From IMG/VR virus record IMGVR_UViG_3300019469_000046, positions 1 to 37,037 of that record: a DNA stretch of 37,037 nt, one strand, 5' to 3'. The stretch comes from a virus. The translations under genes and the position numbers were made by a program. Positions 1-37,037 of the stretch are shown here, piece by piece (within the stretch, counting starts at the first letter, position 1; each line of letters starts with the position of its first letter). The notes under the pieces were generated by a model. The model did no database searches and was not told the DNA's origin. It was given only the letters and a program-made list of their open reading frames with translations.

Positions 1-127
1 ACCATTTGGGTTGGCCTTAGTTGGTCGAGTCATAAGTGCTTTTTTGTTCTCCTCGATAAAATCTTGATGGCTTTTAGCACTCTCAAAGTAAGAATGAACA
101 TAATTACCAACAAGAAGCGGTACTGGG
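1..127. repeat. Terminal overlap: identical to 36911-37037, so this is a circular or circularly permuted genome written with a 127-bp redundancy
   Basis: Direct comparison of the first and last 127 nt shows them identical. The unique length is therefore 36,910 bp. Confidence 0.95.
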
Positions 128-336
128 TTAGAAGTTGGTTGCCAATCCTCTTTCAGCTTAGCTAGTGCCCGAGCTTCGCATTGCTCGAAATCCTTAAACA
201 AGGAGAAGCTCATGTACTGCCAATCCGTCTCATGTGAGTAATAATTCTCAGGCGTTAACTTTAGCGGGGTCTGGGGTAATGGTGCCGTCTTTGAAGAGTT
301 CTTCTTGTTCTCCTTCTGCTGAACTACTGTGGTCAT
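1..336 (-). CDS. 5' part of a PD-(D/E)XK (DUF3799/RecE-like) exonuclease gene; continues across the circular junction into 36353-36910
   Basis: ATG at 336 is preceded by AAGAAGGAGGAA. Translation MTTVVQQKENKKNSSKTAPLPQTPLKLTPENYYSHETDWQYMSFSLFKDFEQCEARALAKLKEDW... runs without a stop into the 36353..36943 ORF. 336+558 nt = 298 codons. Confidence 0.6.
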   Translation of the reverse strand, partial: MTTVVQQKENKKNSSKTAPLPQTPLKLTPENYYSHETDWQYMSFSLFKDFEQCEARALAKLKEDWQPTSNPVPLLVGNYVHSYFESAKSHQDFIEENKKALMTRPTKANPNG

Positions 337-1153
337 CCGCCGATTCCTCCTTCTTAGCTAATTCTGCCTGTGACTTTTCAAAGCCATCTAATAACTCTTG
401 AGTGGTTTGCTCTTCCTTAGTTGGGGTTACATCTCGTGGTTCATTATCAAATTCATTAGATGTTGTGTCATTAATAGCGCCTGTTAATAGATCACTATCA
501 TCTGAGGTATTAATAAACATCTTAGCGGCTCGATTAAGTACGGTCCGCTTAGCCATCTCCTGACTGAAGTTTTGTTGTACCTTATTATTTTTCTGCCGTG
601 TTTGACTCCAGGACTGCTTAATTTCATCCATGTTCATAACCGTGTATGAATTACCCTCATCAGTTTTAATTAGAGCAAAAGCACCAATGATTGGCTTACT
701 AATATTTTCAAACTTAGGAACAAACTTCTTTACTACTAGTTCCATATCTTCATCAGAGCCAATCTCGAACTCGTCACCTTCATGGACTACTTCAGCTCGA
801 ACCTTCCTGACACCATCAAGTCGCTTGACAGCGGCAACGGTCCCGAAGTAACTTCGCTGCATTTGTAGCTCTTTACCGTACACGATGAAATAACATTGGT
901 CCTTTGCTGGTGATAAGCCTTGAAGTGTCATATCAAGTAATGATTTGACAATTGAATCTCGGCTACATACATCAAGTGCTGGTTGATGATTGCGATCTTG
1001 AACCTTTTGTAATTCAAGAAAAGCTGCATTCAGAGCATTTGAAGCATTGTAATTCTTTGGTAGTGATAAGTTTTGTGTACTCTTCATTTGATTAATTCGT
1101 TCGAGCACAATATCTGTTAATTTAGGTTGTTTAGTTGCTACTTGGTTAGCCAT
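248..1153 (-). CDS. recT: RecT-family single-strand annealing protein
   Basis: 301 aa. RecT-like N-terminal and core motifs (NALNAAFLELQ, QCYFIVYGKELQMQRSYFG). Sits next to an exonuclease gene. Confidence 0.8.
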   Translation of the reverse strand: MANQVATKQPKLTDIVLERINQMKSTQNLSLPKNYNASNALNAAFLELQKVQDRNHQPALDVCSRDSIVKSLLDMTLQGLSPAKDQCYFIVYGKELQMQRSYFGTVAAVKRLDGVRKVRAEVVHEGDEFEIGSDEDMELVVKKFVPKFENISKPIIGAFALIKTDEGNSYTVMNMDEIKQSWSQTRQKNNKVQQNFSQEMAKRTVLNRAAKMFINTSDDSDLLTGAINDTTSNEFDNEPRDVTPTKEEQTTQELLDGFEKSQAELAKKEESADDHSSSAEGEQEELFKDGTITPDPAKVNA

Positions 1154-1281
1154 TAGTCTTCCTCCTCGTCTTTGTCACCGTAATAAGTGCCATCGTCGTA
1201 TGATTCATGGTCAATCCAAGGACAATTTGACATAGATTCGCTATCATCCTCGAACCACTCGTCCCAGTTAATGTTGTTCAC
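1153..1281 (-). CDS. Small acidic protein (42 aa), hypothetical
   Basis: GTG start overlaps the upstream stop (TAGTG). Its TAA overlaps the recT ATG (TAATG). Translation (M)NNINWDEWFEDDSESMSNCPWIDHESYDDGTYYGDKDEEED. Confidence 0.3.
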   Translation of the reverse strand: MNNINWDEWFEDDSESMSNCPWIDHESYDDGTYYGDKDEEED

Positions 1282-1490
1282 TAGATCCACCCCATTTCTT
1301 CGGCAAATCGCTCATCAAAAGAATCTGCTAGCAGATAATAAACTTTGATGCGTCTTATCTGGGTTGGAGTAGTCTTAACCTTAGCTAGAGCAAGCTCATC
1401 AGCTAACTCTTTCCGATAAGCGTCACGCTTACCCATATAGTAAGCAGCCTTTAATGGCATATCTTTAATTGCATTTAGCATGTTTTCCAT
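1281..1490 (-). CDS. Hypothetical early protein (69 aa)
   Basis: ORF tightly packed in the minus-strand early operon. Confidence 0.5.
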   Translation of the reverse strand: MENMLNAIKDMPLKAAYYMGKRDAYRKELADELALAKVKTTPTQIRRIKVYYLLADSFDERFAEEMGWI

Positions 1491-1522
1491 GATATGATTA
1501 CCTCGAATAATGTTTATTTTTG

Positions 1523-1714
1523 TTATTTACTTTGAGCGTGGGCATTGCGACTGCCTTCGCTCTTTTTTTGATCTAAATAGTTGAGTAGCAATAGAACTAC
1601 ATAGATAGACGGGATAAATAATGCTCCGTCGTATGCACCGATACTGGCGCAGTACATCGCCCATAACCCTAAGAAGAATGCTATCAACCGTGAGTGCAGA
1701 ACTTCGTTAATCAT
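1523..1714 (-). CDS. Small membrane protein (63 aa), hypothetical
   Basis: Two hydrophobic segments (LIAFFLGLWAMYCASIGAY, FIPSIYVVLLLLNYL). In operon register. Confidence 0.45.
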   Translation of the reverse strand: MINEVLHSRLIAFFLGLWAMYCASIGAYDGALFIPSIYVVLLLLNYLDQKKSEGSRNAHAQSK

Positions 1715-1717
1715 TTT

Positions 1718-1918
1718 CTATTCCAGCTCCTTTTCTCTTGCTAATCCGTAGCGAACAAGATTCTCTAGGTACCTTGCCTGTTGCCATACATATCCATCAG
1801 TTGGTTTTCCACCACTAACAAACCAGTCGCCCAAACGTACTCGAATTGTTTGTAATGCCTCAAGCGGGAAATCGTACATGTTAATCAATTCTTTAATGTG
1901 CTCCATTCCGTCTTTCAT
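1718..1918 (-). CDS. Hypothetical early protein (66 aa)
   Basis: ORF in operon register. GGAGGTGAAGAAAC lies upstream of the ATG. Confidence 0.5.
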   Translation of the reverse strand: MKDGMEHIKELINMYDFPLEALQTIRVRLGDWFVSGGKPTDGYVWQQARYLENLVRYGLAREKELE

Positions 1919-1934
1919 GTTTCTTCACCTCCTT

Positions 1935-2006
1935 CTAATGAAAACTGTTGATTAATACCATCAGCATTGCGATTGCTACTGCTGTGAAAAATACTATCTT
2001 TGCCAT
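1935..2006 (-). CDS. 23-aa hydrophobic mini-ORF (MAKIVFFTAVAIAMLMVLINSFH)
   Basis: GGAGGTAATC-ATG ribosome-binding site. Fills the gap between two genes. Confidence 0.25.
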   Translation of the reverse strand: MAKIVFFTAVAIAMLMVLINSFH

Positions 2007-2015
2007 GATTACCTC

Positions 2016-2351
2016 CTATGCTCGTTTGGCTTCCCAGTCGATGTCGTACTTATGTGATTCCATCCACCGGGTAGCTTCATAAACAAAAATCGTTGTCGAT
2101 TTAATTCCATCAGTTTTATGTGGTGCCAAACACCAACCACCATTTACATAATTGGTTTCTGGAAATCTATCAAAAATGAAAGTTCGCACCCAACTTGGTG
2201 ACTTGCCGCTACAACACTTCTTACGAAACTCGTCCATTGTCCAGGTAATTTCTTGCAAATCACTCTTCGGTACGAGATTCATTTTTTCTACTACCTCATG
2301 CACAGCAGAATTAATTTGCTCATCTGGAATGGGAATACTCAACTGTGCCAT
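2016..2351 (-). CDS. DUF771-like phage protein
   Basis: 111 aa. The pattern WTMDEFRKK...SWVRTFIF...NGGWCLAPHK...FVYEATRWMESH resembles the DUF771 family common in Lactobacillus and Listeria phage early regions. Confidence 0.55.
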   Translation of the reverse strand: MAQLSIPIPDEQINSAVHEVVEKMNLVPKSDLQEITWTMDEFRKKCCSGKSPSWVRTFIFDRFPETNYVNGGWCLAPHKTDGIKSTTIFVYEATRWMESHKYDIDWEAKRA

Positions 2352-2370
2352 CTGATCAACTCCTTTCTTT

Positions 2371-2379
2371 TGCTATAAT
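2371..2379 (+). promoter_or_regulatory. Extended -10 promoter (TGcTATAAT) for the plus-strand gene 2402-2650
   Basis: Exact TGnTATAAT at 2371-2379. AGGAGGTGAT RBS at 2390-2399. TTG start at 2402. Confidence 0.55.
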
Positions 2380-2401
2380 CATCTCGATAGGAGGTGATAT
2401 T

Positions 2402-2650
2402 TTGAGTTTTCGTGCACATATTTTCTTCAAGAACAATCCAATTGACCAACCATTAGATGTTGCGAATATTTTCAAGATTACTGTGGGACAAAATGAGGTC
2501 CAACCCAGTAAACTAAACGTTGATAGTTCAGAGACAATAGCTCTTCATTGTTCTGGTAATAGCTTTAGTGACAAAATAAGACATTCTACAATGGTTTTAA
2601 AAAGCTCAGAACTTTTAGCAATTGAGTTTATTGAAGAAACTAACGACTAA
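2402..2650 (+). CDS. Hypothetical 82-aa protein on the opposite strand to the early lytic operon (moron-like)
   Basis: TTG start 7 nt after GGAGG. It is the only open frame in 2352-2775; the minus strand there has stops in all frames. Has its own promoter and terminator. Confidence 0.5.
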   Translation: MSFRAHIFFKNNPIDQPLDVANIFKITVGQNEVQPSKLNVDSSETIALHCSGNSFSDKIRHSTMVLKSSELLAIEFIEETND

Positions 2651-2661
2651 GCATTAAATAC

Positions 2662-2703
2662 AGCTTGATTAAGATAGCTTTCTTAATCAGGCTTTTTGTT
2701 TTT
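2662..2703 (+). terminator. Rho-independent terminator for the plus-strand gene
   Basis: 13-bp stem AGCTTGATTAAGA/TCTTAATCAGGCT (one G-U), loop TAGCTT, then TTTTGTTTTT. Confidence 0.65.
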
Positions 2704-2775
2704 AACTCTTCTTCTAGAAGTTCAAGTACCATTCTTCACTTGAGTTCAATAATCTCTGTATTCATTTGTTGCCTC

Positions 2776-2982
2776 CTACATATCCAGAACACGGTAAATT
2801 TTCTTGCGAATTTCAAACGCTTTAGGCGAATTGTCACCCTTGATTGCGCGATTAACTTGTTGACGATTAATGTTTAGCAAACGTGATAACTCAGTTTGTG
2901 TCATATCACGCTCAAGAAGCTTCATCTTAATGTTTCGCTCTACATCAGCTGTTGCCTTTTCAAGCTCGTTTTCTACTGGCAT
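2776..2982 (-). CDS. Cro-like XRE-family HTH regulator, first gene of the lytic operon
   Basis: 68 aa. HTH motif MTQTELSRLLNINRQQVNRAIKG. Divergent from the repressor across an operator-rich 220-bp region. Confidence 0.75.
   Translation of the reverse strand: MPVENELEKATADVERNIKMKLLERDMTQTELSRLLNINRQQVNRAIKGDNSPKAFEIRKKIYRVLDM
2852..2864. promoter_or_regulatory. Operator-like site type B (TTAACTTGTTGAC), copy inside the cro-like gene
   Basis: Exact 13-bp repeat of 3105-3117. Contains the CAACnnGTTG inverted repeat. Confidence 0.4.
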
Positions 2983-3012
2983 AGCCTATTCCCCCTCTCT
3001 TGAAATGTTTAT

Positions 3013-3023
3013 CAACTTGTTGC
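3013..3023. promoter_or_regulatory. Operator-like site type B (CAACTTGTTGC)
   Basis: Third copy of the CAACTTGTTG palindrome-like core, in the switch region. Confidence 0.35.
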
Positions 3024-3031
3024 TTATTTCT

Positions 3032-3048
3032 ATCACTCGTGATAAAAT
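3032..3048. promoter_or_regulatory. Operator-like site type A (ATCACTCGTGATAAAAT)
   Basis: One of three 17-bp sites with the ATCAYnnGTGAT inverted repeat, between the divergent cro-like and repressor genes. Confidence 0.55.
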
Positions 3049-3104
3049 CAACTTAAAACAAAAACCGTTATTTTACGGCGTTTATGGCTTTTTGTTTATG
3101 TTGC

Positions 3105-3117
3105 TTAACTTGTTGAC
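3105..3117. promoter_or_regulatory. Operator-like site type B (TTAACTTGTTGAC); contains TTGACA
   Basis: Exact repeat of 2852-2864. Overlaps a consensus -35 hexamer. Confidence 0.4.
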
Positions 3118-3130
3118 AATCTTATTATCA

Positions 3131-3147
3131 ATCATTCGTGATAAATT
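3131..3147. promoter_or_regulatory. Operator-like site type A (ATCATTCGTGATAAATT)
   Basis: Second copy of the 17-bp site, 31 bp centre-to-centre from the third copy. Confidence 0.55.
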
Positions 3148-3161
3148 GTCAACTGTTTTTA

Positions 3162-3178
3162 ATCATTCGTGATAAAAT
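3162..3178. promoter_or_regulatory. Operator-like site type A (ATCATTCGTGATAAAAT) overlapping an extended -10-like TGaTAAAAT for the repressor gene
   Basis: Third copy. TGATAAAAT at 3170-3178 lies about 24 nt upstream of the repressor ATG. Confidence 0.5.
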
Positions 3179-3201
3179 AGTCAAAAGAAGGTTTGATTGA
3201 T

Positions 3202-3510
3202 ATGAAAACTGTAGACAGAATTAAGGAATTATCAAAAAAGAGAGGATAGTCACTGCAAAAAGTAGCAGAAGAAGCCGGTATAGGAATTAATAGTATATAT
3301 CGTTGGAACTCAAAAACTCCCAGTACACAATCTTTAAATAAAGTTGCTAAGGTTTTAGGAGTATCCGCAGACTACTTGCTTGGCGAAACCGAGAAAAAGA
3401 AAACAGCCGATCTTGCAGATAAAGATACTGTCTTTACATATGAAGGGAGAGAAATTCCACCAGAAGATCTAGAGTACATGAAACGTTTATTGCGTGGTGA
3501 TGAGGAATGA
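3202..3510 (+). pseudogene. cI/ImmR-like XRE repressor interrupted by an in-frame TAG at codon 16 (3247-3249)
   Basis: Translation MKTVDRIKELSKKRG*SLQKVAEEAGIGINSIYRWNSKTPSTQSLNKVAKVLGVSADYLLGE... is a classic HTH in one frame of 103 codons. The only defect is the TAG. No in-frame Met could rescue the HTH. Confidence 0.7.
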
Positions 3511-3935
3511 TTTATGAACGAGTAGAGGAAGCTTGTGACTATTTATTAGAAAAAGCTAAAGAATATCATATTGACATTAAGTAGAAACATTTTTCGCCTA
3601 TTACCCCACCGGGTAGTAGTTATGAATACAGACGTGTAGTAATGAATCTTGATTGGCATAATCCTAAAGAATTCGTTTTTCAATTAGCTCATGAAATGTC
3701 GCATGTCATTCATGGAGACAAAGGCGATGTTTATTATTACCACGCCTGCTTTACTGGTAAAGAATCTGTGGAATATAAGGCAAACGTTGGAGCTGTTAAG
3801 CTTTTGATCCCGTTCTATTGTCAAGATACAGATATTCAATGTGTTAACAGTGCTAATTTCATGCAAGCTTTTCATGTGCCACACTATCTTTCTAGTGTAG
3901 TAAGTGAAGAAATTAAAGAGTATTATGCGAAATAA
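3507..3935 (+). pseudogene. ImmA/IrrE-type zinc metalloprotease interrupted by an in-frame TAG at codon 26 (3582-3584)
   Basis: ATGA start/stop overlap with the repressor gene. Translation MIYERVEEACDYLLEKAKEYHIDIK*KHFSPITPPGSSYEYRRVVMNLDW...LAHEMSHVIHGD contains HExxH. The tracked ORF 3642-3935 is the in-frame remnant. Confidence 0.7.
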
Positions 3936-3991
3936 TTAATGTGTGTCCAAAAACTGATTGACGTTAAAAGCTATTATGAGGAGTGCTTAAA

Positions 3992-4193
3992 ATGACACGA
4001 AGCCGTTGATAACAATCCTATGGATTTATATGAGGCTTCTAAAAACTTATTATCTTCAATGTACCAACAGGTCGGGCACTATGAAGAAGTAAATGTTAAT
4101 CACAAACAAATGAAACCATTGGAGAATCATGATGATTCATCTGTAAATCTTGGAGATAAAGTTGAATTATTATCAAAGTCTAGAGAGTGAGTC
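3992..4193 (+). pseudogene. Possible frameshifted small lysogeny-module ORF
   Basis: GAGGAG RBS plus ATG at 3992 opens a 5-codon frame ending TGA TAA. The +1 frame stays open from 3996 to 4193 (HEAVDNNPMDLYEASKNLLSS...). Its first ATG (4020) has no RBS. Confidence 0.25.
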
Positions 4194-4379
4194 AAAGTTA
4201 ATTAATCTTTTTAACGAAAAAATAACATTTTTATCATCTATTGCCTCTCTAATTGCAATCAAATAAGCCTCATTGCGATTTAAAGCTTCATTGTTTAGTA
4301 GTTTTTCAGACATGATAAGATGTGTTTTTTGCTCAAACGTTAGAGAGTTTACGAATCTTTTCAAATAATTAAATATCAT
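4173..4379 (-). CDS. Hypothetical 68-aa protein
   Basis: GAGGTG RBS 7 nt before the ATG at 4379. TATAAT at 4407-4402 upstream. The 3' end overlaps the convergent 3992-4193 ORF. Confidence 0.4.
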   Translation of the reverse strand: MIFNYLKRFVNSLTFEQKTHLIMSEKLLNNEALNRNEAYLIAIREAIDDKNVIFSLKRLINFDSLSRL

Positions 4380-4424
4380 AATTAACACCTCATTTCTAAC
4401 AATTATACAATGGAGAATATTATC

Positions 4425-4856
4425 ATGAAAAAAAGTTTAATATGTGCCACTGCACTGTTATGCGGAAGTTTAGCAGCATGTGGTAGTCAAACGAGCAAGA
4501 AGAATAGTACATCTAGCAAAACCAGCAGCAGTAAAGCTATTAAGCATCATAAAAAGGCTACACAAACAGCTAAAACACAGAGTTCTAGTTCTTCATCATC
4601 TGCTGCAATAAGTTCTAGCAGTCAGCAAATTGCTCAAACTGGTAATGCTAGCGTTCAACAATCTACTACGAATGCATCTAATGCATCACAAATTAACAAC
4701 AATGAGCAAGTATACACGGCTCACCCATCGCAAGGTGGAACTATTTATCAGACAAATGGTAATTCTGGTAGTTTCCAAGGAGATCCTGACACAATTGCTG
4801 CTACTCAAACAAAAATGCAACAGGCAGCAGAACGAATTGCTAACGGACAACAATAA
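4425..4856 (+). CDS. Prophage lipoprotein with a Ser/Thr/Gln-rich linker; candidate superinfection-exclusion factor
   Basis: MKKSLICATALLCGSLAAC has a signal peptide plus lipobox (LAAC). GGAG lies 9 nt before the ATG at 4425. Located between the repressor module and the integrase. Confidence 0.7.
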   Translation: MKKSLICATALLCGSLAACGSQTSKKNSTSSKTSSSKAIKHHKKATQTAKTQSSSSSSSAAISSSSQQIAQTGNASVQQSTTNASNASQINNNEQVYTAHPSQGGTIYQTNGNSGSFQGDPDTIAATQTKMQQAAERIANGQQ

Positions 4857-4859
4857 ATA

Positions 4860-4886
4860 AAACCCGTCGGAATCGACGGGTTTTAA
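4860..4886. terminator. Rho-independent terminator (bidirectional shape)
   Basis: AAAACCCGTCG-GAAT-CGACGGGTTTT: 7-bp GC-rich stem flanked by an A-run and a T-run. Confidence 0.7.
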
Positions 4887-4926
4887 AAGCAAATATTAAG
4901 AACGTATGTACGAAAGGAGAATTGTT

Positions 4927-6033
4927 ATGTGGGTAGAAAAAAGAGCTAAGGATAACTATAAATTTGTTGAACAGTATAAGGACCCGCTTACGGACAAAAA
5001 TAAGCGTGTTTCTTTAACACTTGAGAAGAACACCGCACATACACGTAAACAGGCTCAGGCGGCGCTAGAAGTCGAAATACAGCAAAGATTACTGCACGTT
5101 AAAGATGGGACGCTTAAGCATGGTATAACTCTTAAACAACTTTCAGAAGAGTGGCTAAAAAACTATCACACTTTGGTTAAGTATCATACTTACGACAATG
5201 CCGAAAGCAGAACCCATAAAATAGTTAGTGATATTGGTAATGATGTTCTTGTCGAAAAAGTAAAGCCCATTTTGCTTGAGGATTACCTCAATTCACTAAT
5301 CTATAAACAGAACTACAAGAATTCTAGTGTAATGAAATTCAAGGGGACCCTAGGCAATATGTTTAGATATGCTTACAAGCATAACTATATTAAAACTAAT
5401 CCAATTTCAGAAGTTGAAGTTAATTATCGAACCGAGGAAATAACCGAGAAAACTTCCCAGAAGTTTCTTGATGACGATGAATTAAAACAAGTCCTTGAGT
5501 TTATGTATAAGCGTTCTCCTCATTATGGACACTTCTGCGAGTTCCTGTACCTCACTGGTATGAGATATGGCGAAGCGGCCTCACTCTACCGCTCCGATAT
5601 TGATAAACAAGATAATGGCAAAGTAGTTGCAAAAGTCAATAGTACACTCGTCAATGGTCAAAAGCAGCCTTCACCAAAAACAAGTTCAAGTCGTCGTAAC
5701 GTTACCTTAACTAAGCGTGCACAACTAATAGTGAAGCAAGAACTGGTTGATCATCCTTTCAAATCTAATTTTATTTTTGAATCAAAACAGGGCCACCCGC
5801 TTGGTAACGTAGTTCTAAATTACTGGCTGCATCAAGCAAAATCAGAATTGAAAATAGACAAAACATTATCATTGCATACCTTCCGTCATACACACATTTC
5901 TAAGTTGGCAGAATTAGGAGTACCGCTTTACTTGATTCAAAATCGTGTCGGCCATAAAGATGCAGAAACAACTAAAGAAATTTATTTACATGTAACAAAA
6001 AAAAGCCGAGCAAAAGCTCGACTCAAAACTTAA
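4927..6033 (+). CDS. int: Tyrosine recombinase / phage integrase
   Basis: AAAGGAG RBS before the ATG at 4927 (MWVEKRAKDNYKF). C-terminal catalytic pattern HTFRHTHIS...GHKDAETTKEIYLHV. Confidence 0.9.
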   Translation: MWVEKRAKDNYKFVEQYKDPLTDKNKRVSLTLEKNTAHTRKQAQAALEVEIQQRLLHVKDGTLKHGITLKQLSEEWLKNYHTLVKYHTYDNAESRTHKIVSDIGNDVLVEKVKPILLEDYLNSLIYKQNYKNSSVMKFKGTLGNMFRYAYKHNYIKTNPISEVEVNYRTEEITEKTSQKFLDDDELKQVLEFMYKRSPHYGHFCEFLYLTGMRYGEAASLYRSDIDKQDNGKVVAKVNSTLVNGQKQPSPKTSSSRRNVTLTKRAQLIVKQELVDHPFKSNFIFESKQGHPLGNVVLNYWLHQAKSELKIDKTLSLHTFRHTHISKLAELGVPLYLIQNRVGHKDAETTKEIYLHVTKKSRAKARLKT

Positions 6034-6054
6034 TTTACTTTAGTTTTTCCCTTG

Positions 6055-6090
6055 GAGTCCCCCTAGAGCAGTTAGGAGGGCTCTTTTATT
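6055..6090 (+). terminator. Likely integrase terminator
   Basis: GAGTCCCCCTA / TAGGAGGGCTC imperfect 11-bp stem followed by TTTTATT. Confidence 0.45.
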
Positions 6091-6291
6091 AGATGTATAT
6101 CAGTAATATCAAGGGTCTATTAAAATTGCCAATTATTCGGCAACCGAATGTACTTGTAGTTCATTTGTTTTTCATATTATATTCAAATGCTTATCATACT
6201 GACATTATAATAGGGAGAAATTTCATTTGCTAGTCAATTTTATATCAATGGTTTGCCATTAATATTCCCCCTAGAATCCCCCTGTCAATGA

Positions 6292-6320
6292 AACCCGACA
6301 CCTCAAATGAGATGCCGGGT
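6292..6320. terminator. Imperfect hairpin downstream of the endolysin gene
   Basis: ACCCGACACCTC...GAGATGCCGGGT stem with two mismatches, T-rich on both sides. Confidence 0.35.
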
Positions 6321-6458
6321 TATTTTGTACCACTCAAATTTAACTTGTAGTTAGTATAACAAAAAAAGTCTTCGTTACGAAGATTCTCTAAAAGAATACA
6401 AGTAGATAAACTGGTTAATTCTTATCCTTGTACTTCAAAATCCGTATGAGCCACCATC

Positions 6459-7529
6459 TTACCCCTCCTTGGATTTCAAGATTTCATCCTTTACTGCTTT
6501 TTGAATATAAGATTTTAAGTCATTCTCGATTGCTTCACGATCGGCTGCTGAAAGCCTAGTTTCGGTATCGGTTGGTTTAGCCAGTTGATTATCTACTGAT
6601 TGATTTTCAGTCGTGACTAAGGCGCCATCATCTCCGAAATTATACTGTGATCCCTCAATTTCTTGTTTTCCAGTTAGCATCCAGGCATTATCAGGATCGA
6701 AATAGTATTCCTTGCCATTAATTTTTTGCCAACCAGTCAGTGCTGCACCAAACGAACCATCATGATTAGTGTTGAAATAATACCAATGGTCATTAATCTT
6801 TTGCCAGTTAGTTAAGACATTTCCAGAAGTATCTAGGTAGTACCATTTATTATCAACTTTTCGCCAAGCACTCTTAACTGGCAACCCATTTTCGTAGTAT
6901 TGCCAAGTATCACCGTTATCTTGCCAACCATTGTTACTGCCACTTGGGTTAGTAATCTTTTGCCAGGCTTCCTTAGTTAAGTAGAAGATGCTTCGGTCCA
7001 TATCGCCACCGGTAAATTGCCATCCAGTTAGAGCACTGAACGCGCCAGAACTAACACTCATATTTGGCAAAGTCCAACTATTCCAGTTCATCGAGGCATA
7101 TTTGGCAACCCAAGCCCCACAATATTTAGCACAGTTAGCAACCTGCCATAATGCCGATTCTTGAACATAAATTAGCGGCCATACTCCAGTAAGCCGATGA
7201 ACCTCAGTAACAAAGCGCAAAGACCAGTTAGTATCACCCCAAGAACTATTTTGATATGATTCCCAGTCAAGGATAAGAATTCCTTGACCAATATAGTTCT
7301 TGATGTTGTTAATGAAGTATTGTGCTTCGGCTTCCGGATTGCCACCGCCAGCATAGTGATACAGGCCGCGCAGTTTACCAAGTTGACCGGCTAAATCCCA
7401 TTGGTGATTGCATCGAGGGTTAACGTATGTAGTCCCTTGCGTAGCTTTAACAATCACTCCATCGGCATGGCTATCTCGAATAATACTGTCTGAACTACCA
7501 GAATAAACATCTACTGTATACAATGCCAT
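6459..7529 (-). CDS. Endolysin: GH25 muramidase with C-terminal aromatic cell-wall-binding repeats
   Basis: N-terminus VDVYSGSS...GVIVKATQGTTYVNP...GLYHYA is GH25-like. C-terminus has repeated W..YY..G...TGWQKI motifs. Confidence 0.85.
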   Translation of the reverse strand: MALYTVDVYSGSSDSIIRDSHADGVIVKATQGTTYVNPRCNHQWDLAGQLGKLRGLYHYAGGGNPEAEAQYFINNIKNYIGQGILILDWESYQNSSWGDTNWSLRFVTEVHRLTGVWPLIYVQESALWQVANCAKYCGAWVAKYASMNWNSWTLPNMSVSSGAFSALTGWQFTGGDMDRSIFYLTKEAWQKITNPSGSNNGWQDNGDTWQYYENGLPVKSAWRKVDNKWYYLDTSGNVLTNWQKINDHWYYFNTNHDGSFGAALTGWQKINGKEYYFDPDNAWMLTGKQEIEGSQYNFGDDGALVTTENQSVDNQLAKPTDTETRLSAADREAIENDLKSYIQKAVKDEILKSKEG

Positions 7530-7531
7530 TG

Positions 7532-7948
7532 CTAGTCAGCCCCCTTCATTAAATCATTAGCGCGGTTGGGTGCGGTTTGAATGGCAACCTTAACTGGATC
7601 TTCAACAGTTAAACCAGTCAGATCAGATTTTTCATAAGCTGCTTGCACCGCTGACTCAATTGCTTTGACATCAACATTCTTAAAGCCTTGCTTATTCAAA
7701 GCATCTTGAACAATCGTTGTTGCTTGATTGAACTTAGCATCACCTGTCATCTGTGCATTAACTAGTGAACTAACCGCAGTGTCAGCCACCTGCTCAATAA
7801 ACGACCAAAGTTCCTTTGATTGTGCTGTTTTAGCGTGTAGTGCCCGTGCATGAATCAAATTTTTAGCATACATCAACGCATAAAAAATAGCGGTTGAGAT
7901 AACTGCTGTGATTACGTATTCCGGAATTACATTAATGATCGTGTTCAT
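7532..7948 (-). CDS. Holin-like protein (LL-H type); start uncertain (7948 or 7978)
   Basis: N-terminal TM segment (YVITAVISTAIFYALMY) followed by a long polar tail. Immediately upstream of the endolysin. Confidence 0.55.
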   Translation of the reverse strand: MNTIINVIPEYVITAVISTAIFYALMYAKNLIHARALHAKTAQSKELWSFIEQVADTAVSSLVNAQMTGDAKFNQATTIVQDALNKQGFKNVDVKAIESAVQAAYEKSDLTGLTVEDPVKVAIQTAPNRANDLMKGAD

Positions 7949-8351
7949 CCTTATTATTTCCTTTCTTATAATCATCACTTAACTTGTAAATATAAGGCTT
8001 AACCCAGCTAGGCAATGGTAATCCCATTTGCCCCCAGTTTTCCACAATAGATACTGCATAATATAATATGTAAAAGCTTATAAAAGTATCACCTGCTTTA
8101 CTCATACCGTTAGCATCCAACATTGGATAGAGTGTCAGAATCACCAAGGTTAAAACCCCATGCTTGATTAATCCGGTAATTCCTTTAGTTGAGGTTGTCC
8201 GTTTTGTAACTAGACTCTTTGCAAATCCAGTAACAATATCAATGATGACCGCCCAAACAAACAACCAAATCAAAGGATTATCTTCCATACTCTGAAAATG
8301 CAAAAAATACATCTGATGATACGGAATTGATAATGCTGTTAACAACTGCAA
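7932..8351 (-). CDS. Holin (multi-TM, Phage_holin_4-like)
   Basis: Motifs DIVTGFAKS...SVENWGQMGLPLP and three TM segments. TTG start 6 nt after GGGGGAAGG. Confidence 0.7.
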   Translation of the reverse strand: MQLLTALSIPYHQMYFLHFQSMEDNPLIWLFVWAVIIDIVTGFAKSLVTKRTTSTKGITGLIKHGVLTLVILTLYPMLDANGMSKAGDTFISFYILYYAVSIVENWGQMGLPLPSWVKPYIYKLSDDYKKGNNKDEHDH

Positions 8352-8488
8352 TGGCTACCTTCCCCCTTTTTTAGATGCAAATATAAATAACAGCCGCCCA
8401 TAATAAAAGTGGGCGATTGCGTTTAATTTTGAACGCTTTCGCACGCTTATTTATGTATTGTGTATTTCTTTGGCGACTATATAGTTTA

Positions 8489-8629
8489 TTACGCTACTGG
8501 TTGAATGATTTGATTAGCTTGTTCTTGTGACAAGTTGCCTACTTCAACAAACAGTTTGATGTCGTCGACAGTAAATAATTTCATCTCGTAATAATTCTTG
8601 TAGACATTGAACATTACATCGTTAGCCAT
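8489..8629 (-). CDS. XkdX-like small phage protein (46 aa)
   Basis: GGAGGTAATCAC-ATG. Translation MANDVMFNVYKNYYEMKLFTVDDIKLFVEVGNLSQEQANQIIQPVA fits the XkdX pattern and sits between the fibre and lysis genes. Confidence 0.5.
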   Translation of the reverse strand: MANDVMFNVYKNYYEMKLFTVDDIKLFVEVGNLSQEQANQIIQPVA

Positions 8630-8640
8630 GTGATTACCTC

Positions 8641-9009
8641 CTACTTAACTTTTGATTTCAATTCAGCAATGCTATTTATAATCGTTGCGTTAACCGTTGC
8701 TTGCATGTTGACCTGTTTCTGTAAATCAGCATTGGCTTTCATCAAGTCAGCCATTAATTGTTGTTGAGTGCTTGGTTGATTACTATTGTCACCATTGTAA
8801 GGTTTAGATCTAAGCCAGTCATCTTTATTCTCACCAAACCAATCTTGTTGGTCTGCATTAAACTTTGGAACTCCGAAAAGCCCATCTTTTGGTTGAACGA
8901 AAGTTTGACCAGGACCTAATGTGGTACCTTTATCAACTAAAACAGTACCAGTTAGTTTGTTGTTATTATTTGTATCATATAACCACACTTGAACTTTATT
9001 ATTATTCAT
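8641..9009 (-). CDS. Hypothetical tail-fibre-module protein (122 aa)
   Basis: ORF in operon register with a coiled-coil-like C-terminus. Confidence 0.5.
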   Translation of the reverse strand: MNNNKVQVWLYDTNNNNKLTGTVLVDKGTTLGPGQTFVQPKDGLFGVPKFNADQQDWFGENKDDWLRSKPYNGDNSNQPSTQQQLMADLMKANADLQKQVNMQATVNATIINSIAELKSKVK

Positions 9010-9021
9010 TCCTTAGTCTCC

Positions 9022-9489
9022 TTATTTTAAGACACCAACTGGTGATGTAAACGGCATACTAAACAAGATATGTGCGCTAGGGTCATGGATCTGTGCCGTA
9101 TCATTATTCAACGTTGTCCATAATCCTAATTGAGTATTATTCTCAGATAAATTGCATAACATCGGCACCCGAGCATCACTACTATTTGGGAAGACCATAA
9201 CGTTTTGTGCAATTGTTGAGTTGGAAAAATCTACTCGTGATGCCAACGGGTTAGTCGAAAAGTTGATGTTCTTCCAACTGTTAGCTGGGAAAGTCACCCA
9301 GCCGAAAATACGGCCAATCACCATCACGTTATTGTAGAAAATATGGCTACCAACCCAACCACCACAACCATTAAGCAGTGTTCCACCATATGTCTCATAG
9401 TGCCAGTTTGATAATGTATTTAATTTAGCAAAATTTGCATTTACCTTACCAGCCCATTGTCGATTTTTACTGATTTGTTCTAAATTCAT
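9022..9489 (-). CDS. Hypothetical tail-fibre-module protein (155 aa)
   Basis: ORF in operon register downstream of the RBP-like gene. Confidence 0.5.
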   Translation of the reverse strand: MNLEQISKNRQWAGKVNANFAKLNTLSNWHYETYGGTLLNGCGGWVGSHIFYNNVMVIGRIFGWVTFPANSWKNINFSTNPLASRVDFSNSTIAQNVMVFPNSSDARVPMLCNLSENNTQLGLWTTLNNDTAQIHDPSAHILFSMPFTSPVGVLK

Positions 9490-9499
9490 ATTCTACCTC

Positions 9500-10618
9500 C
9501 TAGTGATGTCCAACTATGCTGCCGCCACCGACAATGTTTCCACCATACTTATCAGCATCGGTTTGACTGTTAGAACCAGTTCCACTACCTGGATTAACTG
9601 TTGTTCCACCACCTGGGTTAACTGTTACTCCACCACCTGGATTAACTGTTGTTCCACCACCTGGATTAACTGTTGTTCCACCACCTGGATTAACTGTTGC
9701 TCCACCACCTGGATTAACTGGATAGAGATCAGCATCGCTACCAAATTGTGTAGTCATGTACCAGCGTTCCCATGTGCCATTGTTCTTAACACGAATAAAT
9801 TCATTGCCGTCCCTATCAACAAACGTTTGCACAATCGGACTAGAACCGAAGGTTTTGAGCACGCCACCGGCGTTCTTGGACTCACTTGGGGCTCCAGGAA
9901 CGTTAGCTGGAATAAGGTAAACTTTAGGTTCAGTAGCACTATCAAGACTACCAGACCATTCAATTCCAGAATCAACTCCTGAAACGTAGTTATGCATTTC
10001 TTCAATAGTTGGAACCGCATTTTGCTTAATGAGGTTAGTATAGGTGTCAAGTTCAGTCTTCAGTGCTGTCGTAGCATCCGAGATTTGGTCAAATCGGTTG
10101 GTAATATTACCAATTTCTTTCATTTTCTGATCGACATACGACTGAAGTTGAGCTACCGCTCGATCCATATCAGTTTCAAATGGTTTTGCGTTGACTCCCA
10201 TTTCAACTAAGTTTGGTAGAACATTTAATTGCACGCCAACAGTTGAAATTTTTTGTCCCTTACCATCGTCAATGTAGAAATACGTCCCGTTTGGATCCCA
10301 TTGTCCTTCTACTTGGAACATACCTGCTGGCCAATAGAAATTTACTTTGCCCACTTGTTCGTTAGCACCCGGCAGGTCATAGGCAGTCCAACCAACGCCG
10401 GCAAATCGTTTACCATTTGGAGCAATTCCTTCAAAGCCGACATTATAGTTAGTTAGGTCTTGGGGTAAGCCATGATGCCTAAATTGTAGGTTAACCGTTG
10501 CTAAACTGTCAGCTACTCGTCCTTGAAAGCGTGGTGTTAAGTTAACATAGGTTGTTGTGTCATTGTCATCGGTACCTTTATCAAGGTCCAAGACAACGTA
10601 TTTATTATTTGCAGCCAA
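9500..10618 (-). CDS. BppU-N-like baseplate/receptor-binding protein with C-terminal (T/V)VNPGGG repeats
   Basis: N-terminus YVVLDLDKG...RFQGRVADS...GLPQDLTNYNVGFEGIAPNGKRF resembles the BppU N-domain. Six heptad Gly-rich repeats lie near the C-terminus. Confidence 0.6.
   Translation of the reverse strand: MAANNKYVVLDLDKGTDDNDTTTYVNLTPRFQGRVADSLATVNLQFRHHGLPQDLTNYNVGFEGIAPNGKRFAGVGWTAYDLPGANEQVGKVNFYWPAGMFQVEGQWDPNGTYFYIDDGKGQKISTVGVQLNVLPNLVEMGVNAKPFETDMDRAVAQLQSYVDQKMKEIGNITNRFDQISDATTALKTELDTYTNLIKQNAVPTIEEMHNYVSGVDSGIEWSGSLDSATEPKVYLIPANVPGAPSESKNAGGVLKTFGSSPIVQTFVDRDGNEFIRVKNNGTWERWYMTTQFGSDADLYPVNPGGGATVNPGGGTTVNPGGGTTVNPGGGVTVNPGGGTTVNPGSGTGSNSQTDADKYGGNIVGGGSIVGHH
9588..9720. repeat. 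About 6.3 tandem copies of a 21-bp unit (CCTGGATTAACTGTTGTTCCAC-like), in frame within the RBP-like gene
   Basis: Read directly. Units differ at 1-2 positions and encode TVNPGGG. Confidence 0.9.
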
Positions 10619-10629
10619 TTGCTTCCCTC

Positions 10630-11070
10630 CTAGTTAAGATAAATTTTGACGTAACTTAAAAGCCGGTCTAACAATGCGTTAGCCGACTTAAAATTGCTAT
10701 TTAGTTGTTCATAGTATGGCGAGTCAAGCATTAATCGCTCTGGCAACCAAAGAACTAAGTAGTCAGTATTTTGATCCGTGATTTCATCTATTAATTCATG
10801 AGCATTATACACATCAACTAACAAGTTCAGATTTGATTGTGATTGTCTTGTCAGTTTGATTGTCCAAAGATAAACCGAACGGTTTAACTTATTTTCCGGG
10901 TTATCTAATACTGGTATTTTTAGATTAAATTGCTCGTCAACATCCATAAAAGTATTACTAACAGCGTTCACTAAAAAGGCTATTTTATCGTAAACTTGCT
11001 GTGTGTAATTCGTATACGTTGAAATCAATTCACTATTTGTTGGAATGTCCTGATACGCTGTCCAAATCAT
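10630..11070 (-). CDS. Hypothetical protein (146 aa) in the fibre module
   Basis: ORF whose start overlaps the upstream stop (ATGA-type overlap at 11067-11070). Confidence 0.5.
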   Translation of the reverse strand: MIWTAYQDIPTNSELISTYTNYTQQVYDKIAFLVNAVSNTFMDVDEQFNLKIPVLDNPENKLNRSVYLWTIKLTRQSQSNLNLLVDVYNAHELIDEITDQNTDYLVLWLPERLMLDSPYYEQLNSNFKSANALLDRLLSYVKIYLN

Positions 11071-11627
11071 GAGTGTTCACCAGCATATACCGTATGCCAT
11101 TTAGTCCAAGTTCCTGCTGAGTATCCTCTGGTGTAGACAGCACCAGTCTGCATATCAATAATTTGCTGGGTGGCATAGACACCGTTTAGCCAGCCAATCA
11201 CCTGTAAGGAAAACAGATGTGTTTCAATACCGACAGCCGGTTTAGACCAAGGACCGTTCTTTGGAAGAATATTTGTCCCAATGTAGAAATTATTTTCCGT
11301 GTAATCGTTCAAATCATCATTGGCCGTAATTTCCTGAGTAGTCGTCATAGAACCGGGAATCCCCTTCAGCGACACTTGTGGCACGTTATCGATATAAAGC
11401 ATGCTATTTCGAACTTCCACCTTCGGTGAATGACCATCCTTACCATTTAGACCGGATGGGCCCGGATCACCCTTCTCAACCATTGCCCAATATTGGGTAT
11501 CGGTTGGAGCAATTTTTCGATTAGACCGTACCACAACAAAAGTTTTTCCACCAAAATTAACTACATTTAAGACTTCATAGTCTTCATTAGGGTTATAATT
11601 ACCCTTTAATTCAATGCTCGTTGACAT
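11067..11627 (-). CDS. Tail fibre-like protein with a short collagen-like segment
   Basis: GDPGPSGLNGKDG Gly-X-Y run. N-terminal domain is paralogous to that of 11646-12512. Confidence 0.55.
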   Translation of the reverse strand: MSTSIELKGNYNPNEDYEVLNVVNFGGKTFVVVRSNRKIAPTDTQYWAMVEKGDPGPSGLNGKDGHSPKVEVRNSMLYIDNVPQVSLKGIPGSMTTTQEITANDDLNDYTENNFYIGTNILPKNGPWSKPAVGIETHLFSLQVIGWLNGVYATQQIIDMQTGAVYTRGYSAGTWTKWHTVYAGEHS

Positions 11628-11645
11628 TTTTTCACCCCCCCATTT

Positions 11646-12512
11646 TTATCCACCAACTACAGTTCCACCACTAATAATTCCACCATCATCGTTTTTTAGC
11701 AAAATCCAATCTTGCCAACTAATCGGATGAGCATCCTCAGGCCCAGTAGTCTGACTTGTGTCTGACCAAAAACCGTAACGATAAAAAATGTGTGGCTTTT
11801 TGTTATAAGTCACACATTTAGAAATTTGAAAGCACGCTGTGGAATTACAGTACGTTGTGACGAATGCCATCATCAGCTCTGGCAAAGTTTCTCCACCGGT
11901 AAGTGACATCCATTTCCCAGTTAGTGATGGAATCCCCGTCGTATCTTTCAAAGATGAAAGCATGATAACCACGTCTTCATGCACCCCGTAAGTAAATTTT
12001 ACTTGATCAAAGTTCTTATATGAATTGCTTTCATCAATCGCTAATACACCGGAATTACCACTACTGTTAGCAGCACTGGCAGCTGATAAAGCATCAGTTG
12101 CTTTTTTCATTGCCGCTGACGCTGCGCTTTGGGCCTGACCAACAGTCTTAGCTAACGCCGCAATAGCCGTACTGTTACTAGCTACTCCAGCTTGAGCAAC
12201 TCGCGCCGCTGACATGGCATTGCCATCACTAGCAGGTGCAGCACTCTGTACTTTAGCATCAACATACTGTTCAAGTTGGGCTTTTAGATTAGCAATGGTG
12301 GTTGAATCAACCGTTCCATTTTGGCCATCCTTTCCCGCCTTAGCTAACAATTTCCAATGACTGGTATCAGTTGGCATAATGTTTTGTGCATCTACAATAC
12401 AAACATACGATGATCCGTTATATGTGACTTCATCTAAGTAAGTATACGACTTACTAGCATCATAATCTCCAGTAAAATTCATTAAAACTCGGCCTAGATT
12501 TTCTGTTGCCAT
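11646..12512 (-). CDS. Tail fibre-like protein
   Basis: N-terminus YTYLDEVTYNGSSYVCIV...TSHWKLLAKAGKDGQNG is paralogous to 11067-11627. Ala/Ser-rich coiled region and Gly-rich C-terminal tail. Confidence 0.55.
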   Translation of the reverse strand: MATENLGRVLMNFTGDYDASKSYTYLDEVTYNGSSYVCIVDAQNIMPTDTSHWKLLAKAGKDGQNGTVDSTTIANLKAQLEQYVDAKVQSAAPASDGNAMSAARVAQAGVASNSTAIAALAKTVGQAQSAASAAMKKATDALSAASAANSSGNSGVLAIDESNSYKNFDQVKFTYGVHEDVVIMLSSLKDTTGIPSLTGKWMSLTGGETLPELMMAFVTTYCNSTACFQISKCVTYNKKPHIFYRYGFWSDTSQTTGPEDAHPISWQDWILLKNDDGGIISGGTVVGG

Positions 12513-13270
12513 TAGGCACCTCCTACTGTCATTACTAAGTTACCGTTGTCTAAGCTGAAGTGACAGCTCTGTGCCACCTTAACCGCTACGGCATCAGCAA
12601 TGGAACCGTTTGACTGTTCATCAACTTTTACAATTAGATTGCCGGTCGATGAATCAATTTGCACTCTCAGGTGCTGTTTAATTAATTCAGCAATTGCTTG
12701 GGTGGACAATCTAGCATCACCGCTAGTTGATGATGTTCCGTCTCTACCGTGTAGTGATTGTAACCATTCGGTCTGTGAACCAGTAAAGCCATTATCTACT
12801 GCAATCTCATAAGCTGATTTACCATCATGCCCAGCGGGTCCCGGTGTTAAAGAGATGTTCCGTAAGTCCTGTTTAGTAGCTAAATCAGGTTTATTCGTGA
12901 CTTGGGTCCAGTCTAACGAAGTAACAGTCCCAAATGAACTTAACTGACTCAATCGGGTATTCAACTCTGATTTGGTAACTAAATCAGGCTTATTAAGAAT
13001 ATTGGCCCATTCAATACTAGAAATTGCAGGACTAGTTTGCGAAAGATATGGCCGCAATAACGGCACAAGTTTAATTGCATCATCTTCGGTATATATTCGT
13101 CCGAATATCGTATCTGTTACATGAAAGCTTGCTCCATTATCAGATGAATAGCCACGTCCAAAGATACCCGTTTTGGTATCAAACCCAAGTTCACCAATAA
13201 TTACTCGAAGATTATTCGCTATTTTCATCTGAGCTTCGCTGTCCGCTATGCTGCTGAATATATTGCGCAA
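12512..13270 (-). CDS. Tail fibre-like protein
   Basis: PGPAGHDGKSAYEIAVDNGFTGSQTEWLQSLHGRDG is a motif common in phage fibres. Start may be internal because it overlaps the Tal 3' end. Confidence 0.55.
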   Translation of the reverse strand: MRNIFSSIADSEAQMKIANNLRVIIGELGFDTKTGIFGRGYSSDNGASFHVTDTIFGRIYTEDDAIKLVPLLRPYLSQTSPAISSIEWANILNKPDLVTKSELNTRLSQLSSFGTVTSLDWTQVTNKPDLATKQDLRNISLTPGPAGHDGKSAYEIAVDNGFTGSQTEWLQSLHGRDGTSSTSGDARLSTQAIAELIKQHLRVQIDSSTGNLIVKVDEQSNGSIADAVAVKVAQSCHFSLDNGNLVMTVGGA

Positions 13271-14813
13271 TTTTATCTGCTTCCTCCTTCGTAATGGTCA
13301 AGACATTATTGAATGGGATATTTGTATTATGTGGATTGCTATGAATAGCATCTTTTGCCGCATTATCACGGTTATTCCATTCATCAGGGCCAAAAATCTT
13401 ATTACCAAACGTAATGGTATCTGTTTGAGTAGTCGTTGGATCTTTGTATTGGGTAAAACTCTGAATACGTACATTAACATCAATTCCAAAACGATCGCGT
13501 AACCAACCGTTGTTACCAATTGCAATATCATTATTAATACCACTTAAACTATTTTTAAAACTTACCCAATCCATCGTATATTCAATATCCGGATAATCAT
13601 GAAGTTGGGCTTTCATAGCATCTTTCAAGACACTTTCATCCGTAATAGTGTCACTTGTAAATGGATCAGCCCAGATTTTACCCCACTTCTTGTCATCTGC
13701 CATCGGGCTATAATACTCTGCCTGACAGGTATATTGTGGTTGCTGGTTAGTAGTATCACTTGTTGACGAATCATCAGAACTGCTACCTTGAACTTTAGCA
13801 GCCATTTGAGGATTGCGGACACCAAAAGCCGGTGGCCAAGCACTAATTGCTTGTATAACCGTCCCTCGTTCAGGATTTGCTGCCATTTCAAGAGTATTAC
13901 TATCAAGAGCTAAGGCTACATGATAAGTTGCACCCCTAGCACCCCAAAAAAGCATATCGCCTTCTTGATACGGTGGACCAACTACCTTACCTTGGTATTC
14001 CTCATAAGTAGTTGGTTGATGCATCGAAATACCAAAATGATTGTAAACATAGGCTACAAATCCAGAGCAATCCCACCCACTTGGTGTATTACCACCCCAT
14101 ACATAAGGTGTACCAGCATATTGACGGGCAAATGAAGCTACTACTCCACTACCACCACCTGAATTTCCACCACTAGGATTTTCTTGTTCAATTTCTTTTC
14201 CAGTTCCTTTAATAGCCGTTTCAATTGAAGTGTAATCTTCATTAACTTGGATTTTTGAAGCGTTAATCTTGTCAATAAAAACAAATGAATTGTCTTTGCC
14301 AATCTTAGTTGCCAAATGAATCGTGGTGTTATCAAACCAGAATTCAACATGGAAAGCTTCAGCAATTGAATTAAGCACATCGTCAGCGTGCGCATTACCC
14401 AAGGCATTTGAACCAAAATCATGATCGCCAACATTACCATCAATCGAATAATGGAATTTACTTCCGGAAACTAAAAAATCACAGCAAGCCTTTAACGATT
14501 GGCTACCTGTGATTGTCTTATCTAAATACATATCGTGTAAGTCATGGGCAATGTGAATTGTCGTTACCGCATATATTCGATAATTATTCGTTGGAACTGG
14601 ATTAGATGTTGCAATTCGATATTGCTGTCCGGTCGTAGGATCCGTAATAATAGCACGCGGTGTAATCATCTTTTCCGCTGCTTCGTTATCTTCGTTAGCA
14701 ATAAAACTGAAATTTAGTGTTGGATATGATTTAAGCGTATCAGTTACAGCTACATCGTAAGCATGAACTGCTGTTACATCACCCGCTGGTGAACGAATCG
14801 GTAAGCTAAGCAA
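13212..14813 (-). CDS. Tail-associated lysin (Tal): prophage-tail endopeptidase scaffold with an embedded NlpC/P60 domain
   Basis: N-terminus MLSLPIRSPAGDV...TLNFSF is typical of siphovirus Tal. YAGTPYVWGGNTPSGWDCSGFVAYVY...YHVALAL is the NlpC/P60 Cys-His core. Confidence 0.75.
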   Translation of the reverse strand: MLSLPIRSPAGDVTAVHAYDVAVTDTLKSYPTLNFSFIANEDNEAAEKMITPRAIITDPTTGQQYRIATSNPVPTNNYRIYAVTTIHIAHDLHDMYLDKTITGSQSLKACCDFLVSGSKFHYSIDGNVGDHDFGSNALGNAHADDVLNSIAEAFHVEFWFDNTTIHLATKIGKDNSFVFIDKINASKIQVNEDYTSIETAIKGTGKEIEQENPSGGNSGGGSGVVASFARQYAGTPYVWGGNTPSGWDCSGFVAYVYNHFGISMHQPTTYEEYQGKVVGPPYQEGDMLFWGARGATYHVALALDSNTLEMAANPERGTVIQAISAWPPAFGVRNPQMAAKVQGSSSDDSSTSDTTNQQPQYTCQAEYYSPMADDKKWGKIWADPFTSDTITDESVLKDAMKAQLHDYPDIEYTMDWVSFKNSLSGINNDIAIGNNGWLRDRFGIDVNVRIQSFTQYKDPTTTQTDTITFGNKIFGPDEWNNRDNAAKDAIHSNPHNTNIPFNNVLTITKEEADKIAQYIQQHSGQRSSDENSE

Positions 14814-14825
14814 ATAATCATCCCC

Positions 14826-15644
14826 TTAGTAATAAAAGCGTGTATCAAACTTGATCGTAAAGTTACTGGCTCCATCAATATGTAGCTTATTGATTCCCGT
14901 TGCGAAATCAATGAAACCATGATTGCCAGCATCATAGTTTTGCACACCGTTAATCGTCGGCATCACACCCTCAATTGTTAGCTTGTCACTAACAGTGAGA
15001 GTTTTTTTATATTGAAAGGATTGCCCAGTTGTCTGATTTGTTATGGTAATTCCATTTGAAGCATCACCCTGAAAATCAATCTTAACTGGATGTTCTTCTG
15101 CCGTAAGCCTAATAATTCCAGCATTTAGGAAATCAAAGTCCCTCTGATTGATAAATGAATACCGAAGCTCATAACTTGGTGTTTCCATTCCAAAGCTGAT
15201 TCCTTTACCGATATTTTTGTCAAAATCTTGAGTTGTATAAGTACTTTCAGCGTATCCTGTTGGACAGTCTAAGTTAATTTGCACGTTAGATGCTCGCCAG
15301 AAACTGTTATCGCGACTCACATTGGCCGCCTCAGCATATACTTTCCAACGAATATCACTGTTGGCTGCATCATAGACATAAAACGGTTCGTGGCTTTGAA
15401 GCATTCGATTAAGCTTCATTCGTTGTAGAAACAGGTCGTTGGAATCAATCGCCAATACATTCAAGGTTAACGGAATAACCAGCTGTTGTGCTTGGACCCC
15501 AGTCATCAATGCTCCATACTGGCCAATCTGTTGGTAGTTGTAACTATAGTTAGTTGTCGGTACATCAAACTTCTTTACTCGAAAGCCAAGCTGATCTAAG
15601 TCAAACACGGTTCCATCTAATTTTTGAAAAATTATTGTACTCAC
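14826..15644 (-). CDS. Distal tail protein (Dit)
   Basis: 272 aa, lying directly between the tape measure and Tal. Siphovirus tail-component-like N-terminus. Confidence 0.65.
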   Translation of the reverse strand: MSTIIFQKLDGTVFDLDQLGFRVKKFDVPTTNYSYNYQQIGQYGALMTGVQAQQLVIPLTLNVLAIDSNDLFLQRMKLNRMLQSHEPFYVYDAANSDIRWKVYAEAANVSRDNSFWRASNVQINLDCPTGYAESTYTTQDFDKNIGKGISFGMETPSYELRYSFINQRDFDFLNAGIIRLTAEEHPVKIDFQGDASNGITITNQTTGQSFQYKKTLTVSDKLTIEGVMPTINGVQNYDAGNHGFIDFATGINKLHIDGASNFTIKFDTRFYY

Positions 15645-18600
15645 TAATAAACACCTCCCAACGGACGAGCACCACCAACCGGGATTGCTCCGCCATTCGC
15701 TTGAATATTAAGTTCATGACTTCTAATTGTGCGCCAAGTCGCGTAAGTAATATGGCCAATCGTTTTACCATCAACGTTCATTACGACATTCATATTGCCA
15801 TCAATTTTAGCTGTCTGATTAGCAACTGAACCAGCAGTGCGAACCTGACTAGTTCCCTGATTGATTACTGGGACTAAACTATTAGCGCTATTCTTAACTG
15901 ATTCAATTAGCTTACTAAGTGTGCCGGCAAATCCGTTTGGATTAATCTTTGCTCGAGCTTCAATAGCTTCAGCAATATGGTCTTCCGATGAATCATGTGC
16001 CGGATTAACAGCAAGTTCTGGTTCACCTGGTACTTCACCAAAAATGCCAGGACGATCAGTCCAACCACCGTTAGCAAAGCGACGACCACCTGTTGGGCCC
16101 CAACCACCTAAGGTTAAGTCAGAGCGCCATGTTGTGTCATTGAACATTGCTAACAATTGGTCTAATGGATTCAAGATATTGGTATGTCCCGGCATTGCAT
16201 AGTGCCTGAAGGTTGGATCAATGAATTGTAAGATCCCTTTTGATGGGGTTCCCTTAGCAGCGTTGTGGTCCCAATTGTTAACAACATTCGAACGACCTCC
16301 AGATTCGTGTTGAATAACATTCAAAATATGTGAAATATCAGCACCAGAGATACTTACGTGCATGAGCGCAGCGGCGGTTTTAATTAGCTCGGGGCTTATG
16401 GATCCACCACCTAAAGTCTCCATGAACTTATCAGCCATTTTCTTGATGAATTTACCAATAGAATCCTTAGCATATTCAAAAGTGCCACGTGTAGTCCGTT
16501 TAACTCCACCCATTGATGGTTGACTGCCAAGCATTTTGTCAAGACCAGTTTTTTCTTTTAACCAATCCCAAATCTCACTGGCACCTTTACCAATAAGATC
16601 AAAAACTTCCTCCATGCCATCTTTGGCACTGTCGATGAAGTCCTCGATCTTTGCACCAGTACCCTTAGCATATCCTGGTAACTTGCCACCATTCATAGCC
16701 ATCGCGGCTGTTGACTGAGCATGAGTAAGAATTGAAGTGCCTGCCGATAAATAACGCACTTCTGGCCCATCTGCACCAAGCACTTCATATCCTCGTGGAG
16801 TGTGTGCAAGTTCAAAACCTTCTTCACCAACTAGTGCAAGCTGGTTTTCTTTCAATGCGCCAGTACCGGTTGCATATCCAGTCGGCACACTTGGCATATT
16901 TTTAGTGTTTTGTTGAAAGAACTTTAGTACTGACCGAACACCATTCAAGAACTTATTCCAAATACCACCAGCACGACTGTATCCACTAGAATAGTTACTG
17001 TTAACACCCTGCATTTCGGTTTGCGAGGCGCTAATGTGACCAGTTGCTTCGTCCATTGCAGACTTATTGACATCATTCTTCTGGTCTTCGATTTCCCTAG
17101 AAACTTTCTTGTGTTGATCAGATGCTTTTTTAGTAACCTCTTTGTATTGACGATCGGCTTCCTTAACAGTTCCGTCACGTTGTGCCTTGGCATTTTCAAC
17201 AATTTCTTTGTATTGCCGTGATGAAATAGTATGGGTTTCTTTATATTCATGTTCAGCTGCCTTAACAGTTGACTTGTACTTTGAGTTAGCGGCTTTGATT
17301 ACCTCATCACGTGCCTTTTGAGCAGGACGAACGGTTGCCTGATATTGCTTATTAGCATCTCGTTGAGTCTGCTTCAGATCCTGCTGACTCAGCTTCCCCT
17401 TACGCTTAATCAGATCTTTATAAATCTTTTCTTGTTGAGTAGCACCTTTCTTAATGCTTGCTTGAACACTACGATCAGCCTTCATTTGATCACTAACAAG
17501 GGTCTTAATATAACGTTGATTTTCTTTTTGAATTTCACGAATCCGTTCTTGATTATATTTCTTCGAATCGGTTCCATACTTTTTGGCGATGGATTCAAGT
17601 TTTTTAGTACCACCACTTTCGATATTCTCTAACTTTTTGTAATGATTGTTAGTATCTTTTTGCATGGTACTAATCGTTTTTTGCTGTTGCTTTATCCGGG
17701 CATCGTCCGCTCTTTTTTCGGCTTGAAGCTTTTTATTGGCTTGTTGTTGAGTAATAACTCCTTCTTTAACAAGCTGTTCAAGGTTCTTCTTAGAACGGGC
17801 TTCTTTATCCGAATAGTATTTCTTTAGTGACTGACTCATGTCGCTGTACAACTTATCAGTTTTCTGCTTTGTATCAGCGATACTCTTGGGGTCAACACTC
17901 ATTTTAATAACAGTACGAGTTATCTTATTCAGATCTGGTCTGATCGCCTTAGAAGTACCTTCTGTATCAGCATCAACTTTAATCTTAGTATGGGCAACAA
18001 TTGAATGACCCTTTAGTGCTTTATTAGCAGCATTACCGGCCGCTTCACCTATCTTTTTACCTAACCATTCACCAGCCATAGAGCCAACCATTGTGCCAGT
18101 TGGGCCCATAAATGAACCAGCAAAAGCACCTAATGCCGTACCAGCAATAGAGCCTACCGAACCACCGACTTTTTGTCCGGTATTGTTATTTGATAGTAAC
18201 TCGGTACCAACACCAGCAGCAGCGCTTAATATAGGAATTGTTTTATTAGCCCTCAACGTTCCTAACGCACCGCGAGCAGTATTAAGACGTAATAATGACA
18301 TTATTCCTGCATTCTGTTCAGTAGCGTTAGGAATCACTCCCGTACTCGGCAAACCACTAGAACCAACCTGCGGAAGTTTGAATTTGTCTGCTAATTGGCT
18401 AGCAATTCCAAACTCCATCATTGCTTTCTTGGCTTGGTCCAAAACACTGATGAACTCCAAAATTCTCTTTGTAGCAAAGGCTCCAGCCAAAACACTTCCC
18501 AAAGCGATCGCAATCTGCTTGTGCTCAGACATTACGGTAAACATCTTCAGCACGAACCCAGTCAAGCCTACCACAGCATTTGAGGCGGCATTAATTGCGT

Positions 18601-19831
18601 CAGTCATCCTCCTTTTTCCGATCGCATTCACCATGTCATTCAAACCGCTAATAACGTTTGCCTGAAGGTTTCCGAATGCTCCCTCGAAGGTCTCAGTAGA
18701 CTTGGCGGCTTCAACTGCTCCTTTGTTCATCCCCAATTGCGTTACAGCCTTATTGAACTCTTCGGCAGTAATTTGACCGTTAGCCATCGCATCTCGGAAA
18801 TTTCCAGTATAAGCACCATTTTCCTTCATCGCCTTCTGAAGTACCCCTGAAGCTCCTGGGATAGCATCTGTTAACTGGTTCCAGTTTTCTGTAGTTAGCT
18901 TACCAGCACCAGCGGTTTGAGTCATTACCATTGCAACCGACTTAAATGTTTCTGCTGTACCACCTGCTTGAGCATTCAAGTTACCAGCTGCCTCGGTTAG
19001 CTCCATGTAGTTCTTAATTCCGTTTGCAGCCAATTGAGCGGTCGTATTCGATACATCGCCGAGATCGTACACTGTTTCATCAGCATACTTCTTCATTTCT
19101 TTAGTCGACCTGGCGATTTCTTCTTCCCCAAATCCACCAAGCTTCATAGTAGATTTGAACTTGTAGATCGCGTCAGATGCACTCATGGTTTCCTGGATCA
19201 AGCCACCCAAAGAGCTAGTGATCATCCCAATTCCACGAGAAGCTAAACCACCAAGAAATGATCCAGCAACGATCTCTTTCAGATGAGAAAAACTCGATGC
19301 TGTTTCGTCTGCTTGATGTTTAACTTGAATCAATTCTTCAGAGGCTCTGTTGTTCAACTTTGCCTCGGTAACTATCCGAGATGGAATTTTATGCAACAAT
19401 TCCTCATAATTAATTGCTTCGCCCTTTTGAGCTTTGGCAATCAACTCAGTAAGCTGTTTTTTAGGTATTTTCTTCAACAGCTTATCAAAGTTATCAATAC
19501 CCTGTTCTTTAGCTTCAGCAATAAGCTTAGTTTTAACACTCTTGGGGATCTCGACAGTTTGCTTCTTATACTCATTAATCTTTTTAGTCGCCTCATCAGT
19601 ATCTGACTTAACCTTTTGAGTAACTGGTTCAGAAGTTTCTTGCTTCATCTTTTCATGAGCATTTTTCACTTTTTCAGTCGATTTATTGGCGTTATCTTCA
19701 ATACTCTTTTCAGCCTTATTGCCAGCACCTTCGCCTAAGTTTTTGAGCGTGGTGTCAATATCGTTGGCCTTTTGCTGGACTTGTTCCCCATTAAGAATAA
19801 CGTCAATATTGACTGTTCCATCTGCTGCCAT
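15644..19831 (-). CDS. Tape measure protein with a C-terminal lytic-transglycosylase-like domain
   Basis: 1395 aa with coiled-coil and Gly/Ala-rich TM-like segments. HESGGRSNVVNNWD...GILQFIDPTF is an SLT-like motif. Confidence 0.9.
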   Translation of the reverse strand: MAADGTVNIDVILNGEQVQQKANDIDTTLKNLGEGAGNKAEKSIEDNANKSTEKVKNAHEKMKQETSEPVTQKVKSDTDEATKKINEYKKQTVEIPKSVKTKLIAEAKEQGIDNFDKLLKKIPKKQLTELIAKAQKGEAINYEELLHKIPSRIVTEAKLNNRASEELIQVKHQADETASSFSHLKEIVAGSFLGGLASRGIGMITSSLGGLIQETMSASDAIYKFKSTMKLGGFGEEEIARSTKEMKKYADETVYDLGDVSNTTAQLAANGIKNYMELTEAAGNLNAQAGGTAETFKSVAMVMTQTAGAGKLTTENWNQLTDAIPGASGVLQKAMKENGAYTGNFRDAMANGQITAEEFNKAVTQLGMNKGAVEAAKSTETFEGAFGNLQANVISGLNDMVNAIGKRRMTDAINAASNAVVGLTGFVLKMFTVMSEHKQIAIALGSVLAGAFATKRILEFISVLDQAKKAMMEFGIASQLADKFKLPQVGSSGLPSTGVIPNATEQNAGIMSLLRLNTARGALGTLRANKTIPILSAAAGVGTELLSNNNTGQKVGGSVGSIAGTALGAFAGSFMGPTGTMVGSMAGEWLGKKIGEAAGNAANKALKGHSIVAHTKIKVDADTEGTSKAIRPDLNKITRTVIKMSVDPKSIADTKQKTDKLYSDMSQSLKKYYSDKEARSKKNLEQLVKEGVITQQQANKKLQAEKRADDARIKQQQKTISTMQKDTNNHYKKLENIESGGTKKLESIAKKYGTDSKKYNQERIREIQKENQRYIKTLVSDQMKADRSVQASIKKGATQQEKIYKDLIKRKGKLSQQDLKQTQRDANKQYQATVRPAQKARDEVIKAANSKYKSTVKAAEHEYKETHTISSRQYKEIVENAKAQRDGTVKEADRQYKEVTKKASDQHKKVSREIEDQKNDVNKSAMDEATGHISASQTEMQGVNSNYSSGYSRAGGIWNKFLNGVRSVLKFFQQNTKNMPSVPTGYATGTGALKENQLALVGEEGFELAHTPRGYEVLGADGPEVRYLSAGTSILTHAQSTAAMAMNGGKLPGYAKGTGAKIEDFIDSAKDGMEEVFDLIGKGASEIWDWLKEKTGLDKMLGSQPSMGGVKRTTRGTFEYAKDSIGKFIKKMADKFMETLGGGSISPELIKTAAALMHVSISGADISHILNVIQHESGGRSNVVNNWDHNAAKGTPSKGILQFIDPTFRHYAMPGHTNILNPLDQLLAMFNDTTWRSDLTLGGWGPTGGRRFANGGWTDRPGIFGEVPGEPELAVNPAHDSSEDHIAEAIEARAKINPNGFAGTLSKLIESVKNSANSLVPVINQGTSQVRTAGSVANQTAKIDGNMNVVMNVDGKTIGHITYATWRTIRSHELNIQANGGAIPVGGARPLGGVY

Positions 19832-19850
19832 TTTTAATTTCCCCCTTTCG

Positions 19851-20504
19851 TTAAGACTGTGCCCATGCCTTCAAGGTATTTATAAAGCCCATGAATTGCT
19901 GTTCACGGGCTTCCTCTGTCTTATTCTCGTTAAGTTCGTAATACTGCTTTGCATTAAGTGCATCGGTAAGTTCTTGCCCCTTTAATTCACTAGTGTCTCG
20001 CATTCTAATCTGAATAATCCTACTCATGTAGGTTTTGTCGCTAAGGCCAGCAAATAGTGCCTTGAACTCGTCCCAATGCATTTTCCCCTTTTCTTTTAGT
20101 AAATTGATTCCATATTGTTCACGGAAACTTGAGTAAATAGCTTCAGCATCTTGGGTAAATGAATAGTATTTAACGGCAGAAATCGAATTACCTTGCATAT
20201 CTGTTCCCACGTCTTCTTCAACATCATTACCGTATGGCTGCTGTCGCAGATAACTACTAATTTGTTCAAACGCCGAAATAGTGAAATCAGGGTTCTTGGG
20301 TTCAAAGCCAAAGAACATTTCAAACGCAATTGATGCTTTCTCCTCAGCGGTAAAGTGGTCATCATCTAATAACTGGTAAAAACTAATCACAGTGTCAAAA
20401 GAAAGGTCTAACTTATAGGACTTACCTTGATAGCTAAATTCATTGCTAAGACCAGTAGGATTACTTTTGCGATCCTCGCTTCTTGTTAGCGATAGCATGT
20501 TCAT
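19851..20504 (-). CDS. Gp15-family tail assembly protein
   Basis: YKLDLSFDTVISFYQLLDDDHFTAEEKASIAFEMFF matches the phage Gp15 family pattern. Immediately upstream of the tape measure. Confidence 0.6.
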   Translation of the reverse strand: MNMLSLTRSEDRKSNPTGLSNEFSYQGKSYKLDLSFDTVISFYQLLDDDHFTAEEKASIAFEMFFGFEPKNPDFTISAFEQISSYLRQQPYGNDVEEDVGTDMQGNSISAVKYYSFTQDAEAIYSSFREQYGINLLKEKGKMHWDEFKALFAGLSDKTYMSRIIQIRMRDTSELKGQELTDALNAKQYYELNENKTEEAREQQFMGFINTLKAWAQS

Positions 20505-20961
20505 TCACCCGCTTCTTTTTGCCAGTATATTGGGCTGCACGGGCTTCATGCTTTTCACGTTGACGAGCTTCGTTAGTACCATCTAGTTTTTCTTTAGTAT
20601 TACGAAGTACTTTAATCGTCTTAAACAATGCATATGATTGATGATTGTAATAGTTGTAGATGCTTTCCCCAGCGCCTTTAACTCCTAAAATGCTATCAAG
20701 AGCAACAAACACATCATTCAGTAAGGCTTTTTGCTGAGTTGCAAGATAGTTCTTACGTTCCTCAACATTCATTTCATCTTCAAATTTTTCTGAAATTTGA
20801 GTTTGCTTATTATAAAAGTCTGAAATTTCTAATTGAAGATTTCGCAAAGCATTATCCATTTCATCATTAAACGTTACGTGGTATGTCCTGCCACCAATGA
20901 TTACGTCACGTTTAAAGTTAAATTTGAATTGCTTATCTAGATCCATATTGATTGCTGACAT
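20461..20961 (-). CDS. Tail assembly chaperone-like protein
   Basis: 166 aa between the major tail protein and the Gp15-like gene. Confidence 0.5.
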   Translation of the reverse strand: MSAINMDLDKQFKFNFKRDVIIGGRTYHVTFNDEMDNALRNLQLEISDFYNKQTQISEKFEDEMNVEERKNYLATQQKALLNDVFVALDSILGVKGAGESIYNYYNHQSYALFKTIKVLRNTKEKLDGTNEARQREKHEARAAQYTGKKKRVNEHAIANKKRGSQK

Positions 20962-21013
20962 TATATATATCCTCCCATCGTCTCACGTTTACTCGTCTCT
21001 GTTGTTAAATTGA

Positions 21014-21544
21014 TTAGTTATGTGAAGCTGGGGCTGGCACAAACTTAGGTTTGCCGTTAAATACCGCTACAAAGCTGAATGTTTGCTTTGCTCCCGGTTG
21101 ACCACCGGCAGGAACGATGTTAGTTAAGGTAACCACGCCGTAAACTTGTGAACCATCGGCAAAGGTAACCCGCATCAAGGTCTTAAGATTGTCCCCAATT
21201 TCTAGCATCTTGGAGGCAATGTAGTCTTGTGCCTTATCACCGTACACACGATGACCAGCAACAGTGAATTGGTAACGTTTAGCTGTAACATCTGAAGTAC
21301 CAAACCCTTCACCATCGTAGTATTCATCGTTAACAGTGGTATCGTTTCCAGCAGGTGTTAAGTTATTAATTCCGGCTGCTAAACGTGCCCAGGTTGCTTG
21401 TTCGATGCTATCAGCATGTGCTAATCCATCGGTAGCAATTTCAATTTTGTTTTGCCAGTTTAGTAAGAACTTTCCAATATGAGTTGGTGTAGCTCCTTGA
21501 GTTAATGGACTTGTACCAGTAGTAGGTGTATTTCCTTCAGGCAT
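21014..21544 (-). CDS. Major tail protein
   Basis: 176 aa. Position and size are typical of TP901-1/phi13-type major tail proteins. Confidence 0.7.
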   Translation of the reverse strand: MPEGNTPTTGTSPLTQGATPTHIGKFLLNWQNKIEIATDGLAHADSIEQATWARLAAGINNLTPAGNDTTVNDEYYDGEGFGTSDVTAKRYQFTVAGHRVYGDKAQDYIASKMLEIGDNLKTLMRVTFADGSQVYGVVTLTNIVPAGGQPGAKQTFSFVAVFNGKPKFVPAPASHN

Positions 21545-21562
21545 AATTTATATCCTTCTTTC

Positions 21563-22003
21563 TTATTTTCCAAAAGTATCAACCGTTATCTTAAAATCAA
21601 AAACGTATGTTACTGTCCCAGCGGTATCAGCCATTGTCGGGTGCGGAAATGACGCAATTTCTAGGGTGCTAAAAACAAAAGAGCCATTCTTTGAGATGAC
21701 TCTAAAATCGTTATCACCAAGTGCGTTAGCAATTTGCCACAGCACTTGGTTAATTGTTCCCTCATCACTACCACGCATGACTACTTCCATGAGATACTGC
21801 TCGGTCTTATTACCAGCGTAATCAACTTCAATCACGTTAGAACCAGGCAGCATTTGCAAGCGTAGTTCTGGGTCGTGCTTGCCATCTAAGTAACCTAGTA
21901 AGCATTTAAGAGGCAATCCTAACGAATTAATAGTTTCTAGCATTCTTTCCTTTAGGTCCATTACATGCCCTCCAGTAAGCTTTTCTTGACTTTGTTTTCC
22001 CAA
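21563..22003 (-). CDS. Tail completion/terminator-like protein (start uncertain)
   Basis: Call based on position in the head-tail joining block. Confidence 0.45.
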   Translation of the reverse strand: MGKQSQEKLTGGHVMDLKERMLETINSLGLPLKCLLGYLDGKHDPELRLQMLPGSNVIEVDYAGNKTEQYLMEVVMRGSDEGTINQVLWQIANALGDNDFRVISKNGSFVFSTLEIASFPHPTMADTAGTVTYVFDFKITVDTFGK

Positions 22004-22341
22004 ACATCGCCATATAGTGACTTAGCTCTTAGATCCCAGCGTCGTGAAGGCATTCGTCCCTCTAACTGTGTATAGTTCCTAATCCGATACTGTTTGCCTG
22101 TCTTATAGTTCGTTATAAAACCATAAAACTGAGCTTTAGCATACGGAACAGTATAAATAATTGATTTACCATCAATCCCAATCGCTGTATCATTTGCTAA
22201 ATTACCACTTTTGTATGGAACAAATTTATACATATCACTTAGTACCTGGTTAACCAAAATATATTGTGCACGACGTAAGGAATGACCACTTAGTTTTCGA
22301 TCAAGACCAGATAAATCAACTTTAATATTTGTACTCATCAC
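21961..22341 (-). CDS. Head-tail joining protein (HK97 gp10-like / minor capsid)
   Basis: Call based on position. Contains the motif SGNLANDT...YTVPYAKAQFYG. Confidence 0.5.
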   Translation of the reverse strand: MMSTNIKVDLSGLDRKLSGHSLRRAQYILVNQVLSDMYKFVPYKSGNLANDTAIGIDGKSIIYTVPYAKAQFYGFITNYKTGKQYRIRNYTQLEGRMPSRRWDLRAKSLYGDVWENKVKKSLLEGM

Positions 22342-22691
22342 AGCACCTCCAGCTCGTACGAATACACTTTGTTACTGTAATTTTCCCGATTATCTACAAT
22401 GTTAGTAATCGTGTAATCGCGTCCCTCAAAGGTAAGGTGATAGCCTACCCAATCAGGCGTAATCTTAGGCAACGGATCAGTAATCTTTGCAAATAAAAAG
22501 ACAATCGCATTGGCTGTGATTGTCCGATTATCATTCGATCCCGAATAAATCGTCTGTGGTTGAACCAACACGTTGTTCAAAGTTTGGCCCACTGTTTTCT
22601 GCTTCCCATAGTCATCTTCTTCACCAGTTGGTATTTGAAGCACGATTGATTGATTGCACAGACGTTTACTTATTCTTGGCAGCATAATCAT
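22338..22691 (-). CDS. Head closure / head-tail adaptor-like protein
   Basis: Call based on position. Start overlaps the upstream gene. Confidence 0.5.
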   Translation of the reverse strand: MIMLPRISKRLCNQSIVLQIPTGEEDDYGKQKTVGQTLNNVLVQPQTIYSGSNDNRTITANAIVFLFAKITDPLPKITPDWVGYHLTFEGRDYTITNIVDNRENYSNKVYSYELEVL

Positions 22692-23088
22692 TCACCCCAC
22701 GATAAAGTAAACCGTAACGTCCCAAAATTCGATACGCTTCTTTGCATACTCCATTGACTGTAGTATCCACGGGATTAACCGATGGTGACAACGACAAGCG
22801 CCCAATTGAAACATTCTTAAAGTTGTCTCCACCGTCGTAAGACGCAGTAATACCTGTTTCTAGAATAAAATCGACCTGTTCACAGATAGCTGCTTTATAA
22901 GCATCTACGCGCTTAAGCCAGTCATTACTAAAATCATGGTCATCGTAGAAGTAATTGGTAGCAGCCTCAATTTGACGTTGGGCTTGTTTTTCCATTGAGC
23001 TAAAATCTTCATCGCTTTTATCCTTAGCGTTGACATACCCGAACTCAATATAATCACTCTTACTTAATCGTTGTTCCCATGTCATCAA
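22666..23088 (-). CDS. Head-tail connector (gp6-like) protein
   Basis: 140 aa, directly downstream of the major capsid gene. Confidence 0.55.
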   Translation of the reverse strand: MMTWEQRLSKSDYIEFGYVNAKDKSDEDFSSMEKQAQRQIEAATNYFYDDHDFSNDWLKRVDAYKAAICEQVDFILETGITASYDGGDNFKNVSIGRLSLSPSVNPVDTTVNGVCKEAYRILGRYGLLYRGVNDYAAKNK

Positions 23089-23097
23089 ATCACCTTA

Positions 23098-24012
23098 TTA
23101 GCTATGTAAACCCGGAGTAGGATTTGTAGTGCTTGCCTTAGACATGTTCGCAACAATACCGTCCTTTAGCGATTCACGAATAAATAAGTCGTGGTACAGA
23201 CGGTTTTGGTAAAGGTAGCCGTCCCCTTCAGTATGTTCACCAGGAGCGAACAAGTAAACAGCGTTTTCCTTTACAACTTGAATGATTGAAGGCTTGGAAA
23301 CGAACATGAAGTTAATGTTTTGAGCGTTAGCAGTAGCCTTAAAGCCATCTGAGAAGTCGTAATCAGACATAAACCGGGCACCGTCCCAAACTTCAATTAA
23401 TTGAATACCATCAATTGAAACAATCCGGGAGTTAAGGGCAGTACCAGCCACGTTTTGATTGGTAATGGTTCGGGTAAACTCAGTCGATTGTTCTAGCTTA
23501 TTCATAGTATCAGAAGATACGAAGCCAACGATACTTTGTGGTCCGTACTTACGCAATGGCATAATAGCATCTTTAATGGCGCCGTAAACGTTGCTCTTAG
23601 TAAGTTTAGTTGCATCAACTTGACCAGCATCTTGGGCACCCTTAGCCATCTTAGAGAACCGGTAAGCGTCCAATTCAGGTTGTACGTGTTCGGTGATGAA
23701 AGTATTTGAGATGTTAGCCATTGCCAATTCTTGATTGGTTTCATCAACATCCTGTTTGTCAATGTAGAACTCTACGTCCCGATCTTGGCCCATTGTGTAA
23801 ACTTTCTTAGAGTCTTCAATAGTTCCTTCGTTGAATCCTTTACCACGAGTATGTGCCTTCAAGCCTGAAGTGCTAATAGTCCGCAAAGTAAATGACTTCC
23901 CACCAGTCACAAGGCTAACATCAGCATTACCAATTGCTGTGGTCATCAATCCTTCAGTAATCTTTTGGTCCAGCATGGCGCCGTCCTTTTCAACGTAATT
24001 AAATGTAGTCAT
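23098..24012 (-). CDS. Major capsid protein
   Basis: 304 aa, following a scaffold gene in an SPP1-like head module. Confidence 0.8.
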   Translation of the reverse strand: MTTFNYVEKDGAMLDQKITEGLMTTAIGNADVSLVTGGKSFTLRTISTSGLKAHTRGKGFNEGTIEDSKKVYTMGQDRDVEFYIDKQDVDETNQELAMANISNTFITEHVQPELDAYRFSKMAKGAQDAGQVDATKLTKSNVYGAIKDAIMPLRKYGPQSIVGFVSSDTMNKLEQSTEFTRTITNQNVAGTALNSRIVSIDGIQLIEVWDGARFMSDYDFSDGFKATANAQNINFMFVSKPSIIQVVKENAVYLFAPGEHTEGDGYLYQNRLYHDLFIRESLKDGIVANMSKASTTNPTPGLHS

Positions 24013-24033
24013 CTAATCATCAATCCTTTCTTG

Positions 24034-24600
24034 CTATTCACTCTTCAATCCTAGAGCTTGGCGAAAAGCATCACGACTGTTGTCATTATTGCCACTGCCG
24101 CCGCTAGGATTCCCACCAACTGTTGAATTACTTGTGTCTTTGGGCTGTTCTTCAAACAAATAACTGTCGCTATCTTGTAAGCCGGTCAATTGGTCATCTA
24201 AGCCGGTAAGTTTACCGTCATCACCCATCTTGACCTTATCCATATCAATCAATGCACGAACAGCTTTGCTATTGCGGGCATGAGAACCAGCAATAGCAAC
24301 ATCAACAGCGCTGTTAAGCTTAATATCAGCAATCTTTTGCTTACTATCGTCTTGTGACTGCTTAAATTGCTTTTGTAACGAATCAAGTTGCCCTTGCAAC
24401 TCTTCGTTATCCTTAGCATTCTTTTGTAAGTCTTTGAGCTTAGCACTGTTGCTTTCTAGTTCATTCTTATATTGATCACGTTCACCGGTAAGGGTTGTCA
24501 TCTGTGAATGTAGATCATTAATTTCTGCTGAATGAACCCCCATTACCTTAGTTACTTGTTCATCAGATAATCCCATATCTCGTAATTCGTCTCGTTTCAT
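24034..24600 (-). CDS. Capsid scaffolding protein (DUF4355-like)
   Basis: GGAGGAATTTGC-ATG at 24600 (MKRDELRDMGLS). Coiled-coil and acidic composition. Confidence 0.7.
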   Translation of the reverse strand: MKRDELRDMGLSDEQVTKVMGVHSAEINDLHSQMTTLTGERDQYKNELESNSAKLKDLQKNAKDNEELQGQLDSLQKQFKQSQDDSKQKIADIKLNSAVDVAIAGSHARNSKAVRALIDMDKVKMGDDGKLTGLDDQLTGLQDSDSYLFEEQPKDTSNSTVGGNPSGGSGNNDNSRDAFRQALGLKSE

Positions 24601-24694
24601 GCAAATTCCTCCATTCGATATTTTTGTACAGAGCAACGACTCTGAAAAATTGCATACTAAAAGAGCAGTTTTACGACTTACTCAGGTCAAATTG

Positions 24695-25846
24695 TTAATT
24701 CATTATTTTTTCTCTTGAATAATCACGAACTAAAATTGGCTTTTCGTGATTACTATTAGTTTCTTTAATATACTGTCTTAAATTCCCTTGTCGTGCCCGT
24801 ATGAGCGTTTTAGCATGATTTACTTGTTCTTCATCACCTAACTCTTTAGCGGCTACCAGGCGGCGTTTAGCGTCCCTAATAGCACGTTCTCTTGCCCGCT
24901 GTTGTTGAACAAGTTTACCGTTTTTAATTGCTTCTTTCGGGTCATATTGAGGCTGATGGTTGACGTTTATACCTGGTACATATGGAAACAATACGTGAGA
25001 ACAATTAATTCCTTGAGTTCCTGCTGGCGTCCCGTAGCCGTGATTATAGATGCTGTCATAACGGTCATCATAATTAGGACTTTCAGGCGGTACTAAATTA
25101 ACCACATGACCTTGAATGTACGCACAAGCTGGGCGACTGTTCGGGTGACTACTCATCAATGCTAAATGCATATCAAAGTCTTTCATTCGCTGTAAACGTA
25201 ACTCATTATAAGTTCGATTTACCGTAGTATTGACCACCATCCGGGCATAACCTTCAATTGACCAATTATGGCCCGCTTTATCAGTTAGTTTAGTGGGCAA
25301 TCCTCGATCAACAGCACGATATACAGCACTCTCAACAGCCTTTTGATGGGTCATTAGCCCTGACACAGTCGCAACTGTTGACTCGGTAAGTATCTGCCGA
25401 TATACCCTTGTCGTTGCCGTAGTTCCATAGTTACGACTGATTAGCGACTCATTAATATTATTGTTCAAGTCGGTCCAAGTTTGGCTCACAATAGCTCCTA
25501 GTGCATTTTGTGTATCGGCTGAAATCGACTGGCGGCTATTAGTCATATCTTGTAACTGATTATCAATTTCATTAATGATTTTGATACCGTGAAACTTAAT
25601 TAAGTCCTTGATAGCGTCCTCACTAAGACCATCTGCCTTTGACATTAGCTTGATAGCCTGTTGATTGAGCTTCCCTAACTGTGCTAATTGCTTAGCCTGC
25701 CAGGTAACAACATCATCTTTACCAACATGCTTGTAGTCGCCATCTTTGAGTGTATCAATAATCACCTTAAAGATTTGCTCTTGCAGATTGCTATACAAGT
25801 TAATGATCTTGTCAGCTGACTTTTGAAAGTCATCCCTTGCGGTCAT
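24695..25846 (-). CDS. Minor capsid / head morphogenesis protein (SPP1 gp7-like)
   Basis: 383 aa directly after the portal gene. Motif NWSIEGYARMVVNTTVNRTYNELRL. Confidence 0.7.
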   Translation of the reverse strand: MTARDDFQKSADKIINLYSNLQEQIFKVIIDTLKDGDYKHVGKDDVVTWQAKQLAQLGKLNQQAIKLMSKADGLSEDAIKDLIKFHGIKIINEIDNQLQDMTNSRQSISADTQNALGAIVSQTWTDLNNNINESLISRNYGTTATTRVYRQILTESTVATVSGLMTHQKAVESAVYRAVDRGLPTKLTDKAGHNWSIEGYARMVVNTTVNRTYNELRLQRMKDFDMHLALMSSHPNSRPACAYIQGHVVNLVPPESPNYDDRYDSIYNHGYGTPAGTQGINCSHVLFPYVPGINVNHQPQYDPKEAIKNGKLVQQQRARERAIRDAKRRLVAAKELGDEEQVNHAKTLIRARQGNLRQYIKETNSNHEKPILVRDYSREKIMN

Positions 25847-25848
25847 GA

Positions 25849-27348
25849 TTAATCAGCTCCTACATCATCGTCACCATCAGGATTAGTAGTTTCTTCTTGC
25901 AAACTTGAAGTTAAATTCATTTGCTCCCGTTGTTCTTGATAGGTTTGTTGCAACCATTCGTCCGCTTCATCATCACTCAGCCCATAGTTGCGGATTAAGA
26001 ACTGTTTTTTCGGCATTGCAAGTGCAGCGGTTGACTTCAGGTCTTCGTCTAGTTGTTTATCCTTATCAACAAACAAGCCATCATCAAAATAAATATGGAA
26101 CTTGGGGTCATTATTTGCCACATTGTACTTAAACAGGCCGTTGTAATTAGCTAATTCTAGAATTGACGTACACAATTCCTTAATTGCTTTTTCAACCATT
26201 GTTAAGTAACTTGAACGGGTCTGGTAGGTCATTGAATTATCAGAAACAACTTCAGTGGCCGTTTTAAGTCCGCTCTCATCATAGCTAAATGTTCCTGCAC
26301 TCAGTCCAATTTGTACCTCAAACTTGCGCAGAGCATAATCCATCGCTGATTTAAGCTGCTCAATCCGCATATTGCTAGTTACATCAGTAATCTTTAAGTC
26401 ATCCCCGTTGAATCCAATGTAAGTAGGATCTTCTGGATCAAAATACGGCTCATGTACTTCGTCAATCTTCAGCATTTGCTCTGGTACCACAATTCGGCGC
26501 TTACCATAACGGATTTCTCGCTGCATTGCATCGTTAATCATGTTAATGTCTTTTAATTCACCGCGTGCATTGTCAACAATACCAACACCGAGAGGGCTTT
26601 CTAGACTAATATTATTTGCTCCTGGCGTATGAAAGTAAGCAAAAAGAGGACGATACATCGGGCCAAAATTAGTTTGGTCTTGTAGGTCCTTGTAAATACG
26701 ATCAAGCGGTACCCGATAGCCGATCACTGACTTGTTATCTGAACGATACAGCTCATTAGTAATCACATAATTTCCTTGTTCATCCCATTGGTGAAACTCT
26801 AGTAGTGAGTAATAAATAACAGTATGGTTTTCTATTTGTTGAGTCTTTGAAACAATGGCACATTCAGGAATGTTGTTCGTATTACTTCGCAACGGGTAGA
26901 ATTGATCGGCACGAATCCAGGAAATTTTAATCTTTCCATTGTCTACATACGGACGCATCGCAAAGCCACCGGCAACAATTCCCCTTTCAAGATTAGTTTC
27001 AAACTGATTATAGAAATCATTATCAGTAAACACTTCATCAATGTAATTGTTAACGGCTTCATCACTGAAACTGACTTTAGCCTTTTGGTTGAAGACGATT
27101 GAAGCTAAACGTCTAGCCGCTGTCTTCGTCATATTGACCGTGTGCAGTTTTCGCCGATGAATATTTTTACCAACATGTTCAGTGATGCTGTCATAATCAT
27201 TACGGTAAAAACGAAAGTCCTTGGCAATCCGTTTGTACTCACTAATCGGCATATTCACTCGGTTATCATCTGTAACATCAACTAAACTACCATTCATACC
27301 AATCTTTGCACCTGCCTTTCTAAATAAGTTACGAATACCTTCAAACAT
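25849..27348 (-). CDS. Portal protein (SPP1 gp6-like)
   Basis: 499 aa. Size, acidic C-terminus and position support the call. Confidence 0.85.
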   Translation of the reverse strand: MFEGIRNLFRKAGAKIGMNGSLVDVTDDNRVNMPISEYKRIAKDFRFYRNDYDSITEHVGKNIHRRKLHTVNMTKTAARRLASIVFNQKAKVSFSDEAVNNYIDEVFTDNDFYNQFETNLERGIVAGGFAMRPYVDNGKIKISWIRADQFYPLRSNTNNIPECAIVSKTQQIENHTVIYYSLLEFHQWDEQGNYVITNELYRSDNKSVIGYRVPLDRIYKDLQDQTNFGPMYRPLFAYFHTPGANNISLESPLGVGIVDNARGELKDINMINDAMQREIRYGKRRIVVPEQMLKIDEVHEPYFDPEDPTYIGFNGDDLKITDVTSNMRIEQLKSAMDYALRKFEVQIGLSAGTFSYDESGLKTATEVVSDNSMTYQTRSSYLTMVEKAIKELCTSILELANYNGLFKYNVANNDPKFHIYFDDGLFVDKDKQLDEDLKSTAALAMPKKQFLIRNYGLSDDEADEWLQQTYQEQREQMNLTSSLQEETTNPDGDDDVGAD

Positions 27349-27366
27349 CGCAGCACCTCCCTAAAG

Positions 27367-27388
27367 AAAAAAGCCGCTAATTAGCGAC
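27367..27388 (-). terminator. Hairpin plus T6 immediately after the HNH gene and just before the portal RBS
   Basis: Minus sense: GTCGCT-AATT-AGCGGC followed by TTTTTT, then TAGGGAGGTGCTGCG-ATG (portal). Confidence 0.5.
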
Positions 27389-27396
27389 CCTTTTAT

Positions 27397-28176
27397 TTAT
27401 TGTTTTAGTAGTTTGACGATTAAATCATTTCTCGCATTATGAGCGTCATCTTCGTTCTTGAATGTCGATGTGTGATATTTATGCCCACAAAATGAAACTT
27501 GGCCTATAAACTTACCGCTCTTAAGCTTGGTGGTACCTCTTGTTTGTATTTTGCTTTGTATCAAACGCTTTTTGTTTCTGCACTTTTCAGAACAAACATC
27601 TTTTTTTGAATATTTGTTAACTTTGAATGATTTTCCACAAACTAAACAATGCCTAATCTCATCATCAACACCAGACTTTTTTCTAAATGCACTTTGACAA
27701 GCTGGAGAGCAAAATTTTGAGCGGCTAAATGCTGCTCTATAAACCTTTCCACAGTTTTTACAACGTTTAATGTATCGCTTCTTAATTTTCTTTCCACGAT
27801 GAGCATCAGAATTAACTTGTCTGCCCTCTAAAGTGCGATGCCACTGTGCAGCGGCTGGTCTAGCATTTTCATCAAGATTTTTTCTCCATTTAGGAAGCAT
27901 TTTGTTATAATCATGTTCTTTATGATAAGCAAGATGTTGTTTTCTAGTTAAGCATTCTAAGTTATTAATTTCATTGTTGTCCTTGTTTTCGTCAATATGA
28001 TTAATTTCCATACCATCAGGTATTTTCCCATTATGCTTTTGCCAAACATAAACATGCAGTCTCATGCGAGAAACACCTATTTTTTTAGTTGAAAGATAAT
28101 ATCCCGTTTTATCATCTTTTCTAAACTTGTAGCCATCAATAAAACCATACCCATCCTTATACGTTACTTCGCTCAC
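27397..28176 (-). mobile_element. Free-standing HNH homing endonuclease with two CxxC...C zinc-ribbon motifs and a C-terminal AP2 domain
   Basis: GAGGTGAT-TACA-GTG start at 28176. HNH core INHIDENKDNNEINNLECLTRKQHLAYH. AP2-like SGKFIGQVSFCGHKYHTSTFKNEDDAHNARN. Inserted between terL and the portal gene. Confidence 0.8.
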
Positions 28177-28229
28177 TGTAATCACCTCACATATATTGTA
28201 ACATACAATATATGGTATGATCACTGTTG

Positions 28230-29546
28230 TTAATACTTCAAACCGAAATCTCTTAGATTATCTAACACAGTATACATAAATGCATCTACTGTATGATCAT
28301 TTTCCTTAATCACTTTTGGGTGGTCAGATTGAAGTGTGTTCTCGTCCCACCGATAATCACGCTGTTGGCGAATGAAGATCTGATTTTCTGGAGTATCAAG
28401 ATAATAAACACGCCCAGTTGCCAAAAGGTTCTGGACGTTATCAATCATTTTTGTTTTCTTCGTTTTAGCTACATGATGATAGTGCTGATTGTATTGTTTG
28501 TACATTTCATGATCTAAGGCAAAATCACTCGTCGCACTATCGGCTGATTGCTTGTAGAAGTGACGTCCCCATTTGTCAATCCAACGTTGCTCGGTATCGT
28601 GTAAATCCTTAGCAATATCAGATGGGGCTTTCTTGCGAGCCTTACCAACTGGATCATAGTAGTACGTATTTAACACAATCACTCGCTTCTTACGGGTTAA
28701 AGCAACACATAGCTCTGTTGTAGCCGAAACTTGTTGTCCGCTATCCTGCCCCGTATAAAGTTCCATGATGTCGTCATCGTCCGGGAACTCTTTCAACGGG
28801 TGGAATAGTTCAGCGTTGTAAATACTATTGCCCAGCCCAATGACTTCACCTAAATACATCCATCGGTAGTAATCATAGTCATTTGCCTTAACTGTATTAA
28901 TTTCGTCCAGATAATCTTGTGACAATATGTTAGGTAATGTGACATCTTCATATGTTGAATGGTCCACATACCAGCCGGGTAATTTTTCTTGTTGTGTAAC
29001 CCATTTATTGATCCATTCGTATGGGTTCTTAGGTGGATTATAACTGTAATATGTAACAACGTGAGCGCCTGGTGGCAAACGCTTACGAGTAAATGAAGCA
29101 CGCACCATGTCTACTTCTTGCCAAGAATCAAACTCAGCCAATTCTTCAAACCAAAGATAACGTACATAACCTTGTGCTATTATCATTGATTTCAGTTTTT
29201 GTGGATCATCAACACCGCTAAAATAAAAAGCTGTCCCGTTACGTTTATCAACAATTCGATATGGTGACTTTTTGAACTCAAAAAGACTATCTACATGTAG
29301 CATGTAAATAGCCCACTTAATTTGCTCGTAAACTGACAATTCAATCGTATTAGCAACTTTACGCATGACTAACACATTAGCATGCGAGTCTTGCAAGAAG
29401 TCCATCACTAATTGGAGACTGATAACAGACGACTTAGTAGAACCACGTCCGCCCTTCAAAACTTTATTCAAAGAATGAGAGAACAACACACGGTCGAAAT
29501 GAGGGCATACCATGTCATCAGCATTAATCGTTATTTGCTTTTTCAT
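28230..29546 (-). CDS. terL: Terminase large subunit (PBSX/Terminase_3 type)
   Basis: Walker-A-like KGGRGSTKSS near the N-terminus. 438 aa. Overlaps the terS 3' end. Confidence 0.9.
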   Translation of the reverse strand: MKKQITINADDMVCPHFDRVLFSHSLNKVLKGGRGSTKSSVISLQLVMDFLQDSHANVLVMRKVANTIELSVYEQIKWAIYMLHVDSLFEFKKSPYRIVDKRNGTAFYFSGVDDPQKLKSMIIAQGYVRYLWFEELAEFDSWQEVDMVRASFTRKRLPPGAHVVTYYSYNPPKNPYEWINKWVTQQEKLPGWYVDHSTYEDVTLPNILSQDYLDEINTVKANDYDYYRWMYLGEVIGLGNSIYNAELFHPLKEFPDDDDIMELYTGQDSGQQVSATTELCVALTRKKRVIVLNTYYYDPVGKARKKAPSDIAKDLHDTEQRWIDKWGRHFYKQSADSATSDFALDHEMYKQYNQHYHHVAKTKKTKMIDNVQNLLATGRVYYLDTPENQIFIRQQRDYRWDENTLQSDHPKVIKENDHTVDAFMYTVLDNLRDFGLKY

Positions 29547-30036
29547 CGCTTACGCTCCTATCATTTCTAACTATGTTTATCGTCAAATCATCAGCAACAT
29601 TATTTGTTAATTGTTCAGCTTTACGTTCGGCAATATCAGCTTCTGCATTGGCTTTACGCAATTGAGCTTTTGTTAATTCATCAGCCAATGGATAACGCTT
29701 TAATACTTCACACCATGCTGCAAGCCTTGTCTTTAAGTTAGCTGGCACTTCAGTTTTCTCCCATTGGCCAGACAAAGGATTAATTTGTGCTTGTGTTTCA
29801 GTCGTTTCGCCACGAGCAATAGAAGTGATGGCCTGCATAGCTTCTCTAGCGTCTGCGATTTTGTGTGATTCAATCTCGCCCATTTTGGCGTTAATATAGG
29901 CTTTTACCGTAGGTTTTTGTAGGTTTTCTCTACCTGATACTTCATTGGCATATCCAGCCTTAATTGCAGATCGTGTGGCGTTGCCACTCTTAATATATTC
30001 ATCGGCAAACAATCGTTGTTTTGCTGTCAATTTCAT
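29524..30036 (-). CDS. terS: Terminase small subunit (Terminase_2 / P27-like)
   Basis: MKLTAKQRLFADEYIKSGNATRSAIKAGYA is the hallmark N-terminal HTH of this family. Confidence 0.8.
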   Translation of the reverse strand: MKLTAKQRLFADEYIKSGNATRSAIKAGYANEVSGRENLQKPTVKAYINAKMGEIESHKIADAREAMQAITSIARGETTETQAQINPLSGQWEKTEVPANLKTRLAAWCEVLKRYPLADELTKAQLRKANAEADIAERKAEQLTNNVADDLTINIVRNDRSVSDEKANND

Positions 30037-30099
30037 GGCATATCACCACACCACCTTTCTCTGTGTAAAATAAAAGACGGTAGTCATTAAGCTATCGCC

Positions 30100-30270
30100 T
30101 TAATTATTCAATCGTTTACGTATTAATTCTTGTAGTTCTTTCAAATCATCATCATCAGCCAAATCACGGATAAACTTACGAGCATAAGACCGATAACGAT
30201 ATATTCGTTGCTTATCCTTGTTCTTATCGTTCCACTTCTTATTAGCTTTTAATTGCGATTCACTAACCAT
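30100..30270 (-). CDS. Small basic/acidic protein (56 aa), hypothetical
   Basis: GAGAAGG RBS plus ATG at 30270. Translation MVSESQLKANKKWNDKNKDKQRIYRYRSYARKFIRDLADDDDLKELQELIRKRLNN. Lies just upstream of terS. Confidence 0.45.
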   Translation of the reverse strand: MVSESQLKANKKWNDKNKDKQRIYRYRSYARKFIRDLADDDDLKELQELIRKRLNN

Positions 30271-30304
30271 AATGTCGACCTTCTCACATTAATATGGTAT
30301 ACTG

Positions 30305-30578
30305 AATATGCAAAAAGCCAAGAGGCTCCATCTCTTGACTTCTTGCGTTCCGGAAATAAAGCTAACCTGCTAACCGTTATTTGCGATTAGCTTTTTTTTA
30401 TCGCATAAGCCTTAGCGAAGTTAATCGCGGCTACCGACAATAACCAAATTGTCAGTGCGATAACATGGCAGCCTCTCTTTCCGGAGTACTGTTATTTCCA
30501 TCAGTATCATCCCCTTCCCGGATTCAGGGAATCACTTCCGGAACGCTGTAGTCTTTCAGGCGTCCCTTACTTGACTAC
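30305..30578 (-). ncRNA. Candidate structured RNA of about 270 nt with its own promoter and terminator (family unknown)
   Basis: No credible ORF. An 11-bp closing helix GCGTTCCGGAA/TTCCGGAACGC spans about 190 nt. Internal hairpins: GTAGTC/GACTAC, TTCCC/GGGAA, GACAAT/ATTGTC, TGCGAT/ATCGCA. Confidence 0.45.
30311..30340 (-). terminator. Rho-independent terminator ending the structured RNA unit
   Basis: Minus sense: GTCAAGAG-ATGGAGC-CTCTTGGC followed by TTTTTG. Confidence 0.6.
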
Positions 30579-30584
30579 ATTTAT

Positions 30585-30613
30585 ATTATACATTATTAAC
30601 GTATAGATAACAA
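30585..30613 (-). promoter_or_regulatory. Sigma-70-type promoter: TTGTTA, 17-nt spacer, TATAAT
   Basis: Minus sense -35 at 30613-30608 and -10 at 30590-30585, with exact 17-nt spacing. Confidence 0.55.
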
Positions 30614-30631
30614 CAGAAAATTGAAAGAATC

Positions 30632-30772
30632 TTATTTATTTTTATGTACTTTAAAAGCTGGCAAGTGTTGACCTGTCAGCTTTTTCTTTTGCTTCATATG
30701 TCTGTCAGCTTGGCACAGCATCATGTACTCTTGCTTACTAGCCACCAAGCCGAATCGTTTAGTTTGATACAT
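30632..30772 (-). CDS. Mini-ORF (46 aa), hypothetical
   Basis: GGAGGAAAA-ATG. Translation MYQTKRFGLVASKQEYMMLCQADRHMKQKKKLTGQHLPAFKVHKNK. Confidence 0.3.
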   Translation of the reverse strand: MYQTKRFGLVASKQEYMMLCQADRHMKQKKKLTGQHLPAFKVHKNK

Positions 30773-30811
30773 TTTTCCTCCAACCAAACAAGCCAGCGCT
30801 AGGCTGACTTG

Positions 30812-30907
30812 TTATTTAATACAATTAATAATTAATGTTGAAGCAACAATAACTATCCAAAGATAAAAACAAAGAAATGATAAAAATTTAGTAAATCTTT
30901 CCATCAT
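30812..30907 (-). CDS. Mini-ORF (31 aa) encoding a hydrophobic peptide
   Basis: GGAGGAACATC-ATG. Translation MMERFTKFLSFLCFYLWIVIVASTLIINCIK has a single TM-like segment. Confidence 0.35.
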   Translation of the reverse strand: MMERFTKFLSFLCFYLWIVIVASTLIINCIK

Positions 30908-31034
30908 GATGTTCCTCCAAGAAATTAGTATGTCCTCTCAAGGAATTAAATTGTTTATCAAATTCCTGGCACTTTTCGCTTTTTATAATAAGGAGGAGCT
31001 TTTCAACTCCTTTAATTGATCTGATTGCTTACTA

Positions 31035-31126
31035 TGCTAAGAGCCGGAATCGAACCGAACTTCATGCGCAGATTTCCGTTGAATCGCATAAAATTTCCAC
31101 CTGTGCTCTCGCCAGAGAACGTTAGC
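31035..31126 (-). ncRNA. tRNA-like module 2 (non-canonical, 92 nt)
   Basis: Minus sense: GCTAACG...TCGG-TTCGATT-CCGG-CTCTTAGCA. Has a canonical T-loop sequence, a 5-bp acceptor-like GCTAA/TTAGC pairing and a 7-nt-loop hairpin GATT-CAACGGA-AATC. It does not fold as a standard cloverleaf. Confidence 0.35.
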
Positions 31127-31325
31127 GACAGAGAGTTTGTGAAAAGCAGGTGACTATCAACTCCTTTAAATTGAATTGAGTGTCATCTCTATCTCTCTGC
31201 TTGAAGCACCGTTAAACATTAAAAGAGGAGGCTTAACATCTCCTTTAATTGATTGTGCTTCAATATGGAAGGCATAAGACAAGCGAGGTGCTAGCTTCAC
31301 CTCCAAATATATATTGCCTTCCAAA

Positions 31326-31400
31326 ATGAACACCGGGAATCGAACTCCGGCAGGTATCGAATGGGATTTATTCGAACTTACGACCCTCTCACCTGTTCCA
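31326..31400 (-). ncRNA. tRNA-like module 1 (non-canonical, D-arm-less)
   Basis: Minus sense: GAACA-CAGGT...TCGAAT-AAATCCC-ATTCGA-T-ACCTG-CCGG(A)G-TTCGATT-CCCGG-TGTTC. Has a T-loop, a 7-nt-loop hairpin and a closing 5-bp stem. Confidence 0.35.
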
Positions 31401-31856
31401 AATGCTCACATAATCAGAACTAATTAACTCCCGCACCCGGTCGTAGTTTTCCGCCTACTCCTGTAACGGACGTTAGTGTTCTGAATAGTTGTAATCTTCT
31501 AGCCGTTGAGTTAGATTACGCACTCTTTTGCTGATAACAGCACGGCTACCGTGAGACTAGCAGAGTCGGCTATTTATTACTGTAAATAATCTCTTATTTA
31601 GAAAGGAGTAATTCATTTGACATTCATTTCAAGAACCAAGGTTTCACCAAAACACAAGTCTATATTGCTAGTCTCAACGTGGATTATGGAACTTGCATCC
31701 ATCTCCGGCTTGGTTACCGTTCCACACACTTAATCTAATAGAGAGATCCTGATTGCGGTATGTTGTGAGTATACGCAACTCAGTCACTCTTTATTTTGAG
31801 CAGTTTAACGACATACTCGGGTCAATGAAGTAGGGTTATCGTTATTTTTCGACAAT

Positions 31857-31865
31857 ATCATAATA
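31857..31865 (-). promoter_or_regulatory. -10-like hexamers (TATTAT/TATGAT) without a -35, just downstream of the 11-bp repeat array; candidate activator-dependent late promoter
   Basis: Minus sense ...GGGAGCACTTTTAGTGTATTATGATATTG. The -35 position is occupied by the last repeat. Confidence 0.35.
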
Positions 31866-31876
31866 CACTAAAAGTG

Positions 31877-31942
31877 CTCCCGAGATGCTCCTGATTATCT
31901 CCTATTTTACTCCCGTTTTGCTCCTGTTTTGTTCCTATTTTT
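31877..31942. repeat. Six exactly phased 11-bp repeats (plus: nCTCCyrnTTTT; minus: GGAG every 11 nt)
   Basis: Units: gCTCCcgagat gCTCCtgatta tCTCCtatttt aCTCCcgtttt gCTCCtgtttt gTTCCtatttt. The last unit overlaps the stop codon of the ArpU-like gene. Confidence 0.85.
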
Positions 31943-32459
31943 CATTTAATTCTTCGAATATCGGTAGAACATCCGGATCAACATTCATTCTAATAGCTAT
32001 CTTGTCACAGGCTTCCGCAAATTCTACACAAGCTTGTTGATCAGCCTCACTGTATGTCGTATTGCCATAATTCCTGTTCATTCTTTCTTTGACTTGCCAG
32101 ACAAACAAGCCACCAACATACCGTAAATTTAGAATATCACGACTGATTGCTTTACAAGATTTAATTGAAACAGCAACTGCCTCTTTAGCCTTAGTACACT
32201 CTGCGTAATAAGTCATCATGCTTTGCACTGCATTACCTCGACCCGATCCTCGAATACCAGTAAGATCCATGAGGGGGCTCTTAACACCATCTGATAAAGC
32301 ATTTCGACATATTTTTTGGTATGGGCTGTCATGGTTCTCATCTTCAAAGAAGAATCGGCGGACATTCCTAATGGTTGCTTTTCTATTAGTATTCGGAACT
32401 AACCCCACTGCATTTCTCCCCCTTGTGATATAATTGATTTGTTTTAATTTATATCTCAA
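31935..32459 (-). CDS. ArpU-family phage late transcriptional regulator
   Basis: 174 aa. C-terminal pattern RDILNLRYV...TTYSEADQQACVEFAEACD resembles ArpU-family (sigma-like) regulators. Last gene before the packaging region. Confidence 0.55.
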   Translation of the reverse strand: MRYKLKQINYITRGRNAVGLVPNTNRKATIRNVRRFFFEDENHDSPYQKICRNALSDGVKSPLMDLTGIRGSGRGNAVQSMMTYYAECTKAKEAVAVSIKSCKAISRDILNLRYVGGLFVWQVKERMNRNYGNTTYSEADQQACVEFAEACDKIAIRMNVDPDVLPIFEELNEK

Positions 32460-32483
32460 GGGCGCTCCACGTGAGCGCCTTTC

Positions 32484-32882
32484 TTATTCAGCTCTCATTA
32501 GTGCCAAAGCGTCAGTTATTCCCATTACTTTTCGTTTGTCGCCATAATGACGATCTCGGTAATCATGAATAATCTTATCGGCGGTGCTTCTAGCAATATC
32601 GATAATTCTCGTTATCTTTCCAGCAGATAAACCGTGCTGATACAAGAACTCTGTTTGATATTGCTTATCCGTGAGCTTGCGTTTAGCTAATTCCTGTCGA
32701 ATAGCTGCTATATCATGCTGTTCTCGTAATTTCTCTGCTAAGGCTATCCGCTTTCTGAATTTAATAATCTCTTGCAACCGCCAATCATTGGGTGATAAAA
32801 GACGGTCTATTCTGTCATTCGTACTGCCCCAGTCGTCAATATTATTAAGTGCTTCACTTAGCATTGGCGTAATGTAATCCAT
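32484..32882 (-). CDS. Putative HTH DNA-binding protein (132 aa)
   Basis: C-terminal HTH-like segment GLSAGKITRIIDIARSTADKIIHDY. Confidence 0.4.
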   Translation of the reverse strand: MDYITPMLSEALNNIDDWGSTNDRIDRLLSPNDWRLQEIIKFRKRIALAEKLREQHDIAAIRQELAKRKLTDKQYQTEFLYQHGLSAGKITRIIDIARSTADKIIHDYRDRHYGDKRKVMGITDALALMRAE

Positions 32883-32927
32883 CTTGACGCTCCCTTTTCA
32901 ATTCATTCTTCGATTTCATGAATCCTC

Positions 32928-33413
32928 CTAAAATCCGATTAGGTCGTGTACATCATAATCAATGCTCTTATACACGTTGTAATAGTCCGTGACTACCTTC
33001 CCATTGCGCTTCTTTCTGGTATGCGCTTCTTGGAAATTAGTGGTAAAGCCATACAGTTTCATCTTGAAGTCATGTTTACGTGGAACAACAACTTCAACCG
33101 GAATACCTGTTTTTAACTCAAATAGCGTAAAACGTATCTTAGTGGCCGCATCAACTGCTCGTTGATTAACACCACTCTTCACATCGTAAACGTGCTGTAT
33201 CGAGCCGTCAGCGCCATATACTACAAAGTCAGGTGTATATGTAATTCCATGTTTGTTATATCCACCCAGGGGGAACTTGGTAACTACTTTATAGCTACGA
33301 TGAATCTCGTATCGTTTACCGCTGTTCTCAATGAAACGGATAAAGAAGTCACGCTCCTTCACTGAATCAAAATTCCAGTCTTTGTAGTGTACTTTCCTGC
33401 CAAAGTGATTCAC
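32928..33413 (-). CDS. DUF1064-like protein (putative endonuclease/resolvase)
   Basis: The pattern KV.YKDWNFDSVKERDFF...ITYTPDFVVYGADGSIQHVYDVKSG matches the DUF1064 architecture. Confidence 0.55.
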   Translation of the reverse strand: MNHFGRKVHYKDWNFDSVKERDFFIRFIENSGKRYEIHRSYKVVTKFPLGGYNKHGITYTPDFVVYGADGSIQHVYDVKSGVNQRAVDAATKIRFTLFELKTGIPVEVVVPRKHDFKMKLYGFTTNFQEAHTRKKRNGKVVTDYYNVYKSIDYDVHDLIGF

Positions 33414-33520
33414 TTCTTAATCCTCTCGTGCGTGCTGTCTACTTTAATCGTCGTTACTACTCCCAGCACAAATCCAATTGCGCCAGTTACCGTGATAGCT
33501 GGTAAATCGTAAATGCCCAT
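33410..33520 (-). CDS. Mini-ORF (36 aa), single TM-like segment
   Basis: AGGAGGAAGA-ATG. Translation MGIYDLPAITVTGAIGFVLGVVTTIKVDSTHERIKK. Overlaps the ends of both neighbouring genes. Confidence 0.3.
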   Translation of the reverse strand: MGIYDLPAITVTGAIGFVLGVVTTIKVDSTHERIKK

Positions 33521-33876
33521 TCTTCCTCCTCGTTTAATTCTTGGAGTGTTTCCCAGCCAATTAAGTCCCTGGAATCACAGTCGATATAGTTATAATCTTG
33601 TTTCTTTTTTAGTGTTGGCAATTGCTTAAAGTCCCAGTTTTCCGCACCGTCGTATTCTTCTCGTTCCAACCAAGAGTTATCGGTAAAAACAACTACAAGG
33701 TCAGAAGCTATTTGTGGTGTGCCGAATCCATCGTCATAGTCAACGTTTGCGAACTTTGACTTGAATTTATTCCAATCCATAGCAAGTACGCCATCCTTAG
33801 ATTCAATCCACAAAATATCATTTTCAGACTTATTTATATTCTTAAGATAATCTTGGATTTCTTCGATTACATTCAC
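33487..33876 (-). CDS. Hypothetical protein (129 aa)
   Basis: ORF in operon register. Confidence 0.5.
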   Translation of the reverse strand: MNVIEEIQDYLKNINKSENDILWIESKDGVLAMDWNKFKSKFANVDYDDGFGTPQIASDLVVVFTDNSWLEREEYDGAENWDFKQLPTLKKKQDYNYIDCDSRDLIGWETLQELNEEEEWAFTIYQLSR

Positions 33877-33890
33877 TGTTCTTCAGCCTC

Positions 33891-34274
33891 CTAAAATGGC
33901 AGTTCTTCATATGTTGACTTAACGTGTTTTAGAATACCGTCAACATGCTTGTATTCGTGGAATGTTGGATGTGATTCTCCAAAGTGCCAATAGTAGGCGC
34001 TCAAAGGCTTATTTCCCGGTATTAAGTCTATCTCCCAGCCATAAAGATTAGGCTTGATTTCGTACCATTCACCTTTTGGATAATCTTTACCCACCGGAAA
34101 CCAGCGATATGCGCAATAGTAACTGCCATAGCACTCACCGTTTACGTCAGGCTCATCACTGCCTGCCGGCCAAATTTCCTTAGTTGGTCGAGATTCATAC
34201 CACTCGCCGTCAATATTTTTCACGATCTTGTGAGAAGTGGCTTTGTAACCTCTAATCATCTTCGGATATATCAT
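33891..34274 (-). CDS. Hypothetical protein (127 aa from the ATG at 34274)
   Basis: ORF in operon register. GGGGTGG lies upstream of the ATG. Confidence 0.5.
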   Translation of the reverse strand: MIYPKMIRGYKATSHKIVKNIDGEWYESRPTKEIWPAGSDEPDVNGECYGSYYCAYRWFPVGKDYPKGEWYEIKPNLYGWEIDLIPGNKPLSAYYWHFGESHPTFHEYKHVDGILKHVKSTYEELPF

Positions 34275-34276
34275 TC

Positions 34277-34426
34277 TTACCACCCCTCATGCATCTTTCC
34301 GGCAATAAACGCTAATACGACAATTAATCCACTCGGTATCAACGTCCAGCCTCCTGCTATTTGCATGGTCACAATCACGATCAACGTAATCGCAAACCAC
34401 AGAAACGCATATAGTACACTATCCAT
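34277..34426 (-). CDS. Small membrane protein (49 aa)
   Basis: TGATG coupling with the upstream gene. Translation MDSVLYAFLWFAITLIVIVTMQIAGGWTLIPSGLIVVLAFIAGKMHEGW has two TM-like segments. Confidence 0.4.
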   Translation of the reverse strand: MDSVLYAFLWFAITLIVIVTMQIAGGWTLIPSGLIVVLAFIAGKMHEGW

Positions 34427-34728
34427 CACTTTTTTCCTTCGCAATTTGGATCGTAATAATTTGCTACCTGTTCATCCAAAATTTGTCCATTTTCTAGCAA
34501 TTTTTTCCTGATAACATCAAACAATGTAATAAATTTACCAACATCATGATGTAGCCCATATGCCGTAAGATTAATTTCATGATTAGTCAGCTCTTCCCAT
34601 TTTTTCGATTCGATTAATGACGTCATCCTAGAAAATAATTCATCTAATGTTTCATTTAATTCATATAGTTCCTTTATCTCAGCACTGACATTTTCAATTT
34701 CATTAATATTAAATTTACTTTTTTCCAT
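34426..34728 (-). CDS. Hypothetical protein (100 aa)
   Basis: ORF in operon register. Confidence 0.5.
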   Translation of the reverse strand: MEKSKFNINEIENVSAEIKELYELNETLDELFSRMTSLIESKKWEELTNHEINLTAYGLHHDVGKFITLFDVIRKKLLENGQILDEQVANYYDPNCEGKK

Positions 34729-34737
34729 TTTTACCCC

Positions 34738-35526
34738 TTATTCCCGTATATCATTTAGCTCTGAAAAATTGAATTGGTACATTGGATTATGTGGTAACAG
34801 GCGACTAACCGTCTTACCTCCATATATCAAACTTAGTTCGTCTGGTGTATTATTAGTTGTGACGATTGTTGATTTGAGAACCTTGTTACTGTTTGTGTCA
34901 TATCTGGCGGTTGCTATTTGATTAATTGCCTGTTGAACGTCCTTTTGCACAGGCTTGTCAGAGTTAACACCGCCTTCTGTTCCAAGGTCATCAATCACCA
35001 AGACGTCGACACTTTCCATAGCGTCCAAGACTTTTTCCTTACGGTCTTGGGCGTCTTTGTATTTATATGACTTCCAGAACAGCGAAACTAATTCGGTTGA
35101 CGAAACAAACATGGTTGTTTTCTCATTTGCTCTAAGATAATTCATCAGTGCTAGTGACATCATTGTCTTTCCTGTTCCCGGTGGCCCAAATAACACTAGT
35201 TTTTTCGGGTGATTGTTCATAACCTTTGCGAGATTAACTACATTGCCTTTGAGATTACGTGCAATCTTATCGTTTTGCTGTAAGTCGGGTTGCCATTTAT
35301 CAAAAGTTGCTGACAGCTTCTTTTTACCTTCCCACAAGCATAGACTGTCAAACATGATGTACTTGGCGCCACCACCGGCAATTTGAATTTCTTTAGCAGT
35401 CTTTGACCGATAAATTTTCGCCTGCAAAGCACATAGTTCCGGGTGATCGACGTCTACCCCATGTTCTCTAAATATTTCCAGCATATTAGGGCTTCGTAAA
35501 ATATCGCCTATTGCTTGAAACGCCAT
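34738..35526 (-). CDS. DnaC/IstB-like AAA+ helicase loader
   Basis: Walker A LFGPPGTGKT and Walker B VLVIDDLGTE. ATGA-type overlap with the upstream organizer gene. Confidence 0.8.
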   Translation of the reverse strand: MAFQAIGDILRSPNMLEIFREHGVDVDHPELCALQAKIYRSKTAKEIQIAGGGAKYIMFDSLCLWEGKKKLSATFDKWQPDLQQNDKIARNLKGNVVNLAKVMNNHPKKLVLFGPPGTGKTMMSLALMNYLRANEKTTMFVSSTELVSLFWKSYKYKDAQDRKEKVLDAMESVDVLVIDDLGTEGGVNSDKPVQKDVQQAINQIATARYDTNSNKVLKSTIVTTNNTPDELSLIYGGKTVSRLLPHNPMYQFNFSELNDIRE

Positions 35527-36350
35527 CAGTTAGCACCTTCTTCCGCTTCAACTTCTGCCAGTTCCTTAGCTATTGCCTCAGACTGGGTCATCCCCTCTGG
35601 TAAATCATGAGTAGTAAAGTGATATTGGGGATTCCCAGATGGCTTTTTCCGTGATGAACTAGCTCTTCGTCTTTGCCCATACTTCTTTGATAATTCTTCT
35701 GCCTGTTCTACTGTTTTGACGTGATTATCTTCTAGTGATTTCAATACTGTTTTCAAGTATGACCAGCTAGGATGACTAGCAAGCTCATTGGTCCGCTTGA
35801 TTGCGTAGCAAACTAAGTCATTACCAAGTCGATTAATGTAGTCTGTAAAAACTGGTAGATTCAATCCGCTGTTAACATTTATTCCTGCCATTTGGGCAAG
35901 ATTAAATGCATCCTCGACTGGTTGATCATCATCATCTTTATTAGTGTGATCAGTATTAGGTTTAAAGTCAGTATTAGGTAGTATGCGATTATCCGCTTGC
36001 GGTTTACCCGCTAGCGGTTTTTCCGCTAGCGGTTTTTCTGCTTGCGGTGAAATCATTGATACATCAGTAAGCAGCCAGTCTTGGCTTGCAAATTGACCAT
36101 TCTTTTTATGGTCTTGCTTGCGCGTTAAATATCCGGCGTTTTCAATTTCATTCAATGCAGACTTAATCGCAGAAACACCATCCTTACTGCTTCTTTTTGC
36201 TAACTCATCGGTATAAAATTTCCAATCATCAGGCTTAGAAAGCATATATATTAACAATCCCCTGGCTTTAAAAGAAAGTCGTTCATCTTCAATTATCTTA
36301 TTGTCAACAATTGAGAAATTTTTTTTTCGCTTTTGTCTTATTATTGCCAT
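35526..36350 (-). CDS. Replication initiator / replisome organizer (winged-helix N-domain plus DnaD-like C-domain)
   Basis: N-terminus NFSIVDNKIIEDERLSFKARGLLIYMLSKPDDWKF...IENAGYLTRK. Repeat-encoded linker AEKPLAEKPLAGKP. DnaD-like C-terminal half. Confidence 0.7.
   Translation of the reverse strand: MAIIRQKRKKNFSIVDNKIIEDERLSFKARGLLIYMLSKPDDWKFYTDELAKRSSKDGVSAIKSALNEIENAGYLTRKQDHKKNGQFASQDWLLTDVSMISPQAEKPLAEKPLAGKPQADNRILPNTDFKPNTDHTNKDDDDQPVEDAFNLAQMAGINVNSGLNLPVFTDYINRLGNDLVCYAIKRTNELASHPSWSYLKTVLKSLEDNHVKTVEQAEELSKKYGQRRRASSSRKKPSGNPQYHFTTHDLPEGMTQSEAIAKELAEVEAEEGAN
35950..36049. repeat. Iteron-like direct repeats inside the organizer gene (candidate ori)
   Basis: TCAGTATTAGGT x2 (35950-35961, 35968-35979). 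Four tandem 15-bp units of CYGCTWGCGGTTT type (35992-36049), each containing the CCGCTAGCGG palindrome or a variant. Confidence 0.6.
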
Positions 36351-36352
36351 CG

Positions 36353-37037
36353 TTACACCTCAATTTCACTTGCATTAGTAAATCCTGTTAATTGCTTTGT
36401 CTCACGGCAGTAATCACACTTACCACAAGTAATTGGTCTTTCTTCGCCAGTCATAACTTTCCAGAAATGTGGTTGCAGTTCTTTAACCTTTCGTATGTCA
36501 TCTTCCATGGCATACTTATCAGCCATACTCTCAAATTTAAATGCATCATGATCTGGGGGTGTTTGCTTACTAACTGCAAAGATATACGGATTACATTCCA
36601 CACCAAAAGTCTGCTTAATTAATTCCTTATAAACAGCCATTTGAAGATCGTACTCACGGTCATAAACAAAGTTTGGGGCTGCTACATCACGGTTGTAATG
36701 AAATTTGTGAATATCATCAACGGTCTTTAAGTCACAGAAATAGCCTTTATCAAGCATTAGACTGTCAATCTTACCTTTCCATTTATAGCCGTCAATCTCA
36801 CCGGTAACAATTACTTCTTTTTTACCGGGTGCGTAAAAGTAATTGAACATATCATCGGCCTGTAGCGCCTGAATCATGTTATTAGCAACCTTGAATTCAG
36901 CTCTAAGATGACCATTTGGGTTGGCCTTAGTTGGTCGAGTCATAAGTGCTTTTTTGTTCTCCTCGATAAAATCTTGATGGCTTTTAGCACTCTCAAAGTA
37001 AGAATGAACATAATTACCAACAAGAAGCGGTACTGGG
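36353..37037 (-). CDS. PD-(D/E)XK (DUF3799/RecE-like, Cas4-like Cys cluster) exonuclease, 3' part; 5' end wraps to 1-336
   Basis: Motifs GKIDSLM...CDLKT plus C-terminal CGKCDYC. The frame is continuous across the junction. Confidence 0.65.
   Translation of the reverse strand, partial: PVPLLVGNYVHSYFESAKSHQDFIEENKKALMTRPTKANPNGHLRAEFKVANNMIQALQADDMFNYFYAPGKKEVIVTGEIDGYKWKGKIDSLMLDKGYFCDLKTVDDIHKFHYNRDVAAPNFVYDREYDLQMAVYKELIKQTFGVECNPYIFAVSKQTPPDHDAFKFESMADKYAMEDDIRKVKELQPHFWKVMTGEERPITCGKCDYCRETKQLTGFTNASEIEV
36911..37037. repeat. Terminal overlap copy (identical to 1-127)
   Basis: Exact identity to the first 127 nt. Confidence 0.95.

Follow-up and report, generated by a model that had tools for sequence, protein, structure and literature searches.

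A covarying RNA around the Lacto-phage-1 motif, with tRNA-like elements as candidate processing sites, in a proposed late-operon leader of a Limosilactobacillus phage

In lambdoid phages, the late region begins with Q, PR′ and tR′, followed by tRNA genes and morons such as stx in phage 933W. Gram-positive phages use late activators of the ArpU/RinA/Alt type, with late promoters upstream of terS; in phi11 and 80alpha, the late promoter lies directly before terS. tRNA-punctuated non-coding RNAs are represented by the MHV68 tRNA-miRNA transcripts, MALAT1-mascRNA, the phage T4 tRNA cluster with its species 1 and 2 RNAs, and mitochondrial tRNA punctuation. No description of such an arrangement in a temperate phage of Gram-positive bacteria was found in a keyword search that was not exhaustive. 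The Lacto-phage-1 motif is reportedly one of 224 candidate structured RNAs from a single survey and is, to our knowledge, an orphan with no known function. Literature searching under its name, or on phage sRNAs processed in a tRNA-like manner, yielded nothing specific.

The window, that is, the whole 37,037-nt stretch of viral DNA analysed, contains no ORF of 60 aa or more in any of the six frames between terS (29524–30036) and a 174-aa gene (31935–32459). The gap at 30271–31934 is the only one of its kind, as gaps elsewhere measure at most about 0.5 kb by ORF coordinates. The 1.65-kb coding desert upstream of the packaging genes, described in an earlier note on this DNA, is therefore real. 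All five contents listed there were also found: a phased repeat array with a -35-less promoter-like element, directly after the ArpU-like activator gene; perfect long-range complementarities (31552–31562 with 31666–31676 and 30345–30355 with 30536–30546, each 11/11); two T-loop/tRNA-like modules, seen as a T-arm repeat and by ARAGORN at a relaxed 80% threshold; mini-ORFs; and an independent unit of consensus promoter, structured RNA and terminator, here called unit G. Two of the three mini-ORFs placed in the interval (46 and 31 aa) do lie inside it, and the third, of 56 aa, lies just outside. An integrase-like ORF, assigned by position only, is located far from the interval, at about 4906–6033.

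The proposal, at roughly even odds (a probability of about 0.5), is that the late operon of a temperate Limosilactobacillus phage, which encodes packaging and structural functions, has in this interval a long leader that is mostly non-coding. Its tRNA-like elements would be cut by RNase P and RNase Z, and this would release the Lacto-phage-1 RNA. The regulatory and RNA features, in the order of transcription, are as follows.

31935–32459, minus strand: late transcriptional activator gene (ArpU/RinA-like), 174 aa; PHROG 248 'transcriptional activator', E 3.6e-20
31877–31925, minus strand: five RGGAG repeats in exact 11-bp phase, putative activator operator; three overlapping matches, 0 expected
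31857–31865, minus strand: putative late-promoter -10 box TATTATGAT, no -35; TATTAT at 31860–31865
31726–31852, minus strand: 5′ leader with partly conserved blocks, from alignments
31679–31725, minus strand: M1, a tRNA-like three-way junction (acceptor-like P1, hairpin P2, T-arm-like P3), from covariation
31666–31676, minus strand: 5′ strand of pseudoknot PK1, UGAGACUAGCA; pairs 11/11 with 31552–31562 in the loop of Lacto-phage-1 hairpin 1
31571–31665, minus strand: variable spacer with CUCCUU (31603–31608), an anti-Shine-Dalgarno-like word, from sequence comparison
31491–31570, minus strand: Lacto-phage-1 motif (Rfam RF03004); 89.3 bits, E 1.3e-15
31414–31484, minus strand: M2a, the 3′ domain, nested helices closed by UCAGAAC/GUUCUGA; the helices covary
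31325–31409, minus strand: T1, degenerate class-II-like tRNA-like gene; ARAGORN at the 80% threshold only, 6-nt anticodon loop
31203–31324, minus strand: hairpin module X, between T1 and T2; fold z-score -4.7
31127–31202, minus strand: hairpin module Y, between T1 and T2; fold z-score -3.0
31035–31126, minus strand: T2, degenerate tRNA-like gene with acceptor, T arm and long extra arm; ARAGORN 80% 'tRNA-Ile(tat)', 92 nt

The 174-aa gene lies upstream of terS, the usual place for ArpU-family regulators. Its product has no Pfam match and scores 28.3 bits against TIGR01637 (ArpU), below the curated cut-off of 43.1. Tandem repeats of period 11 were also reported by TRF (5.1 copies, 31886–31941), and the sequence at the -35 position is GCATCT. 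About 75 related loci, drawn from Limosilactobacillus genomes, viral contigs and metagenomes, share one order: regulator, repeats, -10 box, leader, M1, Lacto-phage-1, tRNA or tRNA-like elements, cargo, and terS or HNH. Across these loci the repeat word differs by regulator type (TGAAC, CCGG, TGCGG, TGGCG, CTGCA and others), whereas the -10 box is constant, with TATTATGRTATTGTCG kept after every repeat array. In the proposed reading, the ArpU-like protein would bind the five phased repeats, and an activator-dependent promoter without a -35 box would start the late transcript near 31852. The layout resembles that of ArpU/RinA/Alt-type systems in its small activator gene immediately upstream of the late promoter, its direct repeats and its -10 box without a -35. 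Unlike in phi11 and 80alpha, 1.8 kb of RNA genes and cargo separates the promoter from terS.

The Rfam match spans the full Lacto-phage-1 model (positions 1–81 of 81) and exceeds the gathering score of 50, placing the RNA in RF03004; the cmscan alignment includes all three hairpins with their conserved loops (CUCUGNUAGUCUC; tail UCAACGGCU). As in the Rfam family, the motif is carried by a prophage of a Lactobacillales host, and the match is to the same strand. The 81-nt model corresponds to about a quarter of a conserved folded unit of about 310 nt, consisting of M1, PK1, the motif, a second pseudoknot (PK2) and M2a. PK1 is paired in 99.8% of cells across 59 sequences, with a single compensatory position, a G:C to U:A double change that divides them 24 versus 35. 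PK2, which joins the hairpin-3 loop (31514–31519) to the 3′ tail (31491–31496), is 100% paired and has two compensatory positions. Both pseudoknot helices were recovered unaided by RNAalifold, and hairpins 2 and 3 covary in 59 sequences. In the Rfam consensus, as aligned by cmscan, the hairpin-1 loop and the 3′ tail are unpaired, whereas here both are covarying pseudoknot strands; the Rfam model also lacks M1, M2a and the flanking tRNA-like elements.

For the extended structure as a whole (59 distinct sequences), 85.6% of cells are paired, compared with 33–44% when partners are slid, and 22 pairs show compensatory changes, compared with 7–13 in the slid control. Most of this covariation comes from three or four clades, so the independent events are few. 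The G·U pairs fit the minus strand only. Furthermore, M1, PK1 and M2a are retained in loci whose flanks are just 72–80% identical, and M2a, with a fold z-score of -3.6, was found in 60–70 of 77 loci.

M1 P1 occurs in at least four pairing variants (GTGGA/TCCAC, GTGAA/TTCAC, GCGTAA/TTACGC and GCGGA/TCCGC), and P2 and P3 covary too, P3 with compensatory changes. The acceptor-like stem is only 5–6 bp long, and 2 nt lie between it and the T-arm-like helix. Directly after M1, nearly all of the 45 distinct copies carry R-TT-GAGACUA (RNA R-UU-GAGACUA); two have TC or TTG instead of TT. In the variable spacer between PK1 and the motif, CTCCTT recurs: 29 of the 43 distinct spacers contain it, whereas shuffling predicts 0.6. 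An antisense ORF read from the AAGGAG opposite CUCCUU was rejected, as no start codon is conserved in other clades.

T1 and T2 are not canonical tRNA or tmRNA genes: ARAGORN at default settings called 0 in the whole stretch, RF00005 was absent from the interval at E up to 10, the T1 anticodon loop has 6 nt and the T2 acceptor contains a C·C mismatch. Relaxed ARAGORN calls are enriched roughly 10-fold over the 690 nt that follow the motif (2.24/kb versus 0.21/kb elsewhere), and a T-arm repeat occurs at 31039–31055 and 31329–31345. Homologues of T1 are called tRNA-Leu(taa) in locus L151 and tRNA-Ser(act) in L194, and its slot holds tRNA-Lys in L004 and tRNA-Trp in L182. At T2, other tRNA-like variants take its place while the flanks stay conserved, and the T1 and T2 slots of related loci contain genuine tRNAs (Trp, Lys, Gln). 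The T1 acceptor stem is preserved through a C2:G71 to U2:A71 change despite the defective anticodon loop. The arrangement expected of a tRNA-like RNase P/Z substrate, an acceptor-type helix stacked on a T-arm-type hairpin and kept by selection, is supported by compensatory changes in M1 P1, M1 P3 and the T1 acceptor. With 86–99% identity among homologues in the modules between 31400 and 31020, the structures of X, Y and T2 are supported mainly by folding energy; X and Y are each present or absent independently in related loci. A 55-aa ORF over module X (31166–31333) was rejected as a gene, with codon-position variation of 16/18/11 and a stop in 6 of 21 homologues.

In the favoured reading, the late transcript would first fold the 310-nt RNA in the order M1, PK1 5′ strand, Lacto-phage-1 (closing PK1 and forming PK2) and M2a, followed directly by T1, then by modules X and Y, and then by T2. 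The tRNA-like elements would retain just the acceptor and T arms required by RNase P and RNase Z, and would act as punctuation. An RNase Z cut after M1 and an RNase P cut before T1 would yield a Lacto-phage-1 RNA of about 265 nt, from roughly 31677 to 31412, with both ends base-paired, and an X-Y segment of about 200 nt would be freed likewise. The released RNA may then act late in infection, and the CUCCUU word hints at pairing with Shine-Dalgarno-like sequences. As in known tRNA-punctuated RNAs, structured RNAs adjoin tRNA or tRNA-like elements in what would be one transcript, with acceptor and T arms available for RNase P and RNase Z; here the cleavage is a prediction.

The only annotated phage genomes with short stretches in common with the interval are LR1 and LR2, and the region is unannotated in both records. 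LR1 carries an M1-like element. In LR2 neither Lacto-phage-1 nor a tRNA call was found, and M1 and the downstream tRNA-like element are kept around an RNA replaced by unrelated sequence. In both genomes, M1 and the tRNA-like elements persist with the Lacto-phage-1 core swapped for another sequence; the replacement in LR2 has the appearance expected of a punctuated cassette.

The stretch downstream of T2 is an insertion hot spot with self-contained cargo: the 31-aa ORF, the 46-aa gene, unit G and the 56-aa gene. Its features are as follows.

30985–31020, minus strand: hairpin module AAUUAAAGGAG...CUCCUCCUU, terminator-like, one of three copies; repeat search and terminator scan
30812–30907, minus strand: 31-aa hydrophobic mini-ORF with a GGAGG ribosome-binding site, candidate gene; the homologues found are all identical
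30632–30772, minus strand: 46-aa basic protein gene (MYQTKRFGLVASKQEY...); 35 distinct homologues, codon-position variation 15/20/34
30652–30684, minus strand: hairpin preceded by an A-run and followed by a U-run, a bidirectional terminator where the 46-aa gene ends; repeat search
30585–30613, minus strand: predicted unit G promoter of the sigma-70 (housekeeping) type, TTGTTA-17-TATAAT; 10/12 consensus matches
30312–30580, minus strand: unit G RNA, about 270 nt, with a 5′ hairpin, a multi-branch domain and an intrinsic terminator (30312–30339); alignment of 24 distinct sequences
30100–30270, minus strand: 56-aa protein gene (phrog_2277); E 6.1e-22, codon-position variation 24/9/41
30067–30099, minus strand: hairpin plus UUUUAUUUU, about 30 nt before terS; read from sequence, conserved in the alignment
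29524–30036, minus strand: terS, small terminase subunit, first packaging gene; Pfam Terminase_2, 6e-25

The codon-position variation of the 46-aa and 56-aa ORFs indicates that both behave as coding. The 46-aa protein has no confident family match among Pfam, PHROG and TIGR profiles, the only hit being a marginal PHROG (E 0.01). In the bidirectional terminator, GCUG/CAGC is replaced by GCCG/CGGC in the other clade. The unit G -10 box is kept in nearly all homologues, and its multi-branch domain is closed by GCGUUCCGG (30538–30546) with CCGGAACGC (30345–30353). In the alignment of 24 distinct sequences, 96.3% of cells are paired, compared with 36–49% when slid, and 18 pairs show compensatory changes, compared with 3–6. 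Unit G matches no Rfam family, and no alternative antiterminator pairing of the riboswitch-attenuator type was found in it by eye. With its own promoter and terminator, in a slot that holds small-peptide cassettes in loci L136, L145 and L156, unit G is organised as a moron, a self-contained cargo unit of a phage late region.

The earlier note regarded the interval as the most likely home, within the window, of a novel RNA-based system. This is borne out in part. Conserved, covarying RNA structure does dominate there, rather than decayed genes, accompanied by tRNA-like modules, a late promoter and a separate sRNA-like unit. The idea of a single novel system has to be given up: sequence comparison indicates a mosaic of cassettes shuffled independently by related prophages. 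Nor is the RNA core wholly novel, because its centre is the already catalogued Lacto-phage-1. In the Rfam search this was the only family to match, every other giving sub-threshold noise. The interval is neither GOLLD nor ROOL, with no match to either model at the gathering score in the whole stretch or at E up to 10 in the interval. T-loop-type elements are common to GOLLD and ROOL and are present here. Their RNAs form one giant fold of roughly double the size (about 600–800 nt), in contrast with the modular unit of about 310 nt described above. One report (PMC5737381) places ROOL in Lactobacillales prophages near tRNAs, with which it is possibly co-transcribed, and the present locus resembles GOLLD and ROOL in this genomic context. 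The likeness to the lambdoid late region lies in a late regulator, a late promoter, a short non-coding RNA, tRNA genes and cargo units before the structural genes, with a late transcript that has to pass terminators. The present locus differs in having, in place of the Q antiterminator, an activator of the ArpU/RinA type with phased repeats upstream, a far larger leader RNA with extensive structure, and mostly degenerate tRNAs.

Intrinsic terminators at 30312–30339 and 30067–30099 lie between the late promoter and terS, which leaves room for a cis-acting role of the leader. By analogy with HK022 put and Bacillus EAR, M1, Lacto-phage-1 and M2a might form a cis-acting processive antiterminator that lets transcription read through the cargo terminators to terS, with the tRNA-like elements incidental. 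The RNA always lies directly after the late promoter, ahead of the variable cargo and with terminators further downstream, a position that would suit an element of the put/EAR type. The promoter scan found no promoter-like site just upstream of terS, and hairpin-plus-U-tract terminators precede terS at both positions and in the bidirectional hairpin (30652–30684). This explanation is nonetheless considered unlikely, if the most serious competitor: locus L140 retains the whole RNA with no terminator detected between it and terS, no Rfam antiterminator family matched, LR1 and LR2 keep M1 and the tRNA-like elements with the Lacto-phage-1 core exchanged, and put RNAs, at about 70 nt, are several times smaller. 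Less probable still is a decaying phage tRNA island with recombination debris, in which T1, T2 and M1 would be pseudogenes without a role, Lacto-phage-1 alone would be selected and conservation would reflect recent Limosilactobacillus prophage ancestry. The failure of T1 and T2 under default ARAGORN and RF00005, the high identity from 31400 to 31020 and the coming and going of modules, as in mosaic debris, are all consistent with decay. However, compensatory changes keep the acceptor-type helices of M1 (at least four variants) and T1 while the anticodon regions degrade, M1, PK1 and M2a persist amid flanks of 72–80% identity, and M1 is retained even where the adjoining RNA is replaced.

Position beside terS and the 11-bp phased repeat array could instead point to a DNA-level function, as a pac site, a replication origin with iterons or an attachment site. 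This is very improbable, as the repeat word tracks the adjacent regulator type and always precedes the conserved -10 box, G·U pairs and compensatory changes specific to one strand maintain the helices, and the integrase-like ORF, placed by position only, is far off. At least as remote is a remnant of protein genes intact in related phages, the least credited of the readings. Real genes do occur in related loci between T2 and the 46-aa gene, including membrane proteins, methyltransferases and, in LR2, an IS200/IS605 transposase, and homologues with ordinary protein genes, which the earlier note had named as grounds against its proposal, are thus found for this cargo slot (about 31020–30810) and not for the RNA core. 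From 31725 to 31035 the core contains no conserved frame, third positions are not favoured, the 55-aa frame is interrupted in homologues, and RNA pairing is conserved.

The leader with tRNA-like cut sites is the preferred reading. A bolder form of it is offered tentatively and is more doubtful than not: the 81-nt Lacto-phage-1 would form the centre of an RNA of about 265 nt with two pseudoknots, excised by host tRNA-processing enzymes at tRNA mimics, and might control late expression through CUCCUU/Shine-Dalgarno pairing or by modifying RNA polymerase, with unit G as a new sRNA class, an 'RNA moron'.

For Lacto-phage-1, boundaries (M1, two pseudoknots and M2a), a place after a putative activator-dependent late promoter and flanking tRNA mimics are now defined, and these make the motif a testable object. 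In the published Limosilactobacillus reuteri prophage LR2, the seemingly empty, unannotated 1.6 kb is organised sequence coding for RNA, and it includes an unannotated regulator gene. Unit G, a second covarying RNA without a family, suggests that a phage cargo unit may consist of nothing but an RNA gene. Current work on phage tRNAs, and on host defences that target tRNA, may draw on the many degenerate tRNA-like genes seen here, whose anticodon loops are defective or odd. If the proposed processing is true, the locus would provide a phage example of tRNA-punctuated non-coding RNA biogenesis.

Every gene surrounding the gap, the ORF-poor stretch at ~30290–31934 between a regulator gene and terS, lies on the minus strand according to the ORF and Pfam annotation of the window. 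The coding desert described in an earlier note on this DNA was borne out: no ORF of at least 60 aa occurs in any frame from 30036 to 31935, and ORF coordinates reveal no second gap larger than ~0.5 kb elsewhere in the window. All of the items that the note had named within the interval were likewise found where it had placed them. Gene order runs from a DUF1064 gene through a 132-aa gene and a 174-aa gene into the gap, and continues with a 56-aa ORF, terS, terL and an HNH gene:

31935–32459, minus strand: 174-aa gene, upstream edge of the gap
30100–30270, minus strand: 56-aa gene (phrog_2277) between the gap and terS; codon-position variation 24/9/41
29524–30036, minus strand: terS (Pfam Terminase_2)
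28230–29546, minus strand: terL
27397–28224, minus strand: HNH endonuclease gene

The HNH_3 endonuclease (275 aa, with a C-terminal treble-clef zinc domain) is encoded immediately 3′ of terL, before an ORF at 25849–27348. Kin sequences occur in genomes of Limosilactobacillus walteri, L. balticus, L. caccae and L. portuensis, in IMG/VR contigs and in metagenome contigs. Among deposited phages, pieces are common to two L. reuteri prophages only, LR1 and LR2.

The 174-aa protein is classed as an ArpU/RinA-type late activator by its match to PHROG 248 'transcriptional activator' (3.6e-20), but it falls short of curated ArpU membership, scoring weakly against that family (28.3 bits, under the 43.1 cut-off). 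TRF detects a repeat array at 31886–31941 (period 11 bp, 5.1 copies), and five RGGAG words stand at exact 11-bp spacing at 31877–31925, where 0 are expected by chance (three overlapping matches). The element TATTATGATATTGTCG sits 11 bases downstream of the RGGAG repeats, and GCATCT occupies the -35 position of the late promoter, whose activity we infer from sequence. In ~50 related loci, a homologous regulator gene precedes the gap and is always followed on its 3′ side by a phased repeat array and then an identical TATTATGRTATTGTCG box. The repeat word differs with regulator type (TGAAC, CCGG, TGCGG, TGCCG, TGGCG, CTGCA, AACGGGA or GGAAC; RGGAG in the window). Variable repeats beside a constant -10 box are the pattern to be expected if an activator binds an operator adjoining a core promoter that is itself conserved.

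The interval is RNA-rich, as the earlier note had proposed, but not wholly novel, since part of it is already catalogued. GOLLD and ROOL had been put forward as candidates; the interval is neither, as the sole Rfam family in the whole window is Lacto-phage-1 (RF03004; 31491–31570, 89.3 bits), of which the centre of the conserved core is a member. The context of GOLLD and ROOL does match that of the interval: prophage, near tRNAs and possibly co-transcribed (PMC5737381). Across 77 loci compared, conservation reaches well past the 81 nt of Lacto-phage-1, and blocks 31750–31675 and 31575–31425 are common to 46–70 of them. Four core parts were defined on alignment A1, which holds 59 distinct sequences:

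31679–31725, minus strand: M1, a three-way junction of acceptor-like stem P1, hairpin P2 and T-arm-like hairpin P3
31666–31676 (UGAGACUAGCA) with 31552–31562, minus strand: PK1, an 11-bp helix to the loop of Lacto-phage-1 hairpin 1
31514–31519 (GUAAUC, hairpin 3 loop) with 31491–31496 (GAUUAC, 3′ tail), minus strand: PK2
31414–31484, minus strand: M2a, nested helices with closing pair UCAGAAC/GUUCUGA

On A1, 85.6% of cells pair in the full core structure, compared with 33–44% when partners were slid by one to three columns as a control. Double-change pairs number 22 (7–13 slid), double-change cells 213 (24–56 slid) and the covariation score is 0.194 (0.03–0.06 slid), with few independent covariation events, as A1 comprises just three or four clades. 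PK1 and PK2 were both found unaided by RNAalifold. Pairing holds in 99.8% of cells for PK1, with one compensatory position (G:C, n = 24; U:A, n = 35) that agrees with the CUAG/CUAG versus CUAU/AUAG pattern, and in 100% for PK2, with two. In a separate count, P1 took at least four forms with pairing kept by compensatory changes (GTGGA/TCCAC, GTGAA/TTCAC, GCGTAA/TTACGC and GCGGA/TCCGC); P3 reads GGG-UUCGAGU-CCC in some clades, and R-TT-GAGACTA lies directly 3′ of P1 in nearly all 45 distinct M1 copies. The G·U pairs of the core helices are consistent with the minus strand only.

The spacers between PK1 and hairpin 1 are otherwise unalignable, but CUCCUU occurs in 29 of 43 distinct ones (0.6 predicted from shuffles; 31603–31608 in the window). 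These letters are anti-Shine–Dalgarno-like, being the same as part of the 16S rRNA 3′ end, and could partner the AGGAG that never varies in M2a, the hairpin modules that bear AAAGGAG, or ribosome-binding sites in trans.

No tRNA was found in the window by ARAGORN at default settings or by RF00005. Related loci (L-numbers) carry genuine tRNAs on the same strand, directly 3′ of Lacto-phage-1 or M2a: tRNA-Trp in L002 and L012 (Rfam and ARAGORN both), tRNA-Lys in L004, and tRNA-Trp plus tRNA-Gln in L182. Several loci yield odd calls such as Asn(att) and Ser(act). Default ARAGORN reports these unusual anticodons, and also 2-nt 'gt' loops, 3′ of Lacto-phage-1 at +122 to +194 from the motif (L088, L178, L193), +154 to +236 (L194) and about +440 to +610 (L111, L138, L148, L183); such elements may act as decoys or derive from tRNAs without decoding themselves. 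Lowering the ARAGORN threshold to 80% gave two calls in the window, T1 and T2, which flank hairpin modules X and Y:

31325–31409, minus strand: T1, with a long extra arm and 6-nt anticodon loop
31203–31324, minus strand: X, two strong hairpins, fold z = -4.7
31127–31202, minus strand: Y, fold z = -3.0
31035–31126, minus strand: T2, with a mismatched acceptor and long extra arm

T1 starts at the same offset as real tRNAs in L004, L182 and L194, and ARAGORN labels its L151 homologue tRNA-Leu(taa) and its L194 homologue tRNA-Ser(act). A double change, C2:G71 to U2:A71, preserves the T1 acceptor stem between versions. The copies in the window retain acceptor and T arms, whereas their anticodon region no longer has the form found in decoding tRNAs. 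Relaxed ARAGORN calls number 2.24 per kb over the 690 nt that follow the motif, compared with 0.21 elsewhere in the loci, and this ~10-fold higher density points to an island of tRNAs and tRNA-like elements. X, Y, T1 and T2 are present independently of each other in related loci, with sharp boundaries, and a AAUUAAAGGAG...CUCCUC hairpin module has three copies (31218–31253, 31139–31174 and 30985–31020). A 55-aa ORF over X was rejected as a gene (codon-position variation 16/18/11; in-frame stop in 6 of 21 homologues).

From ~31020 to terS, content is variable among loci; cargo elsewhere includes membrane proteins, methyltransferases and HNH genes, and LR2 has an IS200/IS605 transposase. Ahead of the 56-aa gene, the window carries:

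30812–30907, minus strand: candidate gene for a hydrophobic 31-aa product, with a good ribosome-binding site
30632–30772, minus strand: 46-aa basic protein gene; 35 distinct homologues, codon-position variation 15/20/34
30585–30613, minus strand: near-consensus promoter of unit G, a promoter–RNA–terminator unit
30538–30546 with 30345–30353, minus strand: 9-bp closing helix of the unit G multi-branch domain (11/11 complementarity in a repeat search)
30312–30339, minus strand: unit G terminator, hairpin and U-tract

A hairpin (AGUCAGCC...GCUGGCUU) followed by UUUGGAGGAAnnnAUG, at 30773–30809 in the window, recurs ahead of unrelated cargo genes in L001–L013. It gives mechanically called ORFs a spurious 'MFGGIHM' N-terminus, and has the appearance of a common junction, made up of a terminator and a ribosome-binding site, where modules swap. 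In the window, the hairpin at 30652–30684 that ends the 46-aa gene is preceded by an A-run and followed by a U-run. The other clade retains the A-run alone, and its version would stop opposite-strand transcription only.

Unit G lies between the 46-aa and 56-aa genes, and its RNA consists of a 5′ hairpin, the multi-branch domain and the terminator, in that order. It has no Rfam match. In alignment A2 (24 distinct sequences), 96.3% of cells pair, compared with 36–49% slid, with 18 double-change pairs (3–6 slid); a U:A to A:U swap separates clades in the closing helix. In L136, L145 and L156 the slot is instead filled by a strong promoter and a pair of small ORFs, hydrophobic at the tail, e.g. 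MIRTDRRKRLQKERREDIKFYLSIASFIISVLTFLFK (L136 3230–3600, L156 10170–10540 and L145 12010–12430, oriented as the window minus strand; L136 and L156 coordinates are reverse-complemented relative to the stored loci). They look like cassettes for type I toxins or for small membrane peptides. Its own parts, the pairing counts and the slot swap together suggest that unit G behaves as a self-contained cargo unit with an RNA product.

It is proposed, at even odds (~0.5), that the interval is a non-coding leader of the late operon in which the tRNA-like elements would serve as RNase P/Z processing signals. This reading draws on acceptor and T arms held under selection, and on a structured RNA that always lies exactly between two tRNA-like elements. 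At the 5′ side, M1 is followed by a discriminator-like base, UU and the first base of PK1, whose 5′ strand begins three bases after M1; at the 3′ side, the M2a closing helix stops 2–3 nt short of T1. Both ends of the predicted released product (~31677 to 31412) would therefore be base-paired.

LR2 (MH837543.1) adds weight to the processing-signal reading. It retains the regulator, repeats, -10 box, leader, M1 and downstream tRNA-like elements, and the PK1, Lacto-phage-1 and M2a segment is swapped for an unrelated ~190-nt sequence, which has hairpin-forming complementarities by eye and in which Rfam did not find Lacto-phage-1. This would be cassette exchange between fixed punctuation marks. The equivalent 1.6 kb of this L. 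reuteri prophage (L250 3118–4725, the part of interest being 4015–4435 on the minus strand) is without annotation in the published record; it includes an intact ArpU-like regulator ORF, a TGGCG repeat array, M1 and tRNA-like elements.

Alternatively, the leader may act in cis as an antiterminator of late transcription, which is possible because terminators at 30312–30339 and 30067–30099 stand between the late promoter and terS, and no promoter was found just upstream of terS. However, L140 keeps the whole RNA and three tRNA-like elements, followed by terS, with no terminator detected, and the core is swapped out in LR1 and LR2. The L140 stretch at +140 to +600 from the motif is a minimal version without cargo genes. 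Strand-specific compensatory pairing and the codon tests contradict each of three further readings of the interval: as decay debris, as a DNA-level site or as remnant protein genes.

With RNase P/Z processing of the leader, the biogenesis of the core RNA would be akin to that of tRNA-punctuated non-coding RNAs, and the layout of the interval may be likened to the lambdoid Q–PR′–tR′–tRNA–moron region. Within the reach of the tools, both unit G and the extended architecture come out as new.

Follow-up and report, generated by a model that had tools for sequence, protein, structure and literature searches.

Genes and predicted promoter at the locus

The DNA analysed here, a stretch of 37,037 nucleotides from a virus (the window), carries on its minus strand an ArpU-like activator gene, a gap, and the genes for TerS, TerL, HNH and portal, in that order. 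TerL is of the A118-like Terminase_3 type. In Latilactobacillus phage TMW 1.706 P2, the nearest isolated phage by TerL, the gap is only ∼ 300 nt. Using the Rfam covariance models, we obtained a single match in the gap region: the Lacto-phage-1 RNA (RF03004) at 31491-31570 on the minus strand, with a score of 89.3 bits (gathering score 50; E = 1.3e-15). The match covers model positions 1-81 of 81 and is thus full length. The motif was discovered by Weinberg et al. (2017, NAR 45:10811). In the literature searched, it is mentioned by this discovery study alone, and the function of this orphan Rfam motif is unpublished.

The sequence-only reading had suggested a GOLLD- or ROOL-like RNA or a new class. 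Neither GOLLD (RF01998; covariance model of the conserved 3' domain) nor ROOL (RF03087) gave a match at the gathering threshold in the whole window, or even at E ≤ 10 in the 2-kb region 30400-32400, and this identity was abandoned. ARAGORN found 0 tRNA genes in the window, and the tRNA model RF00005 had no match at E ≤ 10 in 30400-32400. Compared by blastn with 50,697 phage records, the gap gave no match, and megablast with 25 kb of window sequence returned nothing beyond one 40-nt match. The region is probably the ∼ 1-kb untranslated start of the late transcript of a Lactobacillus-type phage; it holds the catalogued Lacto-phage-1 RNA and is neither GOLLD nor ROOL.

For comparison, we used 28 non-redundant homologous loci from viral and metagenome contigs, with 15 homologous loci also passing the gathering score of RF03004. 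The same order recurs in the 28 loci: activator gene, 11-nt-spaced repeats and a -10 box, a conserved core followed by variable cargo, and an intrinsic terminator ahead of the late genes. Leaders range from ∼ 690 to 1230 nt. Between phages with unrelated activator genes beside the leader, it is conserved at 80-95%. Two pattern searches added little. The pattern CTCTGNTAGTCTCNNGG was too short, and its 120 loci in genome contigs were mostly chance matches, L148 alone being useful; in L148 the true motif lies elsewhere in the locus than the pattern match. The gapped pattern AAGA-N17-20-TCAACGGCTNNANGA gave chance matches, with no new homolog among the matches listed. The ArpU-like protein had no relatives in viral contigs.

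The features at the upstream end of the locus are as follows.

31935-32459, minus strand: putative late transcriptional activator gene (ArpU-like), directly upstream of the element
31877-31937, minus strand: YRGGAG direct repeats, five perfect and one degenerate, with an exact spacing of 11 nt; predicted activator-binding sites
31852-31865, minus strand: conserved -10-like box TATTATGATATTGT (consensus TATTATGGTATTGT) without a -35 box; predicted late promoter
31799-31823, minus strand: 5' leader box GACCYGAG...GTCNTTAAACNNCT, near-invariant columns in alignment A2, present in 22 loci

The activator matched phrog_248 ('transcriptional activator', E = 3.6e-20). Its score against TIGR01637 (phage_arpU) was 28.3 bits, below the cut-off of 43.1 (E = 1.7e-6), and there was no Pfam match. 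The repeat array starts 9 nt past the activator stop codon. The arrangement YRGGAG-N5-YRGGAG has five overlapping matches here. No other array of this kind is present in the 37-kb window, and none of 100 shuffles reached five matches. Every homologous locus with upstream sequence has, at the same place, a phage-specific repeated word of its own, together with the conserved -10 box. Direct repeats at this position are binding sites of ArpU/RinA/LtrC (PMC3753634). The likeness extends to other properties of the ArpU/RinA/Ltr-dependent late promoters of Gram-positive phages: a putative activator gene just upstream, repeats right past its stop codon and a predicted promoter facing terS. The leaders measured for such promoters are 28 and 118 nt (Quiles-Puchalt et al. 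2013), whereas the leader here is ∼ 0.7-1.2 kb, structured and ended by a terminator.

In 20 loci, the -10-like box lies 236-364 nt upstream of Lacto-phage-1. Judging from its position, transcription would start a few nucleotides downstream of the box, at ∼ 31845. We found no supported pairing partner for the 5' leader box; pairing of GACCYGAG with CTCAGGAT upstream of the core was rejected, as inspection by eye showed mismatches that were inconsistent across homologs. RNAalifold gave no consensus structure for the first ∼ 150 nt.

A conserved core around Lacto-phage-1

On either strand, the 901-nt stretch first singled out folds more stably than its dinucleotide shuffles (z = -5.3 for the minus strand and -4.4 for the plus strand). 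Perfect 9-mer inverted repeats are modestly enriched (5 observed, 1.2 expected; 11 of 300 mononucleotide shuffles were as high). Real support for structure comes from the homologs, not from the window alone. What the homologs retain is a core of ∼ 250 nt, consisting of an upstream junction (M1), a long-range helix and Lacto-phage-1; the other modules are shuffled, gained or lost. The core has the following parts.

31679-31725, minus strand: M1, a tRNA-like three-way junction with closing stem GTGGA/TCCAC, hairpin CGGT/GCCG and T-arm-like hairpin ATGGA-TGCAAGT-TCCAT
31666-31676, minus strand: 5' strand of the long-range helix, TGAGACTAGCA, pairing with TGCTAGTCTCA at 31562-31552
31571-31665, minus strand: variable linker inside the long-range helix, with an anti-Shine-Dalgarno-like tract ACTCCTTTCT (31609-31600) and a GNRA-capped hairpin (31600-31583)
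31491-31570, minus strand: Lacto-phage-1 motif (RF03004) with hairpins P1, P2 (31542-31529) and P3 (31525-31508); loop 1 (31562-31552) supplies the 3' strand of the long-range helix

In the core alignment, 95.6% of cells were paired, compared with 88.5% in shuffles and 28-46% in slid controls. The covariation score was 0.228 against 0.103 in shuffles, none of 500 shuffles being as high. The alignment also has 30 G-U cells, which become A-C mismatches on the opposite strand.

The closing stem of M1, parsed by script with a 5' strand that could not be aligned with MAFFT, covaries (GTGGAA/ATCCAC, GTGAAT/ATTCAC, GCGGAT/ATCCGC, GCGTAA/TTACGC and GCGGAA/TTCCGC). Hairpin 1 is CGG/CCG or GGG/CCC among homologs. 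The T-like hairpin is 100% paired, with a fifth pair that is AU in 9, UA in 9, GC in 5 and UG in 3 sequences. In Lacto-phage-1, P2 and P3 are 100% paired with two covarying pairs each, and P1, paired to 93%, shows only one-sided changes. The helix GTAATCT/AGATTAC, one of those read earlier, is the pseudoknot of Lacto-phage-1 (31519-31513 / 31497-31491); it is 94% paired and has three covarying pairs (UA/CG, AU/GC and AU/CG).

The 11-bp helix read from the window recurs as a conserved long-range helix of 9-10 bp, 97.7% paired in 26 sequences, predicted independently by RNAalifold and present in the MFE fold. It is near-invariant: seven of ten pairs never change. The support from covariation is weaker here, as one pair is GC in 24 and UA in 2 sequences (L148 and L427, which may be related) and the end pairs vary between CG and UG. 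The helix contains a palindromic CUAG. The linker that it encloses is 63-131 nt long and unconserved in sequence; by eye, a CTCC(T)TT-type tract is present in 24 of 28 linkers.

Two other pairings read in this part of the window lacked comparative support. The proposed pseudoknot TAGCCG/CGGCTA (TAGCCG at 31572-31567 and 31548-31543, CGGCTA at 31505-31500, minus strand) loses two of its five pairs in every type-B sequence, and L427 loses one (col 95-142), in each case without compensation; it was discarded. The GNRA-capped hairpin TAAATAAGAGATTATTTA is confined to five window-type linkers, in which it never varies. An alternative pairing of CGTTGAG in the tail of M1 with CTCAACG in the tail of Lacto-phage-1 was also rejected, being uncompensated in CATTGAG-type sequences (by eye).

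These results show that the ∼ 250-nt core is an extension of a known orphan motif. The window has the family traits of Lacto-phage-1, namely, full length, three hairpins P1-P3, an invariant loop 1 (CUCUGnUAGUCUC) and a like host phage. The Rfam model comprises 81 nt with three hairpins and is typed 'sRNA', whereas loop 1 in the window, and likewise in each of the 28 loci, is base-paired to a strand ∼ 100 nt upstream that follows the covarying tRNA-like junction. The pseudoknot between loop 3 and the 3' tail and the fixed distance from the predicted late promoter also set the element apart from the model. The Lacto-phage-1 motif was already known; the present analysis ties it, through the long-range helix, to a tRNA-like domain lying upstream, and places a string of tRNA-derived folds after it.

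Variable cargo and the end of the leader

Downstream of the core, we distinguish the following elements.

31414-31484, minus strand: 'CAG' domain, enclosed by the helix TCAGAAC/GTTCTGA and containing GTAG-GCGGAAAA-CTAC (31458-31443) as its inner hairpin
31326-31409, minus strand: degenerate tRNA-like element with acceptor-like GTGAGCA/TGTTCAT and T-arm-like CCGG-AGTTCGATTC-CCGG, helices assigned by eye only
31266-31323, minus strand: hairpin H1, TGGAAGGCA (31323-31315) / TGCCTTCCA (31274-31266) enclosing GAGGTG/CACCTC; stable and conserved in sequence
31201-31263, minus strand: hairpin H2, TTGAAGCAC (31263-31255) / GTGCTTCAA (31209-31201) enclosing the SD-like hairpin AAAGGAG...CTCCTCTTT
31035-31126, minus strand: 3' tRNA-like cloverleaf T3 with acceptor-like GCTA/TAGC, D-like CTCT-GGCG-AGAG and a T-arm with the canonical TTCGATT loop
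31022-31034, minus strand: conserved box TAGTAAGCAATCA, immediately 3' of the T3 end, in 21 loci
30990-31013, minus strand: third SD-like hairpin AAAGGAGTTGAAAAGCTCCTCCTT, weakly terminator-like (terminator-like site 31011-30994)
30812-30907, minus strand: 31-aa hydrophobic ORF with its own RBS, carried as leader cargo
30782-30811, minus strand: terminator-like hairpin CAAGTCAGC-CTAGC-GCTGGCTTG followed by TTTGGTT, abutting the RBS of a conserved 46-aa ORF (30772-30632)

All of the helices read earlier were located on the minus strand at the positions given for them. The T-loop sequence GTTCGATTCC, which had been used to set the orientation, occurs twice on the minus strand (31345-31336 and 31055-31046) and is absent from the plus strand. 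Homolog covariation and gene order bear out the proposal of a minus-strand structured RNA beside tRNA-like elements in a phage late operon. The covariation supports P2, P3, the pseudoknot, M1, the CAG domain and T3; it lends no support to TAGCCG/CGGCTA, nor to the TGGAAGGCA and GNRA hairpins.

The CAG domain occurs only downstream of type-A Lacto-phage-1. The helix TCAGAAC/GTTCTGA that closes it (31484-31478 / 31420-31414) had been among those proposed, and 6 of 22 pairs of the domain show compensatory change (RNAalifold, nine sequences). Variants include TAGAACAC/GTGTTCTA with GCTG/CGGC in L148, GTAA/TTAC in L220 and AGGAC/GTCCT in L427. In L071, as read by eye from the alignment, an ORF apparently follows straight after a truncated CAG domain.

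H1 showed 0 compensatory and three uncompensated changes among homologs (GGAAGACA, GGCAGGCA and GAAGGTG), and the hairpin proposed here is thus without comparative support. In H2, close homologs have only U-A to U-G changes, and it is through divergent loci alone that the helix appears to be supported: judged by eye, L427 (ATCACGGC/GCCGTGAT) and L148 (GACGTGGT/ACCACGTC) have positional equivalents with other closing stems and a similar inner hairpin. A 55-aa GTG ORF (31333-31166) spans H1 and H2, a part in which homologous loci carry indels of 1-2 nt; it had no family match, and a coding role was rejected. The sequence TCAATT(T)AAAGGAG(A/T)TG is present in three direct copies (31252-31237, 31174-31158 and 31019-31004).

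The long arm of T3 (CAGGT.../...TCTG) has a loop of 25 nt, and the 3' end of the unit (...AGCA) lacks an encoded CCA. In the RNAalifold consensus of 13 sequences, 4 of 21 pairs are compensatory, and these lie in the D-like stem and the T-arm. At other loci the T3 slot holds different tRNA-like types with perfect acceptor stems GCTGATG/CATCAGC, acceptor sequences that the tRNA-like units share with a real tRNA-Lys. A genuine tRNA-Lys occupies the slot of the 31326-31409 element in L032, and tRNA-Trp follows Lacto-phage-1, in the slot of H1, in L022 and L066. As in phage tRNA clusters, slots of sister phages hold real tRNAs; the units here have retained a T-arm together with a D-like arm and an acceptor-like stem, and end without CCA. 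They differ from such clusters in that the window units are not detected as tRNAs and have aberrant anticodon arms.

The box TAGTAAGCAATCA pairs with downstream ATTGCTTAC in most loci; the partner is absent in the window, L047 and L032. The 31-aa ORF, which had no family match, is confined to the same three. A GCCTAG...GGCTT hairpin with a T-run ends the leader in 20 loci, the next RBS lying ∼ 10-25 nt further on. Because this distance leaves no room for a promoter, read-through would be structurally required. The window's copy has an interrupted T-run and was not called by a simple terminator scan. A second terminator-like hairpin (∼ 30335-30305) precedes terS in the window. A sigma-70-like promoter at 30613-30585 could independently drive downstream genes.

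The shortest leader (∼ 690 nt) is without CAG domain, H1 and H2, and RNAalifold found no supported long-range pairing outside the core. The leader is a modular array, not a single fixed ornate fold. The earlier proposal of one large RNA over ∼ 900 nt does not hold: only the ∼ 250-nt core is fixed, and its centre is the catalogued Lacto-phage-1 family.

Origin and possible roles of the leader

The reading that we favor, with a probability of a little over one-half, is a modular chain of RNA units that fold independently, transcribed from an ArpU-type promoter, with a conserved core and tRNA-derived cargo, and processed by tRNA enzymes. The leader of the late (terS/terL/portal...) transcription unit would extend from ∼ 31845 to ∼ 30785 on the minus strand (∼ 1.05 kb). 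In the late phase, the activator would bind the five 11-nt-spaced repeats beside its gene and fire the promoter marked by the -10 box. In every homolog, M1 (31725-31679) is followed by the strand at 31676-31666 that forms 9-10 bp with loop 1 of Lacto-phage-1. This helix closes off the variable arm, and the loop-3/3'-tail pseudoknot locks Lacto-phage-1. The cargo here consists of tRNA-derived non-canonical cloverleaves (31484-31414, 31409-31326 and 31126-31035) with H1, H2 and the SD-like hairpins as trailing hairpins; in related phages it includes real tRNA genes. tRNA-like folds act as processing signals in mascRNA/MALAT1 and in the tRNA punctuation model. Similarly, host tRNA-maturation enzymes may cut the transcript, RNase P at the 5' ends and RNase Z at the 3' ends, which read ...AGCA and lack CCA, and may free a stable core RNA of ∼ 300 nt with Lacto-phage-1, together with tRNA-like pieces. 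The terminator-like hairpin stands straight before the first late-side ORF that is conserved, and a fraction of the polymerases would pass it and go on to transcribe the packaging genes. The core may serve as a processed stable RNA, possibly with a function in trans, or act in cis in antitermination.

The cis version can be considered in its own right: a put-like antitermination or attenuation leader, whose core acts on RNA polymerase or on nascent folding such that the terminators before terS are read through. The core always lies at a similar distance from the predicted promoter, the terminator stands close to the next RBS in 20 loci, and a second terminator-like hairpin also lies ahead of terS. 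The succession of late promoter, leader RNA, terminator and late genes is that of lambda pR'-6S RNA-tR', and as with HK022 put RNA the conserved RNA element is promoter-proximal; it is the layout alone that is observed here, with no similarity in sequence or size. Known put RNAs are two-hairpin elements of ∼ 70 nt that the core does not resemble, and they gave no Rfam match. No sequence feature ties the core to RNA polymerase, and the ArpU/RinA-type late operons studied need the activator alone, with leaders of 28-118 nt. Leaky terminators are common behind tRNA clusters, and the window's own terminator is weak. We regard this explanation as rather unlikely. Still less probable is a single trans-acting RNA of the GOLLD/ROOL kind, 0.9-1 kb long, folding as a unit with embedded tRNA-likes and possibly self-assembling. 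The setting is the same (a Lactobacillales-type phage, probable late expression, beside or interleaved with tRNAs), the 901 nt fold with z = -5.3, and the palindromic CUAG might pair between molecules. Against it stand the absence of matches to either model at E ≤ 10, modules outside the core that are gained, lost and swapped (down to the ∼ 690-nt leader), the lack of supported long-range pairing beyond the core and the apparent ORF in L071.

The cargo might instead be a decaying tRNA island without function of its own. Lacto-phage-1 would then be a small sRNA in its own right, and everything else would be remnants of phage tRNA genes and their terminators. The acceptor sequences common to the tRNA-likes and real tRNA-Lys, the failure of all window units in tRNA detectors and the highly variable module content would fit such decay. 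However, the degenerate units have kept covarying D-like and T-arm stems, and the CAG domain has kept compensatory pairs, and therefore selection on structure is indicated. The leader is 80-95% conserved despite unrelated neighbouring activator genes, and the long-range helix couples Lacto-phage-1 to M1; decay is an improbable account of the locus. Finally, the repeats could act in duplex DNA, as a pac or cos site or as a binding array for terminase or recombinase. Such sites are often found upstream of terS, as this region is, and the three direct TCAATT(T)AAAGGAG(A/T)TG copies and the invariant 11-bp inverted repeat could be read in this way. This is hardly credible: the stems covary with pairing kept, the 30 G-U cells would turn into A-C mismatches if the opposite strand were read, the T-loops are strand-specific, an Rfam covariance model matches, and A118-like Terminase_3 phages usually package by the headful from a site inside terS.

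A bolder reading, which we consider possible but rather unlikely, is that core and tRNA-derived cargo belong to a class of phage late-leader RNA that has not been described before and that plays an active part. A first version is an antiterminator, an RNA licensing read-through from an ArpU-type promoter into the packaging genes; another is a translation-directed decoy or scaffold, using tRNA mimics and the anti-Shine-Dalgarno-like tract, which resembles the 3' end of 16S rRNA. If the core controls read-through, an RNA layer would be added to ArpU/RinA-type control of late genes, the control to which packaging and transduction by phages are subject in Gram-positive bacteria.

GOLLD is a large and structured RNA found in phages, those of Lactobacillales among them, and assembles into homo-oligomeric nanocages. 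It is found near tRNA islands, sometimes with tRNAs in its variable linker, consists of one conserved and one variable part, and increases in expression in lytic growth. The present locus has in common with it the phage setting by tRNAs and the division into conserved and variable parts. It differs in lacking any sequence or structure match and in having the conserved part 5' (∼ 250 nt) with the rest a swap-in/swap-out array. ROOL also resides in phages and prophages of Lactobacillales, often beside tRNAs, and its covariance model has six multistem junctions along with three pseudoknots; location is common to both, whereas the locus has no model match and no fixed global architecture. A leader class with an active role, if real, could be a functional analogue of GOLLD and ROOL and might help to explain why large RNAs travel with tRNA islands. 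The locus shares with these RNAs this unexplained association, and it is smaller and modular, which could ease dissection. With its fixed place, upstream junction, tRNAs or mimics and terminator, Lacto-phage-1 changes from an isolated 81-nt motif into part of a defined transcription unit that can be approached experimentally.

Phage context, predicted late promoter and a known RNA motif

The evidence shows that the region of interest is a minus-strand, modular structured leader close to the predicted late promoter. Its conserved core of ∼250 nt adds to an Rfam motif a tRNA-like junction on the upstream side, a long-range helix and a pseudoknot. Downstream of the core, tRNAs or folds derived from tRNAs form a variable array, and a terminator ends the leader. 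The 900 nt do not make up a single fixed ornate RNA, nor does the leader belong to GOLLD or ROOL.

Predicted late promoter and core of the leader (window positions)
31935-32459, minus: putative activator, 174 aa (phrog_248 'transcriptional activator'; ArpU, TIGR01637, below threshold)
31926-31877, minus: array of five YRGGAG repeats with a spacing of exactly 11 nt, starting 9 nt past the activator stop codon
31865-31852, minus: -10-like box TATTATGATATTGT, 3' of the repeats
31725-31679, minus: M1, tRNA-like three-way junction
31676-31666 with 31562-31552, minus: long-range (11-bp) helix
31570-31491, minus: Lacto-phage-1 (RF03004), full length, 89.3 bits against a 50-bit threshold

The window is from a temperate siphophage of Lactobacillaceae type. 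Its TerL shares 62% identity with the TerL of Latilactobacillus phage TMW 1.706 P2; the same TerL was found on metagenomic contigs only, and no close relative was present among 50,697 phage records. Following the activator gene, ∼1 kb of the minus strand carries no conserved ORF. The order is then 31-aa, conserved 46-aa and 56-aa ORFs, TerS, TerL, HNH endonuclease and portal. The YRGGAG array is the only one in 37 kb and was equalled by 0 of 100 shuffles. Homologous loci each have their own repeated word here (TGCGGA, TGGCG, CCGG, TGCAG, GTACAG or TGGCGG), followed in all of them by the same -10-like box. In ArpU/RinA/LtrC late promoters, repeats just 3' of the activator gene are experimentally established activator binding sites (PMC3753634). 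The window and its homologs have the same repeat/promoter layout with predicted sites, but the leader is ∼1 kb here and 28 or 118 nt in those phages (PMC3753634).

An Rfam 15 scan of the whole window at gathering thresholds gave a single match, Lacto-phage-1, and the window holds an additional member of this known family. With a permissive cut-off (E ≤ 10), 30400-32400 gave no match to GOLLD, ROOL or tRNA, the extra listings being noise only, and ARAGORN found no tRNA or tmRNA. The setting (phage, tRNA islands) resembles that of GOLLD and ROOL, but the leader matches the Rfam model of neither family; a sequence-only reading had suggested a GOLLD/ROOL-like RNA or a new class. The main text of the discovery paper does not discuss Lacto-phage-1, and the literature searched yielded no mention of it outside that study. 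We could not find an earlier description of its context and extended architecture as seen here.

Covariation in the core

A search of the minus strand of 30500-32400 for each quoted word located all helices listed by the sequence-only reading at the positions it gave, and its T-loop sequence GTTCGATTCC occurs twice, on the minus strand only. Three helix sets fall within or touch Lacto-phage-1: GTAATCT/AGATTAC, TAGCCG/CGGCTA and the 3' strand of the long-range helix, which is loop 1 of the motif. The structure signal from the window alone is moderate. There are five perfect inverted 9-mers against 1.2 expected (11 of 300 shuffles equally high), and on each strand folding of the 901 nt is more favourable than that of dinucleotide shuffles (z = -5.3 minus, -4.4 plus).

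Viral and metagenome contigs were searched by pattern and then with blastn, which yielded 28 non-redundant loci. One of these, L148, was fetched by a pattern match at 7207-7223, ∼5 kb from its true Lacto-phage-1 copy (1911-1989, minus strand); variants of its kind (loop 1 UUGAUAGUCUCA, with an A in the Rfam consensus at this position) are under-sampled by the scan patterns. For alignment A7 (n = 26 sequences), M1, the long-range strand and Lacto-phage-1 were joined with the variable linker cut out. The core structure was 95.6% paired versus 88.5% in column shuffles and 28-46% in slid controls, and the covariation score was 0.228 versus 0.103, with 0 of 500 shuffles as high.

Hairpins P2 (UA/CG and CG/UA) and P3 (GC/AU and UA/GC) were 100% paired, as was the T-arm-like hairpin of M1, whose fifth pair is AU, UA, GC or UG. 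The GTAATCT/AGATTAC helix, the pseudoknot of the motif, is supported by covariation (94% paired, three covarying pairs). The long-range helix, which RNAalifold also predicted unprompted, was 97.7% paired. Seven of its pairs are invariant, GC changes to UA in L148 and L427, and its ends show U-G and C-G/U-G variation. In P1 (93% paired), changes were one-sided only. The pseudoknot proposed for TAGCCG/CGGCTA (83% paired) is not supported: uncompensated changes break two pairs in all type-B sequences and one in L427 (col 95-142). MAFFT misaligned the closing stem and the first hairpin of M1, so both were parsed by script; the stem occurs as GTGGAA/ATCCAC, GTGAAT/ATTCAC, GCGGAT/ATCCGC, GCGTAA/TTACGC, GCGTAA/TTGCGC and GCGGAA/TTCCGC, and in the hairpin CGG/CCG alternates with GGG/CCC. 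The core contains thirty G-U cells that would turn into A-C mismatches if the plus strand were read, and the structure is therefore that of a minus-strand RNA.

Modular layout of the leader

Module order is invariant across loci: -10 box, 5' conserved box, M1, Lacto-phage-1 (always 236-364 nt past the -10 box), variable content, a tRNA-like element, TAGTAAGCAATCA after it, the hairpin GCCTAG...GGCTT with a T-run and, ∼10-25 nt from it, the RBS of the next gene. Leader length ranges from ∼690 nt (L225) to ∼1230 nt (L227), with the CAG domain, H1 and H2 as optional modules.

Modules 3' of Lacto-phage-1 (window positions)
31484-31414, minus: CAG domain; 6 of 22 pairs compensatory, and L427 adds AGGAC/GTCCT
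31323-31266, minus: H1
31263-31201, minus: H2
31126-31035, minus: T3, 3' tRNA-like element; consensus fold resembling a cloverleaf, D-like stem and T-arm having compensatory pairs

Genuine tRNA-Trp (L022, L066) or tRNA-Lys (L032) genes occupy slots where the window has degenerate elements, and L071 has ORFs in this stretch. At the T3 position the tRNA-like types of other loci differ, and some have perfect acceptor stems in common with the real tRNA-Lys. Among close homologs H1 and H2 showed zero compensatory changes, and H1 had three uncompensated ones. Positional equivalents of H2 have different closing stems (ATCACGGC/GCCGTGAT in L427, GACGTGGT/ACCACGTC in L148) around the same SD-like inner hairpin; we read these equivalents, judged homologous by position, as support for H2. 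M1 and Lacto-phage-1 types recombine freely among loci, and no relatives of the neighbouring activator gene were found in the same contig collection. The leader thus behaves as a mosaic module, better conserved than its surroundings.

The M1-Lacto-phage-1 linker is unconserved, except that 24 of the 28 loci carry a pyrimidine tract resembling (A)CUCCUUUCU (window 31609-31600); the GNRA-capped hairpin is confined to five window-type linkers and never varies. In L022-type linkers the tract reads GGATAAACCTCCTTTCTAA, close to the 16S rRNA 3' end (anti-Shine-Dalgarno). Three SD-like boxes, TCAATT(T)AAAGGAG(A/T)TG, lie at 31252-31237, 31174-31158 and 31019-31004; no consistent partner for pairing could be established. 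The heptamer UCAACGG occurs in the invariant Lacto-phage-1 3' tail (31509-31503) and in the large loop of T3 (31082-31076), and is similar to the D-loop region in certain tRNAs, e.g. AGCTCAACGGTAGAGC in L427. In most non-window-type leaders (L033, L020, L044, L022, L066, L068 and others) an extra covarying hairpin lies 3' of the ATTGCTTAC box and 5' of the terminator; its loop, (C/G)TGGAAA(A/G), is conserved, and its stems include GTGTCCGG/CCGGGCAC, GTGTCTGA/TTAGACAC and CATTTAG/CTAAATG. The window has a 31-aa ORF in place of this hairpin.

Possible function and the region before terS

The anatomy, together with the sister loci carrying real tRNAs, leads us to favour a mechanism in which the leader would be transcribed at late times and cut by RNase P and RNase Z at the tRNA-like units. 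The products would be a stable core RNA and fragments resembling tRNA, and part of the transcription would read through into the packaging genes. The main rival, in which the core would act in cis in antitermination or attenuation, is attractive given the conserved layout of promoter, core and terminator with the RBS immediately after.

Other explanations are less likely. A large ornate RNA had been proposed at 30960-31860; the minus-strand structured RNA is there, but the leader's modularity contradicts a GOLLD/ROOL-like global fold. A decaying tRNA island without function is at odds with the covariation kept by the degenerate units, and a DNA-level packaging site with the strand-specific G-U pairs.

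Features between leader and terS (window positions)
30772-30632, minus: 46-aa ORF (MYQTKRFGLVASKQEYMMLCQADRHMKQKKKLTGQHLPAFKVHKNK), conserved as protein in at least 14 related loci
30613-30585, minus: sigma-70-like promoter TTGTTA-17-TATAAT
∼30335-30305, minus: terminator-like hairpin CCAAGAGATGGAGCCTCTTGG + TTTTTG

The 46-aa ORF, which matches no Pfam or PHROGs family, starts in the window ∼10 nt past the terminator-like hairpin of the leader. The ∼270 nt past the sigma-70-like promoter, ending at the second hairpin, contain several hairpins and no ORF > 30 aa. The region 30613-30305 has no Rfam match at E ≤ 1, is common to L035 only (at 95%), and looks like an independent small-RNA unit. Further along, the HNH endonuclease gene between terL and the portal gene (27397-28224, minus strand) looks like an inserted homing-type endonuclease.

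Follow-up and report, generated by a model that had tools for sequence, protein, structure and literature searches.

Phage tRNA islands and the large RNAs that adjoin them, GOLLD and ROOL, are abundant and functionally unexplained. Among RNAs that resemble tRNA, RNase P and RNase Z excise mascRNA from the MALAT1 transcript and, in phage T4, two stable RNAs of the tRNA cluster ('species 1 and 2'); YrlA and other Y-RNA-like tRNA mimics, like the tRNA-like domain of tmRNA, set an acceptor-like stem and a canonical T-loop arm on a non-tRNA body; and D-armless mitochondrial tRNAs decode, with a normal anticodon loop. GOLLD and ROOL, both large phage RNAs, occur near tRNA islands, and the GOLLD linker sometimes contains tRNAs (PMC12286853, PMC5737381).

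Here we analyse a 37,037-nt stretch of viral DNA (IMG/VR record IMGVR_UViG_3300019469_000046; the window), in which a first reading, made from the sequence alone, had noticed two degenerate tRNA-like modules, 1 and 2. Comparison of aligned relatives shows that, as far as sequence can tell, both modules are tRNA-derived in shape and position and under structural selection, and that they are exchangeable cassettes in a long noncoding unit which lies, in Lactobacillus-type phages, after a late activator and just before the packaging genes.

A gene-free region ahead of the packaging genes

Modules 1 and 2 lie within a gene-free stretch of ~0.9 kb between the late-activator gene and terS. All genes in the region are on the minus strand, and the order is the activator gene, the repeats and a TATTAT element, the ~0.9 kb, two tiny ORFs, a second structured segment, a 56-aa ORF, terS (Terminase_2), terL, an HNH endonuclease gene and the portal gene; in the equivalent 1.66 kb an independent gene caller placed no gene. 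From high to low coordinates, the features are:

31935-32459, minus strand: activator of 174 aa, phage 'transcriptional activator' family phrog_248 (E=3.6e-20)
31877..31941, minus strand: 11-nt periodic repeats (AAAACAGGAGC-type, family D1; spacing 11, 11, 11), directly after the activator gene
31854..31865, minus strand: -10-like TATTATGATATT (5/6 match to TATTAT), with no -35 element
31679..31725, minus strand: module 0, a three-way junction of P1 (GTGGA/TCCAC), a small hairpin and a 5-bp hairpin, ATGGA-UGCAAGU-UCCAU
31491..31570, minus strand: Lacto-phage-1 motif (RF03004), full-length, 89.3 bits against a threshold of 50 (E=1.3e-15)
31326..31409, minus strand: module 1, a D-armless tRNA-shaped three-way junction
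31267..31322, minus strand: hairpin H1 (GGAAGGCA ... UGCCUUCC; inverted repeat I5), conserved, starting 3 nt past module 1
31129..31263, minus strand: hairpin blocks H2 (UUGAAGCAC ... GUGCUUCAA) and H3 (CAGAGAG ... CUCUCUG), from repeats D2 and I24 and the alignment
31035..31126, minus strand: module 2, a tRNA-shaped cloverleaf (16 distinct sequences)
30994..31011, minus strand: terminator-like hairpin AGGAGUUGAAAAGCUCCU with a U/A-rich tail, third copy of the AAAGGAG hairpin
30613-30585: sigma-70-like promoter TTGTTA-17-TATAAT, between the array and terS in the window

In phages of Gram-positive bacteria, RinA/ArpU-type activators lie upstream of terS and turn on the late operon (PMC3152322). 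The activator of the window occupies the same position and, with its PHROG match, may belong to that family. The 11-nt repeats next to its gene are candidate activator boxes of a promoter for the noncoding transcript, and relatives have repeats of the same period and different sequence at that place. Transcription would start a few nucleotides downstream of the -10-like TATTATGATATT, an element that a simple promoter scan did not list; GTATTATGGTATTGT stands out as a conserved block when relatives are aligned. At the other end, the hairpin at 30994-31011 could be the 3' end of the unit in the window phage, most relatives having a strong intrinsic terminator, AAGCCUAGUC...GACUGGGCUUUUUGU, instead.

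Two other roles for the stretch were considered and rejected. A coding role finds only short non-conserved ORFs, the gene caller having found no genes in the region, while an attP site is at odds with an integrase gene 25 kb away (4906-6033) and with the presence of both strands of each acceptor stem. At gathering thresholds, Lacto-phage-1 was the single Rfam family in the whole window; module 1 is 82 nt and module 2 365 nt downstream of this match, and neither falls within the 81-nt model. Neither GOLLD nor ROOL reached its gathering threshold anywhere in the window or in any of 17 related loci, and a permissive search (E<=10) of 29500-33500 gave no tRNA, GOLLD, ROOL, Y-RNA, tmRNA or viral tRNA-like match.

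Relatives were gathered from IMG/VR and metagenomes by anchoring on the Lacto-phage-1 core and the module sequences. They amount to ~45 phage or metagenome loci with a common layout, plus part of Lactobacillus phage LR2 (L. reuteri ATCC PTA 6475), which has a homologous array and of which whole-region BLAST matched only 161 nt. The common plan runs from the activator gene through the 11-nt repeats, GTATTATGGTATTGT, a 5' domain and, usually, Lacto-phage-1 to a variable 'slot 1', the hairpin blocks, a last tRNA-like element and, generally, the strong intrinsic terminator. Synteny from activator to array is kept even at 30-50% activator identity. The region is a mosaic: loci that share one block at 95-100% identity can have neighbouring blocks at 71-80%.

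The elements in the slots of relatives range from true tRNA-Trp (49-56 bits) and tRNA-Gln (58 bits), through marginal tRNAs of 33-34 bits (an 'Asn-AUU', and a 'Lys' whose CUUUUAA loop is perfect and whose stem is poor), to elements that no tRNA finder accepts. A large sister family combines a constant top half, GCTGAT(G)...GGCGGTTCGATTCCGTC(C)ATCAGCA, with widely varying interiors: in some the D arm is missing and a covarying hairpin of 6 bp carries a 7-nt loop, in some a stem of 8 bp carries a 9-nt loop, others have loops of 6 or 8 nt, and elements with insertions reach 117 nt. CCA is encoded by none of the cassettes or true tRNAs in the arrays. The nucleotide after the discriminator is U in 34 of the 36 distinct GCTGAT-type cassettes, 28 of which have UU; it is UU that follows at module 1, and UA at module 2.

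Beyond these loci, BLAST against 50,697 cultured phage genomes returned no match for module 2 and only chance matches for module 1 (E=2-8). The pattern GCACAGGTGG...GGTTCGANTCC, searched in genome contigs, matched ordinary tRNA genes of Acidobacteria and others, because many phage tRNA-Cys genes begin with that 10-mer, and the looser pattern AGCATNAGTAAGCAA gave chance matches only. We found no description of the modules in the searchable literature on phage tRNA-like decoys and late-leader RNAs.

Structure and conservation of the tRNA-like modules

The T-loop 10-mer GTTCGATTCC, whose two minus-strand copies had drawn attention to the modules, does occur exactly twice in the 37 kb (31046-31055 and 31336-31345, both on the minus strand), against a chance expectation of 0.03 and with at least two copies in 0 of 100 shuffles. 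The modules were said to be non-canonical, and tRNA finders agree. ARAGORN called 0 tRNA and 0 tmRNA genes in the whole 37-kb window, and RF00005 (tRNA; family threshold 29 bits) had no match at E<=10, including in a 411-nt search of 31010-31420. When 4227 Rfam models were run against 31010-31420, module 2 matched tRNA-Sec (RF01852) at 13.4 bits (E=8.9), below the threshold of 47 bits, module 1 matched no model, and the remaining matches were to microRNAs and snoRNAs at chance level, with none to the Y RNA/YrlA, mascRNA, viral tRNA-like structure or tmRNA models. Given this rejection by ARAGORN and Rfam, we regard both sites as tRNA-like and not as tRNAs.

Their anatomy is divided. Both modules have a 7-bp acceptor directly stacked on a 5-bp T-stem with a UUCRANY T-loop (6 of the 7 acceptor pairs in module 2), and both lack a 5-bp anticodon stem with a 7-nt loop containing U33 and purine 37. 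Where the D loop of a tRNA carries G18 and G19, module 2 has a D-like 4-bp stem with a 4-nt loop containing GG, and module 1 has no such arm. To judge from their sequences, modules 1 and 2 cannot decode. Other details of the sequence-only reading can be seen directly in the DNA: T-stems in both modules, that of the window copy of module 1 with a bulge or mismatch; no encoded CCA and no U33-type anticodon loop in either; and 45 nt in module 2 from the D-like stem to the T-stem. The parts of the two modules are:

31403-31409 / 31326-31332, minus strand: module 1 acceptor GTGAGCA/TGTTCAT, 7 bp, covarying
31391-31395 / 31351-31355, minus strand: module 1 long arm CAGGU/ACCUG, with a 15-nt internal loop and the hairpin UCGAAU-AAAUCCC-AUUCGA
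31333-31350, minus strand: module 1 T-arm, T-loop UUCGAUU, abutting the acceptor 3' strand
31120-31126 / 31036-31042, minus strand: module 2 acceptor, 7 bp with one mismatch
31106-31117, minus strand: module 2 D-like stem, 4 bp, with a 4-nt loop containing GG
31099-31103 / 31069-31073, minus strand: module 2 central stem CAGGU/AUCUG, closing a 25-nt loop with the conserved CGAUUCAAC
31043-31059, minus strand: module 2 T-arm, after a 9-nt variable region
31035, minus strand: module 2 discriminator A

Module 1 is identical in four loci (L010, L369, L372 and L383) despite 1-9% flank divergence, and has divergent homologues in two others (L474 and L511), in flanks that cannot be aligned to the window. 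Its comparison comprises three distinct sequences only (window, L474 and L511), among which 14 columns vary; 13 of these are in helices, and pairing is kept in each. Over the 23 pairs, 98.6% of cells are paired, compared to 30-44% in slid controls, and two-sided changes number four, of which the T-stem has two and the acceptor and the distal hairpin one each. Outside the helices, the linker UUUGGAA, GAGAGGGUCGUAAGU and the T-loop are unchanged, and only one loop position varies. Covariance model R2 (module 1) gives 104-114 bits on homologues. The absence of a D arm, already noted from the window copy, is confirmed by the three versions, which give a D-armless junction that also has no variable region, and compensatory change supports the TCGAAT/ATTCGA hairpin proposed earlier. 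The proposed GAACA/TGTTC pairing exists as complementarity but is not the acceptor, for which the covarying stem is GTGAGCA/TGTTCAT; since this 7-bp stem extends to 31409, module 1 begins 9 nt upstream of the interval first given for it. The CAGGU/ACCUG-type central stem common to both modules suggests that they may share ancestry.

Once two gap placements in the alignment of module 2 had been corrected, a four-way junction fits all 16 distinct sequences, which represent two lineages and their recombinants and hence few independent compensatory events. The acceptor has 6 of 7 positions paired in all variants except L008 and L367 (5/7), and in the two main lineages the mismatch is at either 5:87 or 6:86; the GCTAA/TTAGC pairing first proposed is supported and grows into this 7-bp acceptor with one mismatch. 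In the D-like stem, pair 11:20 is UA, CG or UG across the 16 variants. The central helix CAGGU/RYCUG is conserved, with pair 28:54 as UG or UA and a stem lengthened to 7 bp in one lineage, and closes a loop of 19-25 nt in the place of an "anticodon" loop, in which CGAUUCAAC is invariant. In the 5-bp T-stem, pair 69:83 is GC, UG, CG or GU and pair 70:82 is UA, CG or UG. Two-sided changes, at 11:20, 69:83 and 70:82, support a predicted cloverleaf with this "anticodon" loop of 19-25 nt. The GATT-CAACGGA-AATC hairpin of the sequence-only reading did not survive comparison, being specific to the window, with AGCC or AACC there in relatives. An AUGCG/CGCAU pseudoknot was also rejected (84% paired, no covariation, broken in the 2b lineage), and no intramolecular partner for CGAUUCAAC was found on the RNA strand within the array. 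Covariance model R1 (module 2) scores 20 loci at 86-105 bits, whereas GCTGAT-type elements, two of them in phage LR2, reach 17-30 bits. Module 2 is wholly lost in L005 and L015, and is 95-97% identical in loci whose adjacent Rfam motif is only 74-77% identical.

P1 and P3 are fully paired in every one of the 17 distinct variants of module 0, which have several alternative stem sequences. Its 5-bp hairpin is a perfect tRNA T-arm in some relatives (AUGGG-UUCGAGU-CCCAU), the loop being UUCGAGU in these, UGCAAGU in the window and GGCAGAG in others, and R2 gives 20-33 bits on the T-loop versions. The commonest alternative slot-1 element in relatives likewise has a GGCAG-type loop in place of the T-loop. 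With other loops replacing it, the T-loop sequence is therefore not obligatory at every position. Among the hairpin blocks, H1 follows true tRNA-Gln and GCTGAT-type cassettes in relatives, and H2 and H3 each enclose one UUAAAGGAG ... CUCCU hairpin.

The helices often alternate G-U with G-C or A-U pairs. Since G-U pairs exist only in the minus-strand transcript, the constraint is on RNA and not on DNA, and a packaging site acting at the DNA level is excluded by these strand-specific pairs. Folding energies of modules 1 and 2 are no better than chance relative to shuffled sequences (z = +0.25 and -0.76, respectively), with z about -3 for GCTGAT-type relatives; with energies so unexceptional, the support for the structures is comparative and not thermodynamic.

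Proposed processing of the cassettes and competing explanations

We tentatively favour, at somewhat short of an even chance, an account in which the host tRNA-processing machinery excises the modules, punctuating the precursor and yielding stable tRNA-like RNAs with specifically acting loops. The ~0.9-kb noncoding transcript, beginning at an activator-dependent promoter just past the late-activator gene and ahead of terS and terL, would carry an array of tRNA-derived, non-decoding cassettes (modules 0, 1 and 2). Each retains the tRNA 'top half', a 7-bp acceptor on a 5-bp T-stem with the UUCGAUU T-loop, and has its D/anticodon half replaced by idiosyncratic yet conserved arms. RNase P and RNase Z, like the CCA-adding enzyme, recognise the acceptor/T-arm minihelix; since it is this helix that the cassettes keep, host RNase P and RNase Z would cut their 5' and 3' ends, as for the genuine tRNAs in sister-phage slots. 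In Bacillus-type bacteria, CCA-less precursors are cut by RNase Z, and downstream uracils favour the cut. The modules have the anatomy of such substrates (a 12-bp coaxial helix, a T-loop, no CCA and U after the discriminator), and the retention of helix and T-loop, the absence of CCA, the U(U) trailer and a hairpin 2-4 nt downstream together make excision the most likely fate.

Cutting would punctuate the long precursor, free a 5' RNA containing Lacto-phage-1 along with the hairpin blocks, whose stems start 2-4 nt past the cut, and leave two stable tRNA-like RNAs, of about 84 nt and 92 nt. A partner would be contacted by the segments that are unpaired and invariant, namely UUUGGAA, GAGAGGGUCGUAAGU and AAAUCCC for module 1 and CGAUUCAAC for module 2. 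Among the options raised by the sequence-only reading, functional tRNA mimics or processing handles would appear to fit this anatomy best. Punctuation alone does not explain the strict conservation of the non-tRNA halves, nor the GGCAG-for-UUCGA loops in the T-like hairpins of relatives.

In a second explanation, which we consider unlikely, the cassettes are tRNA mimics that act, once processed or while still part of the precursor, as decoys, sponges or inhibitors of host factors that recognise tRNA shape, such as anticodon nucleases, other tRNA-targeting defence or modification enzymes, so that real tRNAs are protected or the factor is titrated late. A constant top half with an extremely variable lower half, as in the GCTGAT-type family, is what an arms race predicts, whereas modules 1 and 2 have lower halves that show strong conservation and no diversification. 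L005 has a near-tRNA with a perfect Lys CUUUUAA loop, and tRNA-Lys(UUU) is the classic nuclease target, but modules 1 and 2 have no anticodon-like loop for a nuclease to recognise. Expression would coincide with late infection, and no defence or anti-defence gene is linked to the array.

The option that the modules are integral domains of a large RNA is weakly supported, and we hold it to be rather improbable. The modules would then be architectural domains of one GOLLD/ROOL-like RNA, with T-loop hairpins or elbows as docking modules. T-arm-like hairpins do occur at three places, module 0 is a tightly covarying three-way junction, and at homologous positions UUCGA alternates with UGCAA and GGCAG, which points to a structural role of the loop; the large phage RNAs GOLLD and ROOL lie, moreover, near tRNA islands. 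The cassettes, however, close on themselves and are swapped, deleted or replaced by real tRNAs while the remaining RNA stays, no conserved long-range pairing was found, and even at E<=10 there was no GOLLD or ROOL match.

It is more improbable still that the modules are cis-acting leader elements which govern late-operon transcription or mRNA fate, their tRNA-like shape recruiting a regulatory factor, for example for antitermination at the array-end terminator or for a protected 5' end on terS mRNA. The array is always between the late activator and terS, and most relatives close it with a strong intrinsic terminator, immediately ahead of the genes that follow, so that read-through control would be needed if the late genes use the array promoter. 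In the window, however, the sigma-70-like promoter at 30613-30585 separates the array from terS, and the array may therefore be an independent unit; nor was any antiterminator/terminator alternative pairing involving the modules seen.

Least probable, and by our comparison disfavoured, is the reading of the modules as plain tRNA pseudogenes, relics of phage tRNA genes drifting without function: it draws on the canonical and marginal tRNAs in corresponding slots of relatives, a score gradient from 58 bits down to undetectable, the unremarkable folding energies and the loss of module 2 in two loci, but is opposed by compensatory substitutions in each testable helix of modules 1 and 2, by unpaired segments that are invariant except at one module 1 loop position, by the persistence of module 1 as a conserved island amid unalignable flanks in L474 and L511, and by the excess of module 2 identity (95-97%) over that of the adjacent Rfam motif (74-77%). 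The modules would thus not be decaying. The earlier suggestion of decayed phage tRNA genes stands as regards origin and place, tRNA-Trp and tRNA-Gln being found in the slots, and falls as regards decay, the helices being kept by compensatory changes; alignment with homologues does place canonical tRNAs at the sites, but the window modules are not mutated copies of these.

In a broader and distinctly doubtful extension of the excision account, Lactobacillales siphophages would have an undescribed class of arrayed, non-decoding tRNA mimics under a late activator, in which the acceptor/T-arm handle ensures maturation by the host and the exchangeable lower halves are effectors, possibly decoys or inhibitors of tRNA-targeting immunity or RNA regulators of the packaging switch. 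If this is true, two conserved effector types of that class are represented by modules 1 and 2. The activator-terminase region of one widespread phage group in any case holds more than a changing set of tRNA genes: tRNA-shaped cassettes are arrayed there under structural selection, some no longer able to decode. Phage LR2 of L. reuteri ATCC PTA 6475, inducible and with a homologous array, is a concrete system for asking whether such mimics serve the phage in RNA processing, anti-defence or late-gene control. For annotation, the warning is that elements missed or called 'pseudo' by tRNA finders can be conserved functional RNAs.

Comparison with known systems

Phage tRNA genes and islands (RF00005) are among the nearest known systems. 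The modules occupy the slot of sister-phage tRNA-Trp and tRNA-Gln, on the same strand and in the same transcription unit, and share with tRNA genes the 7-bp acceptor, the 5-bp T-stem, UUCGAUU, the absence of CCA and a U-rich trailer, but they have no 7-nt anticodon loop with U33; module 1 lacks a D arm and a variable region, and in module 2 a 25-nt loop replaces the anticodon loop. With Lacto-phage-1 (RF03004) they share transcript and phage group, yet this is an 81-nt three-hairpin motif that covers neither module. GOLLD and ROOL are likewise long, ornate noncoding RNAs of phages and prophages, those of Lactobacillales included, and adjoin tRNA islands, whereas the window RNA resembles a chain of exchangeable cassettes and not one conserved global fold.

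In shape, D-armless mitochondrial tRNAs form three-way junctions, as do module 1 and the GCTGAT-AAAG-hairpin cassettes of relatives, although module 1 has an interrupted arm of 5 bp and 6 bp with an AAAUCCC loop and belongs to a bacterial phage. Like YrlA and tmRNA, the modules combine an acceptor-like stem and a canonical T-loop arm with a non-tRNA body, in their case with no Rfam match to a Y-RNA, YrlA or tmRNA family, no tmRNA call by ARAGORN and no Rsr/Ro or SmpB context. Finally, mascRNA and the T4 species are non-decoding, cloverleaf-like elements within a longer RNA, whose acceptor/T-arm is a processing substrate and whose excision defines the ends of neighbouring RNAs, a property only predicted for the window modules; there is no sequence relationship, and in the window several different cassettes are arrayed under a phage late activator.

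The second structured segment and the neighbouring ORFs

Upstream of terS, the minus strand holds the following features:

30812-30907 and 30632-30787 (minus): two very short ORFs, each preceded by a good ribosome-binding site
30613-30585 (minus): promoter-like TTGTTA-17-TATAAT, accompanying the structured segment
30290-30585 (minus): second noncoding segment, very highly structured, just upstream of a 56-aa ORF and terS

The structured segment has a minimum free energy of -107 kcal/mol over its 296 nt (z = -6.6), a stability equalled by 0 of 200 shuffles, and it gave no match in Rfam. A terminator-like hairpin forms its end, and a near-identical copy is carried by the related locus L007. Both tiny ORFs sit between the array of tRNA-shaped cassettes and this segment, and their products are a hydrophobic peptide of 31 aa and a basic one of 51 aa; at the DNA level the 51-aa ORF shares 80% identity with Lactobacillus phage LR2, the only BLAST match in the region.

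Cassettes and hairpin loops in related arrays

The tRNA-like cassettes of the GCTGAT type, a sister family in the arrays of relatives, are widespread, being seen in IMG/VR loci L447-L511 and in phage LR2 (L001, 2130-2187), always with a homologue of the late-activator gene upstream. Their constant top half, GCTGAT(G)...GGCGGTTCGATTCCGTCCATCAGCA, lacks CCA and is followed by UU, and their interiors are hypervariable (57-117 nt). With an encoded CCA, the same top half belongs to an ordinary tRNA-Thr(UGU) gene in other prophage contigs, as identified by ARAGORN. In module 0 (31679-31725) and its relatives, homologous 5-bp hairpins carry a UUCGAGU (the tRNA T-loop), UGCAAGU or GGCAG(A/G)G loop, and the commonest alternative element at slot 1, the variable cassette position, likewise has a GGCAG loop in place of the T-loop. 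The three loops seem interchangeable.

Hairpins and repeats flanking the cassettes

Two further kinds of element recur in and around the array:

31877-31941 (minus): run of 11-nt periodic repeats, directly after the activator gene
31218-31253, 31139-31174 and 30985-31020: UUAAAGGAG ... CUCCU hairpin, present three times

In each hairpin a Shine-Dalgarno-like strand pairs with one resembling the 16S rRNA 3' end. Translation starting from them is unlikely, since AUG or UUG follows each copy at zero spacing, and they may be stabiliser or ribosome-binding decoy elements. The repeats of relatives after the activator gene also have an 11-nt period and differ in sequence (GGCGGTAAAAT, TGCCGGT, CTGCAG and TGGTCAA types); taken together with those of the window, they look as if they were operator boxes co-varying with the activator.

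Position of the HNH endonuclease gene

27397-28224 (minus): gene for an HNH endonuclease, with HNH_3 and treble-clef zinc fingers

In the window this gene separates terL from the portal gene; in phage LR2 the HNH gene is upstream of terS.
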